This document shows, in pieces, positions 1-64,000 of a stretch of DNA of 64,000 nt. Positions within the stretch are counted from its first letter, which is position 1, and each line of letters begins with the position of its first letter. Location: the sequence record NC_105514.1; one strand, given 5' to 3'. The position numbers were made by a program, and so were the translations under genes. Below the pieces are notes generated by a model. It was not told the origin of the DNA, made no database searches, and saw only the letters and a list, made by a program, of their open reading frames with translations. Origin of the DNA: Escherichia phage JLBYU40.

Positions 1-65
1 CACTTTCAATATGAATATTATACTAAATTAGAGGGCTTTAAGCAAGAAGATTTTTAATTTATTTA

Positions 66-542
66 TCACATCTCGGCCATTTCAGCTTCAGTAATAACTG
101 TGTTACACAATGCATCTACAGCTTCATTACCACTAATACCAGAATGTCCTTTAACCTTAATAAAGGTAGGATTAGTATTGTGAAAGTTGATATACTGCTG
201 TGTTAATTTAAATGCTTCCTGCCAAAGTTCTAGATTAAGAGGGACTTCACCATCTGCTTTCTTCCAGCCTTTCCTTTGCCAAGAAAACATCCAACTTTCC
301 ATACCATTTTTGCAATAAGCAGAATCAGTATAGATAACAATTGGTCTATTATCTTTTTTAACTGACCAACGTAGAGCCTCTACAATAGCCGTGAGTTCCA
401 TCTCATTATTTGTAGTTTTAGGACTATATCCAGATTTAGAACCTAAACGATCGTCGTTATCATCATAGACAATAAAACCCCAAGCACCTGGACCTGGATT
501 AGACTTACAAGCACCATCTGTATAAATGTGGAAAACCGACAT
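66..542 (-). CDS. rnh: Ribonuclease H (RNase HI-like)
   Basis: Motifs YTDGA, TNNxMEL, YTDS, HSGxxGNExAD. Start taken at ATG 542 (MSVFHIYTDGA), overlapping upstream stop as TAATG. Confidence 0.8.
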   Translation of the reverse strand: MSVFHIYTDGACKSNPGPGAWGFIVYDDNDDRLGSKSGYSPKTTNNEMELTAIVEALRWSVKKDNRPIVIYTDSAYCKNGMESWMFSWQRKGWKKADGEVPLNLELWQEAFKLTQQYINFHNTNPTFIKVKGHSGISGNEAVDALCNTVITEAEMAEM

Positions 543-823
543 TATACCTCCCAACTAATTTTAAGACCCATGTCTACAAAGGCGGCTTCTCGGTAGTATT
601 GTGAGAGATGATACCCCTTATCCGATAAGGTTTTTAGTACCGATTTAGCTGCTCCTGGCATTTCTCTAGGATTATATAGCCATCTAGCGTAAGGATTATC
701 TCGAATAATTACTTCTGTATTTCCAGACTTAGCAGCTTCTACAATCTTTTCTTCTATAAACTTTAGAAATGCGGGTACTTCTGTTAATCCTGCAAGTTCT
801 TGGGCTTCTTTGGCTGAAATCAT
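542..823 (-). CDS. Hypothetical protein (93 aa)
   Basis: ORF with GGAGG RBS, preceded on the minus strand by a consensus promoter; no recognisable motif. Confidence 0.4.
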   Translation of the reverse strand: MISAKEAQELAGLTEVPAFLKFIEEKIVEAAKSGNTEVIIRDNPYARWLYNPREMPGAAKSVLKTLSDKGYHLSQYYREAAFVDMGLKISWEV

Positions 824-848
824 TGTATACCTCCAATTTATAAAATAT

Positions 849-877
849 ATTATATTTAAATTTCACTAAATAAGCAA
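849..877 (-). promoter_or_regulatory. Sigma70-type promoter TTGCTT-N17-TATAAT (minus strand)
   Basis: -35 at 877-872 and -10 at 854-849 on the minus strand, followed by a TTTATAAATTGGAGG leader shared with plus-strand early promoters. Confidence 0.6.
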
Positions 878-916
878 ATGAAATTTAAATATAATAGCCC
901 CGAAGGGCTATTTAAG

Positions 917-1756
917 TTAAGAGGACATTTTAGCTTTAAGAGCCGGATGCGGATCATATCCTTCAAGCTGGAAGGACCAAGCTGCCGTATTATTTTCTAA
1001 TAAATCGTAAAGATCTACAAACTCTGGCATTACTAGAGTAGGTAAAGCACGAGGTTTACGTTTTACCTGCTCTTCTACCTGTTCCATGTGGTCATTATAG
1101 ATATGAGTATCACCGCCACTAAAGATAAGATAACGAGGTTTTAATCCTGTCAGTTTTGCTAATATGTGCGTTAATAAAGCATAACTAGCAATATTGAAAG
1201 GTAAACCGAGGAAACAATCTACAGAACGTTGGGTCCATTTAAGATCTAGGTATCCATCGTTACTTACATAGCACTGGAAGCCGTAGTGACATGGTGGTAA
1301 TGCCATTTTATCAAGTTCAGCTACGTTCCATGCAGAAACTAGATGTCTGCGGCCATGAGGATTATTCTTGAGTCCTTCAATAAGTTCTATAATCTGATCT
1401 CTCCCACCAAAGTTGCGCCACTGTTTACCATATACTGGTCCTAGATTACCCTTATCATACCCCATACTTATAGCTTGGTCTTCATAATTTGGAGTCCAGA
1501 TGGTCCACTGTCCTTCGTCACGACCAAATGTGAATACACGTAGATCATGGAGATTTGTGGAACCAGACAAGAACCATAAGAGTTCTCCTACTACTGATTT
1601 CCAGGCCAGGCGTTTAGTAGTTACAGCCGGGAATCCCTCACGTAGGTCGAACTTAGCATAGGAATCAAAAATCGAAACTGTGCCCGTTCCTGTACGATCG
1701 TTACGTGGTTCACCTAGTAAAATTACATCTGTCAAAATTTTTAAGTATTGTTGCAT
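917..1756 (-). CDS. thyA: Thymidylate synthase
   Basis: RTGTGT motif, catalytic LPPCH, 279 aa. Confidence 0.9.
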   Translation of the reverse strand: MQQYLKILTDVILLGEPRNDRTGTGTVSIFDSYAKFDLREGFPAVTTKRLAWKSVVGELLWFLSGSTNLHDLRVFTFGRDEGQWTIWTPNYEDQAISMGYDKGNLGPVYGKQWRNFGGRDQIIELIEGLKNNPHGRRHLVSAWNVAELDKMALPPCHYGFQCYVSNDGYLDLKWTQRSVDCFLGLPFNIASYALLTHILAKLTGLKPRYLIFSGGDTHIYNDHMEQVEEQVKRKPRALPTLVMPEFVDLYDLLENNTAAWSFQLEGYDPHPALKAKMSS

Positions 1757-2289
1757 TAATAAGTAACCAATTCCTGTACAAATCGCAGGCTGTTATCACT
1801 GTTTGCGCCAGTTGCGTAAACTAAACGAGTAGATTCATAGTTGTAATCTAGAATCGTATTATCCAGATGTACATCTGCCTCTAGTTTTTGATCACTAAAG
1901 ATTGTGGATACAAAAGCACTTTCAATATGTCCATGAATATACATTTCTAGAAGAAGGTTAGCCCCACCTAGAACTACTGTCTGCTGATCTTTCAGAAATG
2001 TAGGTAAAGCATCCCCAATCTTAGAAATTGGAGTGTAAATATCATGTGTAATATCGTCTGGCAGTGGACGATCAGCACGAATAAATAGGTCAGAAGCTCC
2101 AATCATACGTTCTCTAACGGCGTATGGAAGAGCTAAATAAGTACCCGCACCAATGATGATGTTATCTGGATTCAACACGTCCAGTTGAGAATAGAAAGCA
2201 TCTAGTTCTTCTTTGAAGGAACCCCATGGAAGTTTACCGCGGAGGCCGAACTCCCCATTCGGCCCAACTGCATACATTGCTGTAATCAT
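1756..2289 (-). CDS. frd: Dihydrofolate reductase
   Basis: N-terminal MITAMYAVGPNGEFG...LPW pattern, 177 aa, overlaps thyA start (ATGA). Confidence 0.8.
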   Translation of the reverse strand: MITAMYAVGPNGEFGLRGKLPWGSFKEELDAFYSQLDVLNPDNIIIGAGTYLALPYAVRERMIGASDLFIRADRPLPDDITHDIYTPISKIGDALPTFLKDQQTVVLGGANLLLEMYIHGHIESAFVSTIFSDQKLEADVHLDNTILDYNYESTRLVYATGANSDNSLRFVQELVTY

Positions 2290-3431
2290 AAGAAATCTCC
2301 AAATTCATTACCTAGATCTTTCAGAGTATCAGCAGAGGTCTCAGTTACCTGACCTACACGGTAAGCTGCACCAATCTGGATTTCTTGCGGAGCAGGCTGT
2401 AGAGAAGTAGTATCCAACCAGTTCATGATCCATGGAATAGGGTTTTTGGTGATTACTGGTAAGTGACTAGGCCATTCTACACCGATGTGCATAAATGCAT
2501 TACGTCCCACAAAGTACAGATATTCTTCTAGAAGTTCTGCATTCAAGCCAATCAGACTACGACCTTTGAAAATGAAATGACCCCATTCAATTTCAGTTTT
2601 CAGAGTTTTCAGGAGCTGTGCTGGTGCTTTAGCCACTGCTTCATCTACCAGATCTTTGTCAAACTGCTGAAACATAATCTGGATGATTGCTTTGGACATC
2701 TGAGTGTGCAGAGCTTCATCTTTAGCGATTAATTGCAGATTTTTAGCAATACCTTGCAGAATATCGTTCTCTGCTAATGCAAAGGTACATGCAAAGGATG
2801 CGTAAAACTGCATTGCTTCCAGACCATAGATAGCAAAGTAAGCGTCTAATAGTTTAGCCTGAGTTTCACGTTTAACTTCAGGGAACTCCGTTTCTGGATA
2901 TGTATTGTCGCCACGATGATCGCGTACTGCGATGAAATACTGACCTAACTGGTACAGTTCATCGAATAGTTCAACAGAATCAGCGATGCGTGCGAATGCT
3001 TCTTGGTTTTTGGTTACAGAATCAATAAATTCTGCTGGGTCAGTCAGCACATTACGAATAATATTGCTATAAGCACGACTATGCAGGTCTTCAAAATAGC
3101 TCCACTGTTTGAGCATACCTTCCAATTCTGGACGACTTACAAGTGGCATAATAGCTGCTTCAGGGGCACGACTGATAAAGGAATCAGTTTGAGTCTGCCA
3201 TGCTAGGTTCAGGAGTGTAATTTCCTGAATTTCCCGTGGGAGGTTAGGCCATTGTTTCTTATCTGCTTCCAGACTGATTTCAGTTTCAGTCCAAAATTGA
3301 GAGCGTTGCAGAAGTGCCAGACGTTCTAGTTCTGGATGTGCTACACGTACATAATCTGCGATACCGAGAGAATCTCCCAGGAAAAGGTCAGCATTAGTAT
3401 GATCCCAATTCAGGTTTAGTAAAGTAGTCAT
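2286..3431 (-). CDS. nrdB: Ribonucleotide reductase class Ia beta subunit
   Basis: 381 aa, directly downstream of the alpha subunit gene; own promoter at 3463-3491. Confidence 0.85.
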   Translation of the reverse strand: MTTLLNLNWDHTNADLFLGDSLGIADYVRVAHPELERLALLQRSQFWTETEISLEADKKQWPNLPREIQEITLLNLAWQTQTDSFISRAPEAAIMPLVSRPELEGMLKQWSYFEDLHSRAYSNIIRNVLTDPAEFIDSVTKNQEAFARIADSVELFDELYQLGQYFIAVRDHRGDNTYPETEFPEVKRETQAKLLDAYFAIYGLEAMQFYASFACTFALAENDILQGIAKNLQLIAKDEALHTQMSKAIIQIMFQQFDKDLVDEAVAKAPAQLLKTLKTEIEWGHFIFKGRSLIGLNAELLEEYLYFVGRNAFMHIGVEWPSHLPVITKNPIPWIMNWLDTTSLQPAPQEIQIGAAYRVGQVTETSADTLKDLGNEFGDFL

Positions 3432-3462
3432 TGATTTTCCTCTTTCTCACTATTTCAGGAAT

Positions 3463-3491
3463 ATTATAGCAAATCTGGTAGCGATTAGCAA
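3463..3491 (-). promoter_or_regulatory. Sigma70-type promoter TTGCTA-N17-TATAAT for nrdB (minus strand)
   Basis: Minus-strand reading TTGCTAatcgctaccagatttgcTATAAT. Confidence 0.6.
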
Positions 3492-3502
3492 GTAAAATTT
3501 CA

Positions 3503-3529
3503 AAGAAAAAGGAGACCCGAAGATCTCCT
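3503..3529 (-). terminator. Intrinsic terminator after nrdA
   Basis: Hairpin AGGAGA-cccgaaga-TCTCCT (3510-3529) followed on the minus strand by a U-run (plus A-run 3503-3509). Confidence 0.6.
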
Positions 3530-3537
3530 TATTTTTA

Positions 3538-5868
3538 TTAAATAGTACAACCGCCTGATGCACAACCGGCTGCTTCTTCTCCTGCACCACCACCATTAGC
3601 GGTGTTGAAGTTTGCGTAGTAGAAAGTCTTCCACCCATACTTAACAGCAGTCATGAAATCACGAACTACTACTGGACCAGGAATGATTTCATTCTCAAAC
3701 TTGGTGTAGTCATAGTACATATTCGTACTGATAGACTGACTGAAGAATTTCTGCATAGTTGCTACCCATTTGATCCACTCGATACGATCTACATCATAAG
3801 CCAGTTTATAGCTCATTAACGTTTCCCAATCGGTTGCACCCGGAGCAATTGCAATTACTTTATTCACTGCACTACCCTTGATAGATACAATCTTACGAGG
3901 CGGTTCAATAGAGTTAGTAACACCTAACAGAACAGAAGAACTTTCTCCCGGCATCTGAGCAGTCAGAACAGAGTTACGCATACCATATTTCAGAATATCT
4001 GCACGTAGAGACTCCCAATCCATTTCTAGACCTACGGATACCAGTTCATCAACAGTTTTCTTGTACGTGTCGATTACCAGAATTCCTTTAGATGGTTTAG
4101 TACGATCAAACCACTCACATGCACCCTGTTCTTTAGCTAGGCGTACAGAGGCTTTATGTAGGAAGTAGGACAGTTTTTCAGCCTCACGGTGAATCCAGTT
4201 ACGGGCTTCAATACCTTCGTAAGCCAGACCTTCTGCTGCCATTGCACCTGCTGCGTTCATTAGGCCAATACCAACATTACGACGTTTCTTAGCCGTATAT
4301 TCCATAGTTGGGAACGGATAATCCTGAATTTCGATAATTGTATCAACGAATTTCAGAAGGATGTAGCAAGTTTTTTCCCACTCAGCTAGAGATTCCATGC
4401 GTCCAAGTACAACACCACCTAAGTTACACAGAGATACTTCACCAATATCCTCCGGCTTCATTTGATCAAGCTGCTCTTTTGTCTTATACAGCTCTGTAAT
4501 GTGATGGAATGGGCGTGTAGGCTGAGTAATCTCAACACAAAGGTTTGTCATACGGATCGGATCAAGGAAATTACCGTGACGATTAGATTCCCCGATGTGA
4601 TGAGCATACATACGTCCTGTTTCCATTCGGATACGTAGCCAAGTATCTAGGATTTCTTTTGCAGAGACTTTAGGAGCTGCAGGAACTGTTTTTCCTTCGT
4701 GGTCGATCTTTGTAAGAGATGCCACACGTTTCTCCGCTGCCACGTAGATTTCTTCAAATTTAGCCTCGTCATCACTATAAAACGCTTCATGAACTTCTGG
4801 AGCATAGAAGTATGACATTAGCGTAATATCTTCATTTTTCAGATAACGTTTTAACAAAAGATTGTTGAAGCTCAGAGAATAATCCATCTTATCGATTTTA
4901 TTCTCATCTGTAGCACGTTGTTGCTTAACCTGCATTAATTGAATGATTTCAGGGTCGAAGTATGGATAAGACACTGTAGCAGAACCACCACGAGTTTGCT
5001 GAGTATTGGCCTTTACTGAGCGGTCAATGTGTCGATAATATGGCAGTTTTCCGGAATGCGGGAATGCCCCATTTCGCACCGGATCAGCAATTGATCGGCT
5101 TTCAAGATGATACCCGATTCCCGCTCTGGCTGCGACCATTTTGAAGACGATGTGCTCGGCGGTGTCGATTGAATCCAACGTGTCAGTGGAATCCACGAGG
5201 CAGCAACTAGCAAATCCACGGTCACTAGAGCGCAGACCAACCAGTGGCGGCGTAGGAACGTTGATTTTGTGGAGCGACATTGCGTTGTAGAGGTCGATTG
5301 CATCTAGAATTGTCCAGTTAGGTTGAGATAACATCGCCATTGCCATACCCATGTAGGCAAACTGCGGGGTTTCGTAAATTTCACCAGTGGCTATGTTACG
5401 ACGGGAATACTTATCAAAGAACTGCTTCAGCCCACCACTAGTAAAAAGACGGTCACGATCATGGTCGATAACCTGATTCAGAGCTTCAAATTGCTCATCG
5501 GTAATCCATGCACTCATGTCTTCCCATGCACCTACGCTAACCATGTGGTCATGGAAGAAGCGTAGAGAAGGTGGTTCGAAAGAGTCATAAAGGCGTTTAC
5601 GCATTTGCGCAAGACGTAATTCCTTTGCTGGCACATCGTATGCTGGGTTATCTTTGATAAGACTTTCAGCAGCTTTAATTAATGCGTCCATCAGAGTGTC
5701 GGAATCTACAACCCCTTTAGGTAGAGTTTTTTGAGCAGCCATAGTAATGGCTGACCAGCTTACATCAACTGTTTTGCAACCATACTCTGCCCAACCATTG
5801 AGTTTTTCAGGAGCAAAGTCTTCTACAGTACCGTCACGTTTAATTACTTTTTCAATGCGATGGCTCAT
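3538..5868 (-). CDS. nrdA: Ribonucleotide reductase class Ia alpha subunit
   Basis: ATP-cone start VIKRDG, active-site NLCVEI motif. Start placed at ATG 5868 (MSHRIEK) with AAGGAAA RBS rather than the ORF-track start 5973. Confidence 0.9.
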   Translation of the reverse strand: MSHRIEKVIKRDGTVEDFAPEKLNGWAEYGCKTVDVSWSAITMAAQKTLPKGVVDSDTLMDALIKAAESLIKDNPAYDVPAKELRLAQMRKRLYDSFEPPSLRFFHDHMVSVGAWEDMSAWITDEQFEALNQVIDHDRDRLFTSGGLKQFFDKYSRRNIATGEIYETPQFAYMGMAMAMLSQPNWTILDAIDLYNAMSLHKINVPTPPLVGLRSSDRGFASCCLVDSTDTLDSIDTAEHIVFKMVAARAGIGYHLESRSIADPVRNGAFPHSGKLPYYRHIDRSVKANTQQTRGGSATVSYPYFDPEIIQLMQVKQQRATDENKIDKMDYSLSFNNLLLKRYLKNEDITLMSYFYAPEVHEAFYSDDEAKFEEIYVAAEKRVASLTKIDHEGKTVPAAPKVSAKEILDTWLRIRMETGRMYAHHIGESNRHGNFLDPIRMTNLCVEITQPTRPFHHITELYKTKEQLDQMKPEDIGEVSLCNLGGVVLGRMESLAEWEKTCYILLKFVDTIIEIQDYPFPTMEYTAKKRRNVGIGLMNAAGAMAAEGLAYEGIEARNWIHREAEKLSYFLHKASVRLAKEQGACEWFDRTKPSKGILVIDTYKKTVDELVSVGLEMDWESLRADILKYGMRNSVLTAQMPGESSSVLLGVTNSIEPPRKIVSIKGSAVNKVIAIAPGATDWETLMSYKLAYDVDRIEWIKWVATMQKFFSQSISTNMYYDYTKFENEIIPGPVVVRDFMTAVKYGWKTFYYANFNTANGGGAGEEAAGCASGGCTI

Positions 5869-6010
5869 TTGGCTTTCCTTTTTATAGTTATCAGGATTTA
5901 AGGAATATTCTACTTTATTATCGGTCATTAGGCAAATAAAATTTTCTGATAGAAAAGGCCCGAGTATTTTCATACCCAGGCCCTGTATATTACCAGTCTA
6001 GCTTTTTAGC

Positions 6011-6232
6011 TTATTCAATTACTTTAGCTCTAGCTACTTCTTTTAATAGAATATCTATGGAGGTGCTCAGCTCGTTATAATTGAATGGTTTATTTGGATT
6101 TGAGGTTACAATTTTCCACGCTAGGGTTGTCTTAGGACTTTCTTCCCCTTCCTTACGTGTAATCATATTAGCAGCACTCAGTGAAGTACGATGTATTTTA
6201 GTTTTACGGCTCAGATGAACGACGTTTCCCAT
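6011..6232 (-). CDS. Hypothetical small protein
   Basis: ORF downstream of phoH; start guessed at internal Met; no motif. Confidence 0.3.
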   Translation of the reverse strand: MGNVVHLSRKTKIHRTSLSAANMITRKEGEESPKTTLAWKIVTSNPNKPFNYNELSTSIDILLKEVARAKVIE

Positions 6233-6233
6233 A

Positions 6234-6995
6234 TTACACCTTCCCCATGTCTTTAAAAATATCATAGAATGCTTTAGACTCAACAGAACGAACGTTATCA
6301 ATCAATTCGATCATTGAGAAGGGGGCATTTTCGTATTTCTCATAGACTTCCATAAGGAGTGCTAGACCTGAGTCGCCTTTAATGTCTTTCTGGGCTATAT
6401 CTCCGCAGATAATTAAACGGCAGTCTTGTCCTACACGAGTTAGGAGACAAATCATTGCCTCAACGGAAATATTCTGAGCTTCATCGACAATTACATAGGA
6501 GTTGTTGAAAGTTCTGCCACGAGCATGTTCGATAGCCAAAAATTTAATTTTCTGACGTTCGACATACCCTTTATATGCATGATCGCCAATGGCCCATTTC
6601 ATACCATCAGCTATTGGCTCCAACCAAGGCTCTAGCTTTTCCGCTAGATCACCAGGAAGCATACCAAGAGACTTACCTAGAGGTTCATTAGGACGTACGA
6701 GAATCACTTGCTCAATATCTGAGTGAATGTCTACTAGTTCCTGAGCTGCAAGAACGGACGGAATAAAGGTTTTACCAGTACCTGGCTCACCGATACCCAC
6801 AGTCACTGTGTTGTTCTTGATCATATTGATATATGATTTTTGCTCGCGGTTTTTACCTACTAGGGATTTAGCAACTGGGTTAGCGTAATCATTAGAAAAA
6901 TCAGCCTGAATTACGTTATTCTCATATTTGTTGCCACGCTTTCTTGAACCATTGCGGTTCTCTCTTTTTTGACGTGCTTTTCCCATAAATAACAC
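6234..6995 (-). CDS. phoH: PhoH-like ATPase
   Basis: Walker A GEPGTGKT and Walker B VIVDEAQN. Confidence 0.85.
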   Translation of the reverse strand: MLFMGKARQKRENRNGSRKRGNKYENNVIQADFSNDYANPVAKSLVGKNREQKSYINMIKNNTVTVGIGEPGTGKTFIPSVLAAQELVDIHSDIEQVILVRPNEPLGKSLGMLPGDLAEKLEPWLEPIADGMKWAIGDHAYKGYVERQKIKFLAIEHARGRTFNNSYVIVDEAQNISVEAMICLLTRVGQDCRLIICGDIAQKDIKGDSGLALLMEVYEKYENAPFSMIELIDNVRSVESKAFYDIFKDMGKV

Positions 6996-7059
6996 TCCTA
7001 TAGTGTACTTCGCTAACAGAGGATCAACAAAAAGATCTTGTTTATCAACTTACAAATAT

Positions 7060-7088
7060 ATTATACCAATATATACAGTAAAAAGCAA
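7060..7088 (-). promoter_or_regulatory. Sigma70-type promoter TTGCTT-N17-TATAAT for phoH (minus strand)
   Basis: Plus-strand ATTATA (7060-7065) and AAGCAA (7083-7088) separated by 17 nt. Confidence 0.55.
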
Positions 7089-7280
7089 CTACAATTTTAA
7101 ATAAGCCTATGATATTGCATTTAAATAAAAAATTTGCTTGCTTTTAACGTGAGATGTGTGATACTAGATAATCATTTTATATCGCGTGCACGAGTGCGTG
7201 ATTATACAATTTTTAATAGAGATTGGCAAATAAAATTTTTTGACTCAGATCATGTTATAGAACTTTATAGTAAAATATTG

Positions 7281-7309
7281 TTGACATCCGCCCTCGAATG
7301 AGTTATAAT
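7281..7309 (+). promoter_or_regulatory. Consensus sigma70 promoter TTGACA-N17-TATAAT for nrdD
   Basis: Perfect -35 (7281-7286) and -10 (7304-7309); GAAGGAGGG RBS before ATG 7339. Confidence 0.7.
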
Positions 7310-7338
7310 AGTAGTCTTAGTTAGAGAAGGAGGGTGTA

Positions 7339-9213
7339 ATGAATCGTAATGAAGAACTAAAATATAAAGAAATGCAGGCGTTAATTAGAAACTGCAAAGA
7401 GATTATCGAAGGGTCAGCAGATGAAGAGCTGCTGTTTAATAATGCTAATAAACCCTCAGAACGTTTCCCTACACAAAGGGATATGCTTGCAGGTGAATTG
7501 AGTAAGTATCTAATTCTAGAAGAAATGCCAATTCAGATTCGAAATGCTCATATGATTGGGGATATTCATTTCCATGATGCTGATTATGCTGCATTAGGCA
7601 TGACTAACTGTTGCCTGGTAGCTCTGGAAGATATGTTGAAGAATGGTATGAAGGTTGGTAATGCTGAAATTAGCACTCCAAACTCTATCACTACTGCGGC
7701 GGCTATTACTGCTCAGATTATCACTCAGGTTAGCTCCCATCAGTATGGTGGTACTTCTGTAGATCGCCTTGATGAAGTATTAGCCCCTTATGTTCGTAAA
7801 TCCTATGACAAAAATCATGCGTTTGCAAAACGCTGGACTAAGGATGAGGCCAAAGCATCCGTAATGGCTACGGAGATGACTGAAAAAGAAGTCTATGATG
7901 CTTGTCAGGGTCTAGAGTATGAGATCAATACGATGTTCAACTCTAATGGTCAGAGTCCATTTATTACCTTTGGTTTTGGTCTAGGAACTTCTTGGGAAGC
8001 TCGTCTAGTACAGAAAGCAATACTGAAAGTACGTATGGATGGTTTAGGTATCAATAAACGTACAGCTATCTTCCCGAAACTGGTATTTGTACTTCGTGAT
8101 GGAGTAAATATGAAACCAGGAGATGTTAATTATGACATCAAGAAGTTAGCTATGAAATGTACTGCTGAACGTATGTATCCAGATTATATCAGCTATGACA
8201 AAGTTGTAGAAGTTACTGGAGACTACAAAGTTTCTATGGGCTGCCGTTCATTCCTAGCTGCTACAGAAGATGGTGAAACTGCAGGTCGTAATAACTTAGG
8301 TGTTGTTTCTGTAAACTTGCCTAGAATTGCTATCGAAGCTGAAGGAAATATTGACCTATTCTTTGATTTGCTTGAGCTACGTGTAGATACAGCATTAAAA
8401 GCGTTGGAGTGGAGAGTTGATCGCTTAAAATACATTCAAGCTAAAGCTGCACCCATCCTCTATATGTCAGGAGCCTTTGGGTTACGCTTAGGGCCTGATG
8501 AATATGTATTTGATCATTTCTATAACCGTGCTTCTGTATCTCTAGGGTATATTGGTTGCCATGAAATGCTACAGTTCATGTTTGGCAAAGATGTAGACAC
8601 AATGTCCGAGACCTGCATTAAGTTTGTTCAGCGTGTATTGCAGTACATGCGAGATAGAGTCGATCAGAAGAAGGAAGAAACTAAGTTAGGTTATAGCCTG
8701 TATGCTACACCATCAGAATCCCTATGTGATCGTTTTTGTCGTCTAGACCGTGAATATTTCCCGGAGCATGAAGATATTCTGTCTAAAGGATACTACACTA
8801 ACTCGCACCACCTTGATGTAGAACGCAAAGTTGCTCCCAATGTGAAATTTGATTATGAATCTAATTTTACTCCGATTGCTTCTGGTGGGTGCATTTCCTA
8901 TGTAGAACTACCAGATATGAAACGATTCCCAGATGCACTGGAATGGGTTATTAATTATGCTGCTAGTAAAGTTCATTACTTCGGTATTAATACTCCAGTG
9001 GATTCTTGTGGTAAATGTGGATTCTTAGGTGAAACAATAGCATCCGAAGATGGATTTAAGTGCCCTATCTGTGGTAATCATGACCCCGAAACTCTTGAAG
9101 TAACTCGTCGAGTTTGTGGGTATCTTGGAAATCCAGGTGCTCGTCCATTTAACCCGGGCAAACAGCACGAGGTTATGGGCAGAGTGAAACATCAGGATAT
9201 TCGAGCTAAATAA
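7339..9213 (+). CDS. nrdD: Anaerobic ribonucleotide reductase (class III)
   Basis: C-terminal glycyl-radical motif RVCGYLG, Cys cluster CGKCGF...CPICG, 624 aa. Confidence 0.9.
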   Translation: MNRNEELKYKEMQALIRNCKEIIEGSADEELLFNNANKPSERFPTQRDMLAGELSKYLILEEMPIQIRNAHMIGDIHFHDADYAALGMTNCCLVALEDMLKNGMKVGNAEISTPNSITTAAAITAQIITQVSSHQYGGTSVDRLDEVLAPYVRKSYDKNHAFAKRWTKDEAKASVMATEMTEKEVYDACQGLEYEINTMFNSNGQSPFITFGFGLGTSWEARLVQKAILKVRMDGLGINKRTAIFPKLVFVLRDGVNMKPGDVNYDIKKLAMKCTAERMYPDYISYDKVVEVTGDYKVSMGCRSFLAATEDGETAGRNNLGVVSVNLPRIAIEAEGNIDLFFDLLELRVDTALKALEWRVDRLKYIQAKAAPILYMSGAFGLRLGPDEYVFDHFYNRASVSLGYIGCHEMLQFMFGKDVDTMSETCIKFVQRVLQYMRDRVDQKKEETKLGYSLYATPSESLCDRFCRLDREYFPEHEDILSKGYYTNSHHLDVERKVAPNVKFDYESNFTPIASGGCISYVELPDMKRFPDALEWVINYAASKVHYFGINTPVDSCGKCGFLGETIASEDGFKCPICGNHDPETLEVTRRVCGYLGNPGARPFNPGKQHEVMGRVKHQDIRAK

Positions 9214-9229
9214 GCTAATCAGCTGGGTT

Positions 9230-9252
9230 GCTAGTCGACCTGGCTTTTATTT
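9230..9252 (+). terminator. Weak intrinsic terminator after nrdD
   Basis: Short hairpin GCTAG-tcgac-CTGGC (with one G-U pair) followed by TTTTATTTT. Confidence 0.35.
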
Positions 9253-9255
9253 TAT

Positions 9256-9284
9256 TTGCTTTCAGCCAAAAATTTATATATAAT
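9256..9284 (+). promoter_or_regulatory. Early promoter TTGCTT-N17-TATAAT with conserved ATAAATTTGAGAGGAG leader
   Basis: -35 at 9256-9261 and -10 at 9279-9284; same cassette as at 16946 and 19190. Confidence 0.7.
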
Positions 9285-9312
9285 AGATTTATAAATTTGA
9301 GAGGAGAAAGCT

Positions 9313-9594
9313 ATGAGCGAGTTGCTTCCTAAAGTAGATGTCTCCCATCTTGGAGAGCCTAGTGAAGAACGTAAGGCTCTAGATTGGTTGGGTGGATTTG
9401 ATTATCGTCGTGTTGTTGCAACATGGAATGATAAGAAAGTTAAGAAGTTTCGGGTACATTATGTAGGTAAAGACAAGTGGCTCTGGATTGATTATGAAGA
9501 ATCAAAGGGGTCTACTAAGGCTGTGAAAATTTATTGTATGTATGGGTATTATTATGCTCACTGTGATAAGAATGAATTTACAGTACAGAACTAA
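9313..9594 (+). CDS. Hypothetical protein (93 aa)
   Basis: First ORF after the promoter; RBS GAGGAG. Confidence 0.4.
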   Translation: MSELLPKVDVSHLGEPSEERKALDWLGGFDYRRVVATWNDKKVKKFRVHYVGKDKWLWIDYEESKGSTKAVKIYCMYGYYYAHCDKNEFTVQN

Positions 9595-9603
9595 GGAACA
9601 AGA

Positions 9604-9807
9604 ATGAAAAACGTAAAACATCTTAAATATCGCTTAATTTACAACGGACGTATGGAAACAGAAGATCTGGCCCAATTAGCTATTAATTCTAATGAGGTTA
9701 CGGTGCGTGCTCTGGCAATTGAAAAGTTGCGTGCCTCTTATGAAAATCGTGTTATGGAACTGGAGGAGAAACTTTATGGACTTCTTGAATCAGAATCTAA
9801 AAAGTAA
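9604..9807 (+). CDS. Hypothetical protein (67 aa)
   Basis: ORF only. Confidence 0.35.
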   Translation: MKNVKHLKYRLIYNGRMETEDLAQLAINSNEVTVRALAIEKLRASYENRVMELEEKLYGLLESESKK

Positions 9808-9970
9808 TCCAGAAAACATGCTTATTGAGCAATGGAACTTTGGTTATAATGCTGGTGTAGCTACTTGTATTGCTAGATTGGATACGCTTATTAAGCAAGA
9901 AAAGGTACGCCCTGAGGAAGCAATTTTACTCCAAAATATTATCGAAGGATTTAAGCAAGGAATCGTATAG
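9776..9970 (+). CDS. Hypothetical protein (about 64 aa)
   Basis: Start placed at ATG 9776 after a GGAGGAG RBS, within ORF-track 9692-9970. Confidence 0.35.
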   Translation: MDFLNQNLKSNPENMLIEQWNFGYNAGVATCIARLDTLIKQEKVRPEEAILLQNIIEGFKQGIV

Positions 9971-10806
9971 TGCGTAGATTAGTTATTATTAGCGGTGCAG
10001 GTTTGAGTGTTGAAAGTGGTGTACGAGCTTTTCGTACTGATACTGCTAGTGGTAAAGCATTGTGGGATGATTATGATCTAGAAGAAGTATGTAATATTCA
10101 TGCCTTTCGTGGTAATTTTTATCATAAAACCCATATGTTTTACAACAAACGTCGTGAAGAGCTAAAAACTGTTGAACCCAATCTTGCACATTTGCGTATT
10201 GGTGAATGGTATAAACAATATCCAGGTCAAGTAGTAAACTTGACTACCAACGTTGATGACCTTATTGAGCGTGCTGGCGTTCCACATAGTGACATTCTGC
10301 ACATTCACGGATATTTAAAAGAGGTTGTTGTAGCTGATAGCTACAATAGTAGCAATAAACGGATTATTGATGTAGGGTATAATTCTATTGATCCAGATGA
10401 TTATAAATGGGTTAAACCTAATGTAATCTTCTTTGGAGAACATGCTCCTGCATACGCAGAAATGTATAATGTTTTTGATGGTATTACCAGTCAAGATATG
10501 ATCATTGTGGTTGGTTGCTCTAATCAAGTAATTAACTTCTACTGGGAATTATTTCCTGTTCTTAATTTGACTGCTGCCAAACTAATGGTAGTTAACTACT
10601 ATGATAGTGCCATAGCAGCAGAGCCAGGCTATCAAGGTATGACTCGTAGTGAGATGTACCAACTGGAAGATCGTGGTATTCCTTACTGGAGTAAAGGTGC
10701 AGTAGATGCTTTTAGTGACCCTGATTTTATTGCTCGTGTGGAAGCCCATTTAGAGGGTAGACCTTATGTGCCGGAGAGAAGGGGAAACAGATATGTCCAT
10801 AGTTAA
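9970..10806 (+). CDS. Sir2-like (sirtuin-fold) NAD-binding protein lacking a zinc ribbon
   Basis: GAGLSVESGVRAFR, TTNVDDLIERAG, catalytic HG in LHIHGY, PNVIFFGE; no CxxC...CxxC pair. GTG start. Confidence 0.6.
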   Translation: MRRLVIISGAGLSVESGVRAFRTDTASGKALWDDYDLEEVCNIHAFRGNFYHKTHMFYNKRREELKTVEPNLAHLRIGEWYKQYPGQVVNLTTNVDDLIERAGVPHSDILHIHGYLKEVVVADSYNSSNKRIIDVGYNSIDPDDYKWVKPNVIFFGEHAPAYAEMYNVFDGITSQDMIIVVGCSNQVINFYWELFPVLNLTAAKLMVVNYYDSAIAAEPGYQGMTRSEMYQLEDRGIPYWSKGAVDAFSDPDFIARVEAHLEGRPYVPERRGNRYVHS

Positions 10807-10975
10807 ATCTGTTTATACACATCCCGATGATATATTTGTATGGGCGGACGGTAGTTGGTGCTATCGCTGTGAGCTGTGGGAAATGGACTATAAATCCGAT
10901 GACTATGGTGTCATATATGTTGATACGGCTGAGTATGATACGTTCTTAGAAAGGAACAAAAATGGAAATAAGTAA
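10793..10975 (+). CDS. Hypothetical small protein
   Basis: Start at ATG 10793 (MSIVKSV), overlapping the Sir2-like gene end. Confidence 0.3.
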   Translation: MSIVKSVYTHPDDIFVWADGSWCYRCELWEMDYKSDDYGVIYVDTAEYDTFLERNKNGNK

Positions 10976-11468
10976 TACTCCAATTATTTTTCTAGATATT
11001 GATGGGGTGCTCAATTCGAGCATCTCCCACCATCATGCGCCTGATCATGAAAAGATTTTCTTTGGAAGTGACTGGGTTTTCAAACCGCTTCTCAAGGCTT
11101 TTCAGGACTTTATTCGTCCTTCTCCGATAATGATTGTTGGAGTATCCTCATGGTTCCCTGTCAGGAATGAGATGGAGAACGTTCAGATTATGACCGGATT
11201 AGGTCTTATCGATCGTTTTCTTGGTACAACGGATTTTACTGGTGGTGGGCTATCTAGGGGTAATTCTGTTCTTCGCTTCGTTGAAAAGCATAAGCTCAAA
11301 CATTGGTGTGTGCTGGATGATGCTGGTGCTATGATGTACCAGTATCCAACGGTTATAGTCAACGGTAGAACTGGAATAAATCTTCAAGATTTAAGAGCTG
11401 TTAGCTATATGCTAGAATTTAGCCCAGATCTTGAAATGTGTAAATCCTTACAACAATTTAAGGTGTAA
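10962..11468 (+). CDS. HAD-superfamily phosphatase-like protein
   Basis: Motif I FLDIDGVLN and motif IV LDDAG; 168 aa. Confidence 0.55.
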   Translation: MEISNTPIIFLDIDGVLNSSISHHHAPDHEKIFFGSDWVFKPLLKAFQDFIRPSPIMIVGVSSWFPVRNEMENVQIMTGLGLIDRFLGTTDFTGGGLSRGNSVLRFVEKHKLKHWCVLDDAGAMMYQYPTVIVNGRTGINLQDLRAVSYMLEFSPDLEMCKSLQQFKV

Positions 11469-11470
11469 AT

Positions 11471-11899
11471 ATGTTCAATAATGTATTCTCTAAAGAAGCT
11501 AACCCAATTTTGGTTAACTTTTGGCGTACTCTCCCGGCTAGCCTGTATAATGAGGCTATTAACTCCTTGAAAATATGGTGTGAAAATAATGAAATCTCCT
11601 TTGCTTTTAAAGATGATATTGATGAGGCCCCCTGTATTGGTTTAGTTGTGCAGGTAGAGGATGGTCTTGAAGAGATTGTGGGCTGGAAAGAGTTAGACGA
11701 AATGGGCTTAGTTTTTGCGTTAAATTATAAGCTGTTTATGCCTGCTAAGCATCGCCTCGTTGTTAACCATAAAACTAGTGAATCTCCTGGTTTTCAGGTT
11801 AATGAACGTTATGGTTGGTCTTACTCACCGGAAGAAGTAAATGAGGGGATTCAGAAACTTCGCCGTTTTGGTTATCAGATTCCGGGTTTAACTGCTTAA
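11471..11899 (+). CDS. Hypothetical protein, paralogue A
   Basis: Shares the PCIG...W.ELDxMGLxxALNxxLFxP core with the next ORF. Confidence 0.45.
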   Translation: MFNNVFSKEANPILVNFWRTLPASLYNEAINSLKIWCENNEISFAFKDDIDEAPCIGLVVQVEDGLEEIVGWKELDEMGLVFALNYKLFMPAKHRLVVNHKTSESPGFQVNERYGWSYSPEEVNEGIQKLRRFGYQIPGLTA

Positions 11900-11908
11900 G
11901 GAGGCAGA

Positions 11909-12301
11909 ATGGAACAAGTATATTGGCGTCAGATTGATCCTAGTTTGGTGAAGCGTGCGGAGAAGCTGCTACAACGTTGGTTGGGGGTAAGACAAGCCTC
12001 CTTCACTTTTCCGGAGCAGCAAATAGACGATCCCTGTATTGGTGTTTTCCTATCAGGCTACGCTAGGGAATGGGAATTGGATTGGAATGAATTGTCTGCT
12101 ATGGGCTTGATTGTTGCCCTAAACTTCTCTTTGTTCCATCCACGTGGTTTGGCCATATGTCGTGTGCCTGATGACGGTTGTTCGCCCCATCTTTTACAGG
12201 TGGAAGATGATATTTGGGAGTACACTCCAGATATTCTCACAGAAGCTAAAGAACAATTAAATCGTGTTGGGATTTATGTTCCGGGCTTAAATGATGAATG
12301 A
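11909..12301 (+). CDS. Hypothetical protein, paralogue B
   Basis: Tandem paralogue of 11471-11899. Confidence 0.45.
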   Translation: MEQVYWRQIDPSLVKRAEKLLQRWLGVRQASFTFPEQQIDDPCIGVFLSGYAREWELDWNELSAMGLIVALNFSLFHPRGLAICRVPDDGCSPHLLQVEDDIWEYTPDILTEAKEQLNRVGIYVPGLNDE

Positions 12302-12369
12302 TTTTTATTAGCTGAAATTTGTAATCCGGGCTATTAGTGCTCGGATTATTACATAATCTTTCCAGTCGA

Positions 12370-12423
12370 TTGACAGTCAAAATAAATTGTCGTTGACAAT
12401 TTGGATGGATTATGTAATAATAT
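12370..12423 (+). promoter_or_regulatory. Promoter with two palindromic TTGACA-containing operator-like sites upstream of the HNH gene
   Basis: Palindromes TTGACaGTCAA (12370-12380) and ATTGTCgttGACAAT (12386-12400), followed by an AT-rich -10 candidate and GGAGGTGAGG RBS. Confidence 0.45.
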
Positions 12424-12440
12424 ATGTATTGGAGGTGAGG

Positions 12441-12893
12441 ATGTCATTCACACAGCAAGAACTTTTAGATAACTTCCGATATGAAGATGGTAAGTTATTT
12501 AGAACTACAGGAAGAAATGCAGGGAAAGAATGTTGTGTTTCTACGGGTAACGGATATTATCGTATATCTCTAGGGAATAGGACTATGCTTCGGCATAGAG
12601 CAATATTTTTAATGCATCATGGATACTTACCTGATTTAGTAGATCATGTGAATACTATAAAAGGTGATGATCGTATTGAAAATCTTAGAGAGCAGACAGT
12701 GTCCGGTAATCTAAGAAATATCAAATATAAGAAAGGAATGCATGTTTACCCTTCTGGTAGTAAGAACTGGCAAGTAGTATTTACTATTAACCGTAAACGT
12801 ATAGTTAAAGGAACATATGACAACTATGAGGTTGCATGTTCTATGGCCAAGATGTTTAGAGGTCAATTATACGGTAGGGAATCAATCCAGTAA
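12441..12893 (+). CDS. HNH homing/nicking endonuclease with AP2-like DNA-binding domain
   Basis: HNH core HRAIFLMHHGYLP...VDHVNTIKGDDRIENLREQTVSGNLRN; start at ATG 12441 after the RBS. Confidence 0.75.
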   Translation: MSFTQQELLDNFRYEDGKLFRTTGRNAGKECCVSTGNGYYRISLGNRTMLRHRAIFLMHHGYLPDLVDHVNTIKGDDRIENLREQTVSGNLRNIKYKKGMHVYPSGSKNWQVVFTINRKRIVKGTYDNYEVACSMAKMFRGQLYGRESIQ

Positions 12894-13124
12894 AATTTCA
12901 TTTGCAAGGGAGTATTATTTTATAGTATAATATTCCCATAAATGAGAGACATTAGTAAAAATTGATTTTGCTAATTTTTCTTGTTTACAATCCGCGATAC
13001 GGAACAGTTAGGCTGCCCCATTAAGGGTTGTTTTAACTGTTACGTGTTAGTTTTTAAACAAATAGTTAATAGAATACTTAGCGATCTGCGTCCCATAGGA
13101 ACCCTGGTAAGGCCTCGAAGCAAC

Positions 13125-13220
13125 CTAGTATGAGGTGGTTGTGAAGTGAGATGGGAGGAGTGAAAAACTCCGAGACGTGATTCTGTAAGTTATATTGCAT
13201 CTAGTATGAGCTAGTATATG
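13125..13220. repeat. Direct repeats CTAGTATGAG (x2) plus CTAGTATATG in a GC-rich non-coding block
   Basis: Copies at 13125-13134, 13201-13210 and 13211-13220; GNRA-like hairpin GGAGT-gaaaa-ACTCC at 13157-13171. Confidence 0.5.
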
Positions 13221-13428
13221 AAGCATTAGGTGAGCAAATCTGGCTTAGCGGCCATCCTCAAGGATTTGTGCGGTATAACAAAGCAGCAGCGCAGCGTGAA
13301 AGTGGAAGTTGCCACCCCACTTCAGTATTTGCGATTAATTTGTTGAGAAATTGACAGTAACAGTTGTTCTATTCTTTCTGAATAGTCCTAAAGAAAACTT
13401 ATTTCATTTCCAACACAGGAGTATTGTT

Positions 13429-16215
13429 GTGTTTTCAATCCTACAAGGTCATGCAGGATTTCATCGCGATTTAGCCACAGGCAATTGGCGAGAAGTTAAA
13501 GCAGAAGACTATCTTTTTGCTAAAAGATTTTCCTCAAAGCATCCTGAAGGTAAACCAGCTTCAATGCCCTTCAAGTTTGATGTAATTGATGAAGTTGATC
13601 CTCAAACCCTAGTAGAAATGCTTCCTCTTATGAGACGTTTAACGTCTGACCCTCATATCGTTGCGGTACGAGGTCGATGTCTTGCACCTAAAAATAATGT
13701 GCGACGTAAGAAGGGCAACTTTAATGTATCTAACCCAAGTCATATAATTGCAATGGACGTGGATGGTATTGTAGATACAGGTGGTTGTAACAAGTTTGAT
13801 CTTGTTGGCATGGCCCGACATATTATTAGGATGTTAAATAGTATTAGTGAGGATATGTTTCCTCTTGATGCAGGGTTTATCGCTCATGCATCATCTTCGG
13901 CTGGGCTAAAACCAGGTATCCGAATGCACTTAATACTAGAATCTAATGTTAAAGTAACTCAGGGTCAAATCAAGTTCTTATTTACATCTATCAATGAAAG
14001 TAGTAGACAAAAGTATGGCTTTGATATTGCCGACTTAGCTTATTACTCTTCCGTACAGCTCCATTATTTTGCAGATCCGTTATTTACAGATGGTATAGTA
14101 GATCCGTTTAAAGCGGAGGGTGCTTCACGTCTGGTATTTGTTAAGGGTTCTAAAGTAAATTTACCCAATAATCTGGTTGACTATGAAACAACTAGAGGCG
14201 AGTTTAAAGAGGAGTTTTACTCTTTACTCGATCAAATTAAAGGTAAAAAAGCCGCCTCCGATAAAGTAGAGGAAACTATCAGCGAACTAGAAGAAGCTGA
14301 GGATGGAGTGTATCTACGTATTATTCCTAAACTCTATCACAGGGCTTTAGAGGATGGTGTTGATTTTGCATGGCTAGAAAAAGAAATCCGTCCAGCCTTA
14401 TCAGAGTATATTGCAACTAAAGATAATAGTCGTAATATTCAAGACTACTTTAACAACGGTCGTAAGCAGGCTCTGAAAGCGTTTGTTAATAATTCTAAAC
14501 GTGATATACCGGATGTTTTAAAAGGTATTCCACTTAAAAAGCTAGAAACTAACTCTCTAGAGACTGATAACTTCTTGAAATTAAATACTGTACCACCAGA
14601 AGGTTATATGACTTTTGTAAAAGCAAGTCTAGGTACAGGTAAAACTACGGCGGTTGTGCGTTGGCTGGATTCAGGAGTTATTAAGGGTAATTTCTTAGCA
14701 ATTACCAATACTAGGGCACTAGTGTCTTCAAATGCTAAGAAATTTAGTGCAGGACAATATGATAAGTCTGTAGATATGCTTAATTTTAAGCGCGGTGCTA
14801 TTGACCGTATGTCCACAACTATTCACTCTTTACATAAGTTCAAGAGTTTTATTGGTCAAATTGATGCAATCTTTATCGATGAATGTGATGCTGTAATGAA
14901 TGACCTATTATTCGCCCCGGTTGTTAAGCAACGTCGCGAGTGTATTCAGGTTCTTCGGGATATTCTTGCAACTGCAAAAATCATTATATTATCTGATGGT
15001 GATATTAGTGCTGAAACAATTGAAGCATATGGTTCTTTGATTGAGTTTGATAAACCGGTTGCATTTTATAATCATCACCGTAAGATGCTGTCAAAAGCTC
15101 ATGCTTATGAGTTCCCTGATGAATCTAGTATTTGGGTTGCACTTCAGACTTCTCTAGAGATGGGTGAGAAATCTATTCTGGTATCTGACTGTGGGCCGGA
15201 TGAGCTGAATGAGAAGGGCATGGCATTGCGTCATAATACGGGTGCATTAGTTAAGGAAATCCACTCAAACTCTACGTCTGATGTAGATATTAGACGTATC
15301 CTGGATTACACAACTAATGAGTTAATTGACCAACAAATTGATTGCTTATTATGTAGTCCATCCGTAACGAGTGGTGTTGACTTCAACTATTTTGATAACG
15401 TATTCGTTATTACTAGAACCAGTAATCAGGCGCCAAACATGCGTTTCCAAGCAATCAGGCGCGACCGTGGTGCTCAGAACATCTATTATTTTATTGATAA
15501 ATCCACTAGTGGATTCTCCGCAGGTTCCGAACAATATAATATTGATGAAGGTTGGCTGGAGTTAGCACAGCAATTATACGCACGTCGCAGAGAGCTAGAA
15601 TCTAGGAACTATACTAGTACTTTACGTTATTACTTGCTTGATCAGGGTGCAACTATTGATATTTTCAGCGAAAGCTGGGGAACTATTGAAGGTGCTGGTA
15701 AAGAGTACACAGAAGAGCGAATTAAAGCTATTCTACATTCAACTCCGGATTATTGTGCTCCACGTCATGCGGATGCGTATGAAGCTAAACTACTTCTTGT
15801 TCGCTATTATCATCTCGAGTCTATTAAAGATGTAACAGTTGAGCATGTTGAACAATATATCAAAGATAAACCAAATGATCGAGCTGCATTCTTCCATAAG
15901 ATGCATGAGATGTTCTGGGAAGATATTAAGAAGTGTTCAAATGTGACCATTAAACCATTCATAGAAGCTCTGAAAGGTAAGAAGAAGGATTTCTTCCTTA
16001 AAACAGGTCAGAGTGCTAACCCAAAATATGCTAGAATGTATCTTGGTATGATGGGTATTGGTAAGGATATGAACACTGAAAATATTGTAGACTGGTACAG
16101 AACCTATTGTAAAATCGAGTGTATGCCAATTCCTTTCAAATTCATGACAGAGGAAGAGAAGGCTATGGCAGAAGAAGTAATGTCCGAACTTGGAGCAACC
16201 AATGAAGATGCATAA
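13429..16215 (+). CDS. Primase-polymerase (AEP)-helicase fusion; putative replication initiator/origin-binding protein
   Basis: N-terminal AEP motifs IIAMDVDGIVD and IRMHLILES; Walker A SLGTGKTT and Walker B IFIDECDAV. Start placed at GTG 13429 after CAGGAG RBS (ORF-track start 13351 sits in a promoter-like TTGACA). Confidence 0.65.
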   Translation: MFSILQGHAGFHRDLATGNWREVKAEDYLFAKRFSSKHPEGKPASMPFKFDVIDEVDPQTLVEMLPLMRRLTSDPHIVAVRGRCLAPKNNVRRKKGNFNVSNPSHIIAMDVDGIVDTGGCNKFDLVGMARHIIRMLNSISEDMFPLDAGFIAHASSSAGLKPGIRMHLILESNVKVTQGQIKFLFTSINESSRQKYGFDIADLAYYSSVQLHYFADPLFTDGIVDPFKAEGASRLVFVKGSKVNLPNNLVDYETTRGEFKEEFYSLLDQIKGKKAASDKVEETISELEEAEDGVYLRIIPKLYHRALEDGVDFAWLEKEIRPALSEYIATKDNSRNIQDYFNNGRKQALKAFVNNSKRDIPDVLKGIPLKKLETNSLETDNFLKLNTVPPEGYMTFVKASLGTGKTTAVVRWLDSGVIKGNFLAITNTRALVSSNAKKFSAGQYDKSVDMLNFKRGAIDRMSTTIHSLHKFKSFIGQIDAIFIDECDAVMNDLLFAPVVKQRRECIQVLRDILATAKIIILSDGDISAETIEAYGSLIEFDKPVAFYNHHRKMLSKAHAYEFPDESSIWVALQTSLEMGEKSILVSDCGPDELNEKGMALRHNTGALVKEIHSNSTSDVDIRRILDYTTNELIDQQIDCLLCSPSVTSGVDFNYFDNVFVITRTSNQAPNMRFQAIRRDRGAQNIYYFIDKSTSGFSAGSEQYNIDEGWLELAQQLYARRRELESRNYTSTLRYYLLDQGATIDIFSESWGTIEGAGKEYTEERIKAILHSTPDYCAPRHADAYEAKLLLVRYYHLESIKDVTVEHVEQYIKDKPNDRAAFFHKMHEMFWEDIKKCSNVTIKPFIEALKGKKKDFFLKTGQSANPKYARMYLGMMGIGKDMNTENIVDWYRTYCKIECMPIPFKFMTEEEKAMAEEVMSELGATNEDA

Positions 16216-16720
16216 ACCAATGCCTCCTATGGCATTTATCCTAGAAAAGCTTAGGTATGACGAAAGTACTGGGGACTTAATTTGGTTATCTGGCCCAAGG
16301 AAGGGAAAGATAGCGGGCTCCAAAATGAAAACTGGGAGACAGTTAGAGTTTATGATAAATGGAGAGCATACAGCTTACTTAGCCCATAGAATAATCTGGT
16401 TTATAAAGACAGGCGAAGATCCTGGAGATAAAACTATCGACCACAAAGACGGTGATAGTTTAAACAACTTGTGGGATAATTTACGTAAGGCTACCTATTC
16501 CGAAAATGGAAAGAATAAGAAGTGTTCTACTAATTCTACCGGATTCACTGGAGTTGTAAAACGAGGTAATAGGTATATGGCCTACGCTTACTGCAATGGA
16601 AAACAGCATATTTTTGGTAGACGAGATACCCCGGAAGAAGCCCATCAGCTATACCTTAGGGGAGTTAAAGAACTGTTTGGTGAATTTAATCCCTCGGAGA
16701 GATATGACAGTGAAGAATAA
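16202..16720 (+). CDS. HNH homing/nicking endonuclease with AP2-like domain
   Basis: AHRIIW...IDHKDGDSLNNLWDNLRKAT plus GFTGV...RYMAY; start at ATG 16202 after GGAG. Confidence 0.75.
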   Translation: MKMHKPMPPMAFILEKLRYDESTGDLIWLSGPRKGKIAGSKMKTGRQLEFMINGEHTAYLAHRIIWFIKTGEDPGDKTIDHKDGDSLNNLWDNLRKATYSENGKNKKCSTNSTGFTGVVKRGNRYMAYAYCNGKQHIFGRRDTPEEAHQLYLRGVKELFGEFNPSERYDSEE

Positions 16721-16937
16721 AAAATGGGAAACAAGGAAGTTCCCCGTAAAAGAGCGTAAAGTTCCTGTTTACGATACTTCGGAAAAGCTATGTAGGGTGG
16801 TACCGCACAGATTAGCTGGCATCCCTAACATATCCGAATGGTTACTTAAACAACGGAAAACAAACGTGTCTCTTCGCATCGGCTTTGAGTTAGATAAAGT
16901 CTATGCTGAACTTGCTTCTTTGCTCAAGGAATCGTAA
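16704..16937 (+). CDS. Hypothetical basic protein (77 aa)
   Basis: ORF overlapping the HNH 3' end; weak RBS. Confidence 0.3.
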   Translation: MTVKNKKWETRKFPVKERKVPVYDTSEKLCRVVPHRLAGIPNISEWLLKQRKTNVSLRIGFELDKVYAELASLLKES

Positions 16938-16945
16938 AAATTTAT

Positions 16946-16974
16946 TTGCTTTCAGGAAAATTTTTCTGTATAAT
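16946..16974 (+). promoter_or_regulatory. Strong early promoter TTGCTT-N17-TATAAT (PN25-like)
   Basis: aaaatttatttgctttcaggaaaatttttctgtataatagattcataaatttgagagagaggag; from memory this matches the classic T5 PN25 promoter. Confidence 0.8.
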
Positions 16975-17008
16975 AGATTCATAAATTTGAGAGAGAGGAG
17001 TTTAAATA

Positions 17009-17712
17009 TGGCTGGTTCTCGCAGAAAGAAACATATCCATGAAATCCCGGATGAAGTCTTTAAAAAAGTTATAGAGCATCTGGAGAACGGTGGTACTAAG
17101 AAAGCAGCATGTGAAATGCTTGGCGTATCATCCAATCCAACTATGGAAAGGATGATTGAAGAATGGCAAGACCGCCAGATTCAAGTTGCCGAGATGAAGA
17201 AAAAGAAACGTGGTACACTCATTGAAGGTATTGAGTTGGCCAACGTTATTGAACAGTATCTATCTGGCGATTCTTTTGAAGAAATTGCCGACCGTAATTA
17301 CCGCTCTGTAGCAATGGTTAAATCTGTTCTGGAACGCTATGGTGCTTTGCTTCGTTTGAACGATATTGTAGACCCATTGAATCCTCCAATTATTCCTGAT
17401 GATGCTGTGGCAGAAGAATTTGAAGTTGGTGAGCTTGTTTGGGTTCCTGGATACCAGTGTATTGGTGAAATCAAAAAAGCAATGGATAATCCTGTTGGTT
17501 GTTACCGTGTTTGGCTTCTATCAGAAGGCAAACAACAGAACGTCCATTATATGAATTACGAGCTGGCTTCTGTTAAACATCTGGAAAAGTTAGGGGTAGA
17601 CGTAAAATCTCTAGGGTATAAATGGACTCGTGAAGAAATTATCACACTGATTAATGAAGCTGTTAAGGCTGCCTTGAAACTTGATAAAGAAAAAGGAAAA
17701 CGCCGTGAGTAG
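17009..17712 (+). CDS. Putative HTH DNA-binding protein
   Basis: Start at ATG 17009 after the GAGAGAGGAG leader; HTH-like GGTKKAACEMLGVSSN. Confidence 0.45.
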
Positions 17713-17956
17713 ACTAACTGATTTACTTAAAGATGGAGAAGTAAAAACTCTGTATCGTAGAAGCTGGGATAATGATAATAATGGCTTAGTGTTACTAACT
17801 TTAGATGCTGACTCAGATGTAGCTACTCAGCATACCTGGGTAGCCGGTAACTATCCATATAGCGAGGTTGTTTCATTAACAGTATGCGAAGCTATTGCTG
17901 ACGATTGGGAGGTTGCCAGCATTGATGATATGCTCGCTGTTGGCCTGGTGGAGTAA
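17705..17956 (+). CDS. Hypothetical protein
   Basis: GTG 17705 after AAAGGAAA RBS. Confidence 0.35.
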   Translation: MSRLTDLLKDGEVKTLYRRSWDNDNNGLVLLTLDADSDVATQHTWVAGNYPYSEVVSLTVCEAIADDWEVASIDDMLAVGLVE

Positions 17957-17973
17957 CTACTTAAAAATTTCAG

Positions 17974-18002
17974 TTGCTTAATCCTACAATTCTTGATATA
18001 AT
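17974..18002 (+). promoter_or_regulatory. Sigma70-type promoter TTGCTT-N17-TATAAT
   Basis: -35 at 17974-17979 and -10 at 17997-18002. Confidence 0.6.
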
Positions 18003-18059
18003 ATTCTCATAGTTTGAAAGAACTATTCTGTTTAATTCTTAATTAAGGAAATATAAAAT

Positions 18060-18470
18060 ATGACTACTCCAACTCAGTGGACTGATGAACTGTTCGAAAA
18101 AATGTCTTCCGAATACGTTGCTCGTATGGAGCAATTCCCAGAGGATGAACGTCCGGGTGTTAGCATGGAAATTGTTAGCGAAATTGCCCAGGAAAATGGT
18201 GTAACTCCGAACGGTTTTCGTATGAAGCTGACTAAAGCAGGTTTGTATATCAAGAAAGCTGCTGGCTCTGCTTCTAAATCTAGCGCATCTACTGGAGAAA
18301 AAGCTTCCGGTGGTTCTCGTACCTCCAAAGCCCAAGCTCACGCCGATCTTCGCTCAGCATTCTCTGATGCTGGCCTAGCACCAGATTTTCTGGATAATGC
18401 AATTATCGACAAACTGACCGGTAAAGCGGCTGCTCATCTGGCAGAAGCAATCCGAGCTATCACTAAGTAA
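18060..18470 (+). CDS. Hypothetical protein with strongly biased host-like codon usage
   Basis: 136 aa; GCT/CTG/CGT/GGT-rich codons suggest high expression. Confidence 0.45.
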   Translation: MTTPTQWTDELFEKMSSEYVARMEQFPEDERPGVSMEIVSEIAQENGVTPNGFRMKLTKAGLYIKKAAGSASKSSASTGEKASGGSRTSKAQAHADLRSAFSDAGLAPDFLDNAIIDKLTGKAAAHLAEAIRAITK

Positions 18471-18506
18471 TTTTTAGATAAATCCACCAACAAAAGGAAC
18501 ACAGTT

Positions 18507-18803
18507 ATGACCAAAGCTGAAATTATCGCACAATGTGAAAAATTTGGTGAGTTTTATCTTCATTATGAGAAACTTCGTCAGAAAGGAACCACGTACCTTC
18601 AGGGTACGATGGAATTTGATCCAGCCCAAGATAAATATCTAGCTGAGCGTATTAAACGTGAACGTATTCGTAAAGCGAAAGATGATGAGATCCTTGTCTT
18701 CTCTCGTACTAATGATAGCTTCCGTTTTATTCCTGTCGAGAAAGTCCGTCGTGTGACTAGCCTCCAATCAGAGTTAGATCGTGCTTCTCCAGTAGGCCGA
18801 TAA
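18507..18803 (+). CDS. Hypothetical protein (98 aa)
   Basis: ORF with RBS, followed by a terminator. Confidence 0.45.
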   Translation: MTKAEIIAQCEKFGEFYLHYEKLRQKGTTYLQGTMEFDPAQDKYLAERIKRERIRKAKDDEILVFSRTNDSFRFIPVEKVRRVTSLQSELDRASPVGR

Positions 18804-18813
18804 GAAACCAATT

Positions 18814-18836
18814 AGCCCCTATATGGGGCTTTTTGT
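18814..18836 (+). terminator. Intrinsic terminator
   Basis: AGCCCC-tatat-GGGGCT followed by TTTTTG. Confidence 0.7.
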
Positions 18837-18853
18837 GTATTTGGAATATGTAA

Positions 18854-19162
18854 ATGAGCGAACAGGTAAATCAAAACTATGAAGGACACGTTGATGACCA
18901 GTCCATCATACTTTGGGAGAAGGAGGGAGAACAAGTAAGATTAACAGTATCTGAATTTCGTGGGAATCTATACATGGGTATTCGTTACTGGCTTCTTGAT
19001 ATTAATGATGAATGGTTTCCAACGAAATCTGGCTTCTCTTTTCCTTACACCCTAGAAACAACATCACAGCTTTTCTATGCGTTTACACAGATTCTTAGCG
19101 AATCTGAGGTTTTACATGAAGTACAGAAACGAGCTGAAGAACTCAAAGCCAAGAATGCCTAG
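18854..19162 (+). CDS. Hypothetical protein (102 aa)
   Basis: ORF ending inside the loop of the next terminator. Confidence 0.45.
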   Translation: MSEQVNQNYEGHVDDQSIILWEKEGEQVRLTVSEFRGNLYMGIRYWLLDINDEWFPTKSGFSFPYTLETTSQLFYAFTQILSESEVLHEVQKRAEELKAKNA

Positions 19163-19176
19163 TTCTTGGCTTTTTC
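19148..19176 (+). terminator. Intrinsic terminator
   Basis: GCCAAGAA-tgcctag-TTCTTGGC followed by TTTTTC. Confidence 0.75.
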
Positions 19177-19189
19177 TTTATAAATGTAT

Positions 19190-19218
19190 TTGCTTTCAAC
19201 TCAGTTTTATTATATAAT
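19190..19218 (+). promoter_or_regulatory. Early promoter TTGCTT-N17-TATAAT
   Basis: tatttgctttcaactcagttttattatataat. Confidence 0.7.
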
Positions 19219-19248
19219 ATTTATATAAATTAATGAGAGGGTTGCAAA

Positions 19249-19521
19249 GTGAAAAAGATAAATATAAGCACACTTAAACCTTTCCCATACATCGGACAGC
19301 CTCTTATACTTATGTGGGAGGAGAAGATTAATGGAGAAAAGTATACTAAAATTAGAAGCGGGTATAAGCTGATTTCACTTCATTACGAAAAAGAAGTATT
19401 AACAGCTGAAATATACTCTCCGTTGTCAGATAGGCTAGTAAAAACTACGTATTTGCATCTCTGCAAAAATTTTACATGGCACGGATCCACTAGACAGCTC
19501 ACGTACTATGAGGCAGAATAA
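19249..19521 (+). CDS. Hypothetical protein (90 aa)
   Basis: GTG start after GAGAGGG RBS. Confidence 0.4.
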   Translation: MKKINISTLKPFPYIGQPLILMWEEKINGEKYTKIRSGYKLISLHYEKEVLTAEIYSPLSDRLVKTTYLHLCKNFTWHGSTRQLTYYEAE

Positions 19522-20493
19522 ATGACTAATGTAAAAGAATTTATCAAACGTTGCCAAGAAGCGTATTACCAGGGAATGTCTTTAATTTCTGACGAAGAAT
19601 ATGATCGTCTGATTAAAAGATTTCCGTTAGAAGAAGAGATCGGGCCTAAGGGTGATATTCCACATCTGTACCGTATGTATTCTTTACAGAAAGTTTATTA
19701 TAACCGTGGGGATAAACCACCATTTAATCCTTTAGGTCAGGTAGAAACTGATAAGTTAGATGGTTGTGCAATTTCTCTGCTATATATTAATGGCGAATTT
19801 GTTCAAGCATTAACCCGTGGTAATGGTATTCTGGGGAATGATGTCACAAGCAACGTAAGATTGCTGAACATCCCTAAAAAGATTTCCCAAAAAGTACCTA
19901 CCCAAATCACTGGTGAAGTTCTAATTACAAAGGAAGTAGAAAATAAGCGTAACTTTGCCTCTGGTGCTATTAACCTCAAAGATAGCGATGATTTCGTACA
20001 ACGTATCGGGGAAGGTGGTTTAATCTTCGTTGCATATGGTATCCAGTGTTCCCCTGATTCTGTAGGTATTACAGAATCGTATTTAAAAGATATGCTTTGG
20101 CTAGAGAATGAGAACTTCTTAACAGTTGTTAATGTGCGTTCCTTCTTTAAGTGGATTCCGACGGATGGTAAAGTTGTTCGTATTAATGACAACAACAAAT
20201 TCTTCCGAGAAGGCTGGACTAATAAATTCCCCCGTGGAGCATTTGCTATTAAAGAGGATGAAGAAGGCGAGATTACAACTCTTACTAAAGTTGAGTGGCA
20301 GGTAGGGGCTTCTGGTAAAGTAACTCCAGTTGGTTATTTCGAACCGGTAATTATTGATGATGCTACAATTGTTAAAGCGACTCTTAATAACGTTGATTAT
20401 ATTAACTCTCTCGATCTAGAGATCGGTTGCCAGATTCGAGTGATTCGTGCTGGTGGTGTAATCCCGTGTATAGTAGAGCGAGTATACGATTAA
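19522..20493 (+). CDS. ligA: NAD-dependent DNA ligase, N-terminal (adenylation/OB) fragment
   Basis: Adenylation motif KLDG in ETDKLDGCAISLLY; 323 aa, no Zn-finger/BRCT. Confidence 0.8.
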   Translation: MTNVKEFIKRCQEAYYQGMSLISDEEYDRLIKRFPLEEEIGPKGDIPHLYRMYSLQKVYYNRGDKPPFNPLGQVETDKLDGCAISLLYINGEFVQALTRGNGILGNDVTSNVRLLNIPKKISQKVPTQITGEVLITKEVENKRNFASGAINLKDSDDFVQRIGEGGLIFVAYGIQCSPDSVGITESYLKDMLWLENENFLTVVNVRSFFKWIPTDGKVVRINDNNKFFREGWTNKFPRGAFAIKEDEEGEITTLTKVEWQVGASGKVTPVGYFEPVIIDDATIVKATLNNVDYINSLDLEIGCQIRVIRAGGVIPCIVERVYD

Positions 20494-20543
20494 TACATAA
20501 CCCTTTGCTACCCATCTACCATATCGGAATTATAAAGTGGTTA

Positions 20544-20572
20544 TTGACATTTTCGCCGCTTAGGTATATACT
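20544..20572 (+). promoter_or_regulatory. Sigma70 promoter TTGACA-N17-TATACT inside the ligase spacer
   Basis: -35 at 20544-20549 and -10 at 20567-20572. Confidence 0.6.
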
Positions 20573-20636
20573 ATTATCATTCAGTTGAGGGATAGAAAGT
20601 TATGGCGAGGGTAAGCAAAGTTAGTTAAAATTGTAA

Positions 20637-20665
20637 TTGCTAAATGCTTAAATACTTGCTATAAT
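20637..20665 (+). promoter_or_regulatory. Sigma70 promoter TTGCTA-N17-TATAAT for the ligB fragment
   Basis: -35 at 20637-20642 and -10 at 20660-20665, followed by the ATAAATTGATAAGGAAG leader. Confidence 0.6.
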
Positions 20666-20695
20666 ATTTATATAAATTGATAAGGAAGAAATTTG

Positions 20696-21475
20696 ATGAA
20701 AATCGAAATTCCAACACAATGTCCCTCTTGTGGTTCTAAGCTAGATCTTGTCAACGGACAATTATTCTGTCGTAATAAGTCCAACTGTCCAGCGCAATCA
20801 AGTAAGTTAATTGAGAACTTCTGTACAAAAATGAAGTTAAAGGGCTTTGGCCCGAAAACTATTGAGAAGCTGGAGCTGACGAAGATTTCAGAACTATTTT
20901 ACCTAGCCGAAGAAGCTTTGGTTAGAGCCGTGGGTAGCAAGGTTGCCGCTAAGTTAATTAGCGAATTAAATACTAAAGTTCGCGGAGACATTGACTTTGG
21001 TTCAGTTCTCGGTTCTTTAGGAATCCCTCTAATTGGAGAGGTTGCAGCAAAGAAATTATCCCAAAATTGCACCAGTTTTCACGATGTGAAGGCTGATGGC
21101 AAAGCTGGAGAAAACTATAAAGCCTGGCTAAATTCCCCACAAGGCAAGGATGTTATCGAATTACCGTGGAAATTCACAACTGGTATTAAAGGTGCTAAAA
21201 CTGAGGTCATCATCACTGATGGTCTAGTAGCCCAACCAAATGGAATCACGGTGTGTATTACCGGATCTTTGCAAGATTTTGCAAATCGAACGGATGCAAC
21301 AAACTATTTAGAAGGTCTAGGATATACGGTTAAGAAATCCGTTACCAAAGATGTCAAATACCTAATCTGTGAGGATGAATCAAAACGTTCTTCCTCATCT
21401 TATAAGAAAGCCGAAACGAATGGGATAGAAATCCTGTCGATTAAAGAACTATTGGAGAAAAATAATAATGTCTAA
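20696..21475 (+). CDS. ligB: NAD-dependent DNA ligase, C-terminal (Zn-finger/HhH/BRCT) fragment
   Basis: Four-Cys Zn finger CPSCGSKLDLVNGQLFCRNKSNCP and C-terminal BRCT-like GITVCITGSL; ATG 20696. Confidence 0.8.
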   Translation: MKIEIPTQCPSCGSKLDLVNGQLFCRNKSNCPAQSSKLIENFCTKMKLKGFGPKTIEKLELTKISELFYLAEEALVRAVGSKVAAKLISELNTKVRGDIDFGSVLGSLGIPLIGEVAAKKLSQNCTSFHDVKADGKAGENYKAWLNSPQGKDVIELPWKFTTGIKGAKTEVIITDGLVAQPNGITVCITGSLQDFANRTDATNYLEGLGYTVKKSVTKDVKYLICEDESKRSSSSYKKAETNGIEILSIKELLEKNNNV

Positions 21476-22235
21476 ACTGAACTGGAACGTAGAAGGTGTA
21501 ACCGAGTCTCTGAAAGCAAAAGCCACTGCTCTGGGTGTTGCTGTAATCTCTCAAGAACAAGTAGCTGCTATTGCTGCTGAACTGGCTGCTGAAACTGGCA
21601 AAGATGTTACTGCTCGCTCTGTTGGCTCTAAACTGCGTAAAGAAGGTTTCGAAGTACAGAAAGCTAACGAAGTACAGAAATCTCCGTGGACTCCTGAGCA
21701 GGAAGCTGAACTGGTTGATTTCCTGAACGCTCATGCTGGTCAGTATACTTATGCTGAAATCGCTGCTGCTGTAGCTGGTGGTCAATTTGGTGCTAAGCAG
21801 GTACAGGGTAAGATTCTGAGTCTGGAAATGACCGCTTCTGTTAAACCAACCGAAAAAGCTGCTGCTGTTCGTTCCTTCACTCCGGATGAAGAAACTGATT
21901 TTGTTAATCAGGTTGTTGCTGGTGCTACTATTGAAGCTATCGCTGCTCACTTCGGTCGTAATATCAAGCAGATCCGCGGTAAAGCTCTGAGCCTGCTTCG
22001 TGAAGGTCGTATCGCCGCTATGCCGGTACAGGAAACCTCAAGTGCTAAAACTCGTGAAGATCTGTTAGAAGGTCTGGATCTGGTTAACATGACTGTTGCT
22101 GAGATCGCTGAGAAAACTGGTAAATCTGAGCGCGGTGTTAAATCTATGCTGTCTCGTCGTGGTCTGGTTGCTAAGGACTATGATGGTGCCGCTAAGCGTG
22201 CTAAACTGGATGCAAAAGCTGCGGCTGCTGAATAA
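21468..22235 (+). CDS. Putative abundant DNA-binding protein with four HTH-like repeats
   Basis: Repeats of about 35 aa (e.g. VAAIAAELAAETGKDVTARSVGSKLRKEG, VAEIAEKTGKSERGVKSMLSRRGL); strongly host-optimal codon usage. Confidence 0.5.
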   Translation: MSKLNWNVEGVTESLKAKATALGVAVISQEQVAAIAAELAAETGKDVTARSVGSKLRKEGFEVQKANEVQKSPWTPEQEAELVDFLNAHAGQYTYAEIAAAVAGGQFGAKQVQGKILSLEMTASVKPTEKAAAVRSFTPDEETDFVNQVVAGATIEAIAAHFGRNIKQIRGKALSLLREGRIAAMPVQETSSAKTREDLLEGLDLVNMTVAEIAEKTGKSERGVKSMLSRRGLVAKDYDGAAKRAKLDAKAAAAE

Positions 22236-22252
22236 TCTGGTAAATTAAACCT

Positions 22253-22286
22253 AAGGGGAGGGGGCTATGCTCCTTCCCCTTTTTGC
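22253..22286 (+). terminator. Intrinsic terminator
   Basis: AAGGGGA...TCCCCTT followed by TTTTTG. Confidence 0.6.
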
Positions 22287-22317
22287 ATTTAGAAGGCACG
22301 AAAGCGTGCAAAGGAGA

Positions 22318-23790
22318 ATGACCTTGTTTAACGTGCAAGCTGTAGTGTTGAAGATGCTTCTAGCTTCCGAACAGAAGCAAATAGCATTGGAAACATTCTC
22401 AAAACTGCATAAAGATCATTTTAATGACGCTTTCTCCTCAATTTACCAAGCCGTCCAGAATTATTATAAAAAATATAACACAATGCCGTCCATTGATGCA
22501 CTGATGCTTGAGGCTAATAGGAACGCCCGCCTTTCTCAAGCTCTAGTCGTTTTAGCTAACACTCAAATTCCAGAAGTTAGCATGGAACAGGCACTTGAAG
22601 TCCTAGAGGCCGAGTATACACAGGATTTATTCCTGAAGCTTCTAGAAACAGACGTGCTTCAAGATTTAACAATGCTGGATCAGGGAGAAATTCTTAACCG
22701 AGTTGCCTCCCTTCACTTAAAATTAGAAGAGAAAGTAACGAATACTGGAAAAGTATTCAACGCAGATAACATGCGTATTTTCCAGAGAGAAGAAGATACC
22801 AAACTGAACTTAATCGCTCTTGGTATTTGTAATGAGTTCGACGCTCAAATTGGTTTAGCTCGCACAGAAACGTTACTGCTTGGTGGTTGGCGTGGTACTG
22901 GTAAATCCATTATCTGTTCAAACATACAGGTTCAGCAATATTTGAATGGGGATATTGCTCCATACTTCTCAATTGAGATGAAAGAACATGAAGTATTTAG
23001 ACGTAATCTAGCCATGTTAGCCGGTGTATCAGCACTAGCAATGCGTAATAATACTCTAGAAGGTGCAGCTCTGTTGAGATTAGCCAGAACTAGAGCTAGG
23101 ATGTTTAATGGTGGTGAAGAGCTTTTCGATAACTTCGTTAAACAGTACACAATGGCTAAGATGAGTGATTTCTACGATATGGAAAGTAAGCTAATAGAAG
23201 GATATGAGCTACATACTCCTATGATTATTGTTTATGATCCTGAGCTGTCTATTACAACAGTTGACGTAGAATTAAATAAATTAGTTGCTAGATATGGGGA
23301 TAAAGTTACAGTAGCTTTACTGGACTATATTAACCAAACCCGACTTCCAGACTCTAAAACCATTGATATGTATGACTGGAAAGAACAGATGGTTGTTAGC
23401 TCGTCTTTCAAATCTATCTGCCAGAAACATAACGTGGCTGGTGTAGCCCCTTACCAGATTGATCAAGATGGTAGAACACGTATGTCAAAGGGGATTCTTG
23501 ATTCCGCAGACATGGCTGCTAATCTTAATGCTGCAAAAGCTGATAATGGTCAAGGTGCTATTATGTTTGACTTCGTTAAGACTCGTTCTTCTGATAGCGT
23601 GAAGTTTATGCCTAAAATGAACTGGGAAACCCTACGGATGGATAACACTACCAACCTAGCAATGGAAGATATATCTCAAATGGAAGCTGAGTTCGTTATC
23701 CCTATTGAGAAGGATAAGCCGGCTCAATCTAAACGTGCTAAGAAAGACAAAGCTGAAAATTCAACGGGTGAACAGGCCAGCGATATATGA
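22318..23790 (+). CDS. DnaB-like replicative helicase (RecA-fold ATPase)
   Basis: Walker A GGWRGTGKS, Walker B-like ALLDYI; start at ATG 22318 after AAAGGAGA RBS. Confidence 0.6.
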   Translation: MTLFNVQAVVLKMLLASEQKQIALETFSKLHKDHFNDAFSSIYQAVQNYYKKYNTMPSIDALMLEANRNARLSQALVVLANTQIPEVSMEQALEVLEAEYTQDLFLKLLETDVLQDLTMLDQGEILNRVASLHLKLEEKVTNTGKVFNADNMRIFQREEDTKLNLIALGICNEFDAQIGLARTETLLLGGWRGTGKSIICSNIQVQQYLNGDIAPYFSIEMKEHEVFRRNLAMLAGVSALAMRNNTLEGAALLRLARTRARMFNGGEELFDNFVKQYTMAKMSDFYDMESKLIEGYELHTPMIIVYDPELSITTVDVELNKLVARYGDKVTVALLDYINQTRLPDSKTIDMYDWKEQMVVSSSFKSICQKHNVAGVAPYQIDQDGRTRMSKGILDSADMAANLNAAKADNGQGAIMFDFVKTRSSDSVKFMPKMNWETLRMDNTTNLAMEDISQMEAEFVIPIEKDKPAQSKRAKKDKAENSTGEQASDI

Positions 23791-24677
23791 GTAGAATAAC
23801 AGAACTACTTGATCTGAAAGGCATTGAATATAAAGACACAGGTGGGGACATCCTCATCTGTTGTCTCAATCCAGATCATGACGATAAACACCCAAGTTTG
23901 CGTATTGACCCTGAAACAGGTATTATGCACTGCTTGAGTTGTGGCTTCGGTAAAGGTATACCGAGCATTTACCACTATTTTAATGAGACTCAGTACCGAC
24001 AGTCCCCAAGGCTATCGCAAGTACGTAAAAAGATTTCAGAGATTAGGAATGGATCAACGAATCTTGCAATTCCTGAATCTGCTTGCCTTTTCGAAGGTGA
24101 TTTCCGAGGTATAAGTTCTAAGACCTTGAAGAAATATTTTGCTTTCCAACACCAAGCAGACTGGGAAGGCAGAATTGTATTCCCAATCACAGATGCTGTT
24201 GGACGCAATATCCTATTTTTGGGTCGTTCTATAAACAGTTCTGCCCCTCCTAAATACTTAGTAAAACCAAAACAAGTTTCACCGCCAATTTTTCCTGTAC
24301 GATATAATACTCCAGTCCTTATTCTAGTTGAAGGCATCTTTGATATGCTGAACCTAGAGGATAATGGTATAGACTATGCTTCTTGCTGCTTTGGTACACA
24401 TCAGTTTACTTCGGATAACATTGCAGATAAGTTCAGTCCTTATATTATTGCCGGTGTAAAAGTTGTTGTTATCTTACTAGATAATGATGCTTCTGGTAAT
24501 AAAGCTGCACAAGCATTGGCCAAGCTAATTCGTACAAAAACGCGTTTAACACCTATAGTTGCTAACTTTCTTCTGCCTGAAGGTAAAGACCCTGGTGACT
24601 TAAATAAAGAAGAGATTGATATGTTAGCAAAACGTATTGAAATTTTAGTTGCTGAATCGCTTAAAGATTTGGTATAA
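23787..24677 (+). CDS. DnaG-like DNA primase
   Basis: Zn-binding CCLNPDHDDKHP...HCLSCG and TOPRIM residues in LVEGIFDM and LLDNDASGNKAA. Confidence 0.75.
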   Translation: MSRITELLDLKGIEYKDTGGDILICCLNPDHDDKHPSLRIDPETGIMHCLSCGFGKGIPSIYHYFNETQYRQSPRLSQVRKKISEIRNGSTNLAIPESACLFEGDFRGISSKTLKKYFAFQHQADWEGRIVFPITDAVGRNILFLGRSINSSAPPKYLVKPKQVSPPIFPVRYNTPVLILVEGIFDMLNLEDNGIDYASCCFGTHQFTSDNIADKFSPYIIAGVKVVVILLDNDASGNKAAQALAKLIRTKTRLTPIVANFLLPEGKDPGDLNKEEIDMLAKRIEILVAESLKDLV

Positions 24678-24739
24678 TATATTGGTAAGTTAGAGAAGAA
24701 ACACTGAAGTTATACTTGCTTACCAAGAGGAGATTAAAT

Positions 24740-27307
24740 TTGAAAATCGCAGTAGTTGATAAAGCTCTAAATAACACTCGTTATGATAAACATTTCCAGT
24801 TATACGGCGAGGAAGTTGATGTATTCCATATGTGTAACGAGAAGTTGTCCGGTCGTTTGCTCAAAAAGCATATTACTATCGGGACTCCGGAAAACCCATT
24901 TGACCCGAATGATTATGATTTTGTTATACTAGTAGGTGCTGAACCTTTCCTGTACTTCGCAGGTAAGAAAGGCATTGGTGACTATACTGGTAAACGTGTA
25001 GAGTATAATGGATATGCTAACTGGATTGCGAGTATCAGCCCAGCCCAGTTACACTTTAAGCCTGAAATGAAACCAGTTTTTGATGCAACAGTAGAGAATA
25101 TCCACGATATTATCAATGGTCGTGAGAAGATTGCAAAAGCTGGTGATTACCGTCCTATTACTGACCCTGACGAGGCGGAAGAATATATCAAGATGGTGTA
25201 TAGTATGGTTATCGGACCTGTCGCATTCGACTCCGAAACCTCAGCATTATACTGTCGAGATGGTTATCTGCTTGGTGTTTCTATATCTCACCAAGAGTAT
25301 CAGGGTGTGTATATTGATTCTGATTGTCTCACAGAGGTTGCAGTATATTATCTCCAGAAAATTCTGGATAGTGAAAACCACACTATTGTTTTTCACAACT
25401 TGAAGTTTGATATGCACTTTTATAAGTACCATCTGGGACTTACATTTGATAAAGCACATAAAGAACGCAGGCTCCATGATACCATGTTGCAGCATTATGT
25501 TCTAGATGAGCGTCGTGGTACTCATGGCTTGAAATCTCTAGCAATGAAGTACACCGATATGGGTGACTATGACTTTGAACTAGATAAGTTCAAGGATGAT
25601 TACTGCAAAGCACATAAAATCAAGAAAGAAGATTTCACCTATGATTTAATTCCGTTTGATATTATGTGGCCTTACGCTGCAAAAGATACCGATGCTACCA
25701 TACGTTTACACAACTTCTTCTTACCAAAAATTGAGAAGAATGAAAAACTTTGCAGTCTGTATTATGATGTCCTAATGCCTGGTTGTGTATTTCTCCAGCG
25801 TGTTGAGGATCGTGGTGTACCAATTTCTATTGATCGCTTGAAAGAAGCACAGTACCAGTTAACTCATAATCTGAATAAAGCTCGTGAGAAGCTGTATACT
25901 TATCCAGAAGTAGTTCAGCTAGAGAAAGATCAGAATGAAGCATTTAATCCTAACTCTGTTAAGCAGCTACGTGTTCTTCTATTTGATTATGTTGGCTTAA
26001 CTCCAACAGGTAAATTGACGGATACTGGAGCAGACTCTACAGATGCAGAAGCTCTGAATGAACTGGCTACGCAGCATCCAATTGCTAAAACTCTGCTAGA
26101 GATTCGTAAGCTGACTAAGCTGATCTCTACTTACGTTGAGAAAATTCTTCTGAGCATTGATGCTGATGGTTGCATTCGTACTGGCTTCCACGAACACATG
26201 ACTACTTCTGGTCGTCTGAGTTCTTCTGGTAAGCTGAACCTGCAACAGTTACCTCGTGATGAATCTATTATCAAGGGTTGTGTAGTAGCTCCTCCTGGGT
26301 ATCGTGTAATCGCATGGGACTTAACAACTGCGGAAGTTTATTATGCTGCTGTTCTATCTGGTGATAGAAATATGCAACAGGTATTTATCAACATGAGAAA
26401 TGAACCTGATAAATACCCTGACTTCCACTCTAACATCGCACACATGGTATTTAAGCTCCAATGCGAACCTCGTGATGTTAAAAAGTTATTCCCAGCTCTG
26501 CGTCAAGCAGCTAAAGCAATTACCTTTGGTATTTTGTATGGTTCTGGCCCAGCTAAAGTAGCTCATTCTGTTAACGAAGCTCTTCTGGAGCAGGCTACTA
26601 AGACAGGCGAACCGTTTGTAGAGTGTACTGTTGCAGATGCTAAAGAGTACATTGAAACTTACTTCGGTCAGTTCCCGCAGCTTAAGCGTTGGATTGATAA
26701 GTGCCACGATCAGATCAAGAATCATGGATTTATCTATAGTCACTTTGGTCGTAAACGTCGTCTGCATAATATCCACTCCGAAGACCGTGGTGTTCAGGGT
26801 GAAGAAATCCGTTCTGGATTTAACGCAATCATTCAGTCTGCTTCTTCTGATAGCCTCCTTTTAGGTGCGGTAGATGCAGATAATGAGATCATTTCTCTTG
26901 GCCTAGAACAAGAGATGAAGATTGTTATGCTAGTTCACGACTCCGTAGTTGCTATTGTTCGTGAAGACTTGATTGATCAATACAATGAAATCCTGATTCG
27001 TAATATTCAGAAAGACCGTGGTATCAGTATTCCTGGCTGTCCGATTGGTATTGATTCAGATTCTGAAGCTGGAGGTTCTCGTGACTATTCTTGTGGTAAG
27101 ATGAAGAAACAGCACCCATCAATCGCTTGTATTGATGATGATGAATATACTCGTTATGTCAAGGGTGTATTACTTGATGCAGAGTTCGAGTATAAGAAAC
27201 TAGCTGCAATGGATAAAGAGCATCCAGATCATAGCAAATACAAGGATGATAAGTTTATTGCTGTATGTAAAGATCTGGATAACGTGAAAAGGATTCTCGG
27301 TGCTTAA
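24740..27307 (+). CDS. DNA polymerase, family A (T5-type)
   Basis: 855 aa from TTG 24740 (MKIAVVDK) after AAGAGGAG RBS; 3'-5' exo FDSET and polymerase motifs. From memory it is near-identical to the T5 DNA polymerase. Confidence 0.9.
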   Translation: MKIAVVDKALNNTRYDKHFQLYGEEVDVFHMCNEKLSGRLLKKHITIGTPENPFDPNDYDFVILVGAEPFLYFAGKKGIGDYTGKRVEYNGYANWIASISPAQLHFKPEMKPVFDATVENIHDIINGREKIAKAGDYRPITDPDEAEEYIKMVYSMVIGPVAFDSETSALYCRDGYLLGVSISHQEYQGVYIDSDCLTEVAVYYLQKILDSENHTIVFHNLKFDMHFYKYHLGLTFDKAHKERRLHDTMLQHYVLDERRGTHGLKSLAMKYTDMGDYDFELDKFKDDYCKAHKIKKEDFTYDLIPFDIMWPYAAKDTDATIRLHNFFLPKIEKNEKLCSLYYDVLMPGCVFLQRVEDRGVPISIDRLKEAQYQLTHNLNKAREKLYTYPEVVQLEKDQNEAFNPNSVKQLRVLLFDYVGLTPTGKLTDTGADSTDAEALNELATQHPIAKTLLEIRKLTKLISTYVEKILLSIDADGCIRTGFHEHMTTSGRLSSSGKLNLQQLPRDESIIKGCVVAPPGYRVIAWDLTTAEVYYAAVLSGDRNMQQVFINMRNEPDKYPDFHSNIAHMVFKLQCEPRDVKKLFPALRQAAKAITFGILYGSGPAKVAHSVNEALLEQATKTGEPFVECTVADAKEYIETYFGQFPQLKRWIDKCHDQIKNHGFIYSHFGRKRRLHNIHSEDRGVQGEEIRSGFNAIIQSASSDSLLLGAVDADNEIISLGLEQEMKIVMLVHDSVVAIVREDLIDQYNEILIRNIQKDRGISIPGCPIGIDSDSEAGGSRDYSCGKMKKQHPSIACIDDDEYTRYVKGVLLDAEFEYKKLAAMDKEHPDHSKYKDDKFIAVCKDLDNVKRILGA

Positions 27308-27797
27308 TTTCAAATTGCCCGTCTATGCATTACGGGCGTTTGTATCAATTGAGCAAGAAGGTGATTATTCCGTAATTACAACAAGATATAATAAATATGT
27401 GCTAGATAACAGGAAGTTGTCTGGCACGTTTTCTCAACGTAGGCTTATTCTATTTGAGAAACGGAAAGAATTACCATACAAGCTCTATCCTATTAGGGGT
27501 AGAATATCAATGTTGTCTCAATTAGTTGGGTCAAAGCGTAACCAATTTATAGATTCTGATGGAAATCTTATTAATTGGAAGAAAACTACGTTCTATGATG
27601 TTGTCACCTCTAAAGTTTTGCATTCAGCTAGAATTTATAATGGAAAATACCAATGCTATGTGGCTAAAGTTCCTTATCCATTTGTATTATCCTATGTTCC
27701 AGCTTATATAAGCTATATTCTGGTAAATAATAGCCCTGTTATTTATCAAGTCCATCAAGAGGAGCCTGAAATTCCTAGACTTAGAATAAAATTATGA
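27300..27797 (+). CDS. Hypothetical protein; AT-rich with atypical codon usage
   Basis: ORF between polymerase and helicase; start uncertain (GTG 27300 or ATG 27510). Confidence 0.4.
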   Translation: MLNFKLPVYALRAFVSIEQEGDYSVITTRYNKYVLDNRKLSGTFSQRRLILFEKRKELPYKLYPIRGRISMLSQLVGSKRNQFIDSDGNLINWKKTTFYDVVTSKVLHSARIYNGKYQCYVAKVPYPFVLSYVPAYISYILVNNSPVIYQVHQEEPEIPRLRIKL

Positions 27798-29146
27798 AGG
27801 TTGTTATATCTAATAAAGCCTATTTCAAGCCCGATGATGAACTTTGGGATTATTGTAGTAAGCAAACCACTTATCACATAGAGACAATGACTAGTAAATA
27901 CCCTATTATGTATAAGAATAGTGGTGTTGTTGCCAAAGAGATTAAGTGGATTCCTATTACGCGTCTGGACTTACTGGATGCTAAAGGAGTAAAATACGAA
28001 TTAGTCGATAAACGCACATTAGCTCCGGTAGATATACCAAAACCTAAGTTCAAGCTGCGTGAAGAAGATCAACTTCCAATATACGAAGAATGCGATGATA
28101 CATGTATTATTAATGGTAAGCCTGGATTTGGTAAAACTATCCTAGCCCTTGCACTTGCGTATAAATTTGGCCAGAAAACGTTGGTAATCTGTACGAATAC
28201 ATCCATTCGTGAAATGTGGGCAGCGGAAGTTCGTAAATGGTTTGGGTTTGAACCAGGCATCATAGGTTCTGGGAAATACAATATTGATCCACCAATTGTA
28301 GTCAGTAATATTCAAACAGTGAATAAACATGCAAATACTCTTTCTAAGGTATTCGGTACTGTTATAGTTGATGAAGTTCACCATTGTGTGGCTACAACTT
28401 TCACTAATTTCCTAGAAATATCATGTGCTCGCTATAAAATTGGACTATCCGGTACACTAAAACGAAAAGATGGTTTACAAGTTATGTTCAAAGATTTCTT
28501 TGGATATAAGATATTTAGTCCACCGGTTAATAATACTGTTGCACCTACAATCCATAGGTACTCCGTGCCTGTTGAGCTATCAGGAAACCAAAACGTACCG
28601 TGGGCGTTACGTGCTAATGATGTATACAATCATCCTGAATATCGAGAGACTATTATAAATCTAGCACATTTATACGTGAATATGGGGCATAAAGTACTCA
28701 TTGTAAGCGATAGAACAGAGTTAATCCAAACAGTACTAGAAGCTCTTGCACAGCGTGGTGTTACAACATATGAAATTATAGGGGCAACCCCCTTAGATGA
28801 CCGATTAAAAATTCAGGAAGATATAGCAAAAGGTGGGCCTTGTGTACTTGCAGCAGCTCAAAGTATCTTCTCTGAGGGTATTTCCCTTAATGAGCTATCT
28901 TGTTTAATAATGGGAAGCCTCATTAATAATGAATCTCTCATTGAACAGCTTGCAGGGCGTGTTCAACGTATTGTCGATGGTAAACTCGACCCCATTGTTG
29001 TAGATCTAATTATGAAAGGTGGCACTGGACTAAGACAGGCTTCGGGACGTATGGCAGTATATCGTAACAACGGGTGGAAAACTATTACTATGACTCCGGA
29101 GAAAGCAGTTCAATTAGCTAAAATTGCATTTGGCAACAGCTTATAA
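27794..29146 (+). CDS. SF2 DNA helicase
   Basis: Walker A GKPGFGKT and DEVH box VIVDEVHH; 450 aa. Confidence 0.8.
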   Translation: MKVVISNKAYFKPDDELWDYCSKQTTYHIETMTSKYPIMYKNSGVVAKEIKWIPITRLDLLDAKGVKYELVDKRTLAPVDIPKPKFKLREEDQLPIYEECDDTCIINGKPGFGKTILALALAYKFGQKTLVICTNTSIREMWAAEVRKWFGFEPGIIGSGKYNIDPPIVVSNIQTVNKHANTLSKVFGTVIVDEVHHCVATTFTNFLEISCARYKIGLSGTLKRKDGLQVMFKDFFGYKIFSPPVNNTVAPTIHRYSVPVELSGNQNVPWALRANDVYNHPEYRETIINLAHLYVNMGHKVLIVSDRTELIQTVLEALAQRGVTTYEIIGATPLDDRLKIQEDIAKGGPCVLAAAQSIFSEGISLNELSCLIMGSLINNESLIEQLAGRVQRIVDGKLDPIVVDLIMKGGTGLRQASGRMAVYRNNGWKTITMTPEKAVQLAKIAFGNSL

Positions 29147-29158
29147 ATGATGTATAAT
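29130..29158 (+). promoter_or_regulatory. Sigma70 promoter TTGGCA-N17-TATAAT
   Basis: Overlaps the helicase stop codon. Confidence 0.55.
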
Positions 29159-29229
29159 ATATACATAAATTTGAGAGAGAAAGTTTCGGGTTGATAAGAA
29201 AGTCCGAAGCAGAAAAATAAAAATTTTAG

Positions 29230-29259
29230 TTGCTAAATTCTCTCGAAATCTAGTATAAT
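29230..29259 (+). promoter_or_regulatory. Sigma70 promoter TTGCTA-N18-TATAAT
   Basis: Followed by the ACATAAATTCGAGGAG leader. Confidence 0.55.
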
Positions 29260-29366
29260 ATATACATAAATTCGAGGAGAAAACAAAAATTAAATTCTTC
29301 GATTATGAAAAGCTATACTTACTAGCTAGAGGAAATTCCGACTTAATTATTAAGCTATTCAAAAGA

Positions 29367-29651
29367 ATGCTTACAGAGCCTGATGCTCACCAATTATTGG
29401 TCGGTTCCTCATTCATTTTGAATGAATCAACAATAGTTGATAATCCAAATAAATTGTCTAATAGACAACTGGCAGAATATCTAGGAATTTTAAGTCTACG
29501 AAATTATGCCGAATACAAGTTTACAAACGATCCTAGTTTGGACATACAATATGTTCCAGTATGGATACCACGGTTAGTAATCGACACTAACCCACTAATC
29601 GCAATTAACAAATCGAAATTAATCTTTAAAGAGGAAATAAAATATGGCTAA
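29367..29651 (+). CDS. Hypothetical protein (94 aa)
   Basis: ORF only; poor RBS. Confidence 0.3.
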   Translation: MLTEPDAHQLLVGSSFILNESTIVDNPNKLSNRQLAEYLGILSLRNYAEYKFTNDPSLDIQYVPVWIPRLVIDTNPLIAINKSKLIFKEEIKYG

Positions 29652-30417
29652 GTCTTGGGGCGAAACTACTGGCGGTTCTAACGATAAAATCGAATTCCTG
29701 AAGTTCAACAACGGTATCACTCGTGTTCGTATCGTTTCTGGTGTTCTTCCACGTTATGTCTATTGGCTGACTAATAAAGAGGGTAGCGTAGCTCCTTTCG
29801 AATGTCTCCGTTTTAACCGCGACAAAGAGAGCTTTGTTCGTGGTAAAGCTGATCCGGTTCATGAGATGGGCTTCTTTGAGAAAGAGCTGGATAAAGATGG
29901 TAATCGAGTTCCGCTGAAACCGAAGAAAAACTATATCGCTTTTGTTATCGACCGTTCTGATAACAAACTGAAAGTAATGGAAGTCAAAGCTACTATTCTG
30001 AAAGGCATCCAGTCTATCATGAAGCAGTTGAATCTGGCAACTCCGTTTGATATTGATATTTCTATTGAGAAAAAAGGCAAAGGTTTCGATACTGAGTATG
30101 ATGTACAGCAGATTGCTGCTATGCAGTTCCAGATTAAGCTGCAAGATCCTAACAGTGCGGAATCTAAGCAATATGCTGCGGATGTAGATCTGATTGGTGA
30201 AGCTATGTGTGATGAAGATGGCGACATCATTAAGTTCGAAAAAGTTCCTTCTCTGGAGCAAACATATCCGGTTCCTACCTATGAAGAGCAGAAAGAAGCA
30301 ATTCAAGCCTTCATGGAAGGTCGTGAGAATAAAGATGATGATGCCAAATCTGGTAACAGCAATGCTGGTTCCCAGAAAGGTATTGACCAAGAAGCTGCAA
30401 GCGATCTGGACGACTAA
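29644..30417 (+). CDS. Putative ssDNA-binding protein with acidic C-terminal tail
   Basis: C-terminus ...EAASDLDD typical of phage SSB tails; host-optimal codons; AAGAGGAAA RBS. Not confirmed by search. Confidence 0.4.
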   Translation: MAKSWGETTGGSNDKIEFLKFNNGITRVRIVSGVLPRYVYWLTNKEGSVAPFECLRFNRDKESFVRGKADPVHEMGFFEKELDKDGNRVPLKPKKNYIAFVIDRSDNKLKVMEVKATILKGIQSIMKQLNLATPFDIDISIEKKGKGFDTEYDVQQIAAMQFQIKLQDPNSAESKQYAADVDLIGEAMCDEDGDIIKFEKVPSLEQTYPVPTYEEQKEAIQAFMEGRENKDDDAKSGNSNAGSQKGIDQEAASDLDD

Positions 30418-30424
30418 TAAATAG

Positions 30425-30446
30425 AGGGGCTTCGGCCCCTTTTCTT
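30425..30446 (+). terminator. Intrinsic terminator with UUCG tetraloop
   Basis: AGGGGC-ttcg-GCCCCT followed by TTTCTT. Confidence 0.7.
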
Positions 30447-30454
30447 ATATCTTT

Positions 30455-30932
30455 ATGATTACACAAGATAGACTTAAAGAGCTATTGGACTATGATCCTC
30501 TAACTGGTGTATTTAGATGGAAAGTCTCAAGGGGAAGAGTATCAAAAGGCTCCATAGCAGGGACGGAAGTATGGGTATCTGATAACTATATCAGATTGGA
30601 AATCCGAATTGATGGTAAAAGGTATAAAGCACATCAGCTAGCTTTCCTATATGTGTATGGATACATTCCAGAAGAAATCGACCATAAGGATAGGAATCCA
30701 TTAAATAATGCCATAGATAATTTACTAGACTCTTCTAAGTCACGCAATCAGTTGAAATAGAAACAGGAATAGTAATAAAGAATTACCAAAAGGTGTTTTC
30801 TTAAAACATTCAACTGGTAGGTATTTTGTTCAAATTAAAGGTAAGCATTATGGATATACAGATTCCATACATGAAGCAGAGACTGTAGCAAATGCAGTAT
30901 ATGATAGTCTATTAAGTGAAAATACTATTTAG
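30455..30932 (+). pseudogene. HNH endonuclease interrupted by a +1 frameshift
   Basis: Frame A (30455-30760) has the HNH core HQLAFLYVYGYIPEEIDHKDRNPLNNAIDNL; the AP2-like domain GVFLKHSTGRYFVQIKGKHYGYTDSIHEAETVANAVYD continues in the +1 frame (30756-30932). Confidence 0.6.
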
Positions 30933-31893
30933 TGCTGATCATCATATTAAGCTGGGCCAAGATAAAATACCCAAAGAATGGCAGAAGCGTCGCTTCCTGA
31001 TGCTAGGAGAACGGTTAAATGATATATTCCATAATCATAACTGTGATCTTCATATTGCTGGTGGTGATATACTTGATGTTGCCGATCCGTCGTCAGAAGA
31101 AATAGAGCTGCTTGAACAGTTCATGTCAAGACTCGACCATCCAGGCAAAATCTTTACTGGAAATCATGAAATGTTAACTAAAACCATTTCATGTCTATAT
31201 CATTATGCAGGAGTTATTAATAAAGTAACGAGTGGTAAGTGGGAAGTAATTACCAAACCATATCGTTCCCCTGAATTTGATATTGTTCCATATGACGAAA
31301 TCCATAAATCTAAGTGGAAACCATCTGAATCAAAACTATGTTTCACACATGTTCGTGGTGAAATCCCTCCACATGTAAAACCAGAAATTGATCTAACTAA
31401 ATATAACTGTTATGATACTGTAATTGCTGGCGATTTACATTCTTATACTAATAGCCAGACTATCGGATCTACTAGACTTCTCTACCCAGGGTCTCCATTA
31501 ACTACATCGTTCCATAGAGAACGCACAAAAGGTACAAATGGTTGCTTTATCATTGATACCGACACATTAAAAGTAGAATGGATTGAACTCGGTGATTTAC
31601 CACAACTGATTCGTAAAACAATCGGAGCTGGTGAAGAGATGGAACCTAGTGATTACGATCGTGTAGTATATGAAGTTACTGGTGACGTTGTTCAGTTAAA
31701 GTCAATCAAAGACTCTGATTTATTAGATAAGAAAATTAACCATCGAGTTACTAAAGACGCTAAGTTAAATCTTGTTGATCTTGATATGCTAGGCGAACTT
31801 GAACTTTACTTCCGTGAAGTCGAGAAGCTATCTCAAGGCGACATTGATAGAATCTTGGCTAGAGCTGCGAAATATGTCAAAGATTACAATTAA
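30916..31893 (+). CDS. SbcD/Mre11-like nuclease
   Basis: Calcineurin-like phosphoesterase motifs ADHH, GGDILD, GNHE; GTG start. Confidence 0.85.
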   Translation: MKILFSADHHIKLGQDKIPKEWQKRRFLMLGERLNDIFHNHNCDLHIAGGDILDVADPSSEEIELLEQFMSRLDHPGKIFTGNHEMLTKTISCLYHYAGVINKVTSGKWEVITKPYRSPEFDIVPYDEIHKSKWKPSESKLCFTHVRGEIPPHVKPEIDLTKYNCYDTVIAGDLHSYTNSQTIGSTRLLYPGSPLTTSFHRERTKGTNGCFIIDTDTLKVEWIELGDLPQLIRKTIGAGEEMEPSDYDRVVYEVTGDVVQLKSIKDSDLLDKKINHRVTKDAKLNLVDLDMLGELELYFREVEKLSQGDIDRILARAAKYVKDYN

Positions 31894-33712
31894 GACACTA
31901 AAATTTAGTAACGTTATGTCTTACGGTAAGGACATCGTAATTCATTTCGATAAGAATCCAGTTACTCAAATAATTGGTGGCAATGGGCTAGGGAAATCCA
32001 CCATCGCTACGGTTATCGAGGAATTGTTTTATAACAAGAACTCACGTGGTATTAAGAAGGATGCTCTGTTCTCTTGGGCTTCTCCGAAAAAAGAGTATGA
32101 TATGCACGCTTACTTCTCGAAAGATGAAGATGAGTACGAATTGCATAAAGTAGTTAAGTCAACTGCTAAAGTAACTCTTATTAAGAATGGAGAAGATATT
32201 AGTGGACACACGGCAACTCAAACATACAAGATGATTGAAGAGATTATGGGTGGTGACTTCCAAACATTCACCAAACTGATTTATCAATCGGTGGGTTCCA
32301 ATCTAGATTTTCTAAAAGCAACGGATGCAACACGTAAGGCTTTTCTTGTCAATTTGTTCAATCAAGAACAGTATAAAGAAATGTCAGAAACTATTAAGGC
32401 TGACCGTAAAGAAATAGCAAATACCTTAAATAATTTGCAGGGCCAAATGGCTGTAGTTACGAAAATCCTTAATGGAAAAAATAATCTAGGAACTTTGCAG
32501 GAACCTGTAGAAGTACCGGAGTTTGATGAAGAGCCATTAGCACAAGAACTTACTGAATCGAAAATTAAGGCGGCATTAGCCAAGTCTCAAGAGGCTAATA
32601 TTACTAAGTTGCGTAATTTGGACAAAGCTGTACAAGTTGCCGAACAATCTTTCGAGCCTTTCAAAAATTTGCCTGCGCCCACTGACCAAAATGAAGAGAT
32701 CTCAAGTGTTACGCGTGACCTAACGATTGTGACCTCACGTGCGGGCGAAGTTAAGAAACGTTATCAGAAGTTCAAGCAAGAGGCTTCAAATACTGAATGT
32801 CCTACTTGTGGTACTCATCTGGATACAACTGCTGCTCAAAAAGCAATGGATATGGCTAGAACAGAATATGACCCTCTGTTCAAAGAGAAACAATCTCTTG
32901 AAGCTAAGTTAGAACAGTTGAAGAAAGAACAACTTGAGTACACTACATATATTAGAGCAAAGGATGCTTTGGATAAAGCAGTAGCAGCTAGAGACGAGTT
33001 CAAAAATTCAATGAGTGATGCTTCTTTTGAAGAACTCAATGTGCAAAACCTACAGGTGCAAATCCGACAATTAGAACAGGAAATCGCTAATGGCCGTTCT
33101 AAGGTTGCAATTGCCAAAGAGCATAATGCAAATGTCGAATTAGCCAATGCAAAATATAAAGCGAAACTAGAACAGATTGAGAAAGCTGAGGCAGAAATGT
33201 CTGAGATTACTTCCAAACTGGATGAGGTATCAGAAGCTGTTGCTGATCTCGATATTCTGATCGCTGCATTAAAGAATCTAGTAGGATATAAACTAGAGCA
33301 TAGTGTGAAAGTATTTGAAGAGCTTATCAATAAATATCTTTCCATTATGACTGGAGGTAAATTCGCACTTGGATTTGAACTTGATGAAACAAAATTACAA
33401 GTAGTAATCTTCAATGATGGAAACCGTACCAGTATGGAGAACTGCTCTACTGGTCAGCAAAGTCGAATTAATCTAGCAACCCTATTAGCTATTCGAATGC
33501 TATTAACATCTATTAGTAAAGTTAATATTAATCTTCTGTTCCTTGACGAAGTAATTAGCTTTATTGATACGAAAGGACTTGATACCCTAGTTGAACTATT
33601 AAATGAGGAAGAAAGTCTAAATTCTATCATTGTTTCTCATGGGCATACGCATCCATTAGCTCATAAGATTACTGTCAAAAAAGATGCAGAAGGATTTTCC
33701 TACTTAGAATAA
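31874..33712 (+). CDS. SbcC/Rad50-like ATPase
   Basis: Walker A GGNGLGKST, zinc hook CPTCG within a coiled coil, Walker B LLFLDEV; start ATG 31874. Confidence 0.85.
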   Translation: MSKITIKTLKFSNVMSYGKDIVIHFDKNPVTQIIGGNGLGKSTIATVIEELFYNKNSRGIKKDALFSWASPKKEYDMHAYFSKDEDEYELHKVVKSTAKVTLIKNGEDISGHTATQTYKMIEEIMGGDFQTFTKLIYQSVGSNLDFLKATDATRKAFLVNLFNQEQYKEMSETIKADRKEIANTLNNLQGQMAVVTKILNGKNNLGTLQEPVEVPEFDEEPLAQELTESKIKAALAKSQEANITKLRNLDKAVQVAEQSFEPFKNLPAPTDQNEEISSVTRDLTIVTSRAGEVKKRYQKFKQEASNTECPTCGTHLDTTAAQKAMDMARTEYDPLFKEKQSLEAKLEQLKKEQLEYTTYIRAKDALDKAVAARDEFKNSMSDASFEELNVQNLQVQIRQLEQEIANGRSKVAIAKEHNANVELANAKYKAKLEQIEKAEAEMSEITSKLDEVSEAVADLDILIAALKNLVGYKLEHSVKVFEELINKYLSIMTGGKFALGFELDETKLQVVIFNDGNRTSMENCSTGQQSRINLATLLAIRMLLTSISKVNINLLFLDEVISFIDTKGLDTLVELLNEEESLNSIIVSHGHTHPLAHKITVKKDAEGFSYLE

Positions 33713-33715
33713 AAC

Positions 33716-34198
33716 ATGGCTGTAGATAGTAGAGAGAAAGGTAAACGTGGTGAATATCAGGTAAGAGATATTCTACGTGAGCGTACAGGTCTTGAGTGGG
33801 AACGTGTTCCTGGCTCTGGTGCTTTTGGCCAGAGCCATGGACTAAAAGGTGACATCTACCTTCCACCACAAAGCGGACACATTAGTAAATACTGCTTCGA
33901 AGTTAAGTGGTATAAAGATGATAATATATCAAGTAATTTATTTAATGTTGGTGAATCCACTCTAGAGAAGTGGTGGCAGCAGTGCTCACGTGAAGGTGAG
34001 CAGATGAACTCCAAACCTGCATTAATATTCAAAAAAGACAGAGGACAGTGGTTAATAGCTTTGGATAGCTCAGACCCGATGGTTGACAACTTAATGAGTC
34101 GTACCCATATGGTGTTAAATAAGAAAGACATGGAAATCGTAATTGGCTTATTTGAGCCGTGGCTACATCATGCATCTGTTGAGGACTTAATTAAATAA
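33716..34198 (+). CDS. Putative PD-(D/E)xK nuclease / Holliday-junction resolvase-like protein
   Basis: Pattern RGEYQVRDIL...ERVPGSG...KGDIY...FEVKWYK consistent with an E...D...E.K nuclease core. Confidence 0.4.
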   Translation: MAVDSREKGKRGEYQVRDILRERTGLEWERVPGSGAFGQSHGLKGDIYLPPQSGHISKYCFEVKWYKDDNISSNLFNVGESTLEKWWQQCSREGEQMNSKPALIFKKDRGQWLIALDSSDPMVDNLMSRTHMVLNKKDMEIVIGLFEPWLHHASVEDLIK

Positions 34199-35073
34199 TG
34201 AGTAAATCCTGGGGAAAATTTATTGAAGAAGAGGAAGCTGAAATGGCTTCCCGTCGTAACCTAATGATTGTCGATGGAACTAACTTAGGCTTTCGCTTCA
34301 AACATAACAATAGTAAAAAACCATTTGCCTCAAGTTATGTTTCCACTATTCAGTCTCTTGCAAAATCTTATTCTGCTAGAACTACAATAGTTTTAGGAGA
34401 TAAGGGGAAGTCTGTATTCCGCTTAGAACATCTCCCCGAGTATAAAGGGAACCGAGATGAGAAATACTCGCAGCGTACGGAAGAGGAGAAAGTATTAGAT
34501 GAGCAGTTCTTCGAGTATTTGAAAGATGCTTTCGAATTATGTGAAACTACATTCCCAACTTTCACTATTCGTGGTGTAGAAGCAGACGACATGGCAGCTT
34601 ATATTGTTAAGCTCATTGGGCATCTATATGATCACGTTTGGTTGATTTCTACTGACGGTGACTGGGATACCTTATTAACTGATAAAGTTTCACGCTTCTC
34701 TTTCACAACACGTCGTGAATATCATCTTCGTGATATGTACGAGCATCATAATGTTGACGATGTAGAGCAGTTTATCTCTCTGAAAGCAATTATGGGTGAT
34801 TTAGGGGATAATATCCGTGGTGTTGAAGGTATTGGGGCAAAACGCGGATATAATATTATTCGTGAATTTGGTAACGTTCTGGATATTATTGATCAACTTC
34901 CACTGCCTGGAAAACAGAAATATATACAGAATTTAAATGCTTCGGAAGAATTGCTTTACCGAAATCTAATTCTGGTTGATTTACCTACCTACTGTGTGGA
35001 TGCTATTGCTGCTGTAGGTCAAGATGTATTAGATAAGTTCACAAAAGATATTTTGGAGATTGCAGAACAATGA
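34198..35073 (+). CDS. D15: Flap endonuclease / 5'-3' exonuclease
   Basis: N-terminal LMIVDGTNLGFR and H3TH region; 291 aa. Confidence 0.85.
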   Translation: MSKSWGKFIEEEEAEMASRRNLMIVDGTNLGFRFKHNNSKKPFASSYVSTIQSLAKSYSARTTIVLGDKGKSVFRLEHLPEYKGNRDEKYSQRTEEEKVLDEQFFEYLKDAFELCETTFPTFTIRGVEADDMAAYIVKLIGHLYDHVWLISTDGDWDTLLTDKVSRFSFTTRREYHLRDMYEHHNVDDVEQFISLKAIMGDLGDNIRGVEGIGAKRGYNIIREFGNVLDIIDQLPLPGKQKYIQNLNASEELLYRNLILVDLPTYCVDAIAAVGQDVLDKFTKDILEIAEQ

Positions 35074-35516
35074 TTAAAATTAAATTAACTCACCCAGATT
35101 GTATGCCTAAGATTGGTTCCGAAGATGCCGCAGGTATGGATCTGCGAGCATTCTTTGGTACAAACCCTGCCGCAGATTTACGTGCTATTGCGCCAGGCAA
35201 ATCCCTAATGATTGACACTGGTGTCGCGGTAGAAATTCCGCGAGGTTGGTTCGGTTTGGTGGTTCCTCGTAGCTCTTTAGGTAAGCGCCATTTGATGATT
35301 GCAAACACCGCAGGGGTGATCGACTCAGACTATCGTGGTACTATTAAGATGAACCTCTATAATTACGGTTCTGAAATGCAAACTCTGGAGAATTTCGAGA
35401 GACTTTGTCAGCTAGTGGTACTCCCACATTACTCAACTCATAATTTTGAAATCGTTGATGAGTTAGAAGAGACTGTACGTGGGGAAGGAGGATTTGGAAG
35501 TTCAGGAAGTAAGTAA
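35070..35516 (+). CDS. dut: dUTPase
   Basis: Motifs AGMDLRA, RSSLGKRH, GVIDSDYRG. Confidence 0.9.
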   Translation: MIKIKLTHPDCMPKIGSEDAAGMDLRAFFGTNPAADLRAIAPGKSLMIDTGVAVEIPRGWFGLVVPRSSLGKRHLMIANTAGVIDSDYRGTIKMNLYNYGSEMQTLENFERLCQLVVLPHYSTHNFEIVDELEETVRGEGGFGSSGSK

Positions 35517-35537
35517 TCTACATATAAAATAAATAAT

Positions 35538-35575
35538 AAACCCCAGTGGACAAAATCCACTGGGGTTTTCTTTTA
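35538..35575. terminator. Bidirectional intrinsic terminator between early (plus) and late (minus) units
   Basis: CCCCAGTGG-acaaaat-CCACTGGGG flanked by an A-run upstream and T-run downstream. Confidence 0.8.
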
Positions 35576-37342
35576 TTGTGATACTAATTGTACCTTTAAT
35601 TGCTCAAGCTCTTTCTCTAGATCTTCAATCCGTTTAATAAGATCTTGCACAACATGCATAGTGTCAAGAAGCATTGGAGTTGTATCTAGTTCCTTTTGCT
35701 CCTGCTCTATTCCGTCATCATTATAAAATTTTCTAGTTTTTACATAAAGTGGTTCTATAGTCTCTACTTGCTGAGCAATAACCCCACGTCGGACACGAGA
35801 TTTTTCATCGTTATTATATACAAAGGATTGGAATTCTAATCCTTTTAATACCTCGATGGACTTAGTTGCGTCTATAGCCTTAATATCATGCTTTAAGCGA
35901 GAATCAGATACAGCATTTAATTGCAAAGTATAGGTTGCTGAAGCACCTGGCCACCAAGAATAAAAATAAATACTATTATTATTCGGCTGAATTTTTAAAC
36001 GCACACCAAATTTATTATCATCATCTCCCGCTACCTGCCAACAAGAATCTGCAAATGAGCCTAAGTCATTATGAATTAATCCAAAATGTGCAGATGTCTT
36101 ATACCCTGCGGAAGAAGACTGGGAACCGCTCAATATACTATAAAAGTTAAATGTACTACCTATATTGACCTCGTTCTGAGAAAGAGTACCTTGTACCCGG
36201 CCAGTCTGAGACCACGCCATGCCAGTAACTAATCTAGCTTTAAAACGATCCGTTACAAAATCCCCATTATCTACAAGCTGGGCGGAATTCGATTTACCGG
36301 TAGATTTATTGTCTATTAGTAGTTCAGTAGAGTAGGTGCCACCAATAGTAGCTTTAGCTCGTAGTGTACTTACAGCCTCACTACTAGTACCTACTTTATA
36401 CTCAGATAGTACACTCCCTCCATAAACAGTAGTACCAGTATTAGGTTTGACAACACCACCACTAATAACACTCCACGAAGTCTTTGCAGCCACGAACCCA
36501 CCAGAAGCACGGATTACCCAGACACCTATAAAGCTGTTTGGAATAATAGTACCTTTTATTCCATAACGCCCATAAACAGGGTCCGCTAAGTTTGCATCAA
36601 AACTAAATCCGTATTGGTTATCAGGATTAACTACGGCAAATGATTTAGATGCACCTCCAGGAGCGGCACCTAAGCCGTTTTCACCACCAATCGCCCCAAT
36701 AAGACCAAATCTAGATGAATATCTATTAAGCGCTTCTTCATATGCACCAGCAATAGCGCCAGGAAAACTACCAGTAATATTGGGTGCTGCAGCTTCTGAT
36801 ATTGAACCAGCTTGACCAGCATCTCCCCCACCGTCACCACGAGCGAATAACCCTTTGATTGAATCTAGTTGCACACCATTACGATCTGGGACGCGGAAAG
36901 TAGTGGTACCATCTCCCGTAGAATATTTCCCACGTTGTTTGATATCAGACACCCAAATGTCATCACTAATTGCCCCCACCATTTGAGCGTAAGCCCAAAG
37001 CTCCGGCCAGTCAGCCCTGTTAAGAAGCTGCCCATCAGAAACTACCTCATAAGGTTGAATATACGCACGGCTATCTCGAAGATGAAAATCCCCCACCCCG
37101 TAGTTCATAACACCATTCATTGTGGGTCCTACTGTGCCAGTATTAAGTTTGTTCTCCACCCAACGCTTAGTTGCGGCATCATAGTCCCCAACAGGATCCC
37201 CCGCAAGAGGGGTGGACCCAATAGGACGCACATTTAACCATGCTGCTGCACGGTCTGCTAAGTCACTTAAATTATTATTCTTGTTAAGTGACTCATTTTT
37301 AAGTTTTGTAATATCCGTAGGAATTACTGTTTTAGTTACCAT
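35573..37342 (-). CDS. Lateral tail fibre protein B with C-terminal intramolecular chaperone (S74-like) domain
   Basis: C-terminal SDSRLKHDIKAI...EFQSFVYNNDEKSRVRRGVIAQQVE chaperone signature; Gly-rich fibre region. Confidence 0.75.
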   Translation of the reverse strand: MVTKTVIPTDITKLKNESLNKNNNLSDLADRAAAWLNVRPIGSTPLAGDPVGDYDAATKRWVENKLNTGTVGPTMNGVMNYGVGDFHLRDSRAYIQPYEVVSDGQLLNRADWPELWAYAQMVGAISDDIWVSDIKQRGKYSTGDGTTTFRVPDRNGVQLDSIKGLFARGDGGGDAGQAGSISEAAAPNITGSFPGAIAGAYEEALNRYSSRFGLIGAIGGENGLGAAPGGASKSFAVVNPDNQYGFSFDANLADPVYGRYGIKGTIIPNSFIGVWVIRASGGFVAAKTSWSVISGGVVKPNTGTTVYGGSVLSEYKVGTSSEAVSTLRAKATIGGTYSTELLIDNKSTGKSNSAQLVDNGDFVTDRFKARLVTGMAWSQTGRVQGTLSQNEVNIGSTFNFYSILSGSQSSSAGYKTSAHFGLIHNDLGSFADSCWQVAGDDDNKFGVRLKIQPNNNSIYFYSWWPGASATYTLQLNAVSDSRLKHDIKAIDATKSIEVLKGLEFQSFVYNNDEKSRVRRGVIAQQVETIEPLYVKTRKFYNDDGIEQEQKELDTTPMLLDTMHVVQDLIKRIEDLEKELEQLKVQLVSQ

Positions 37343-37351
37343 TATAAAACC

Positions 37352-37630
37352 TTACGCCCACTCTCTAAGAGGCTGTTCCAACTGAACTATAAAAGGCTCA
37401 AAGTATTCATAAGTAAAGGATTCACCAAGAATCCTTACATTAACATAGTATCCTTCATTACGGGTGTATCTAGGTTCCTCATCGCCTGGTGCGGAGATTT
37501 CAGTATAAGTATAGCCAATCTCGTCCAGGAGAAACATATCTCGTAACTCTTCATTTTCTTGCCAGTTTATTCCAACTAAGAAATTTTTATATTCGTTCTT
37601 GTCTTTAAATTTTAATATTATATCTTTCAT
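37352..37630 (-). CDS. Hypothetical protein between the two fibre genes (92 aa)
   Basis: Translationally coupled (ATGA overlap with the upstream fibre gene). Confidence 0.4.
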   Translation of the reverse strand: MKDIILKFKDKNEYKNFLVGINWQENEELRDMFLLDEIGYTYTEISAPGDEEPRYTRNEGYYVNVRILGESFTYEYFEPFIVQLEQPLREWA

Positions 37631-39999
37631 ACAGACTCCCTCATTTGACGATCCGTTAATTCTTTATGCCAGATTCTAAAATTTCTGACATGCCCGAAAA
37701 GATGTTTCCCACCATCTGCACTTATGCCGCCGATACGAAGATTTTTAGATAAACCAGCTTTCCATGTTGTTTTCACAGGCGCACCGAACACAGCGTTTGT
37801 TACGCATCTTAATTCTGAGCTTTTGTTGCAAACAAAACCCGTCACCATTTTCCCGCTTGTTTTTGTTGATACTGGCGTAAATGACTGACTGACCCCCAAC
37901 TGAGAATAAGGCAGCGGCTCTACTGTATCGCTTGATGGAACCCTGAAAGCAACTAATAACTGGTCTTCTGGTGCATTTGCTACATGTACTATCCTTGGTG
38001 CTGAGTTTGGGGCTATATCCCAATTTCTATTTACCTCAACAAGTAGACTTAACGGTATAGAGGATGGTTGATTGCAATCAGTTGGTATTAGGACCATGTC
38101 ACTAGCTCTTGTGGCGGGCGTACTGCTTGTAATTATGAACGATGAAGCGCATGACCCTTTTTCAATTTGCGGAGTAGTCACCTCAACAAAACTAGAATCA
38201 TCATAAGTGGCATCGGCTTTTTGCACAATCTGAATTCCACCGTTAATATATGCTGAGTTATCTGTAACTTTATAAACAACCTCTATAGCAACCCATTCAC
38301 CATCCTGAACAACATTTTTCACAGTGATGTTAGACGCATCCTGCCCGGACGTGAATGTAGCTAGCGTGTCGCTGTCAATAAAAAGAACAGCAACAGTAGC
38401 AGGTGTTTCTCCTTTGCTAAATCTAGCAACAAATCTTAGATTATGTCCTCTTGCCCTAAACGATAGTGTAACTGCGTCATCTTTAACTACAGATATATTG
38501 TTTTGCGAGTTACCTAATATAATCCCATATGTACCAGTAGAGCCAGAGTAAACACCAGGCCCGAACGTTGCATATTTAAAACCACGATCATCGGTTTTTG
38601 TTTCACTTTTGCTTAGCCCTGAATTCGAGTTCCATAATTCTGGCGCGTTTGAATTCGCAAAATAGTTAGTTCTCTGACCTTCAATAAGCAGACCTTCTTT
38701 TTCAAAACGTGGCTCATTAATTTCTGCAATGGTAAGAGCGCCGGACTTATTAATATATGTCGCAGTTGATGCACGGGTAAAGCTAACAATCTTGTCGCTA
38801 GGCAGTGTTATTTCCTCATCACCGACTGTTATTTTTTTATAGCCTGGTGCAAAGCCGGTGATCATATCTAGAGAATCATTAAACGGTATCCATACATCTG
38901 GAAGAGGTTGAATGTCGGGGGTAGAATTAGCAGCAGCTTCTGATCTATCAGCCTCAGTTTTTGAACGGTCGGCTTCAGTTTTAGCAGTATTAGCACTATT
39001 GGCAGCACTAGTAGCTTGTTTTCCTGCTTCAGTAGCAGAATTGGCAGCACTAGTTGCAGAAGTTGCAGCTTGGTTTTTTAGCGCGGTAGTTTCTGTTATC
39101 GCGCTATTTTTAATGCCTTGTGTATCTGTTTTTAACTGCGCAACATCTGCCTTTATAGCTGTTGTCTCTGTTACAGCACTGTTTTTAATGGCCTGAGTAT
39201 CTGATTTTAGTTGCTCAACATCTGATTTTAAGCCTTGAATAGTAGTTACTGACTGACTAGCTGAAGTTGCGGAACTAGCTGCGTTAGTCTCACTAGCTTT
39301 GGTTTTAGTCTCACTAGCTTTTGCATTAGTCTCACTAGCTTTTGCATTAGTTTCAGAGGTTTTTGCAGCAGAAGCTGATGTAGCAGCTTGTGTAGAGAAT
39401 GTTTCCGCCTCATTCCTAAAACCACTGGAATCCGCAGCGGAAGCGGCAGCATTAGTCTCACTGACCTTTGCATTATCCTCACTAAGTTTTGCCGCTGCAG
39501 CCGAAGCAGTAGCATTAGTTTCACTAGCCTTAGCATTAGTCTCGGAGGCCTTAGCTTTGGTTTCACTAGACTTTGCATTAGTTTCTGATGTTTTTGCATT
39601 AGTCTCGGAGGTTTTAGCCTTAGTTTCACTAGCTTTCGCATTAGTCTCGGATACTTTAGCTGCTGCGGCTGATTCTGCAGATTTATCCGCTGATGCAGCA
39701 GATTGAGTAGCAGATGTAGCAGACTGAGTAGCAGAAGCTTCTGAAGCTCCGGCAGAAATAGCAGCTTCCTGCTCCGAATTCTTAGCATTAAGCTCTGAGG
39801 TCTTAGCTGCTATCTCAGAATCTTTTGCAGCTGCAGCAGATTTAGCAGCGGCCTCTATAGAAGATACTAACTCACTAGCAGTAATAGAACTAATAGAATT
39901 TCCAAGAATTACTGTATATCTAGGAAATTTACTAGCAGTAGCTTTCGTATCATCTATATTCAGTATTTGTTGCACAATAATTTTAGTAGTTACCGCCAT
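37627..39999 (-). CDS. Lateral tail fibre protein A (repeat-rich shaft, jelly-roll-like C-terminus)
   Basis: N-terminal SETNAKA heptad repeats; C-terminal ...HLFGHVRNFRIWHKELTDRQM. Confidence 0.7.
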   Translation of the reverse strand: MAVTTKIIVQQILNIDDTKATASKFPRYTVILGNSISSITASELVSSIEAAAKSAAAAKDSEIAAKTSELNAKNSEQEAAISAGASEASATQSATSATQSAASADKSAESAAAAKVSETNAKASETKAKTSETNAKTSETNAKSSETKAKASETNAKASETNATASAAAAKLSEDNAKVSETNAAASAADSSGFRNEAETFSTQAATSASAAKTSETNAKASETNAKASETKTKASETNAASSATSASQSVTTIQGLKSDVEQLKSDTQAIKNSAVTETTAIKADVAQLKTDTQGIKNSAITETTALKNQAATSATSAANSATEAGKQATSAANSANTAKTEADRSKTEADRSEAAANSTPDIQPLPDVWIPFNDSLDMITGFAPGYKKITVGDEEITLPSDKIVSFTRASTATYINKSGALTIAEINEPRFEKEGLLIEGQRTNYFANSNAPELWNSNSGLSKSETKTDDRGFKYATFGPGVYSGSTGTYGIILGNSQNNISVVKDDAVTLSFRARGHNLRFVARFSKGETPATVAVLFIDSDTLATFTSGQDASNITVKNVVQDGEWVAIEVVYKVTDNSAYINGGIQIVQKADATYDDSSFVEVTTPQIEKGSCASSFIITSSTPATRASDMVLIPTDCNQPSSIPLSLLVEVNRNWDIAPNSAPRIVHVANAPEDQLLVAFRVPSSDTVEPLPYSQLGVSQSFTPVSTKTSGKMVTGFVCNKSSELRCVTNAVFGAPVKTTWKAGLSKNLRIGGISADGGKHLFGHVRNFRIWHKELTDRQMRESV
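39283..39662. repeat. Imperfect 21-bp tandem repeats encoding SETNAKA heptads
   Basis: Reiterated ttagtctcactagcttttgca units on the plus strand. Confidence 0.7.
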
Positions 40000-40421
40000 T
40001 ATTTAGTTACCCCATCACTGATAAATACTTTACCCTCCATTATACGAAAGGAGCTAATAGCTGATCCTATGACATCTCGTGTCATAATTATATCATAGTA
40101 TCCTGCAAAACGTTGGCGAGGATTATATTTATCTCTTTCTTTGGTGGCTTTGGCACCAATATTCTCTACCGCCTCTATGGGCAAACTTATGGCTATAGCA
40201 CCTTGAGCAGCATCAATAATTTTAGTAGTAAAAGATGCCAAAGTCTCCGCATTCTCATCAAGACTGGCCTTTATAGTACCTCTTAGAGAATACCCTGTTA
40301 AGTTAACAGGGGTATTTGTAGGTGGATAAGTACTATCGTCAACATCTAAGAACTGCATCATTAGACCATAAGGTACTTTTTCATCTATTACTAAGTCTAT
40401 AACTCTATTTTCAGTACTCAT
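39999..40421 (-). CDS. Putative tail collar protein (p132-like)
   Basis: 140 aa, position between fibre and baseplate genes. Confidence 0.45.
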
Positions 40422-40427
40422 TATTTA

Positions 40428-42500
40428 TTACCTTATATGGATATACCCACTATTTAGGTCTATCTTCATCTTGTAGTATGCCTCAGGGTTTCCCGATAAT
40501 GCAGCATTCCTATCATAAATGATGTTAACACCGATCTGAGATAAGAAAGCATTTCCTGCTACAATTTTATCTGCCGTCACCGTTCCGTTAACAATCATGT
40601 TTCCGTGGAGAACCATTGCAGGGTTAACCCAACCAGACCCATTCCATTGCCTTGTAAATGCTGATTGTGGGGCATTACTATTAAATTCAGTTAATACATC
40701 GTATTTAACTGGTGGAGAACCGAAGTTACTTTGAAAGAAGGAATTAGCTTGTCCATCATCCCAACCACCTAAACCTGCTATACCTACAGAATACATCCCA
40801 GGACCACGTTGTCCATCATGCCCTATAGTACCTTCAGTACCACTCCACTGAACTACATCCGACCAGCTAGTACCCTCTAATAACCTATTAGTAACTGGAT
40901 CAAGCGTACCTGTAGTGGCATAGATATTTTGTGTCATATCTGTACGGTTAGGTGGAGTTTTTGACCAACCAGGAGGAGGATAATCTTGTTCTAGTGGTTT
41001 AGCAGGTAGAGATGTTGCTAACTTATAAACAAATACTGTTTGCTTACCTTGCATACCAGTACCAAGATCTACATCGCCATTAGGAGTTCCAATAACTACC
41101 CCACTAGAAATACGTAGCACATCACCATCATAACGAATCCACTGTGTGGCATTACCAATGTCTAATTTAGCTTTGGCAGAGGTATTATCCATACCCATCC
41201 AAATACCAGAGTTATTATCCCCCCAAGATTTACCTTGAGTGTAAATTGCTGGATTATCCTTACCAGATAAGTTAGTCATGATAAAGTTCGCAGCATTAAT
41301 ATCTCTAGTAATTACTTTACCATCAACGTTAACAACACGGTTTATGGGGTCAAAAGAAATAGGTGCTTTTCCTTCTTCGTCTAGCAGACCAATGTTAATA
41401 GCACCAGTAGCTGCGTCGATTAAGAATGTCTGTCTCCAGATTTCTCCATCTTTCATGCTGCCCTTAATAAAGGCATAATTAACATCAATACCCGTCTCAT
41501 TGACAAAGCTGTTGTCTAGGGGAGTATCTTCATTAAGTATAAACGTTACAGGAGCTGATTCTGTTATATCTTGCTTATTTGGTCCCCAGGCAATTGATGA
41601 TACCTTAAAAGTATGCTCAACTTTCCACGGGAATGATATAATCGTTGCAGCTCTAGCAGCCCCAACGTTTATCTTTTGAGCTTTAGCCCAGCCAGTCTTA
41701 GCGTATTCTTCAGAGTTTATATAAGTAACCAGAAATTCACGGACATTAGCACCCGCACCACGTTCCCAGTCCCACTCTATTCTGACATCATATCGTTCCT
41801 TACCATCTGCAATTCGTGCAGCTTTAAAGGCAATGTTAGTAGGTGCAGTAGGTGGTACAAAATTATAAGCTACAGTGAAAATGCTCGGATATTCATAATA
41901 ACCAGATGAGTCAACTGTAATACCATCTGGCATCGTAACTTGACCAGATATTCTGATCTTATAGTCGCCAACAGGAACACCACCAAATTTGATAGTAGGT
42001 CCCAATGCGCCTATATAATATTTAACCCATTCACTATCTTCTGATGCAGTACTTTTTAATTCAATAGTGCAGTAACTAGCTTCACCAGCAGTCTCTACAA
42101 CAACTATTGGAGCACCAACACCAACGTCAACGGGTTCTGATTCAGATCTTGCTGTAGTAATTATTGGCTTTTCCTTTGTTCTAAAGTTAGTTTCATTAGA
42201 GAGGTTGATACCAATCTTAGCTTCCAGTAACTCTGAGTCAATAATTGAGTCATAGAAAGCCCCCTGAATCTCATAGGAGGTAGAGGGGGTTAGATTATTA
42301 ATCATTACGAAGAAAGTATCTATACCGGTGTAATCACGTCTATCTATACTTTCTCCTATTTTTAACCAAAAAGATCTACCAATAACATCATAATCAGTAT
42401 AAATGGAGTGCTGGACATAAGCCAAAGTATATCCAGTCATTATACTATTTAAGACCATTTTGGCTGGTGCATTATTTGAAATCATTAAATGGATGCCCAC
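40428..42500 (-). CDS. Baseplate/distal tail protein (pb4-like)
   Basis: 690 aa, synteny. Confidence 0.5.
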   Translation of the reverse strand: MGIHLMISNNAPAKMVLNSIMTGYTLAYVQHSIYTDYDVIGRSFWLKIGESIDRRDYTGIDTFFVMINNLTPSTSYEIQGAFYDSIIDSELLEAKIGINLSNETNFRTKEKPIITTARSESEPVDVGVGAPIVVVETAGEASYCTIELKSTASEDSEWVKYYIGALGPTIKFGGVPVGDYKIRISGQVTMPDGITVDSSGYYEYPSIFTVAYNFVPPTAPTNIAFKAARIADGKERYDVRIEWDWERGAGANVREFLVTYINSEEYAKTGWAKAQKINVGAARAATIISFPWKVEHTFKVSSIAWGPNKQDITESAPVTFILNEDTPLDNSFVNETGIDVNYAFIKGSMKDGEIWRQTFLIDAATGAINIGLLDEEGKAPISFDPINRVVNVDGKVITRDINAANFIMTNLSGKDNPAIYTQGKSWGDNNSGIWMGMDNTSAKAKLDIGNATQWIRYDGDVLRISSGVVIGTPNGDVDLGTGMQGKQTVFVYKLATSLPAKPLEQDYPPPGWSKTPPNRTDMTQNIYATTGTLDPVTNRLLEGTSWSDVVQWSGTEGTIGHDGQRGPGMYSVGIAGLGGWDDGQANSFFQSNFGSPPVKYDVLTEFNSNAPQSAFTRQWNGSGWVNPAMVLHGNMIVNGTVTADKIVAGNAFLSQIGVNIIYDRNAALSGNPEAYYKMKIDLNSGYIHIR

Positions 42501-45334
42501 TCCACAGACTGTTCTCCATCATCCCCTTCAGCTCTAATACGAAAATACAATTTTCTATTTATACCTAGAGCACCGCTGTTCTGGAGAGCAAAATCTGCCT
42601 TATTATACGTTAATAAATAGTCATAAGTATACTGATTTTCAATACGTACACTTCTTAACATCCTATTTTGTGAATCGTGTATTTCAAGGGTATAAAATAT
42701 ACTCTCTATTATATCTTCTTCAGGTATTCTATCCCAGGCTAGTTTCACATCTGGGCCAACAAACTCAGTTACATCTCCGGAAGCAGTATTAGTTACCCTA
42801 AAATTAGATACTACACTAAGGTTTTTAGCAGAGTTAAGTTCTATAGACAGAGTCACCGGGGAACTTCTTCTACCATTAATATCTACTGCTCTTATCTCAA
42901 ATATAGCCAGACCTGCTGGTTCTCCAATTATTTCTTGGATCATACGTTCGTTAGGGTTGGTCTCTAACTGTTGTACTATGTAAGGTTCGGCATGACCTGA
43001 GTGCACAATAGAGTAATAAACTACATTATTGGTTAGACTCGGAAGCCAGGATAACTCACCATTTTTACCTATAGAGCCTACTAAACCACCAGGAGTAGGG
43101 GTATACTTAAAGTCTCTAGGAGGAAGGACATTATTACTAATATCGGGAATATCATTACCGCTATTATCAACCTGCTCAGAGTTGATGAATACATCTTTTC
43201 CATACTCCTGTAGAGTAACATTTATCTTTCCTTCTCTAGAGTTTTCCACTTCGTCTACTAGGAAGTACTTCTTATCCCACCCATAACGGTCGTATGTAAA
43301 TGCAATAGCATCATTAGGCTCAATACCAATGAATTGATATGGCAATGAGAAAGAAAGTGTTCTTGAGTATCTAGATTTCTTAAGTTCCCTATCAGCAAAA
43401 CTTCTTGCAGTATAGTAATTAGTAATATTAGCAAAAGATAGTTGTAATTTTTTATCTAGGTTCTTGTCCTGTTCCTTATACTTGGAATTATAGAACGTAA
43501 TGGAATTAGTTTTCCAGCTAAGGGCGGGATCTACGATAGATGCTTGAACTGAGTTGAATTTATTTCTACCAGTAGTATCTGATAGCTCCAAATCACCGTA
43601 AGTATCTAGAAAATTAATCTCTAACGGAGTATTAGAGTATTTTTCTACAGTAACTCTATACTGGCCAGATAAATTGTTAATAGCCCCACCGTAGGACTCT
43701 AATAAACCTTGCACATTTTTAAATACTGATTCAGATGTATCCAGAATAGTATTCATTTGTACTATTTGTCTATTTTCTGCTAGTGGATCAGTCCACCCAA
43801 CGTATCTCCAATATGGCTGCCAAGATACCTGATAGGATTCATCTATAATATCTAAAATAGCTGCTTCCTGTATTAGTTGCTGAAGAGGGAACTGATCAAT
43901 GGTAATATCAGCACCATATCTATCAGAGGTTAAGTAATCAAGTGTTTGCCAAATACCATTTAAGCTAGTACTATTAGCAGTTACTCTACCATCAGAATGA
44001 TAGACTTTTACTTTTTTACCTTGAATTTCAGCACTAACTTCTGGAATCTCAGTCCTATTTTCATTAATAGTGAAGCGCACCACTGCGTATGCAGTATCTA
44101 GTAGCTTATACCTAGCATCCCAGTATTCAGGGCCATTGCCATTCATATTTTGAAGATAGAATCCGCGGTTTTTAGCGATGTCCACTAATACATCCGAGGC
44201 CGTTTGATCAGATTTTCCGTGATACGTCCAAATCCTTATATCACCATTACCATCATTATATTTATATTCCTGACCATGCACAGAAGGACTACTGGAAGAT
44301 ATTCCTGATGCTATTCTTTGCATGGTGTCTCCGGCTACTTTTTTAACACCGAAACAGGTTCTAGCAGAGCTATCATTAGAATCCATACAAATCATGGGGT
44401 TATCACCAAAGGAGAAATCAAGAAAACCATCAATCTCCCCTTCAGCAAAGGCGTATACGACATAAACTATGTTGGGATTGTGTAGTTCTGTATCAGCAAA
44501 AATTGGTATTCCTGGTATTTTCTGTACGCCATAAACTACTGTGATATATTTAGCAGCAAGGTTAAAATCTATATCTACTTCCTTAGTGACAGTTTCATAG
44601 TATTTTTTAAGGCTGTAGCTTCTAGATAAGCCAAATAGTTTTTTCTTTGATTTTAGCTTATACCTTTCTTCCTGTACTTGGTACTTTGCTAGTATAGATA
44701 TACTCTTATTAGAATGAAAGAACCCATAGTCTTCTTGGTACTCAGGTCTTTTAGCACCGTTAGATGGTACTAACTGTCCAGCTACAACTTCAAGTCCCCT
44801 ATGGGAGGCGTCATCAGTATATCTACCATTAACTCTATCAAAGTCATAGAATTGGTTAGAACAATTCCAGGTAATTGTAGAGGTTCCTACTCCAGAGGTA
44901 CTAATATTATCTTTAATGCCCCCTCCAGTAATCCTCCCCCTAAAGTATAGTAGAGGACCATTTGTATCTGGGTCTACTGGTAGAATAGAACCATCTTCGG
45001 TAATAATTGCTTGATGAATTGATACGGTTCTATCTAAGAAGGATACACCATTTTGCACTAGTTTTAGTACTTCATCCTGTGCTGTACCAGTAATAGTAAA
45101 AGATAGACTACCAATAGATAAATCTCTATTTTGTTTGTGTGTGCTAATAGACTTAACTTTACCCGCCTGGTATAGAATGCCATTATATAGTACATCCCTA
45201 AAATAATCAGTTAAATAAATAAAAGCAGTACTAGTACCAGTAGAGCCAGGTAACTCTAGAGAAATTAGACTAGCAGTTTTTATTTTGCTATTATTTTTTA
45301 AGTAGTTTCTAGCACTATCTAGTATTTTTTTCAT
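42485..45334 (-). CDS. Baseplate hub protein (pb3-like)
   Basis: 949 aa, synteny next to the Dit-like gene. Confidence 0.6.
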   Translation of the reverse strand: MKKILDSARNYLKNNSKIKTASLISLELPGSTGTSTAFIYLTDYFRDVLYNGILYQAGKVKSISTHKQNRDLSIGSLSFTITGTAQDEVLKLVQNGVSFLDRTVSIHQAIITEDGSILPVDPDTNGPLLYFRGRITGGGIKDNISTSGVGTSTITWNCSNQFYDFDRVNGRYTDDASHRGLEVVAGQLVPSNGAKRPEYQEDYGFFHSNKSISILAKYQVQEERYKLKSKKKLFGLSRSYSLKKYYETVTKEVDIDFNLAAKYITVVYGVQKIPGIPIFADTELHNPNIVYVVYAFAEGEIDGFLDFSFGDNPMICMDSNDSSARTCFGVKKVAGDTMQRIASGISSSSPSVHGQEYKYNDGNGDIRIWTYHGKSDQTASDVLVDIAKNRGFYLQNMNGNGPEYWDARYKLLDTAYAVVRFTINENRTEIPEVSAEIQGKKVKVYHSDGRVTANSTSLNGIWQTLDYLTSDRYGADITIDQFPLQQLIQEAAILDIIDESYQVSWQPYWRYVGWTDPLAENRQIVQMNTILDTSESVFKNVQGLLESYGGAINNLSGQYRVTVEKYSNTPLEINFLDTYGDLELSDTTGRNKFNSVQASIVDPALSWKTNSITFYNSKYKEQDKNLDKKLQLSFANITNYYTARSFADRELKKSRYSRTLSFSLPYQFIGIEPNDAIAFTYDRYGWDKKYFLVDEVENSREGKINVTLQEYGKDVFINSEQVDNSGNDIPDISNNVLPPRDFKYTPTPGGLVGSIGKNGELSWLPSLTNNVVYYSIVHSGHAEPYIVQQLETNPNERMIQEIIGEPAGLAIFEIRAVDINGRRSSPVTLSIELNSAKNLSVVSNFRVTNTASGDVTEFVGPDVKLAWDRIPEEDIIESIFYTLEIHDSQNRMLRSVRIENQYTYDYLLTYNKADFALQNSGALGINRKLYFRIRAEGDDGEQSVEWASI

Positions 45335-45945
45335 AAACTTTCCCGTAAATTTAATGAGATGCCGGAATATGTTCCGTTATTATTTAATGTAGATCCGAAA
45401 GCATCACCATTCATGAGTTTTGTCCTAAATAGTATCCCATTAAATACTGGTTTTTCAGCTCCAGTAGTAGTTACAAATAAATCAGGATATACGTTAATAG
45501 ACCATGAATTACCTGACTTGTTAAATGATGTTATTTTATATACTTTTGGGTGGTTAGACAGCTTAAATAGATCCCCCGGTTTTGGAGTACCTGTAAGAAG
45601 TCCTTTTGTATCCATAGTTATATTAGAACCCTTCTGTCCAGCAGGTATATTTACTAGACTAGTATTACCTCTAACTCTAAAAGCTTCGTATTGGGGTAAT
45701 ATAACATCTATATAACCACCAGTCCTTTTGTATTCTAGAATAAAAGCATCTAGAACACCATATTCATCTGGAAATAATTCTGGATAAGAAATATTTATAC
45801 CCCAGTATTGAGCAGATACTTTAACTTCGTTAACTTTACCATTTGGTAACTCATCACGAATTACTGGGTCATTATCAATCAGGTTAACACTTTCGAATCC
45901 TAAGCCTGAAAGTTCTGGATTCGTGTATGGGTCTGGTAATCTCAT
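45331..45945 (-). CDS. Distal tail protein (pb9-like)
   Basis: 204 aa immediately downstream of the tape-measure gene; very strong RBS ATTAAAGAGGAGAAATTAACT before the ATG. Confidence 0.6.
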   Translation of the reverse strand: MRLPDPYTNPELSGLGFESVNLIDNDPVIRDELPNGKVNEVKVSAQYWGINISYPELFPDEYGVLDAFILEYKRTGGYIDVILPQYEAFRVRGNTSLVNIPAGQKGSNITMDTKGLLTGTPKPGDLFKLSNHPKVYKITSFNKSGNSWSINVYPDLFVTTTGAEKPVFNGILFRTKLMNGDAFGSTLNNNGTYSGISLNLRESL

Positions 45946-46019
45946 AGTTAATTTCTCCTCTTTAATAACAATATTATAATAGTATTAGAAAATTTTATCA
46001 AGAAATTTTTATTTTTCCA

Positions 46020-46046
46020 TAAAGAAAAGGAGGACTCAAAGTCCTC
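46020..46046 (-). terminator. Intrinsic terminator after the tape-measure gene
   Basis: GGAGGACT-ttg-AGTCCTCC followed by TTTTCTTT on the minus strand. Confidence 0.6.
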
Positions 46047-46054
46047 CTCCAGTT

Positions 46055-49000
46055 TTAAGAATTTCCTAATGTTTTCAGACTAGCACCGTTCTCATTCAGA
46101 GCTAATTCTACTGCGTCTCTTAGAGCACCACTATTACTAGAAGCAAACTCTCTAAAACTTGCAGCATCCATAGCACTAATATTCAGGATGATAGGTCTTC
46201 CTGAAGTTGAGTTAGACGAGGTTTTTAGCTCATCATTAGGTGTAGCTTTCATAGGAACCATAGGGGTAACTACTTCTGTACCATGCTCACCCATTTGATA
46301 GCTAACCCCTGGATACATATTACCACCCTCAGCACGAGGAACGAAAGAGTTGGCACTACCTATACCTTGATCGCCACGAATATAAGATAGTTCACCTGCA
46401 TTAGCAGACATGGACACATCTATATTCTTCTGACGCTCTCCTAAGGTTAAGTAACTAGTTGTATCCGCCCCAGAATCAGCAATACTTGACATACCAGATG
46501 CAGAAGATGCTTGTGCTAATGCCAATGCACCCGCTAAACCTGCCGCAACCATTAAAGGAATAGAGAACGGGTATGGTACAGCTGTTGCCGCTTGCATTAC
46601 AGCTACTGCAGTTTGGATGATAATCTGCTTCTTAGCTGCGTCTTGTTGAATCTTCAGCTTTTCAGCTTCCAACTTCTTCAACTTAGCTTTAGATGCTTCT
46701 GATTTACCATCACGTTTCTGCTCCGCTGCGATAGCTGCATCAATAGCACTAACCTGTTGACTAGTACTATACTGAATCATAGAAGATACAGTTTGCATGC
46801 CAGAAGCAATCAAGGAGGTAGTATCTAGGGATCCCTGAGAGAACTGAATCATAGCGTTAGTTAAGTTACCCATACTTTGAGCCACAGCGGTTGCTTCAGA
46901 ATTTAATTCAGATAGTTTAGAGATTGCCTGATCATAAGAAGCCATTCTATTTTGCATATCAGCAAAATCTTTATCCTCCCCAGATAGTCCAGTTGTAGGA
47001 GTATATACAGCACCTACAGAAGATCCCACCTGTTGCTGCATCTGGATATCTCTCTGTTTTCTAAGCTGCTCTAAGGCCGCCGAAGTTTTATAAATCTCAT
47101 TACGATATTTAATTTCTTCCTCAGTATTGCCCTTAGACAGCTCCAGCTGTTGCTGCAGAATGGATAATCTTTCAGTAAGAATTTGAGATTGACCAGTAAC
47201 ATTCCTCTGCGTTTGGCTGACCTCTAGCGCATCCATGAGAGCTGATACATGTGAGGCAGTTGCCTGTTTCTCCGCTTCCCATATTTCTCTGCTTATTTGT
47301 GCTTGAGCACGTCTAGACTGTTCTGCCTCTTTCTGTTTGTCCGCTTGTTTTGTATACCATTCGTACTTCTCTTTCTCTATAGTTAGTTCTAGTTTTAGCT
47401 GAGCTAATCTATATTGAGTAGTAGTCATAGTGCGGTCATTCAGAAGAGCTATCTCACGATCTACACCCAGGATTTTATCTGTATAATCCTTAACCTTCTT
47501 CTGGGCCTCCATACCCTGATTGGTAAGTTTAAGTTTCTCCAGCTGAATTTTTTCAATTTCTTTCTCAACAGCTTTATTTCCCTGGTTTGTTTGAAGAACA
47601 CGGCGTAAAGCAGCTTCTTGCTCTTCTAACTGTTGCAACTCTAAACGTCTACCAGCTTCCTGAGCCTTTTCCTTATCCTTAGTTTGATTATACACATCGG
47701 CTATTTTCTGTTGAACTGCTAACTGATTTTTAGTTTCATTACCAGTTAGTTTAACATACTCGGACAAGGCCTGAGAAGCAGTTTTCATCTCAGATAACGT
47801 ATTATAGCCTAAATTAAGATTTTTAACATACTCATCTGCACTTTTACCCGTACCTAGAGATAGAGATTCTATGTTTTTTATAGCATCTGCTAACGTAGCA
47901 CTAGTTTTAGCAGCAGTATCTGTATTCTGAGCAACGTTCTGTATATCATTAGCTAAGTCACTAGCAGTTTTCTTAGTCTGATTGTACGCTTTCTGCTGCT
48001 CAGTTAGTCCTTTTAATACAGTAGAGTTAAAATCGTATACAGCATCAGGATCAGTAGTATCTCTCTGTAGATTAATTTGCTTCTGAAACTCGGGGTTAGC
48101 TTTTGCAGCAGCAGCTCCAGCAGCTTGATACGCTGATTTCCAAGCATTGAGGTTTTCAGTAGAATCCTCTACTTCTTTACCAAGTCTAGTTACTTGTAAA
48201 CCCATAGCTGCAGTTTCTGCTACAAATTGCTTATTGGCCTCCGAAGCACCTGCTGCTGCAAGACCAACAGGAATACCTTCACCAACTTGACGTATAGCTA
48301 GTTTTGTATAGAAATCTGCTTGTTCCATTCGTTTATCGAACTCAGATTTTAGCTTATTACGCTTATCAAGAGATTCCTTATACATATCTAGAGCTTTATT
48401 ATAGCCTTCTTCAGAAGCAGCTAAACTTAAAGCAACAGCACCAACGTTGGTAGGGTCTATCTGTCTATTAGTTTTTTCTTGAGCTCTAGCTGCCTCAGCA
48501 GATATAGAAGCCTGAGATGTATAAAATACTGTGTTGATAGCATCAATTACTGGCCCTAAATACTTAGCAGCAGCTTGTTGTATTTTTCTTAGCGCAGCAT
48601 CTGCATTAGCAGCAAATTGCTCCCATGGAGTTGCACGTAGTACTTCATCTAGGTAGCCAAACCGCTTAGTAGATTCAGCAATTACCGCGTTAGCGTATGC
48701 TTGTTGTTTCTGGAAAGTGGTAAGACTATTAACATTATATGTTATACCTGTGTTTGCAGCATTTAACTGTTTAACATAATCAGCGTATGCGTCATTAAGA
48801 CGTATGGTGACACCAAGTTCATCCAGAAGTTCGATTTCTTGTTTAGATACACCCTTAATTACACGGTTAAGTGCGTCAGTCATATCAACGCCAAGAACAG
48901 CAGCAGCACGACGAGCTACTAAACCAAATTTATTAAGTTGTTCGGCATCAAATCCATAAGCAGACGCTGAAGATGCCTGTCTCATTGCTTCTTCAAAAGA

Positions 49001-49735
49001 AATAGCATATCCAGCAGCTTCTTGTAGTGATCTAGCAAGGGACTGAACAGGAGTACCTGTCTGAGTACCTACTATAACACCAAATTTTTCTAGACGATTT
49101 AGCTGATCACCTAGTTTAAGCTGTTCGAATGCAGATTGCAAAACGAAGATGTTGGAAGCAAGAGCTGCATACATAATAGGTAAACTACCACCGATTTTAG
49201 CCATTGCCGCAAAATCACGAGTTGCACCACGTGCTGAACCAGAAGTATTACCAATAGCTCTAGAAGCTCTACCAGCGGCACCAGCAGTATCATTAAAACC
49301 CCTAGCTGTGCCACCTAATGCTCTATTAGTATCATATAATCTATCCTGGACTTTTTCTGTTGCAGCTGCAACATCATTACCCATTGTTTTAACAGATCTA
49401 GAAACTCCATCGAATCCAATTTCTAGTTTATCTGTTACTTCAATAAGCTGGATAGCCAGGTAGTCTAGCTTATCACCAATACCATCAATGGATTTAGTGA
49501 TACCAGCCATACCCCTACTAGCTTGCATTTTAGTAAGACTTTTCGCTGCTCTGTCTGCTGCCCTCTCAATGGAATAAAGAGTTCTGGGCATTTTACCTAA
49601 CTGCTCATTTGTCAGTTCGGAAGCAGCAGCAGCATTTTCCAACGCATCAGATACGTTTTCAATAGACTTTGCAGTACGAGTTGCCCCCTTCTGTTTAACG
49701 TCTATTAGTAATTCTCGTATTAGCTTATCAGTCAT
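46055..49735 (-). CDS. Tail tape-measure protein (pb2-like)
   Basis: 1226 aa, long coiled-coil/alpha-helical content, C-terminal hydrophobic segment. Confidence 0.85.
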   Translation of the reverse strand: MTDKLIRELLIDVKQKGATRTAKSIENVSDALENAAAASELTNEQLGKMPRTLYSIERAADRAAKSLTKMQASRGMAGITKSIDGIGDKLDYLAIQLIEVTDKLEIGFDGVSRSVKTMGNDVAAATEKVQDRLYDTNRALGGTARGFNDTAGAAGRASRAIGNTSGSARGATRDFAAMAKIGGSLPIMYAALASNIFVLQSAFEQLKLGDQLNRLEKFGVIVGTQTGTPVQSLARSLQEAAGYAISFEEAMRQASSASAYGFDAEQLNKFGLVARRAAAVLGVDMTDALNRVIKGVSKQEIELLDELGVTIRLNDAYADYVKQLNAANTGITYNVNSLTTFQKQQAYANAVIAESTKRFGYLDEVLRATPWEQFAANADAALRKIQQAAAKYLGPVIDAINTVFYTSQASISAEAARAQEKTNRQIDPTNVGAVALSLAASEEGYNKALDMYKESLDKRNKLKSEFDKRMEQADFYTKLAIRQVGEGIPVGLAAAGASEANKQFVAETAAMGLQVTRLGKEVEDSTENLNAWKSAYQAAGAAAAKANPEFQKQINLQRDTTDPDAVYDFNSTVLKGLTEQQKAYNQTKKTASDLANDIQNVAQNTDTAAKTSATLADAIKNIESLSLGTGKSADEYVKNLNLGYNTLSEMKTASQALSEYVKLTGNETKNQLAVQQKIADVYNQTKDKEKAQEAGRRLELQQLEEQEAALRRVLQTNQGNKAVEKEIEKIQLEKLKLTNQGMEAQKKVKDYTDKILGVDREIALLNDRTMTTTQYRLAQLKLELTIEKEKYEWYTKQADKQKEAEQSRRAQAQISREIWEAEKQATASHVSALMDALEVSQTQRNVTGQSQILTERLSILQQQLELSKGNTEEEIKYRNEIYKTSAALEQLRKQRDIQMQQQVGSSVGAVYTPTTGLSGEDKDFADMQNRMASYDQAISKLSELNSEATAVAQSMGNLTNAMIQFSQGSLDTTSLIASGMQTVSSMIQYSTSQQVSAIDAAIAAEQKRDGKSEASKAKLKKLEAEKLKIQQDAAKKQIIIQTAVAVMQAATAVPYPFSIPLMVAAGLAGALALAQASSASGMSSIADSGADTTSYLTLGERQKNIDVSMSANAGELSYIRGDQGIGSANSFVPRAEGGNMYPGVSYQMGEHGTEVVTPMVPMKATPNDELKTSSNSTSGRPIILNISAMDAASFREFASSNSGALRDAVELALNENGASLKTLGNS

Positions 49736-49751
49736 GTTTTATTTTTCCCAA

Positions 49752-49783
49752 TAAAAAAGGCTCTGGGCAAATCACCCAGAGCC
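49752..49783 (-). terminator. Intrinsic terminator immediately upstream of the tape-measure start codon
   Basis: GGCTCTGGG-tgatttg-CCCAGAGCC then TTTTTT on the minus strand, then ATTGGGAAAAATAAAAC-ATG. Confidence 0.65.
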
Positions 49784-49818
49784 AAGCCTCATCGTGGAAC
49801 GCCCATTGGAGGAAACTT

Positions 49819-50187
49819 TTACCGTGCACGAGATCTAGCATGTGGCTTAACGTTAGGAATCCTTCCGTTTTGCGGTTTATGCTTCTCAGCACGTTTACGT
49901 GCAGCATCTACAGCTTTAGCATCAAATATATTGATAATGTGTAGAACAAATTCTTTCTCTATAGGATCAGTAATCCCATAAATATCAAATAAAACACCTA
50001 GAGCAGCCTTATCTTTACCTATAAAGATAGGAAAGTCACCTGGTATGAAGCAGTCAATTAGACTGTTATAAATATTCATACTAATAGATACAATAGGTGG
50101 AAAATCTTCGAGTTCAACAGGCATAGCCTTAGGATCAGGTTCTATACCCATTGACTCACAAAGTATTAAATATTGTTGTTTGGTCAT
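49819..50187 (-). CDS. Putative tail assembly chaperone
   Basis: 122 aa with basic tail; position between tube and tape-measure genes. Confidence 0.35.
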   Translation of the reverse strand: MTKQQYLILCESMGIEPDPKAMPVELEDFPPIVSISMNIYNSLIDCFIPGDFPIFIGKDKAALGVLFDIYGITDPIEKEFVLHIINIFDAKAVDAARKRAEKHKPQNGRIPNVKPHARSRAR

Positions 50188-50248
50188 TTTAGATGCTGAG
50201 CTTTTAATACATTTATCTGCAAAATCAGCAACAGCATCTAGGAGTTCT

Positions 50249-50668
50249 TTACGCTTTTGGGCTACGAAAAGTGTCTAAGTGGAACACTGTCTGGTTGATC
50301 CAAGAATCAAACGCAGCAGAGTTCTGCATGAGCATTACAGCATTATCGCGGCTAAAAGGAACTTCAGTAGCAGGATCAGCATCTGTTTCAATCAGCATCA
50401 GTTTTTCAACGTCACCTACAGTCAAACCGGTCCAACCTTTAATAGCTGCGTCAACGAAGGCTTCAATGAACTTATCATCATCCTGTACCTGAATCAAAGT
50501 ACCATTAACCCATTCATCGCGTTTAGCAGAAGAAATAACACGTTTAGAGGTAGCACGAGACATATAGTTAAGTTCTAATTTAAAGTTCGGCATACCTGGG
50601 TAGGAAAGAGTAATAGTACGAGTATCAAGAGTAATATCTTTTAAATTAATCATTTTTAATTTCTCCAA
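50249..50668 (-). CDS. Putative tail assembly chaperone (acidic)
   Basis: 139 aa; position. Confidence 0.35.
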   Translation of the reverse strand: MEKLKMINLKDITLDTRTITLSYPGMPNFKLELNYMSRATSKRVISSAKRDEWVNGTLIQVQDDDKFIEAFVDAAIKGWTGLTVGDVEKLMLIETDADPATEVPFSRDNAVMLMQNSAAFDSWINQTVFHLDTFRSPKA

Positions 50669-51548
50669 AGAAATCTATTCTCACTGGGTCTGAAGAAGCA
50701 GTAGGTATAATATCCCACTCAACTCTATACACATCTGAGAAATCTAGGCGTTTTGTAATACGTGCTGAAGGAAAATCTATAGAAATATTATTATTTCTTA
50801 TATTTAAAGGTACATCTGTCTCCGGTTCGATATTGTAAACCATATCTCCTGCAAAACGTTTTAAGTAATATAGAGAAATGGTTGCCGAAGCATTCATTTC
50901 ATTTACATAGGCTCTTTTATTATTATAAATTTTATTTATATCAAAAACACTCTTATCTTCTCTCCAGGAGCACTGCTGTTGGAAAGATAAAGAGGCAGAA
51001 AGAAGACCGGGTAAGATGCTACCATTAGTAGAAGCTATTACTGGGCTGTAAGACATTACTTCACCCTGTATAATAGAAGCTGCTTCCCTATACGTAGATA
51101 CTTCGGAAAATTTTCCCGATTCAATACCGACATTAAGAATTGGTATATTTTTATCTAAAGAAAAATCTACTGTAGATACATAGCAGTTCTCAAAATATAC
51201 ACAGTTATTATCCTTATTTACTATATAGATATTAAACATAATAGGTTCAATATTGCTACTATATAGTGGAAGTAGGAAAGTATTACCTTTTCTATCAAAA
51301 CCTAACCATTCAAAGAAGTTAGCTTCAGTAAGCGTATTACTAAAATTTACTGCTAGAGAGATAGAAGAAGGAGTTTGAGCATTTATAATAGAGTCTGCAT
51401 AGTTAGTTCTACGATGAACAGTTCTACGAAGAGTTTTAAACTCTTCGTAGGAGGTTTGTACATCATAGTTTGATAGGGCATCAAAATGAAATGCCCTACC
51501 ATCATACTCAACTATAACTTTTGACTCTCGCATTAGAGAGTAGTACAT
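50646..51548 (-). CDS. Tail protein (p140-like)
   Basis: 300 aa; synteny. Confidence 0.4.
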   Translation of the reverse strand: MYYSLMRESKVIVEYDGRAFHFDALSNYDVQTSYEEFKTLRRTVHRRTNYADSIINAQTPSSISLAVNFSNTLTEANFFEWLGFDRKGNTFLLPLYSSNIEPIMFNIYIVNKDNNCVYFENCYVSTVDFSLDKNIPILNVGIESGKFSEVSTYREAASIIQGEVMSYSPVIASTNGSILPGLLSASLSFQQQCSWREDKSVFDINKIYNNKRAYVNEMNASATISLYYLKRFAGDMVYNIEPETDVPLNIRNNNISIDFPSARITKRLDFSDVYRVEWDIIPTASSDPVRIDFFGEIKND

Positions 51549-51552
51549 TTAT

Positions 51553-52959
51553 TTAACCACCAGCACTAACTGTGATAGTTTTAGTACCTTCTACACCAGA
51601 ACCGTCTTTAGCTACAGCCTTCACAGTAACTGCACCAGTTTTAGAAGCATCAGCTGTTAATAACCCAGATTCTGCATCAATCGTAGCTGCGTTACCACTA
51701 GAAATAGACCAAGTTACAGCCTTATTAGTAGCTTCTGGAGGTGTTACCTCAACAGACATCTGTAAAGTATTACTATTTGTTACAGAAACAGCCTCACCTG
51801 CAGATTTAACTGTGATTGATTCAACTAGTTTTGGTGGAGTTTTAGCACCATCTCCTGTAGCAATCAGATTAGCCACAGTGGTTTTAGTATACTTGTTAGA
51901 AAAACCAAGATAACCTTCATCACCAGTATCCAGATCTGTAGGGATAGCTTTAAACTCTACTGAAGTACCAAGTACATCATCAGTCTCAATAGTAGGAATA
52001 TTAACATGCGCCTGTTTAGCAACTAACACAGCTGCCGGACGTTCATCATCGTATTCACCACCAAGGATAAGTGCAATCTCAAACTTGTTAACTACCTTAA
52101 GGGTTTTAATTAGATCTTTATATAGCTCCATAGATCCTAGAGCTTTATCGTTAAGGTAAGCTGTCAGAGAACCAGTTAGTTCAAATGCGCCAGTAAATGA
52201 ACCAATTGGAATATTTACACGGGACATAATATTTGGGGTTAGGTATGTGATGTTATTATTAATGGTGAAAGTACCACCAGTAATAGGGATATCATATGCC
52301 TTATCAGAATCCATATCCTTAATTTTCAGGATAGTCAGTTTGTTCTTAATATAAGAACTCTGAATAGTCATATAAGTTTCATCATCAATACCTACCACAT
52401 CTGGATCAAAGGGCTGAGCATCCAAAGGAATAAGCTGATTACCATTACCAGACCAAGTTACACGACCAATATCCTCAATATCAACGTTAACTTCTGCCTG
52501 GTTGATCTGGCAAGAGTCAATATAGCTCCATGCTTTGTCAGTAAGAATGTAGATGTGCAGCATAGCCAACTCATGATAAGAGTTATCTTTAAAGTTAACC
52601 ATGAAGTTAGCTTCATTATTATGCGCACCTGTGTCTCCCTCAAGGTTTAGTGCTTTACCACTAGAAAGAGCATGCCATAACATGTAGTCGGGAACAATCT
52701 GTTTATTAGAGGTTTTATCCTTGTATGGCAGGATATAAGTAGAAAAACTCCACTCAGCCGCATTTAAGGAATCGTTAAAACGTTTAGAACCACGAGTAGG
52801 ACGCGGACCAGCTTCGTTAACAGTAATATCTGTTGAGTTACTGTCCTGACCCCAAGAAATATCATCCTGAACTAGAATCTCTTGCGTGTTGGTCTTATCG
52901 TGACCAGTCTTAACCGTAGACACGAAGATTCGAGTATTACGTAATAGTTGTAAAGACAT
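51553..52959 (-). CDS. Major tail tube protein (pb6-like) with C-terminal Ig-like domain
   Basis: 468 aa; C-terminal BIG2-like ITVKSAGEAVSVTN...TVKAVAKDGSG; AGGAGAAAATAATTAA RBS. Confidence 0.7.
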   Translation of the reverse strand: MSLQLLRNTRIFVSTVKTGHDKTNTQEILVQDDISWGQDSNSTDITVNEAGPRPTRGSKRFNDSLNAAEWSFSTYILPYKDKTSNKQIVPDYMLWHALSSGKALNLEGDTGAHNNEANFMVNFKDNSYHELAMLHIYILTDKAWSYIDSCQINQAEVNVDIEDIGRVTWSGNGNQLIPLDAQPFDPDVVGIDDETYMTIQSSYIKNKLTILKIKDMDSDKAYDIPITGGTFTINNNITYLTPNIMSRVNIPIGSFTGAFELTGSLTAYLNDKALGSMELYKDLIKTLKVVNKFEIALILGGEYDDERPAAVLVAKQAHVNIPTIETDDVLGTSVEFKAIPTDLDTGDEGYLGFSNKYTKTTVANLIATGDGAKTPPKLVESITVKSAGEAVSVTNSNTLQMSVEVTPPEATNKAVTWSISSGNAATIDAESGLLTADASKTGAVTVKAVAKDGSGVEGTKTITVSAGG

Positions 52960-52985
52960 TTAATTATTTTCTCCTAATCTGTAAC

Positions 52986-53471
52986 TTATCTGCGAAGTGA
53001 CCTACGTGGAGGCTGATACCTCACTGTTACATTTATTTCTGCTAAACCATATGGGGCCAGTAGACCCTCATCTGTACTAACTGATGTAATGCTCATATCA
53101 GTCGCCTCACATGGGAAGGTCGATCCATTAGGTTTACTAACAGTATATTCTAAATTTCCACCTGTGTCAATAACGGTTTTTATATCCGCTACGAGTTTTT
53201 CAAGTTGCTCTTGAATGTCTGTTTTCTCTTTATCATACACCAGGATAGGAAGTTCTAAAAACATCCACTGTTGACCTGAGGGAAGATACTGCCCAGTTTC
53301 AGTTCCGATATGAACTGCAACATAAGGAAACTCTCGTATCTCCTCAAACTTATAAGTTTGACGTGAGACGTTTCCATACAAGTTATTAAAATATTCATCT
53401 GGTTGGGAGCCATCCATTTGTTTGGCTATTCGATCAACCAGAGCTTGTGCTATACTTGTTCTGTGATCCAT
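52986..53471 (-). CDS. Putative tail terminator/completion protein
   Basis: 161 aa; synteny. Confidence 0.4.
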   Translation of the reverse strand: MDHRTSIAQALVDRIAKQMDGSQPDEYFNNLYGNVSRQTYKFEEIREFPYVAVHIGTETGQYLPSGQQWMFLELPILVYDKEKTDIQEQLEKLVADIKTVIDTGGNLEYTVSKPNGSTFPCEATDMSITSVSTDEGLLAPYGLAEINVTVRYQPPRRSLRR

Positions 53472-53474
53472 TTA

Positions 53475-54242
53475 TTAGGTTCCTTGATTAACCTTAATTT
53501 TGTATCTGGAGTGAATTAAGTCTCTTGCAGCTTTAGCTATCGCCTCTCCAATTAATCTTTGAGGGTTTCTAGCACCTGGGTAGGGTCGTAATGACAATCT
53601 TCGATATGTGGATACTGCAGGATTAAATACTGAATATGGACGTACCATATAATTATATGTAACATTTAATTCAGGAGCACCTTTGCTAGTTCCAACATCT
53701 CTAAGCATAACATCTTTAACTTTTAGAGAATTTGCAAAACGACCTGTTCTAAATTTAAGTGGAGCTCCTGCTTTTTTCATATCCTTTATTAAGTATTCTT
53801 TAGCAACCAACTCCAGAATAACCTTCATATTGCTATTAGATACAAAACGTCCTGAAGCACCTGTTACTGCACCAGAATATCCATCTTCTACGTCTCTAGG
53901 ATCCCCAAAGTTTACTTGAACTCTACCGGTAGAACGTTTTTTACCTACAGAGGATTTTTTACCAGCAGTTGCTTGAATAAGACTTTCTAAAGCACCTAAG
54001 TCTCCTGTTAGATCTAAGCTAGAAGAAACTGCTTTTAGAATAGAAGCGGTCCTAACATTAAGGAGATCTTGGGATACAGGTTTTGAGAACTTAAAAGATA
54101 CCTGAGCAACAGTACCATCCCTAGTAGGATCTTTTAGTCCTGTTTCAACAGAATATACAACAGTATTCTTATTGTTCTCGGAACGTCCAACATTATCTAG
54201 CTGCTCCTTAATAATTTGTGTAGCTAAATCAGAAAGAGACAT
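53475..54242 (-). CDS. Putative neck/head-tail joining protein
   Basis: 255 aa; synteny. Confidence 0.35.
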   Translation of the reverse strand: MSLSDLATQIIKEQLDNVGRSENNKNTVVYSVETGLKDPTRDGTVAQVSFKFSKPVSQDLLNVRTASILKAVSSSLDLTGDLGALESLIQATAGKKSSVGKKRSTGRVQVNFGDPRDVEDGYSGAVTGASGRFVSNSNMKVILELVAKEYLIKDMKKAGAPLKFRTGRFANSLKVKDVMLRDVGTSKGAPELNVTYNYMVRPYSVFNPAVSTYRRLSLRPYPGARNPQRLIGEAIAKAARDLIHSRYKIKVNQGT

Positions 54243-54754
54243 TATACTCTCCTGTAAACTTCAATAATAGTACGAATATGCTCTGGAATACCAGACTTAG
54301 TATTATTAAAAGTAACTGTTTCTCCACCAATTGTTTTAGCTTGGCGATAATCCTGTTTGTGCCAATGATCTACTAGCATACATGCTGCAAGTTTGAGATC
54401 CTCAGGTATTGGATTAAATCCACCTTGTGTATATGCTACATCCATATAACCTTCTGGAGGATTAAATTTAAGAAGTATAACCCCATCAGAGTACAGCCTA
54501 TATTGCTCGGGGTCTATCTCCTTGTCGTTAATAGTCATTTTGGTTACTGAAGTAGCCGAGGGAGAACTTAAAAAGTATTTTTTACGAGTAGGTTTTGTAT
54601 TGATTAACTGGTCTACCGCATCAGCATCATCCATACCTAAAAGGCTAGTAATCAGCGCATTGGCAGCAGTAATCATCATCTCTACTCCAGATTCTAATTC
54701 AGGTCGTTTTAAACTACCATATAATCTATAATCTTCAGCTGTGATGATTTGCAT
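54242..54754 (-). CDS. Putative head completion protein
   Basis: 170 aa; first gene after the capsid terminator. Confidence 0.4.
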   Translation of the reverse strand: MQIITAEDYRLYGSLKRPELESGVEMMITAANALITSLLGMDDADAVDQLINTKPTRKKYFLSSPSATSVTKMTINDKEIDPEQYRLYSDGVILLKFNPPEGYMDVAYTQGGFNPIPEDLKLAACMLVDHWHKQDYRQAKTIGGETVTFNNTKSGIPEHIRTIIEVYRRV

Positions 54755-54768
54755 TTATTTTTCCCAAT

Positions 54769-54792
54769 AAAAAAGGAGAGCCGAAGCTCTCC
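54769..54792 (-). terminator. Intrinsic terminator after the major capsid gene
   Basis: GGAGAGC-ttcg-GCTCTCC then TTTTTT on the minus strand, then ATTGGGAAAAATAA-ATG. Confidence 0.75.
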
Positions 54793-54813
54793 TTATCGGC
54801 TGAAAAGCCTGTA

Positions 54814-56190
54814 TTAAGCGGTAGCGTAAGCACCGGATACAACACCATTACTAAAGTAACGTTGCAGGTTAACACGCTGAGTAACGTAGTACGCATCACG
54901 CTGTTTACCAGCTTGGCGCTCGCGTTCAACGGTGACAGCACGCTGACGTGGCATTACGAAGTTATCTTTATAAACGATAACTGCGAACTCTTTCTCAGCC
55001 GCTTTAGCTGGGAAGTACTCAGAAACTACAACCGGCAGACCATAAATACGACCAACCTGACCTTGCAGTTTAACAGCATCGTTACCAACCTGTGCAACAT
55101 CCTGCCATTCTTCATCTTCCAGCAGATCGTAGTAAGCATCCATAGATACGATCAGTACCAGTTTGCTCAGTTTCAGACCATGACGGCCCAGTTTACGACG
55201 CAGTTTAGAGATAGTTTTAGCAGTTACCAGAACAGTACCATCAGCTTTAGCTTCAGTAGTAACTTTAGCACCATCATCTTCAGCCAGTTTCAACAGACCT
55301 TTCGGCTTACCAGTACCATCACCAGTCATAAAAGCTTCTTCGATAGAAACAGCGTGTGCTTCAATCAGACGCTTACGCAGCAGCGGCAGCAGGGAGAAGA
55401 TTGCATCTTCTTCAGTTTCATCAGTAATGAAGGACTTAGCAGCCAGTTTGTAGGTTTTAAAACTAATTTCAGTTAAGGTACCTTTAACTTCGTTACCAAC
55501 AGTAGCATCAGTACCGTAGGAACCAGCATCTACCCAAGTAGCTTTTCCAGCTTCAGGTTCAACCAGCATAGTAAGAATTTTGCTGGACATTGGCAGTTCA
55601 TCGAACAGTGCACCAACTACTAACTCTTTCTGTAGGTCACGAAGGATACGGGTAGAGAAAATAGTTTCGTAGTTTTCACTGGAAACCTGTACAGAGGAAG
55701 AAGTATTAACAGCTTTAACGTGGGCCTTACCATGTTCAGTTTCAAATACATCCTTCTCCATCATATAAGACAGGAGAACTAGTTTCTCAACTTCATCTTC
55801 AAAAGCTTCCTGAGTACCATACAGTGCTTTAGCTACGCTATCACCTACGAAGGAACGACCTTCACGAGCTGCTAGCAGAGATTTAATTTCATCCTGAAGA
55901 CCAACAATGGTTTCCTGCTGCTTTTCTACAGTCTGTGCGAACAGTTCTGCACTCTTTTTAGATTTTTCATCCAGGGACTTAACCAGTTCCAGAGCTTGTT
56001 CCAGTTTCTGACGATCTTCGCCAACTGCTTTAGAAACCAGGTCATTCATACGAGCCAGTTCTTTTTCTTCCTGCTCTTTACGCATACGTTCAGCTTCCTG
56101 AGCTTTCTGAGCAGCAGTCAGACCTTCCAGAGATTTAGCCAGATCACCCAGACCAAGTTCTTCTTTCAGCTTATTAATATCAATAGTCAT
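54814..56190 (-). CDS. Major capsid protein precursor with N-terminal scaffold-like coiled-coil domain
   Basis: 458 aa; N-terminal 150 aa charged coiled coil; downstream of the protease gene. Confidence 0.8.
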   Translation of the reverse strand: MTIDINKLKEELGLGDLAKSLEGLTAAQKAQEAERMRKEQEEKELARMNDLVSKAVGEDRQKLEQALELVKSLDEKSKKSAELFAQTVEKQQETIVGLQDEIKSLLAAREGRSFVGDSVAKALYGTQEAFEDEVEKLVLLSYMMEKDVFETEHGKAHVKAVNTSSSVQVSSENYETIFSTRILRDLQKELVVGALFDELPMSSKILTMLVEPEAGKATWVDAGSYGTDATVGNEVKGTLTEISFKTYKLAAKSFITDETEEDAIFSLLPLLRKRLIEAHAVSIEEAFMTGDGTGKPKGLLKLAEDDGAKVTTEAKADGTVLVTAKTISKLRRKLGRHGLKLSKLVLIVSMDAYYDLLEDEEWQDVAQVGNDAVKLQGQVGRIYGLPVVVSEYFPAKAAEKEFAVIVYKDNFVMPRQRAVTVERERQAGKQRDAYYVTQRVNLQRYFSNGVVSGAYATA

Positions 56191-56207
56191 TTTTAAATAA
56201 TTCTCCG

Positions 56208-56840
56208 TTATTCTTTAACGTAGCCTAAAGCTATCGCAAGTTTTTCTAGTTCAGAAAGATTACGTTCTTGAGCTGGGACAGCTTTAGAACTTATTGCAGT
56301 AAAAGATTTACGCCATTCAGTATAATCATGACCATTCATGCTCTTAGCGAGATTGAATGTTGAGTCCTGATTACAAGGTACAGAAACTACCGAAACTTCG
56401 TATAGTTCTAAATCTTTAATAATAAATATATCAGTAGCTTCATCCCACTCTGCATCTAGGCAGCGGAATCCGATACTAAAAGTTTTCAGTACACCGTTTT
56501 TAATTAGTGAAAAGATAGCCGGATCGGAACTTTCATAGATCTCACATTCGATTTCAAGACCCATTTCAGTAGGGTTAAGATCAATACACTTACCGATTGG
56601 ACGACGATGATCGTGTCCGAAAAGAATAATCGGGTTTTTCATATAGTTAGTAAGTGCATTAGACGTTTTCCACGCAGAAGCAGGAATTACGTCACCAGCG
56701 CGATCTTTACTAATTGTATTAGCGAATCCACGGATTTTTACAACGCCCTCTTTGGATTCGCTATCAATAGATTTAATATAAGCATCTAAATGAACGGGTG
56801 CTGATTTTAACTTGTTATAGTCAATAGCAGCTTGTGTCAT
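56208..56840 (-). CDS. Prohead protease
   Basis: 210 aa between decoration/portal and capsid genes. Confidence 0.6.
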   Translation of the reverse strand: MTQAAIDYNKLKSAPVHLDAYIKSIDSESKEGVVKIRGFANTISKDRAGDVIPASAWKTSNALTNYMKNPIILFGHDHRRPIGKCIDLNPTEMGLEIECEIYESSDPAIFSLIKNGVLKTFSIGFRCLDAEWDEATDIFIIKDLELYEVSVVSVPCNQDSTFNLAKSMNGHDYTEWRKSFTAISSKAVPAQERNLSELEKLAIALGYVKE

Positions 56841-56843
56841 TTA

Positions 56844-57338
56844 TTAGCCTCCAGGAACAGTAGGATTAACTGTCACAGCACATGTAGTAGAGTCCTTGCT
56901 TACTTGCTTACTATCTGTCACAGTTACTTTATAGGCTCCAGAATCCTCCGTAGCTGCTGCAGGCTTAGTATAGGTAGCTCCTGAAGCACCAGGAATAGGA
57001 GAACCATCTTTAGTCCATGCATAAGTATATGGACCAGTACCCCCAGTTGCAGTAACAGAAAGTGTTAATGCTGCTCCCTCTTCAACTGACATGCTAGCAG
57101 TTAAATCTTTAGAAAGAGTTAATGGTGGAGCCGGTGGAGCAGGAGGAACTGCTTTACCATAAGCCTCTACAAATTTCTTCCATACTTTACGGTTAGTATG
57201 CGCAGATGAAAGCCCTAGTTCTCTACGCAGAAAAGCATAGCTAGGAACATATTTATGCGCAGCAACCGTAGCAAAGAAGATATGAGATTCTGGCAGTTTT
57301 TCACCAAAAATGGTCTTTAGACCATTATAATCAATCAT
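56844..57338 (-). CDS. Capsid decoration protein with C-terminal Ig-like domain
   Basis: 164 aa; Pro-rich linker PPAPPAPP then I-set-like YTYAWTKDGSPIPGASGATY...EDSGAYKVTVTD. Confidence 0.55.
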   Translation of the reverse strand: MIDYNGLKTIFGEKLPESHIFFATVAAHKYVPSYAFLRRELGLSSAHTNRKVWKKFVEAYGKAVPPAPPAPPLTLSKDLTASMSVEEGAALTLSVTATGGTGPYTYAWTKDGSPIPGASGATYTKPAAATEDSGAYKVTVTDSKQVSKDSTTCAVTVNPTVPGG

Positions 57339-58552
57339 TCTTTATCTCCCTCGGTGGAACCTTGAGGTCTACCACCTTCTTGACCAGATACACCTGTTGC
57401 AGAACCAGCAACGTTAGCAGGAATACGAATCCTATCCATCTGCTCATCATCTAAAGGTTCAAGGTTCAGCTCTAAACGAGCTTCGTTACCAGTCATAATA
57501 CCATTATTAACCAATGAGGTTAAATGTTTAGCCTCAGCTTCTTTATCTGGTGTTAATGCAGCTACCTCCTTAGTATTAGGGGTAATCTTATAACCAAAAA
57601 AGAAAGTAAGAGAACTAGTCAGTTTGTTCAGCATAGGAATGATAGTCATATAATAGAACAATTCGATGTTTGGTCGAATGTTCGCATTATTACCACCATC
57701 AAGCAGTACTTGCGGAACTCCAAAGGCTAGACAAATAGATTTATTAAATCCTTCGATGTCTTCCTTAAAGTCTAGATCTTTAAAAGAGGATATTTGGGAG
57801 TACGGTTTAGCTTTCATACCACCATCTAGAATCAGGACAGAAGACTGACCCGTACTAGGATTATAATCGAGTTGTAATTCTTCTTGTTTACGCTCTCGCA
57901 ATTTCTTGTTCAGGATTTCATCCGTCTCAAGAATAAGACCAATCACGGTTCCGTTATCTAGGAATTTCTCTTTAAAGTTAAGCATTTTAGAACGCTTTTC
58001 AAGAGAGTCAATAACAGTAGCAACACGAGATTGTCCAGAAATTTGAGAATTTGTGCCACACACGTAACTGTTATCCTTTATAAAGATAATCTCATCTACG
58101 CGATAGTCTATCTGATTATTAAATATAAATTTTTTGATAAACTTATTGGCATCTGCCTCGACCTGCATAAGAGCGGCCGGGACATGGTAAAGCGATGTGC
58201 CATCCCAATAGATGTATGCACAACCTTCAAAAAGTAGGTCAGTGACTACAAGTCTACGGAATGTGCTTATATCCATGAATGGATTAGGTCGTACATTTAA
58301 GAGAGTGTCTAGAGTCTTTGTTTTGACGCCATTAGCGTACGTAACAATATTATATTTATCTCCGACAGTATAAGAACACTCCGCCGCACTATCTATAACC
58401 ATATTGGCAGTTCGATTGAGAATCTCAATCTTGCTATAGGCTTGTCCAGTGGTAAAAGGCTTACGGTTAGTGCGATGACTAACTGGTTCCATGTCTCTTA
58501 TAATACGTTGACCCGGATTTAACTTTTCAGTAATCCAGCTTTTAAAACCCAT
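57335..58552 (-). CDS. Portal protein
   Basis: 405 aa; position between terminase and protease. Confidence 0.75.
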   Translation of the reverse strand: MGFKSWITEKLNPGQRIIRDMEPVSHRTNRKPFTTGQAYSKIEILNRTANMVIDSAAECSYTVGDKYNIVTYANGVKTKTLDTLLNVRPNPFMDISTFRRLVVTDLLFEGCAYIYWDGTSLYHVPAALMQVEADANKFIKKFIFNNQIDYRVDEIIFIKDNSYVCGTNSQISGQSRVATVIDSLEKRSKMLNFKEKFLDNGTVIGLILETDEILNKKLRERKQEELQLDYNPSTGQSSVLILDGGMKAKPYSQISSFKDLDFKEDIEGFNKSICLAFGVPQVLLDGGNNANIRPNIELFYYMTIIPMLNKLTSSLTFFFGYKITPNTKEVAALTPDKEAEAKHLTSLVNNGIMTGNEARLELNLEPLDDEQMDRIRIPANVAGSATGVSGQEGGRPQGSTEGDKE

Positions 58553-58989
58553 TATAAGAACCTTGCGAATCCTGATTTTGTTTCAGTCTTGACTTGTGTC
58601 TTTTCTTGAGGATTCTGTAATTTGTCTTTCTGCTTTTGAACCCACACTTTTTGCTTATTAGCAGAAAATAAAGGAGGTTCTTTTGTGTAAACCTTATGTA
58701 ATAATTGGTGATGGGGTACACAAAGGGTAACAGTGTCTTCTACTAGCTCATGCCTATATCGATCATAGAATGCCGTCCTATTTGAAAGGACTGTTTCTTC
58801 GTCAGTGAAATCCAATTGGAGTTCTTTAGCAAATTTTTTAACTAGTAGAGACACCGTATGGTAATGATGAAGCTCTAATTCTTCAGCACAACCGCAGATA
58901 GCACATTGAGAGTCTTTTTTATATTGACTTTTTATTCCGTCTCTCATAAGGGATATAGCATCGCGTTTATATTTTATATTGCTTGCCAT
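58552..58989 (-). CDS. HNH endonuclease (zinc-finger type) in the packaging module
   Basis: CAICGC...LELHHYH...LCVPHHQLLH; start at ATG 58989 after GAGGAG. Confidence 0.7.
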   Translation of the reverse strand: MASNIKYKRDAISLMRDGIKSQYKKDSQCAICGCAEELELHHYHTVSLLVKKFAKELQLDFTDEETVLSNRTAFYDRYRHELVEDTVTLCVPHHQLLHKVYTKEPPLFSANKQKVWVQKQKDKLQNPQEKTQVKTETKSGFARFL

Positions 58990-59103
58990 AGTGTTCTCCT
59001 CAACTGTATGAATATAGTATACATAATCGTATCGAATTTGTAAAGGGGATTTTAAAATACAGGAATGGGATACCAACTGAGTAGTATCCCATCCTATACT
59101 TAT

Positions 59104-60420
59104 TTATTTACCACGGGAAATAGAGTAAATTCCATAGCGGAGCGCATCACAAAGGTGAGAGTTAGCATCATGACGTGGTTTTTCACGTGATAATTTCTCT
59201 TCACCTTCTTGGAAGTCCCACTTATAGTTCTGCAATGCATGGATTAATGAGGAACATGAAGCATCTACAATAATCTTGCCCTGCTGGAATAGCGCTTGCA
59301 AGCATGCTAGACCATCTAGGACAGATTTTTTAGCTGGAGCCGATGCAATTTCATGCTCATAAGCTAAGTCCTGGCGGAACTGAGCTGCTGCAGAGTCAAC
59401 AAAAATACGATCAACTTTATAACGATCTATACAGTGCTGAATATAAGCAGCATGCTGAGCTGTAGTTTTCTCCGCCTGCTGGTACTCTTCTAATACGTAG
59501 TAAGTATCCGTATCGTAATGATACTTAATAGTAAGAACTGCTGTAGGATCACGATAACCAACGTCAATACCAAGCAACGTTTCGAATGCTTCATCATCTT
59601 TAAAGAAGTGACGCATACCTTTGAGATCTTTAACATGATCGATAGCATTAAAGGTATCAAATATCTGTCCTTCAAATACAGAGAAGTCAGCCTCGTATTC
59701 TTGGCGGAAATAGTTTTTACTAACTGTACGACGTGCTTCCTCAATATCATTCAAGTCGGCACGTGGGTTATCACGATATGTACCATGAATAGATACCCAG
59801 TTAGGCAACGTATCATCAAATCCGTAGGCGTAAAACTCTTTAAACCAGTTACCTCCACGAGGGGTAGAAATAAATAGAGCCTTAGAATTAGGTTTATCTA
59901 GAGTAGGACGCAGCTGAACCCTGAAGGCATCACCACCCACATCAGAAATTGCCGCCTCGTCAAAAATGATAAAGTCATATGAACGTCCAACCGCGGAGTC
60001 AGCCTGAGCCGCGGAAGCTAGTTTAAATAGAGAACCATTAGCTAACTCAATCTCTTTATCTTTAGCGTTTTCACGTTCGGTTTGTAGGCCGTACTTCTTA
60101 ATAAGGCCACGAATCTGAGACCATCCGATATTGGCCAGTGAGTAGTTAGGGGCAACTACTAGTACCTTCACATTAGGTTCCAGCAATTTTAGGAACCCAA
60201 GTGTATACGCTATAAAAGATTTACCTACACGACGTGATACACACGCCGTTACAAAACGGTGTCTAGGGTCTTCTAGGGCATTAATAATTGCTATTTGAGG
60301 GCCATTAGGCGTGATACCCTCTTGTGCTAGTATTCCGGAAACAGGTAGACGAAAGAAACGTTTGTCTATTCCGAAATCAATAACATCTACTGTGTTAACA
60401 TAGGGTCTTGACACTTCCAT
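59104..60420 (-). CDS. Terminase large subunit
   Basis: Walker A VSRRVGKS, Walker B FIIFDEAA, nuclease motif GIDVG. Confidence 0.9.
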   Translation of the reverse strand: MEVSRPYVNTVDVIDFGIDKRFFRLPVSGILAQEGITPNGPQIAIINALEDPRHRFVTACVSRRVGKSFIAYTLGFLKLLEPNVKVLVVAPNYSLANIGWSQIRGLIKKYGLQTERENAKDKEIELANGSLFKLASAAQADSAVGRSYDFIIFDEAAISDVGGDAFRVQLRPTLDKPNSKALFISTPRGGNWFKEFYAYGFDDTLPNWVSIHGTYRDNPRADLNDIEEARRTVSKNYFRQEYEADFSVFEGQIFDTFNAIDHVKDLKGMRHFFKDDEAFETLLGIDVGYRDPTAVLTIKYHYDTDTYYVLEEYQQAEKTTAQHAAYIQHCIDRYKVDRIFVDSAAAQFRQDLAYEHEIASAPAKKSVLDGLACLQALFQQGKIIVDASCSSLIHALQNYKWDFQEGEEKLSREKPRHDANSHLCDALRYGIYSISRGK

Positions 60421-60902
60421 TACTTCTTACCTCCAGTAGCTAGGGAAGTAATTAAGTCCATGTAGTTTTGATCCCCAGCTCCAGCAATAATGTTATTCTG
60501 GATATTAGTCTGATTAGCGGGAGCACGGACAGCAGCTTTAGCTTTCTCTAACTCTACCATCATCTTCATTTCTTCCATCTTCATTTTGTGTGCCTTCCAG
60601 AGAATATCCATAATATCTTGGTCAGAACCCATGCCAGTTTCTTCTAGCTCTTCTAGCTTACGCTTAATAACTTCATCTAGAACACCAAATAAACGATCTC
60701 TATTACGGAATCCACTCTCCATAAAAATATCATTTAAGTAGTTTTTAACTTCGCTACGATTCATAATATCTCGGAAAGCAATTTCAGACATTCCAAGACT
60801 ACGTGCTGCGGCAGGGACATCACTACCGCATTGCAGATACGCTTCAATCACATCCATCCCTTCAGGGGACATAAGATCTGGTACTAATACATCATTTGCC
60901 AT
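60420..60902 (-). CDS. Terminase small subunit (putative)
   Basis: 160 aa with HTH-like [16 protein letters not shown] and coiled-coil C-terminus; immediately upstream of the large subunit. Confidence 0.55.
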
Positions 60903-60912
60903 ATTTCCTCCT

Positions 60913-62670
60913 TTAGGTAAGGCGTTGAACTGTTACTCTTAATCTAGGCAGGAAAACTGCGCTACCCAAACTCACGTGCATAACTACTCCTAACTCTACG
61001 TTTCCGTTTCCTAGATTTTTAACAGTATATATAAAACTGTTTCTACTTAGAGCATTATTAGGCGTGTATCTAAAAGCAGATGTAGTATGAAAAGGTACTA
61101 GATAGCCCACAGGTAGCGTTAAAATTTGGTGGAATATTGCATCCCCTCCGCTATAGTTATATGCTCTTCTTCCTTGCACTTGAAACACCCCATTATTCCA
61201 TGTATTAGCTGGAACACCCGCACAATTAAGATTACCTGATATAACTTCAGTAGTAAGAATTACTGTAGCATTTCCGCCTGGTATACCTAGCCCAATAGTT
61301 GATAAACCAACGTATCTATCACCCGTTCCTGGGTAGCTAGGAGTAATATCATCTCCCATATAAGAACTACCTACATTTCCACCAAAAAGTCGCAGTGGAA
61401 CTGCTGATGGTCCCCAAACAACCCCATGCTCATTACCAATAGTATTATCGTTAGAGTTTACATACCACTGTTTACCTACTCCGAACTTATAAATGCTAAT
61501 CTGTGATTTAGCTCCACCATAGTCTACAGGAGACCATAATCCTCCATTACTAGACCCTACAAGTTCACACCTTGCAGTAGTATCCCCAAAAACTCCAGTG
61601 TACGCTGCGTTATTTCCGATGAATTCCATATCAGGACGATAACCTAAGTTACCAAAAGCATTCTGATTAATAAATTTATACCCGGTATTAGGGAGACTTA
61701 CCCCTTTAATTATGAAATTAGAAGGAGATATAAGAATATCAGAACCAGTAAAGGGATTACCTGAAATACTCATTACACCATTCGAATACCTTAAATTAAG
61801 AACATACCAAATAACCTTAGTAGGAGTTATATTATACCAATCCTGTAGTATTGTAGAGTCACCCGACTGGTTAGCTAGATTAGTAGTAGATCCCCTACAA
61901 ACAAATCTGTTCCCGCCGTCGTGGTACATAGTATTTACATTACCTGGGAGCCCTTGTCTAACTCCACCATATCCACGTATATTAGAATTGCAGACATAAA
62001 ACCAATCATGCCCTCTATGTGCTGCTCCTAGGGGCGACATCCATCCAGGATCCCAATAGTACGGGTTATTGCCATCTACAGGTACTGTGCTACTATTAGT
62101 AGGAAAACCTAATTGTGCAAAGGCTTCTGCAACAGTAACACCTACAGGAGCTCCCGCACCGGGCCTAACTATACCGTGGTAGGTACTATGTAACGTAGTA
62201 CCACCTGTGCCACTCCTAGAGATAGATTCTTCGTGCCCTATCGAGGGGTTATAATTATAAGTTCCAGATGCGAGGCTGTTACCAAATGCAAATCCACTGG
62301 TTTGAGAAACACTAGCAAAAGATCTAAAGGGATCAGCTTGAGTGGCAACTATAGTTTGACCAACTTTACTCTGAGTACCATTAAGAAAAGCTCTGTGAGT
62401 ACCATTAATTTCAATAGCAGTTAGTATAACTCTACCTGGGTCGTTGGATTTAATATTTATTATGTCAGAGGGCATCTGACATACAAAAAACCCATTCCCG
62501 GCATCACCTAATCCTGCCTCATAAGTACCATCAACTAGGACAAATGGCATATCACTATGAAAAATACTGTTGGCATTTGGACTATAGTGACGATTAATGT
62601 CACCCCCAGATTCAGTATTTAAAGATAGTACGGTCTTACCATCGCTATACTTTCCAGCGAAAAAACCCAT
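60913..62670 (-). CDS. Receptor-binding tail protein (pb5-like)
   Basis: 585 aa; divergent from the Llp-like lipoprotein gene, as in T5-like phages. Confidence 0.6.
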
Positions 62671-62695
62671 ATAATCTCCTATTATAAAAATGTAT

Positions 62696-62724
62696 TTGCT
62701 TTCATCCCTCTATTTTGCTATAAT
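62696..62724 (+). promoter_or_regulatory. Early-type promoter TTGCTT-N17-TATAAT for llp
   Basis: tatttgctttcatccctctattttgctataat. Confidence 0.7.
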
Positions 62725-62755
62725 ATATTCATAAAATAGAAATGGAGAGATAAAT

Positions 62756-63022
62756 ATGAAAAAGTTTGTAATTGCACTAGTTGCCACAGTTATGTTATCT
62801 GGTTGTGCACCTGCTCCCAAACCATTTTGTACGGGATTTGTAAAATCTTTTGGTGGTGCGGGAGAAGAACATTACGGTCTCAAGGTTCAAAAAGTTCGTA
62901 TTAAGGGAGATCGCTTTCCAGTAGTACAGCTCCGTACTAAGTTTGGGTGGTGGGATCTCAGTCAGTTTGACCTTAAATATGGTGATTGTAAATTTAAACT
63001 AGAGCAATCTAATTACTTGTAA
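62756..63022 (+). CDS. llp: Llp-like lipoprotein (receptor-blocking superinfection exclusion)
   Basis: Signal peptide plus lipobox LSGC (MKKFVIALVATVMLSGC), small Cys-containing mature domain, divergent from the receptor-binding gene. Confidence 0.65.
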   Translation: MKKFVIALVATVMLSGCAPAPKPFCTGFVKSFGGAGEEHYGLKVQKVRIKGDRFPVVQLRTKFGWWDLSQFDLKYGDCKFKLEQSNYL

Positions 63023-63198
63023 TTAGTATAAAGCAAAAAGACATCCAAGTAAACTAAATTTTTTATTTCTTGGACGGTATACTGGCAGAAAACACTATAT
63101 AAGAAAAGTAGAAGTCCTTCTAGGAGTTCACGGGCATGTTTGGTTATGCCCAAATTATAAAATATTTCAAAAATCACATTTATAGGAGCATGAAAGAT

Positions 63199-63327
63199 AT
63201 GTCAAACAAAAGAAAGAGCAGACGCGGAGAGGTGTATGATAGCTGGATTAATAGTTTTGGGTTCGGAACTATCCTATTCTTTATTTTCGTAGGTTTTTGG
63301 TTAGCAGCTATGGCGGGGTGGATTTAA
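63199..63327 (+). CDS. Small single-pass membrane protein (42 aa)
   Basis: Basic N-terminus then TM helix FGFGTILFFIFVGFWLAAMAGWI; ATG 63199 after AGGAG. Confidence 0.35.
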   Translation: MSNKRKSRRGEVYDSWINSFGFGTILFFIFVGFWLAAMAGWI

Positions 63328-63434
63328 TGGAATGGGTAATTATTGCATTACTAGGGATTGTGATTATCGGGCAATGTATTTTAGATAATCACTTAGCTAG
63401 AATTGAAACTTTATTACTGGAGAAGCGTAAATGA
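63327..63434 (+). CDS. Small single-pass membrane protein (35 aa; not in the ORF track)
   Basis: MEWVIIALLGIVIIGQCILDNHLARIETLLLEKRK; TAATG coupling to the previous ORF. Confidence 0.3.
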   Translation: MEWVIIALLGIVIIGQCILDNHLARIETLLLEKRK

Positions 63435-63625
63435 TGGAAGTAGTAGCTACATTAATAATAATACTAGTCTGGGCAACTTTCATTGTTTCTTATAACGCGT
63501 ATGTTCGCCTAAAAACTCTAGAAGCCCGGGTAAAACAACAACAATTTGCCATAGAAAAACTAGTAGAATTGCAACGTTGTGATAGTACCCGTATTCTGCA
63601 AATTGAGAGGGAATTAGATGTTTAG
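63431..63625 (+). CDS. Small membrane protein with coiled-coil tail (64 aa)
   Basis: TM helix VVATLIIILVWATFIV then heptad-like region; start overlaps the previous stop (TGATG). Confidence 0.4.
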   Translation: MMEVVATLIIILVWATFIVSYNAYVRLKTLEARVKQQQFAIEKLVELQRCDSTRILQIERELDV

Positions 63626-63863
63626 TATTATAGTTGCTTTTATTATCGGGGTAACCGCGGGAGTTTTCGGGACAACTGCGGCAATTAACAAGCATCGGGA
63701 ATATATCGCGGGGGTGACGCGGGAGATTGCGGAAAGGGAGCGGAAGTTTGACGAGAAACGTGCGGAGTTTGAGCGGGAGTGGTCGGATGGATCTCGGGCG
63801 TCGCGGAAGAGATTCCGTGAGTTCAGGCCAGAACACAGGTTTGATGACCCTTCTATGCGCTAA
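63618..63863 (+). CDS. Small membrane protein with Arg/Glu-rich tail (81 aa); 3' two-thirds GC-rich
   Basis: TM helix FSIIVAFIIGVTAGVFGTTAAI; codon usage switches to CGG/GCG/ACG-rich after about 63650. Confidence 0.35.
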   Translation: MFSIIVAFIIGVTAGVFGTTAAINKHREYIAGVTREIAERERKFDEKRAEFEREWSDGSRASRKRFREFRPEHRFDDPSMR

Positions 63864-64000
63864 TTTGACTTTTGCCAATTTCTTTGGATTACGTACGCGT
63901 GGGTGTGTCCAGTGGCCTCTCAGATGAGAATGAGTCTCATTACCGCCCGGTACTTAGCAGGCTAATAGTCACGGCATGTTATCATTACACACCGTGACTA

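Follow-up and report, generated by a model that had tools for sequence, protein, structure and literature searches.

A GC-rich island next to the probable start of the right terminal repeat of a T5-type phage coincides with the coding core of a T5.162 homologue

What is the GC-rich, repeat-laden sequence that appears at the right edge of the stretch of Escherichia phage JLBYU40 DNA analysed here (the window; 64,000 nucleotides of record NC_105514.1, one strand)? A reading made from the letters without database searches, which we call the sequence-only reading, had described an abrupt rise in GC content after about 63650, reiterated motifs, palindromes and unusual codons, and had suggested a module boundary, for instance a terminal repeat that starts here, an array of protein-binding sites, or DNA gained by horizontal transfer. 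We asked which of these, if any, accounts for the interval. Our analysis indicates, with a probability that we put at about 85%, that the interval consists of a gene homologous to T5.162, the boundary of a terminal repeat at 63906 ± 1, and a leader that bears two palindromes. Both genes of the T5.162 type and long terminal repeats are known from T5-like phages and have been catalogued there.

When the final 1 kb and the final 20 kb of the window were compared with known sequences, both aligned over their full length, at 93-95% nucleotide identity, with T5-like phages, among them the Tequintaviruses chee24, VSe12, VEc33 and OSYSP. Over 1-20 kb, the gene order is common to the window, chee24, VSe12 and VEc33. 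In the relatives, the order toward the flagged interval runs from the terminase to the receptor-binding protein pb5 and then, on the opposite strand, to an llp/Cor-like lipoprotein and several tiny ORFs, after which comes the right terminal repeat, whose first gene, dmp, is on the minus strand. The ORFs of the window match this T5-type order. Because both the gene order and the level of identity are those of the T5-like relatives, homology places the flagged interval where the unique region of a T5-type (Tequintavirus) genome gives way to the right terminal repeat.

The GC-rich sequence proper occupies 63650..63830 on the plus strand, where it forms codons 11-71 of an ORF of 81 amino acids. 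Its GC content is 58%, against a window mean of 0.392 (sd 0.042-0.046), and sliding-window analysis gave it the highest GC in the 64 kb: the top 150-nt windows (63691/63711, GC 0.587) and the top 200-nt window (63651, GC 0.57) are the maxima of the entire stretch. The rise in GC that had been noticed after about 63650 was thus borne out, but it is a local island of about 180 nt and not a lasting shift; the final 137 nt of the window (63864-64000) have a GC of 0.467, and the chee24 sequence past the junction has a GC of 0.37-0.42. The island is also the window maximum for CpG, with 21-22 CpG per 180 nt and an observed/expected ratio of 1.63, compared with 0.72 in the window as a whole, which is CpG-depleted.

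The reiteration of GCGGGAG and GCGGAAG at roughly helical spacing was confirmed as well. Eight copies of GCGG[GA][AG] start at 63657, 63708, 63719, 63729, 63740, 63762, 63773 and 63803, so that the successive spacings are 51, 11, 10, 11, 22, 11 and 30 nt, with runs of 10-11 nt. The tetramer GCGG occurs nine times in 200 nt when 0.29 occurrences would be expected (Poisson P about 3e-11), and the next-densest plus-strand cluster of GCGG in the window has three. For GCGGRAG, the window holds 15 copies compared with 5.3 ± 2.5 in shuffled sequences, and five of the 15 fall inside a 150-nt part of the island.

Codon usage in the ORF was found to be as far removed from that of the rest of the phage as had been claimed. 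CGG makes up 6 of its 13 arginine codons (P about 1e-8), whereas 51 long ORFs use it for 1.3% of theirs, and GCG makes up 6 of its 8 alanine codons, compared with 8% in the long ORFs (P about 7e-6). The GC content at third positions (GC3) is 0.57 in the ORF and 0.67 in its core, compared with 0.30 ± 0.05 (maximum 0.40) in the long ORFs. From the amino-acid composition alone a GC content of 0.459 ± 0.02 is predicted, and 0.585 was observed; the composition of the protein thus supplies roughly half of the excess, and codon choice the remainder. The strongly preferred codons, CGG, GCG, TCG and GAG, contain CpG or end in G, and the third positions (G in 25 of 42, C in 3 of 42) show a bias toward G, not toward G and C together. 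The anomaly had been described as overlapping the 3' part of an ORF; it does overlap the ORF, but most of the ORF (63618..63863) is affected and not its 3' part alone. Codons that are rare and rich in CpG and third-position G, in a CpG-depleted phage, are a modest curiosity unless they serve at the DNA level, a reading that is taken up below.

The identity of the ORF was clear from its homologues. The 81-amino acid product matches the profile of phrog_6447, annotated as 'membrane protein', over residues 1-81 of 81 (E = 2e-46), and its counterpart in T5 is T5.162 (YP_006990, 'membrane protein, single transmembrane domain'), which has the same length of 81 residues, shares 86% identity and likewise has no further ORF between it and the right terminal repeat. 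The two differ by a few substitutions and in the C-terminal tail, PEHRFDDPSMR against PKYGVDDHSMR. The neighbours are also those of T5, namely the gene of an llp/Cor-like lipoprotein and three small ORFs (T5.159-161), and the T5 copy of the gene has a GC-rich, CGG- and GCG-rich core as well. The gene is of the same length and at the same position in T5, BF23, MM-1, chee24 and K38, in all of which it is the last of the rightward llp-T5.159-162 cluster, and it was present in every retrieved T5-like locus that spans the position. A word-indexed search of 5.8 billion proteins returned 81 database homologues with 72-95% identity, all of them from T5-like phages or their metagenomic relatives. The GC-rich block is, by this homology, the coding sequence of the conserved T5.162/phrog_6447 gene and no module boundary; an ordinary coding gene with conserved homologues, the very case that the sequence-only reading had named as speaking against its proposal, is what the block contains.

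More than 30 relatives from the genera Tequintavirus and Epseptimavirus have kept the gene, and it bears the signature of coding sequence in them. Among 31 relatives, nucleotide diversity at codon positions 1, 2 and 3 is 0.069, 0.062 and 0.18, respectively, which makes third positions 2.6-2.9 times as variable as the other two, and the length variants are in frame. The dN/dS ratio against the Epseptimavirus Stitch is 0.36. The excess variation at third positions and the in-frame insertions and deletions argue that the gene is translated and that purifying selection acts on it. The start codon and the stop codon of the upstream small ORF overlap (ATGTTTAG at 63618-63625), suggesting translational coupling in the rightward small-ORF cluster, of which the T5.162 homologue would be translated as the final gene. 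Two other ORFs that overlap the region, an antisense ORF of 132 amino acids (63480..63878) and an ORF in the +1 frame (63727..63927), found no support as genes, as the positions that vary most are non-synonymous in their frames; they are open in 28 and 30 of the 31 relatives, respectively, as expected in T-poor sequence. In the papers searched, neither an account of what T5.162 does nor an experimental function for its family was found, and Pfam gave sub-threshold matches only (LapA_dom, E = 0.001, below the cut-off).

We next consider why the motifs recur every 10-11 nt. The first 23 residues of the protein are uncharged and hydrophobic, they are followed by NKHR, and the remainder is rich in arginine, glutamate and alanine. 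AlphaFold2, run with 19 aligned homologues, predicted one continuous helix over residues 2-69 (mean pLDDT 78), and the T5 record annotates a single transmembrane (TM) domain for T5.162. We infer an N-terminal TM helix that would continue into a long Arg/Glu/Ala-rich helix, a topology under which the island codes for the membrane-proximal end of the TM helix and for the charged helix. The motifs were found in two codon registers, as alanine followed by a G-initial codon (GCG-Gnn) and as a G-ending codon followed by arginine (nnG-CGG), and GCGG[GA]AG accordingly encodes either Ala-Glu/Gly (GCG-Gnn) or x-Arg-Glu/Lys (nnG-CGG-rAG) codon pairs. The residues that bear the motifs are A31, R35, A38, R42, A49, R53 and R63; with positions 45, 56 and 60 added, they follow one another at a 3-4-3-4 spacing, and on an alpha-helix all of them point to the same face, to within ±40 degrees. 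Since the motif residues form a stripe along one helix face at 3.5-residue spacing, the periodicity comes from the protein and not from phasing on the DNA; on the predicted structure, the 10-11-nt spacing of the motifs is a 3.5-residue (10.5-nt) stripe of alanine and arginine. A DNA motif with a period of about 10.5 nt can thus reflect the 3.5-residue repeat of a helix rather than a protein-binding array, and a sharp GC island can be one small gene.

If the island is not a module boundary, where is the terminal repeat? The stop codon of the T5.162 homologue is followed by a 42-nt spacer (63864..63905), delimited with alignment A1 and the junction sequences, that ends in ...GGTG, and the next 95 nt (63906..64000) are, by homology to T5, the first 95 nt of the right-hand copy of a long direct terminal repeat, starting with TGTCCAGTGGCC. 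In alignment A1, nucleotide 1 of T5 (TGTCCACTGCC) lies opposite position 63906 of the window. The annotated start of the right repeat in T5 (NC_005859), BF23, MM-1 and Stitch is within 1 nt of the homologous position; in T5, BF23 and MM-1 the repeat starts 42-43 nt past the stop codon of the T5.162 homologue, and Stitch has an intervening extra ORF. For BF23, the termini had been mapped by PhageTerm analysis of read ends (PMC10644984). Besides the window, 23 loci share the boundary motif, and by homology the right terminal repeat probably starts at 63906 (±1), with 42 nt separating it from the stop codon.

The boundary therefore lies inside the interval, as the suggestion of a terminal-repeat start had it, but it follows the GC-rich block at a distance of 42 nt and does not account for it. 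The locus resembles the junctions of other long T5-like repeats (10,219 bp in T5, NC_005859; 9,743 bp in BF23) in having ...GGTG followed across the boundary by TGTCCA(G/C)TG(G/C)C, 42 nt after the T5.162 homologue, and then a non-coding hairpin leader and, in the relatives, the minus-strand dmp gene. It differs in that the window holds only the first 95 nt of the repeat, which is known here by homology. These 95 nt are a non-coding leader, which in the relatives precedes the stop codon of dmp, and the leader is of the window/chee24 type (95 nt to a dmp-proximal conserved block) and not of the T5 type (108 nt). In chee24 and Kenya-K38 the repeats are annotated 95 and 20 nt further right, respectively, and the chee24 record begins 95 nt inside the repeat as defined in T5; we take these rightward offsets to be imprecise annotation and not a biological difference. 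For annotation, the comparison fixes a real gene at 63618..63863 and a probable right-repeat start at 63906, from which several deposited relatives are 20-95 nt off. In phages with terminal repeats, the terminase cuts concatemers at the start of the repeat, which makes the left genome end. With the long direct terminal repeat beginning at 63906 ± 1, this is where the terminase would be expected to cut.

A second discontinuity was found within the gene itself. In relatives, a recombination or insertion breakpoint falls after codon 66/67, which corresponds to 63815..63820 of the window; BLAST matches break at query position 219, and the C-terminal tail that follows codon 66/67 is one of several alternatives, EFRPEHRFDDPSMR, MSESGDKPVDRRSS, KIDGKS or AKVSDEE. 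Some relatives have an HNH endonuclease gene or an extra ORF at the breakpoint, HNH-type ORFs being present in loci L025 (SSP1; 2206-2703) and L020; in the window, the tail is of the T5 type and nothing is inserted. On comparison of these sequences the locus is clearly mosaic. Against Stitch, synonymous divergence (pS) is 0.23 in the core of the gene and 0.55-0.70 in the flanking genes. We read the low pS of the core as the trace of a recent segment exchange rather than of nucleotide constraint, because the locus is mosaic in several respects: the upstream ORF is 42% identical in protein, the breakpoint lies at codon 66/67, and there are alternative tails and endonuclease insertions. Constraint is a possible reading too, for the comparison of four-fold sites given below, in which close relatives dominate, may have had too little power to reveal it.

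Why, then, does the core of the gene use such odd codons? The explanation that we favour, and hold tentatively, is a foreign origin of the gene core (63693-63818) followed by spread through recombination at an insertion hotspot. The core would have been acquired fairly recently from a compositionally different source, for example another phage, its CpG- and G3-rich codons would not yet have been ameliorated, and recombination, or co-conversion driven by homing endonucleases, at this locus would have carried it through the Tequintaviruses and Epseptimaviruses. The extreme composition and codon usage are consistent with such a history, and the divergence from Stitch, low in the core with its flanks at 0.55-0.70 and an upstream ORF of 42% protein identity, is the pattern expected of a recent exchange; the breakpoint at codon 66/67, with its alternative tails and with two different HNH endonuclease genes inserted in relatives, also points this way. 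The sole relative outside the group, a protein that we call P0083, is encoded in a phage contig of 65% GC. It was detected with HMMER at E = 7.6e-5 and matches phrog_9090 at E = 1e-13 and phrog_6447 at E = 2.4e-7, which hints that the T5.162 family may be shared with GC-rich phages.

The case for acquisition is weakened by the absence of a donor. The search of host genomes that the idea of horizontally acquired DNA had called for covered 5,426 complete E. coli genomes and came back empty (blastn, E <= 0.01), and no donor was found among plasmids or among 1.84 billion representative proteins, an exhaustive HMMER scan of which added P0083 as one marginal outsider and no closer relative. The homology of P0083 is itself marginal and lies in a low-complexity charged helix, and its neighbours belong to no informative families. 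Moreover, the T5-type gene is G-specific at third positions, whereas P0083 uses C3 and G3 about equally, and for this reason a simple high-GC donor fits poorly. We consider the acquisition possible, though distinctly on the doubtful side. It is compatible with the T5.162 gene as the explanation of the island, and it would explain the codon bias.

Selection for the rare codons themselves seems improbable to us. Rare codons might throttle or time the translation of a small membrane protein that is potentially toxic, and 10 of the 13 arginine codons are indeed CGG, AGG or AGA, with CGG conserved at five positions. The first 50 kb of chee24 encode a single tRNA-Arg, whose anticodon, TCT, reads AGA, and the window is without tRNA genes, so that CGG would need a host tRNA. 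But the bias extends to GCG, TCG and GAG, which are not known to be notably rare in enterobacteria, and the four-fold sites of the gene are without significant constraint.

The remaining question about the motifs is whether they are kept for the sake of the DNA. The GCGG[GA]AG array could be a cis-acting site within the coding sequence, a phased binding array at which the small terminase subunit (encoded on the minus strand at 60423-60902) or another DNA-binding protein guides the adjacent cut. The CpG- and G-rich array might in that case be a recognition or phasing element of the packaging and terminus machinery of T5, or else a site recognised by the homing endonucleases whose genes are inserted at codon 66/67, and the odd codons would have been kept by a function at the DNA level. 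We regard this as very unlikely, even though several features of the array are suggestive. It is the densest cluster of GCGG and CpG in the window, and the first 50 kb of chee24 contain none as dense; the repeat boundary is 100-250 nt away; and its copies succeed each other at about one helical turn (11, 10, 11, 22 and 11 nt), with the same heptamer arising from two codon registers. The CGG and GCG codons are largely retained across two genera, with the low pS against Stitch, and in Epseptimaviruses the substitution D45A (GAC to GCG) makes an extra GCGGAG that fills the 22-nt gap.

The helix face nevertheless accounts fully for the periodicity, and the comparative evidence goes against a conserved site on the DNA. 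Diversity at four-fold sites is 0.175 in the core and 0.207 in its neighbours (Mann-Whitney p = 0.35; the core was compared with four neighbouring small genes and the TM segment, in a set dominated by close relatives). Copies of the motif are replaced synonymously in relatives, for example by GAA-AGA-GAA in Kenya-K38, and are lost through in-frame deletions in the isolated phages Kenya-K44, SelmaRatti and SP-3. Gene and repeat are 42 nt apart in T5, BF23 and the window, and about 250 or 520-580 nt in relatives with an intervening extra ORF or HNH endonuclease gene. In the two Providencia and Vibrio T5-like phages sampled, which are more distant, no such array adjoins dmp. With synonymous sites varying normally, a variable distance to the terminus, motif copies lost and the array absent from the Providencia and Vibrio phages, the protein-binding array proposed by the sequence-only reading found no support.

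Short repeat arrays flank the terminal repeat of T7, and pac sites can lie within genes. The island resembles these systems in being a cluster of short reiterated motifs that adjoins a terminal-repeat boundary; it differs in that its motifs are codon pairs under purifying selection, at a variable distance from the boundary and with copies lost in relatives. Our literature search found no description of a T5 packaging site or of a cis-acting site for terminus generation in T5-like phages. A T5 nick site was looked for in the flagged region and not found: the published consensus for the major nicks of T5, R/GCGCRGG (PMC3517423), has no match in it and one match in the window, at 32672-32679.

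Simpler sources of the island were rejected: an insert derived from host or plasmid has no match in the 5,426 E. coli genomes (blastn) or in 72,556 plasmids (tblastn), tRNA genes cannot account for the GC peaks in a window that encodes none, and a tandem-repeat origin is contradicted by TRF, which finds nothing, the block having only degenerate direct repeats of 20-27 nt with 67-75% identity, some of them out of frame. No special RNA structure was detected in the GC block (RNA fold z = +0.27).

The palindromes that had been noticed, ATGAGtCTCAT and GTCACGG...CCGTGAC, proved to be present at 63924-63940 and 63966-64000, respectively, and both lie in the non-coding leader, within the first 95 nt of the repeat. 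Palindrome 1 (63924..63940) reads ATGAGA-atgag-TCTCAT and contains ATGAGTCTCAT at 63930-63940; it is conserved in the window/chee24-type leader allele and absent from the T5-type allele. Palindrome 2 (63966..64000), which ends at the last base of the window, can form a hairpin, TAGTCACGG...CCGTGACTA, with an outer stem of 9 bp, an inner TGT/ACA stem and a 7-nt loop. The DNA fold of 63864-64000 has a z-score of -2.85 and is better than 199 of 200 shuffles.

The site of palindrome 2 was found to be occupied by two hairpin alleles that are unrelated in sequence, that of the window and that of T5 and BF23 (GTTTCACCCTGCAA...TTGCAGGGTGAAAC). Inside each allele there are compensatory double changes (loci L017, L008, L019/L021 and L012), and in MM-1 the loop is inverted. 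The two alleles and the compensatory changes argue that palindrome 2 is a hairpin under structural selection. Most likely it would serve as a terminator, or as an insulator that separates the small ORFs transcribed rightward from the pre-early dmp operon transcribed leftward. As in rho-independent terminators, a GC-containing stem is kept by compensatory changes and lies between convergent units in the context of the right repeat or of a concatemer. In relatives, a T-rich tract follows the hairpin on the plus strand (TATTTCAACTTTAATT; TTTTATTTTT in Stitch). The hairpin differs from such terminators in its long, 17-nt interior with an inner 3-bp stem and in its T tract, strong in Stitch but weak in the majority of relatives; in chee24, four of the first eight bases after the stem are T. 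A scan with a terminator consensus did not call the hairpin in the window or in chee24, and canonical terminator and promoter consensus scans gave nothing beyond chance. In the left-end copy of the repeat, the hairpin would lie about 60 nt from the physical genome end, where a role at the DNA end is possible, and from the homology of the boundary the left genome end is expected to begin with TGTCCAGTGG.

In phages related to JLBYU40, we observed two different HNH-type endonuclease ORFs between the homologue of T5.162 (the 81-aa ORF at window 63618..63863, plus strand) and the start of the right long terminal repeat. These ORFs (L025 2206-2703 and L020 about 2240-2716), one of 165 aa and the other of up to 184 aa, occupy the counterpart of window ~63815-63905. 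The same interval was found in other relatives to hold an alternative insert, an extra ORF of ~70 aa, and alternative C-terminal tails of T5.162 also occur, the switch falling after codon 66/67. The interval looks like a hotspot for the insertion of mobile endonuclease genes; in the window, it carries no insertion.

We also analyzed the proteins of the T5.162 family. Two database homologues, P0080 and P0073, switch part-way to the +1 frame (…RKGSGSLTRNVRSLSGSGRMDLGRRGRD…), probably through a frameshift or an assembly error within the G-rich stretch. Because the sequence is poor in T, the +1 frame stays uninterrupted in 30 of the 31 relatives. Outside the T5-like phages, the family had a single relative, P0083, a 131-aa protein (phrog_9090, E = 1e-13) encoded at L037 6001-6396 on a metagenomic phage contig of 65% GC. 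Its gene closes a series of large ORFs on that contig, none with a recorded Pfam hit. Upstream of the T5.162 homologue, window 63199-63625 holds three further tiny ORFs (42, 35 and 64 aa). Their N-termini are hydrophobic, and starts and stops abut or overlap from one ORF to the next. Each matches a separate PHROG family without an assigned function (phrog_8596, phrog_6369 and phrog_5851).

At the equivalent position in the T5-like Klebsiella phage phi1_146058 (L043), between pb5 and dmp, there are ORFs of 74 aa and 153 aa, the latter with a hydrophobic N-terminal segment followed by a charged region. Homology between these two ORFs and those of the window was not detectable. The pb5-dmp interval of this phage, a 978-nt stretch, contains 9 GCGG and reaches a local GC peak of 0.58.

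We also compared the annotated repeat starts and the genome ends. Relative to the repeat start common to T5, BF23, MM-1 and Stitch (window 63906), the terminal repeat is annotated as beginning 95 nt rightward in the chee24 group (L001 4000) and 20 nt rightward in Kenya-K38 (L002 3926), and the first base of the chee24 record falls within the T5-defined repeat. The two physical ends of T5 (L004/L005, L040) and of BF23 (L034/L041/L042) are similar in inverted orientation: the left ends read TGTCCACTG in T5 and TGCTCACTG in BF23, and the right ends, as reverse complements, GAGCCACAG and GATCCACAA. This similarity could reflect a common cleavage motif. At its left end, the window carries TGTCCAGTG.

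MM-1 (L033) has a T5-type leader, whose hairpin occupies about nt 65-101 of the repeat. Its stem is the same as that of T5, whereas the loop is inverted (AATTAAAATGGTT vs. AACCATTTTAATT). The published consensus of the major T5 nick sites, R/GCGCRGG, occurs only once in the window, at 32672-32679 on the minus strand (GGCGCAGG).

The window's GC content has its second-highest peak at 5051-5300 (0.555 over 200 nt), inside an 811-aa ORF on the minus strand (3538..5973). From its sequence and its synteny with chee24, this ORF appears to encode the large subunit of ribonucleotide reductase.
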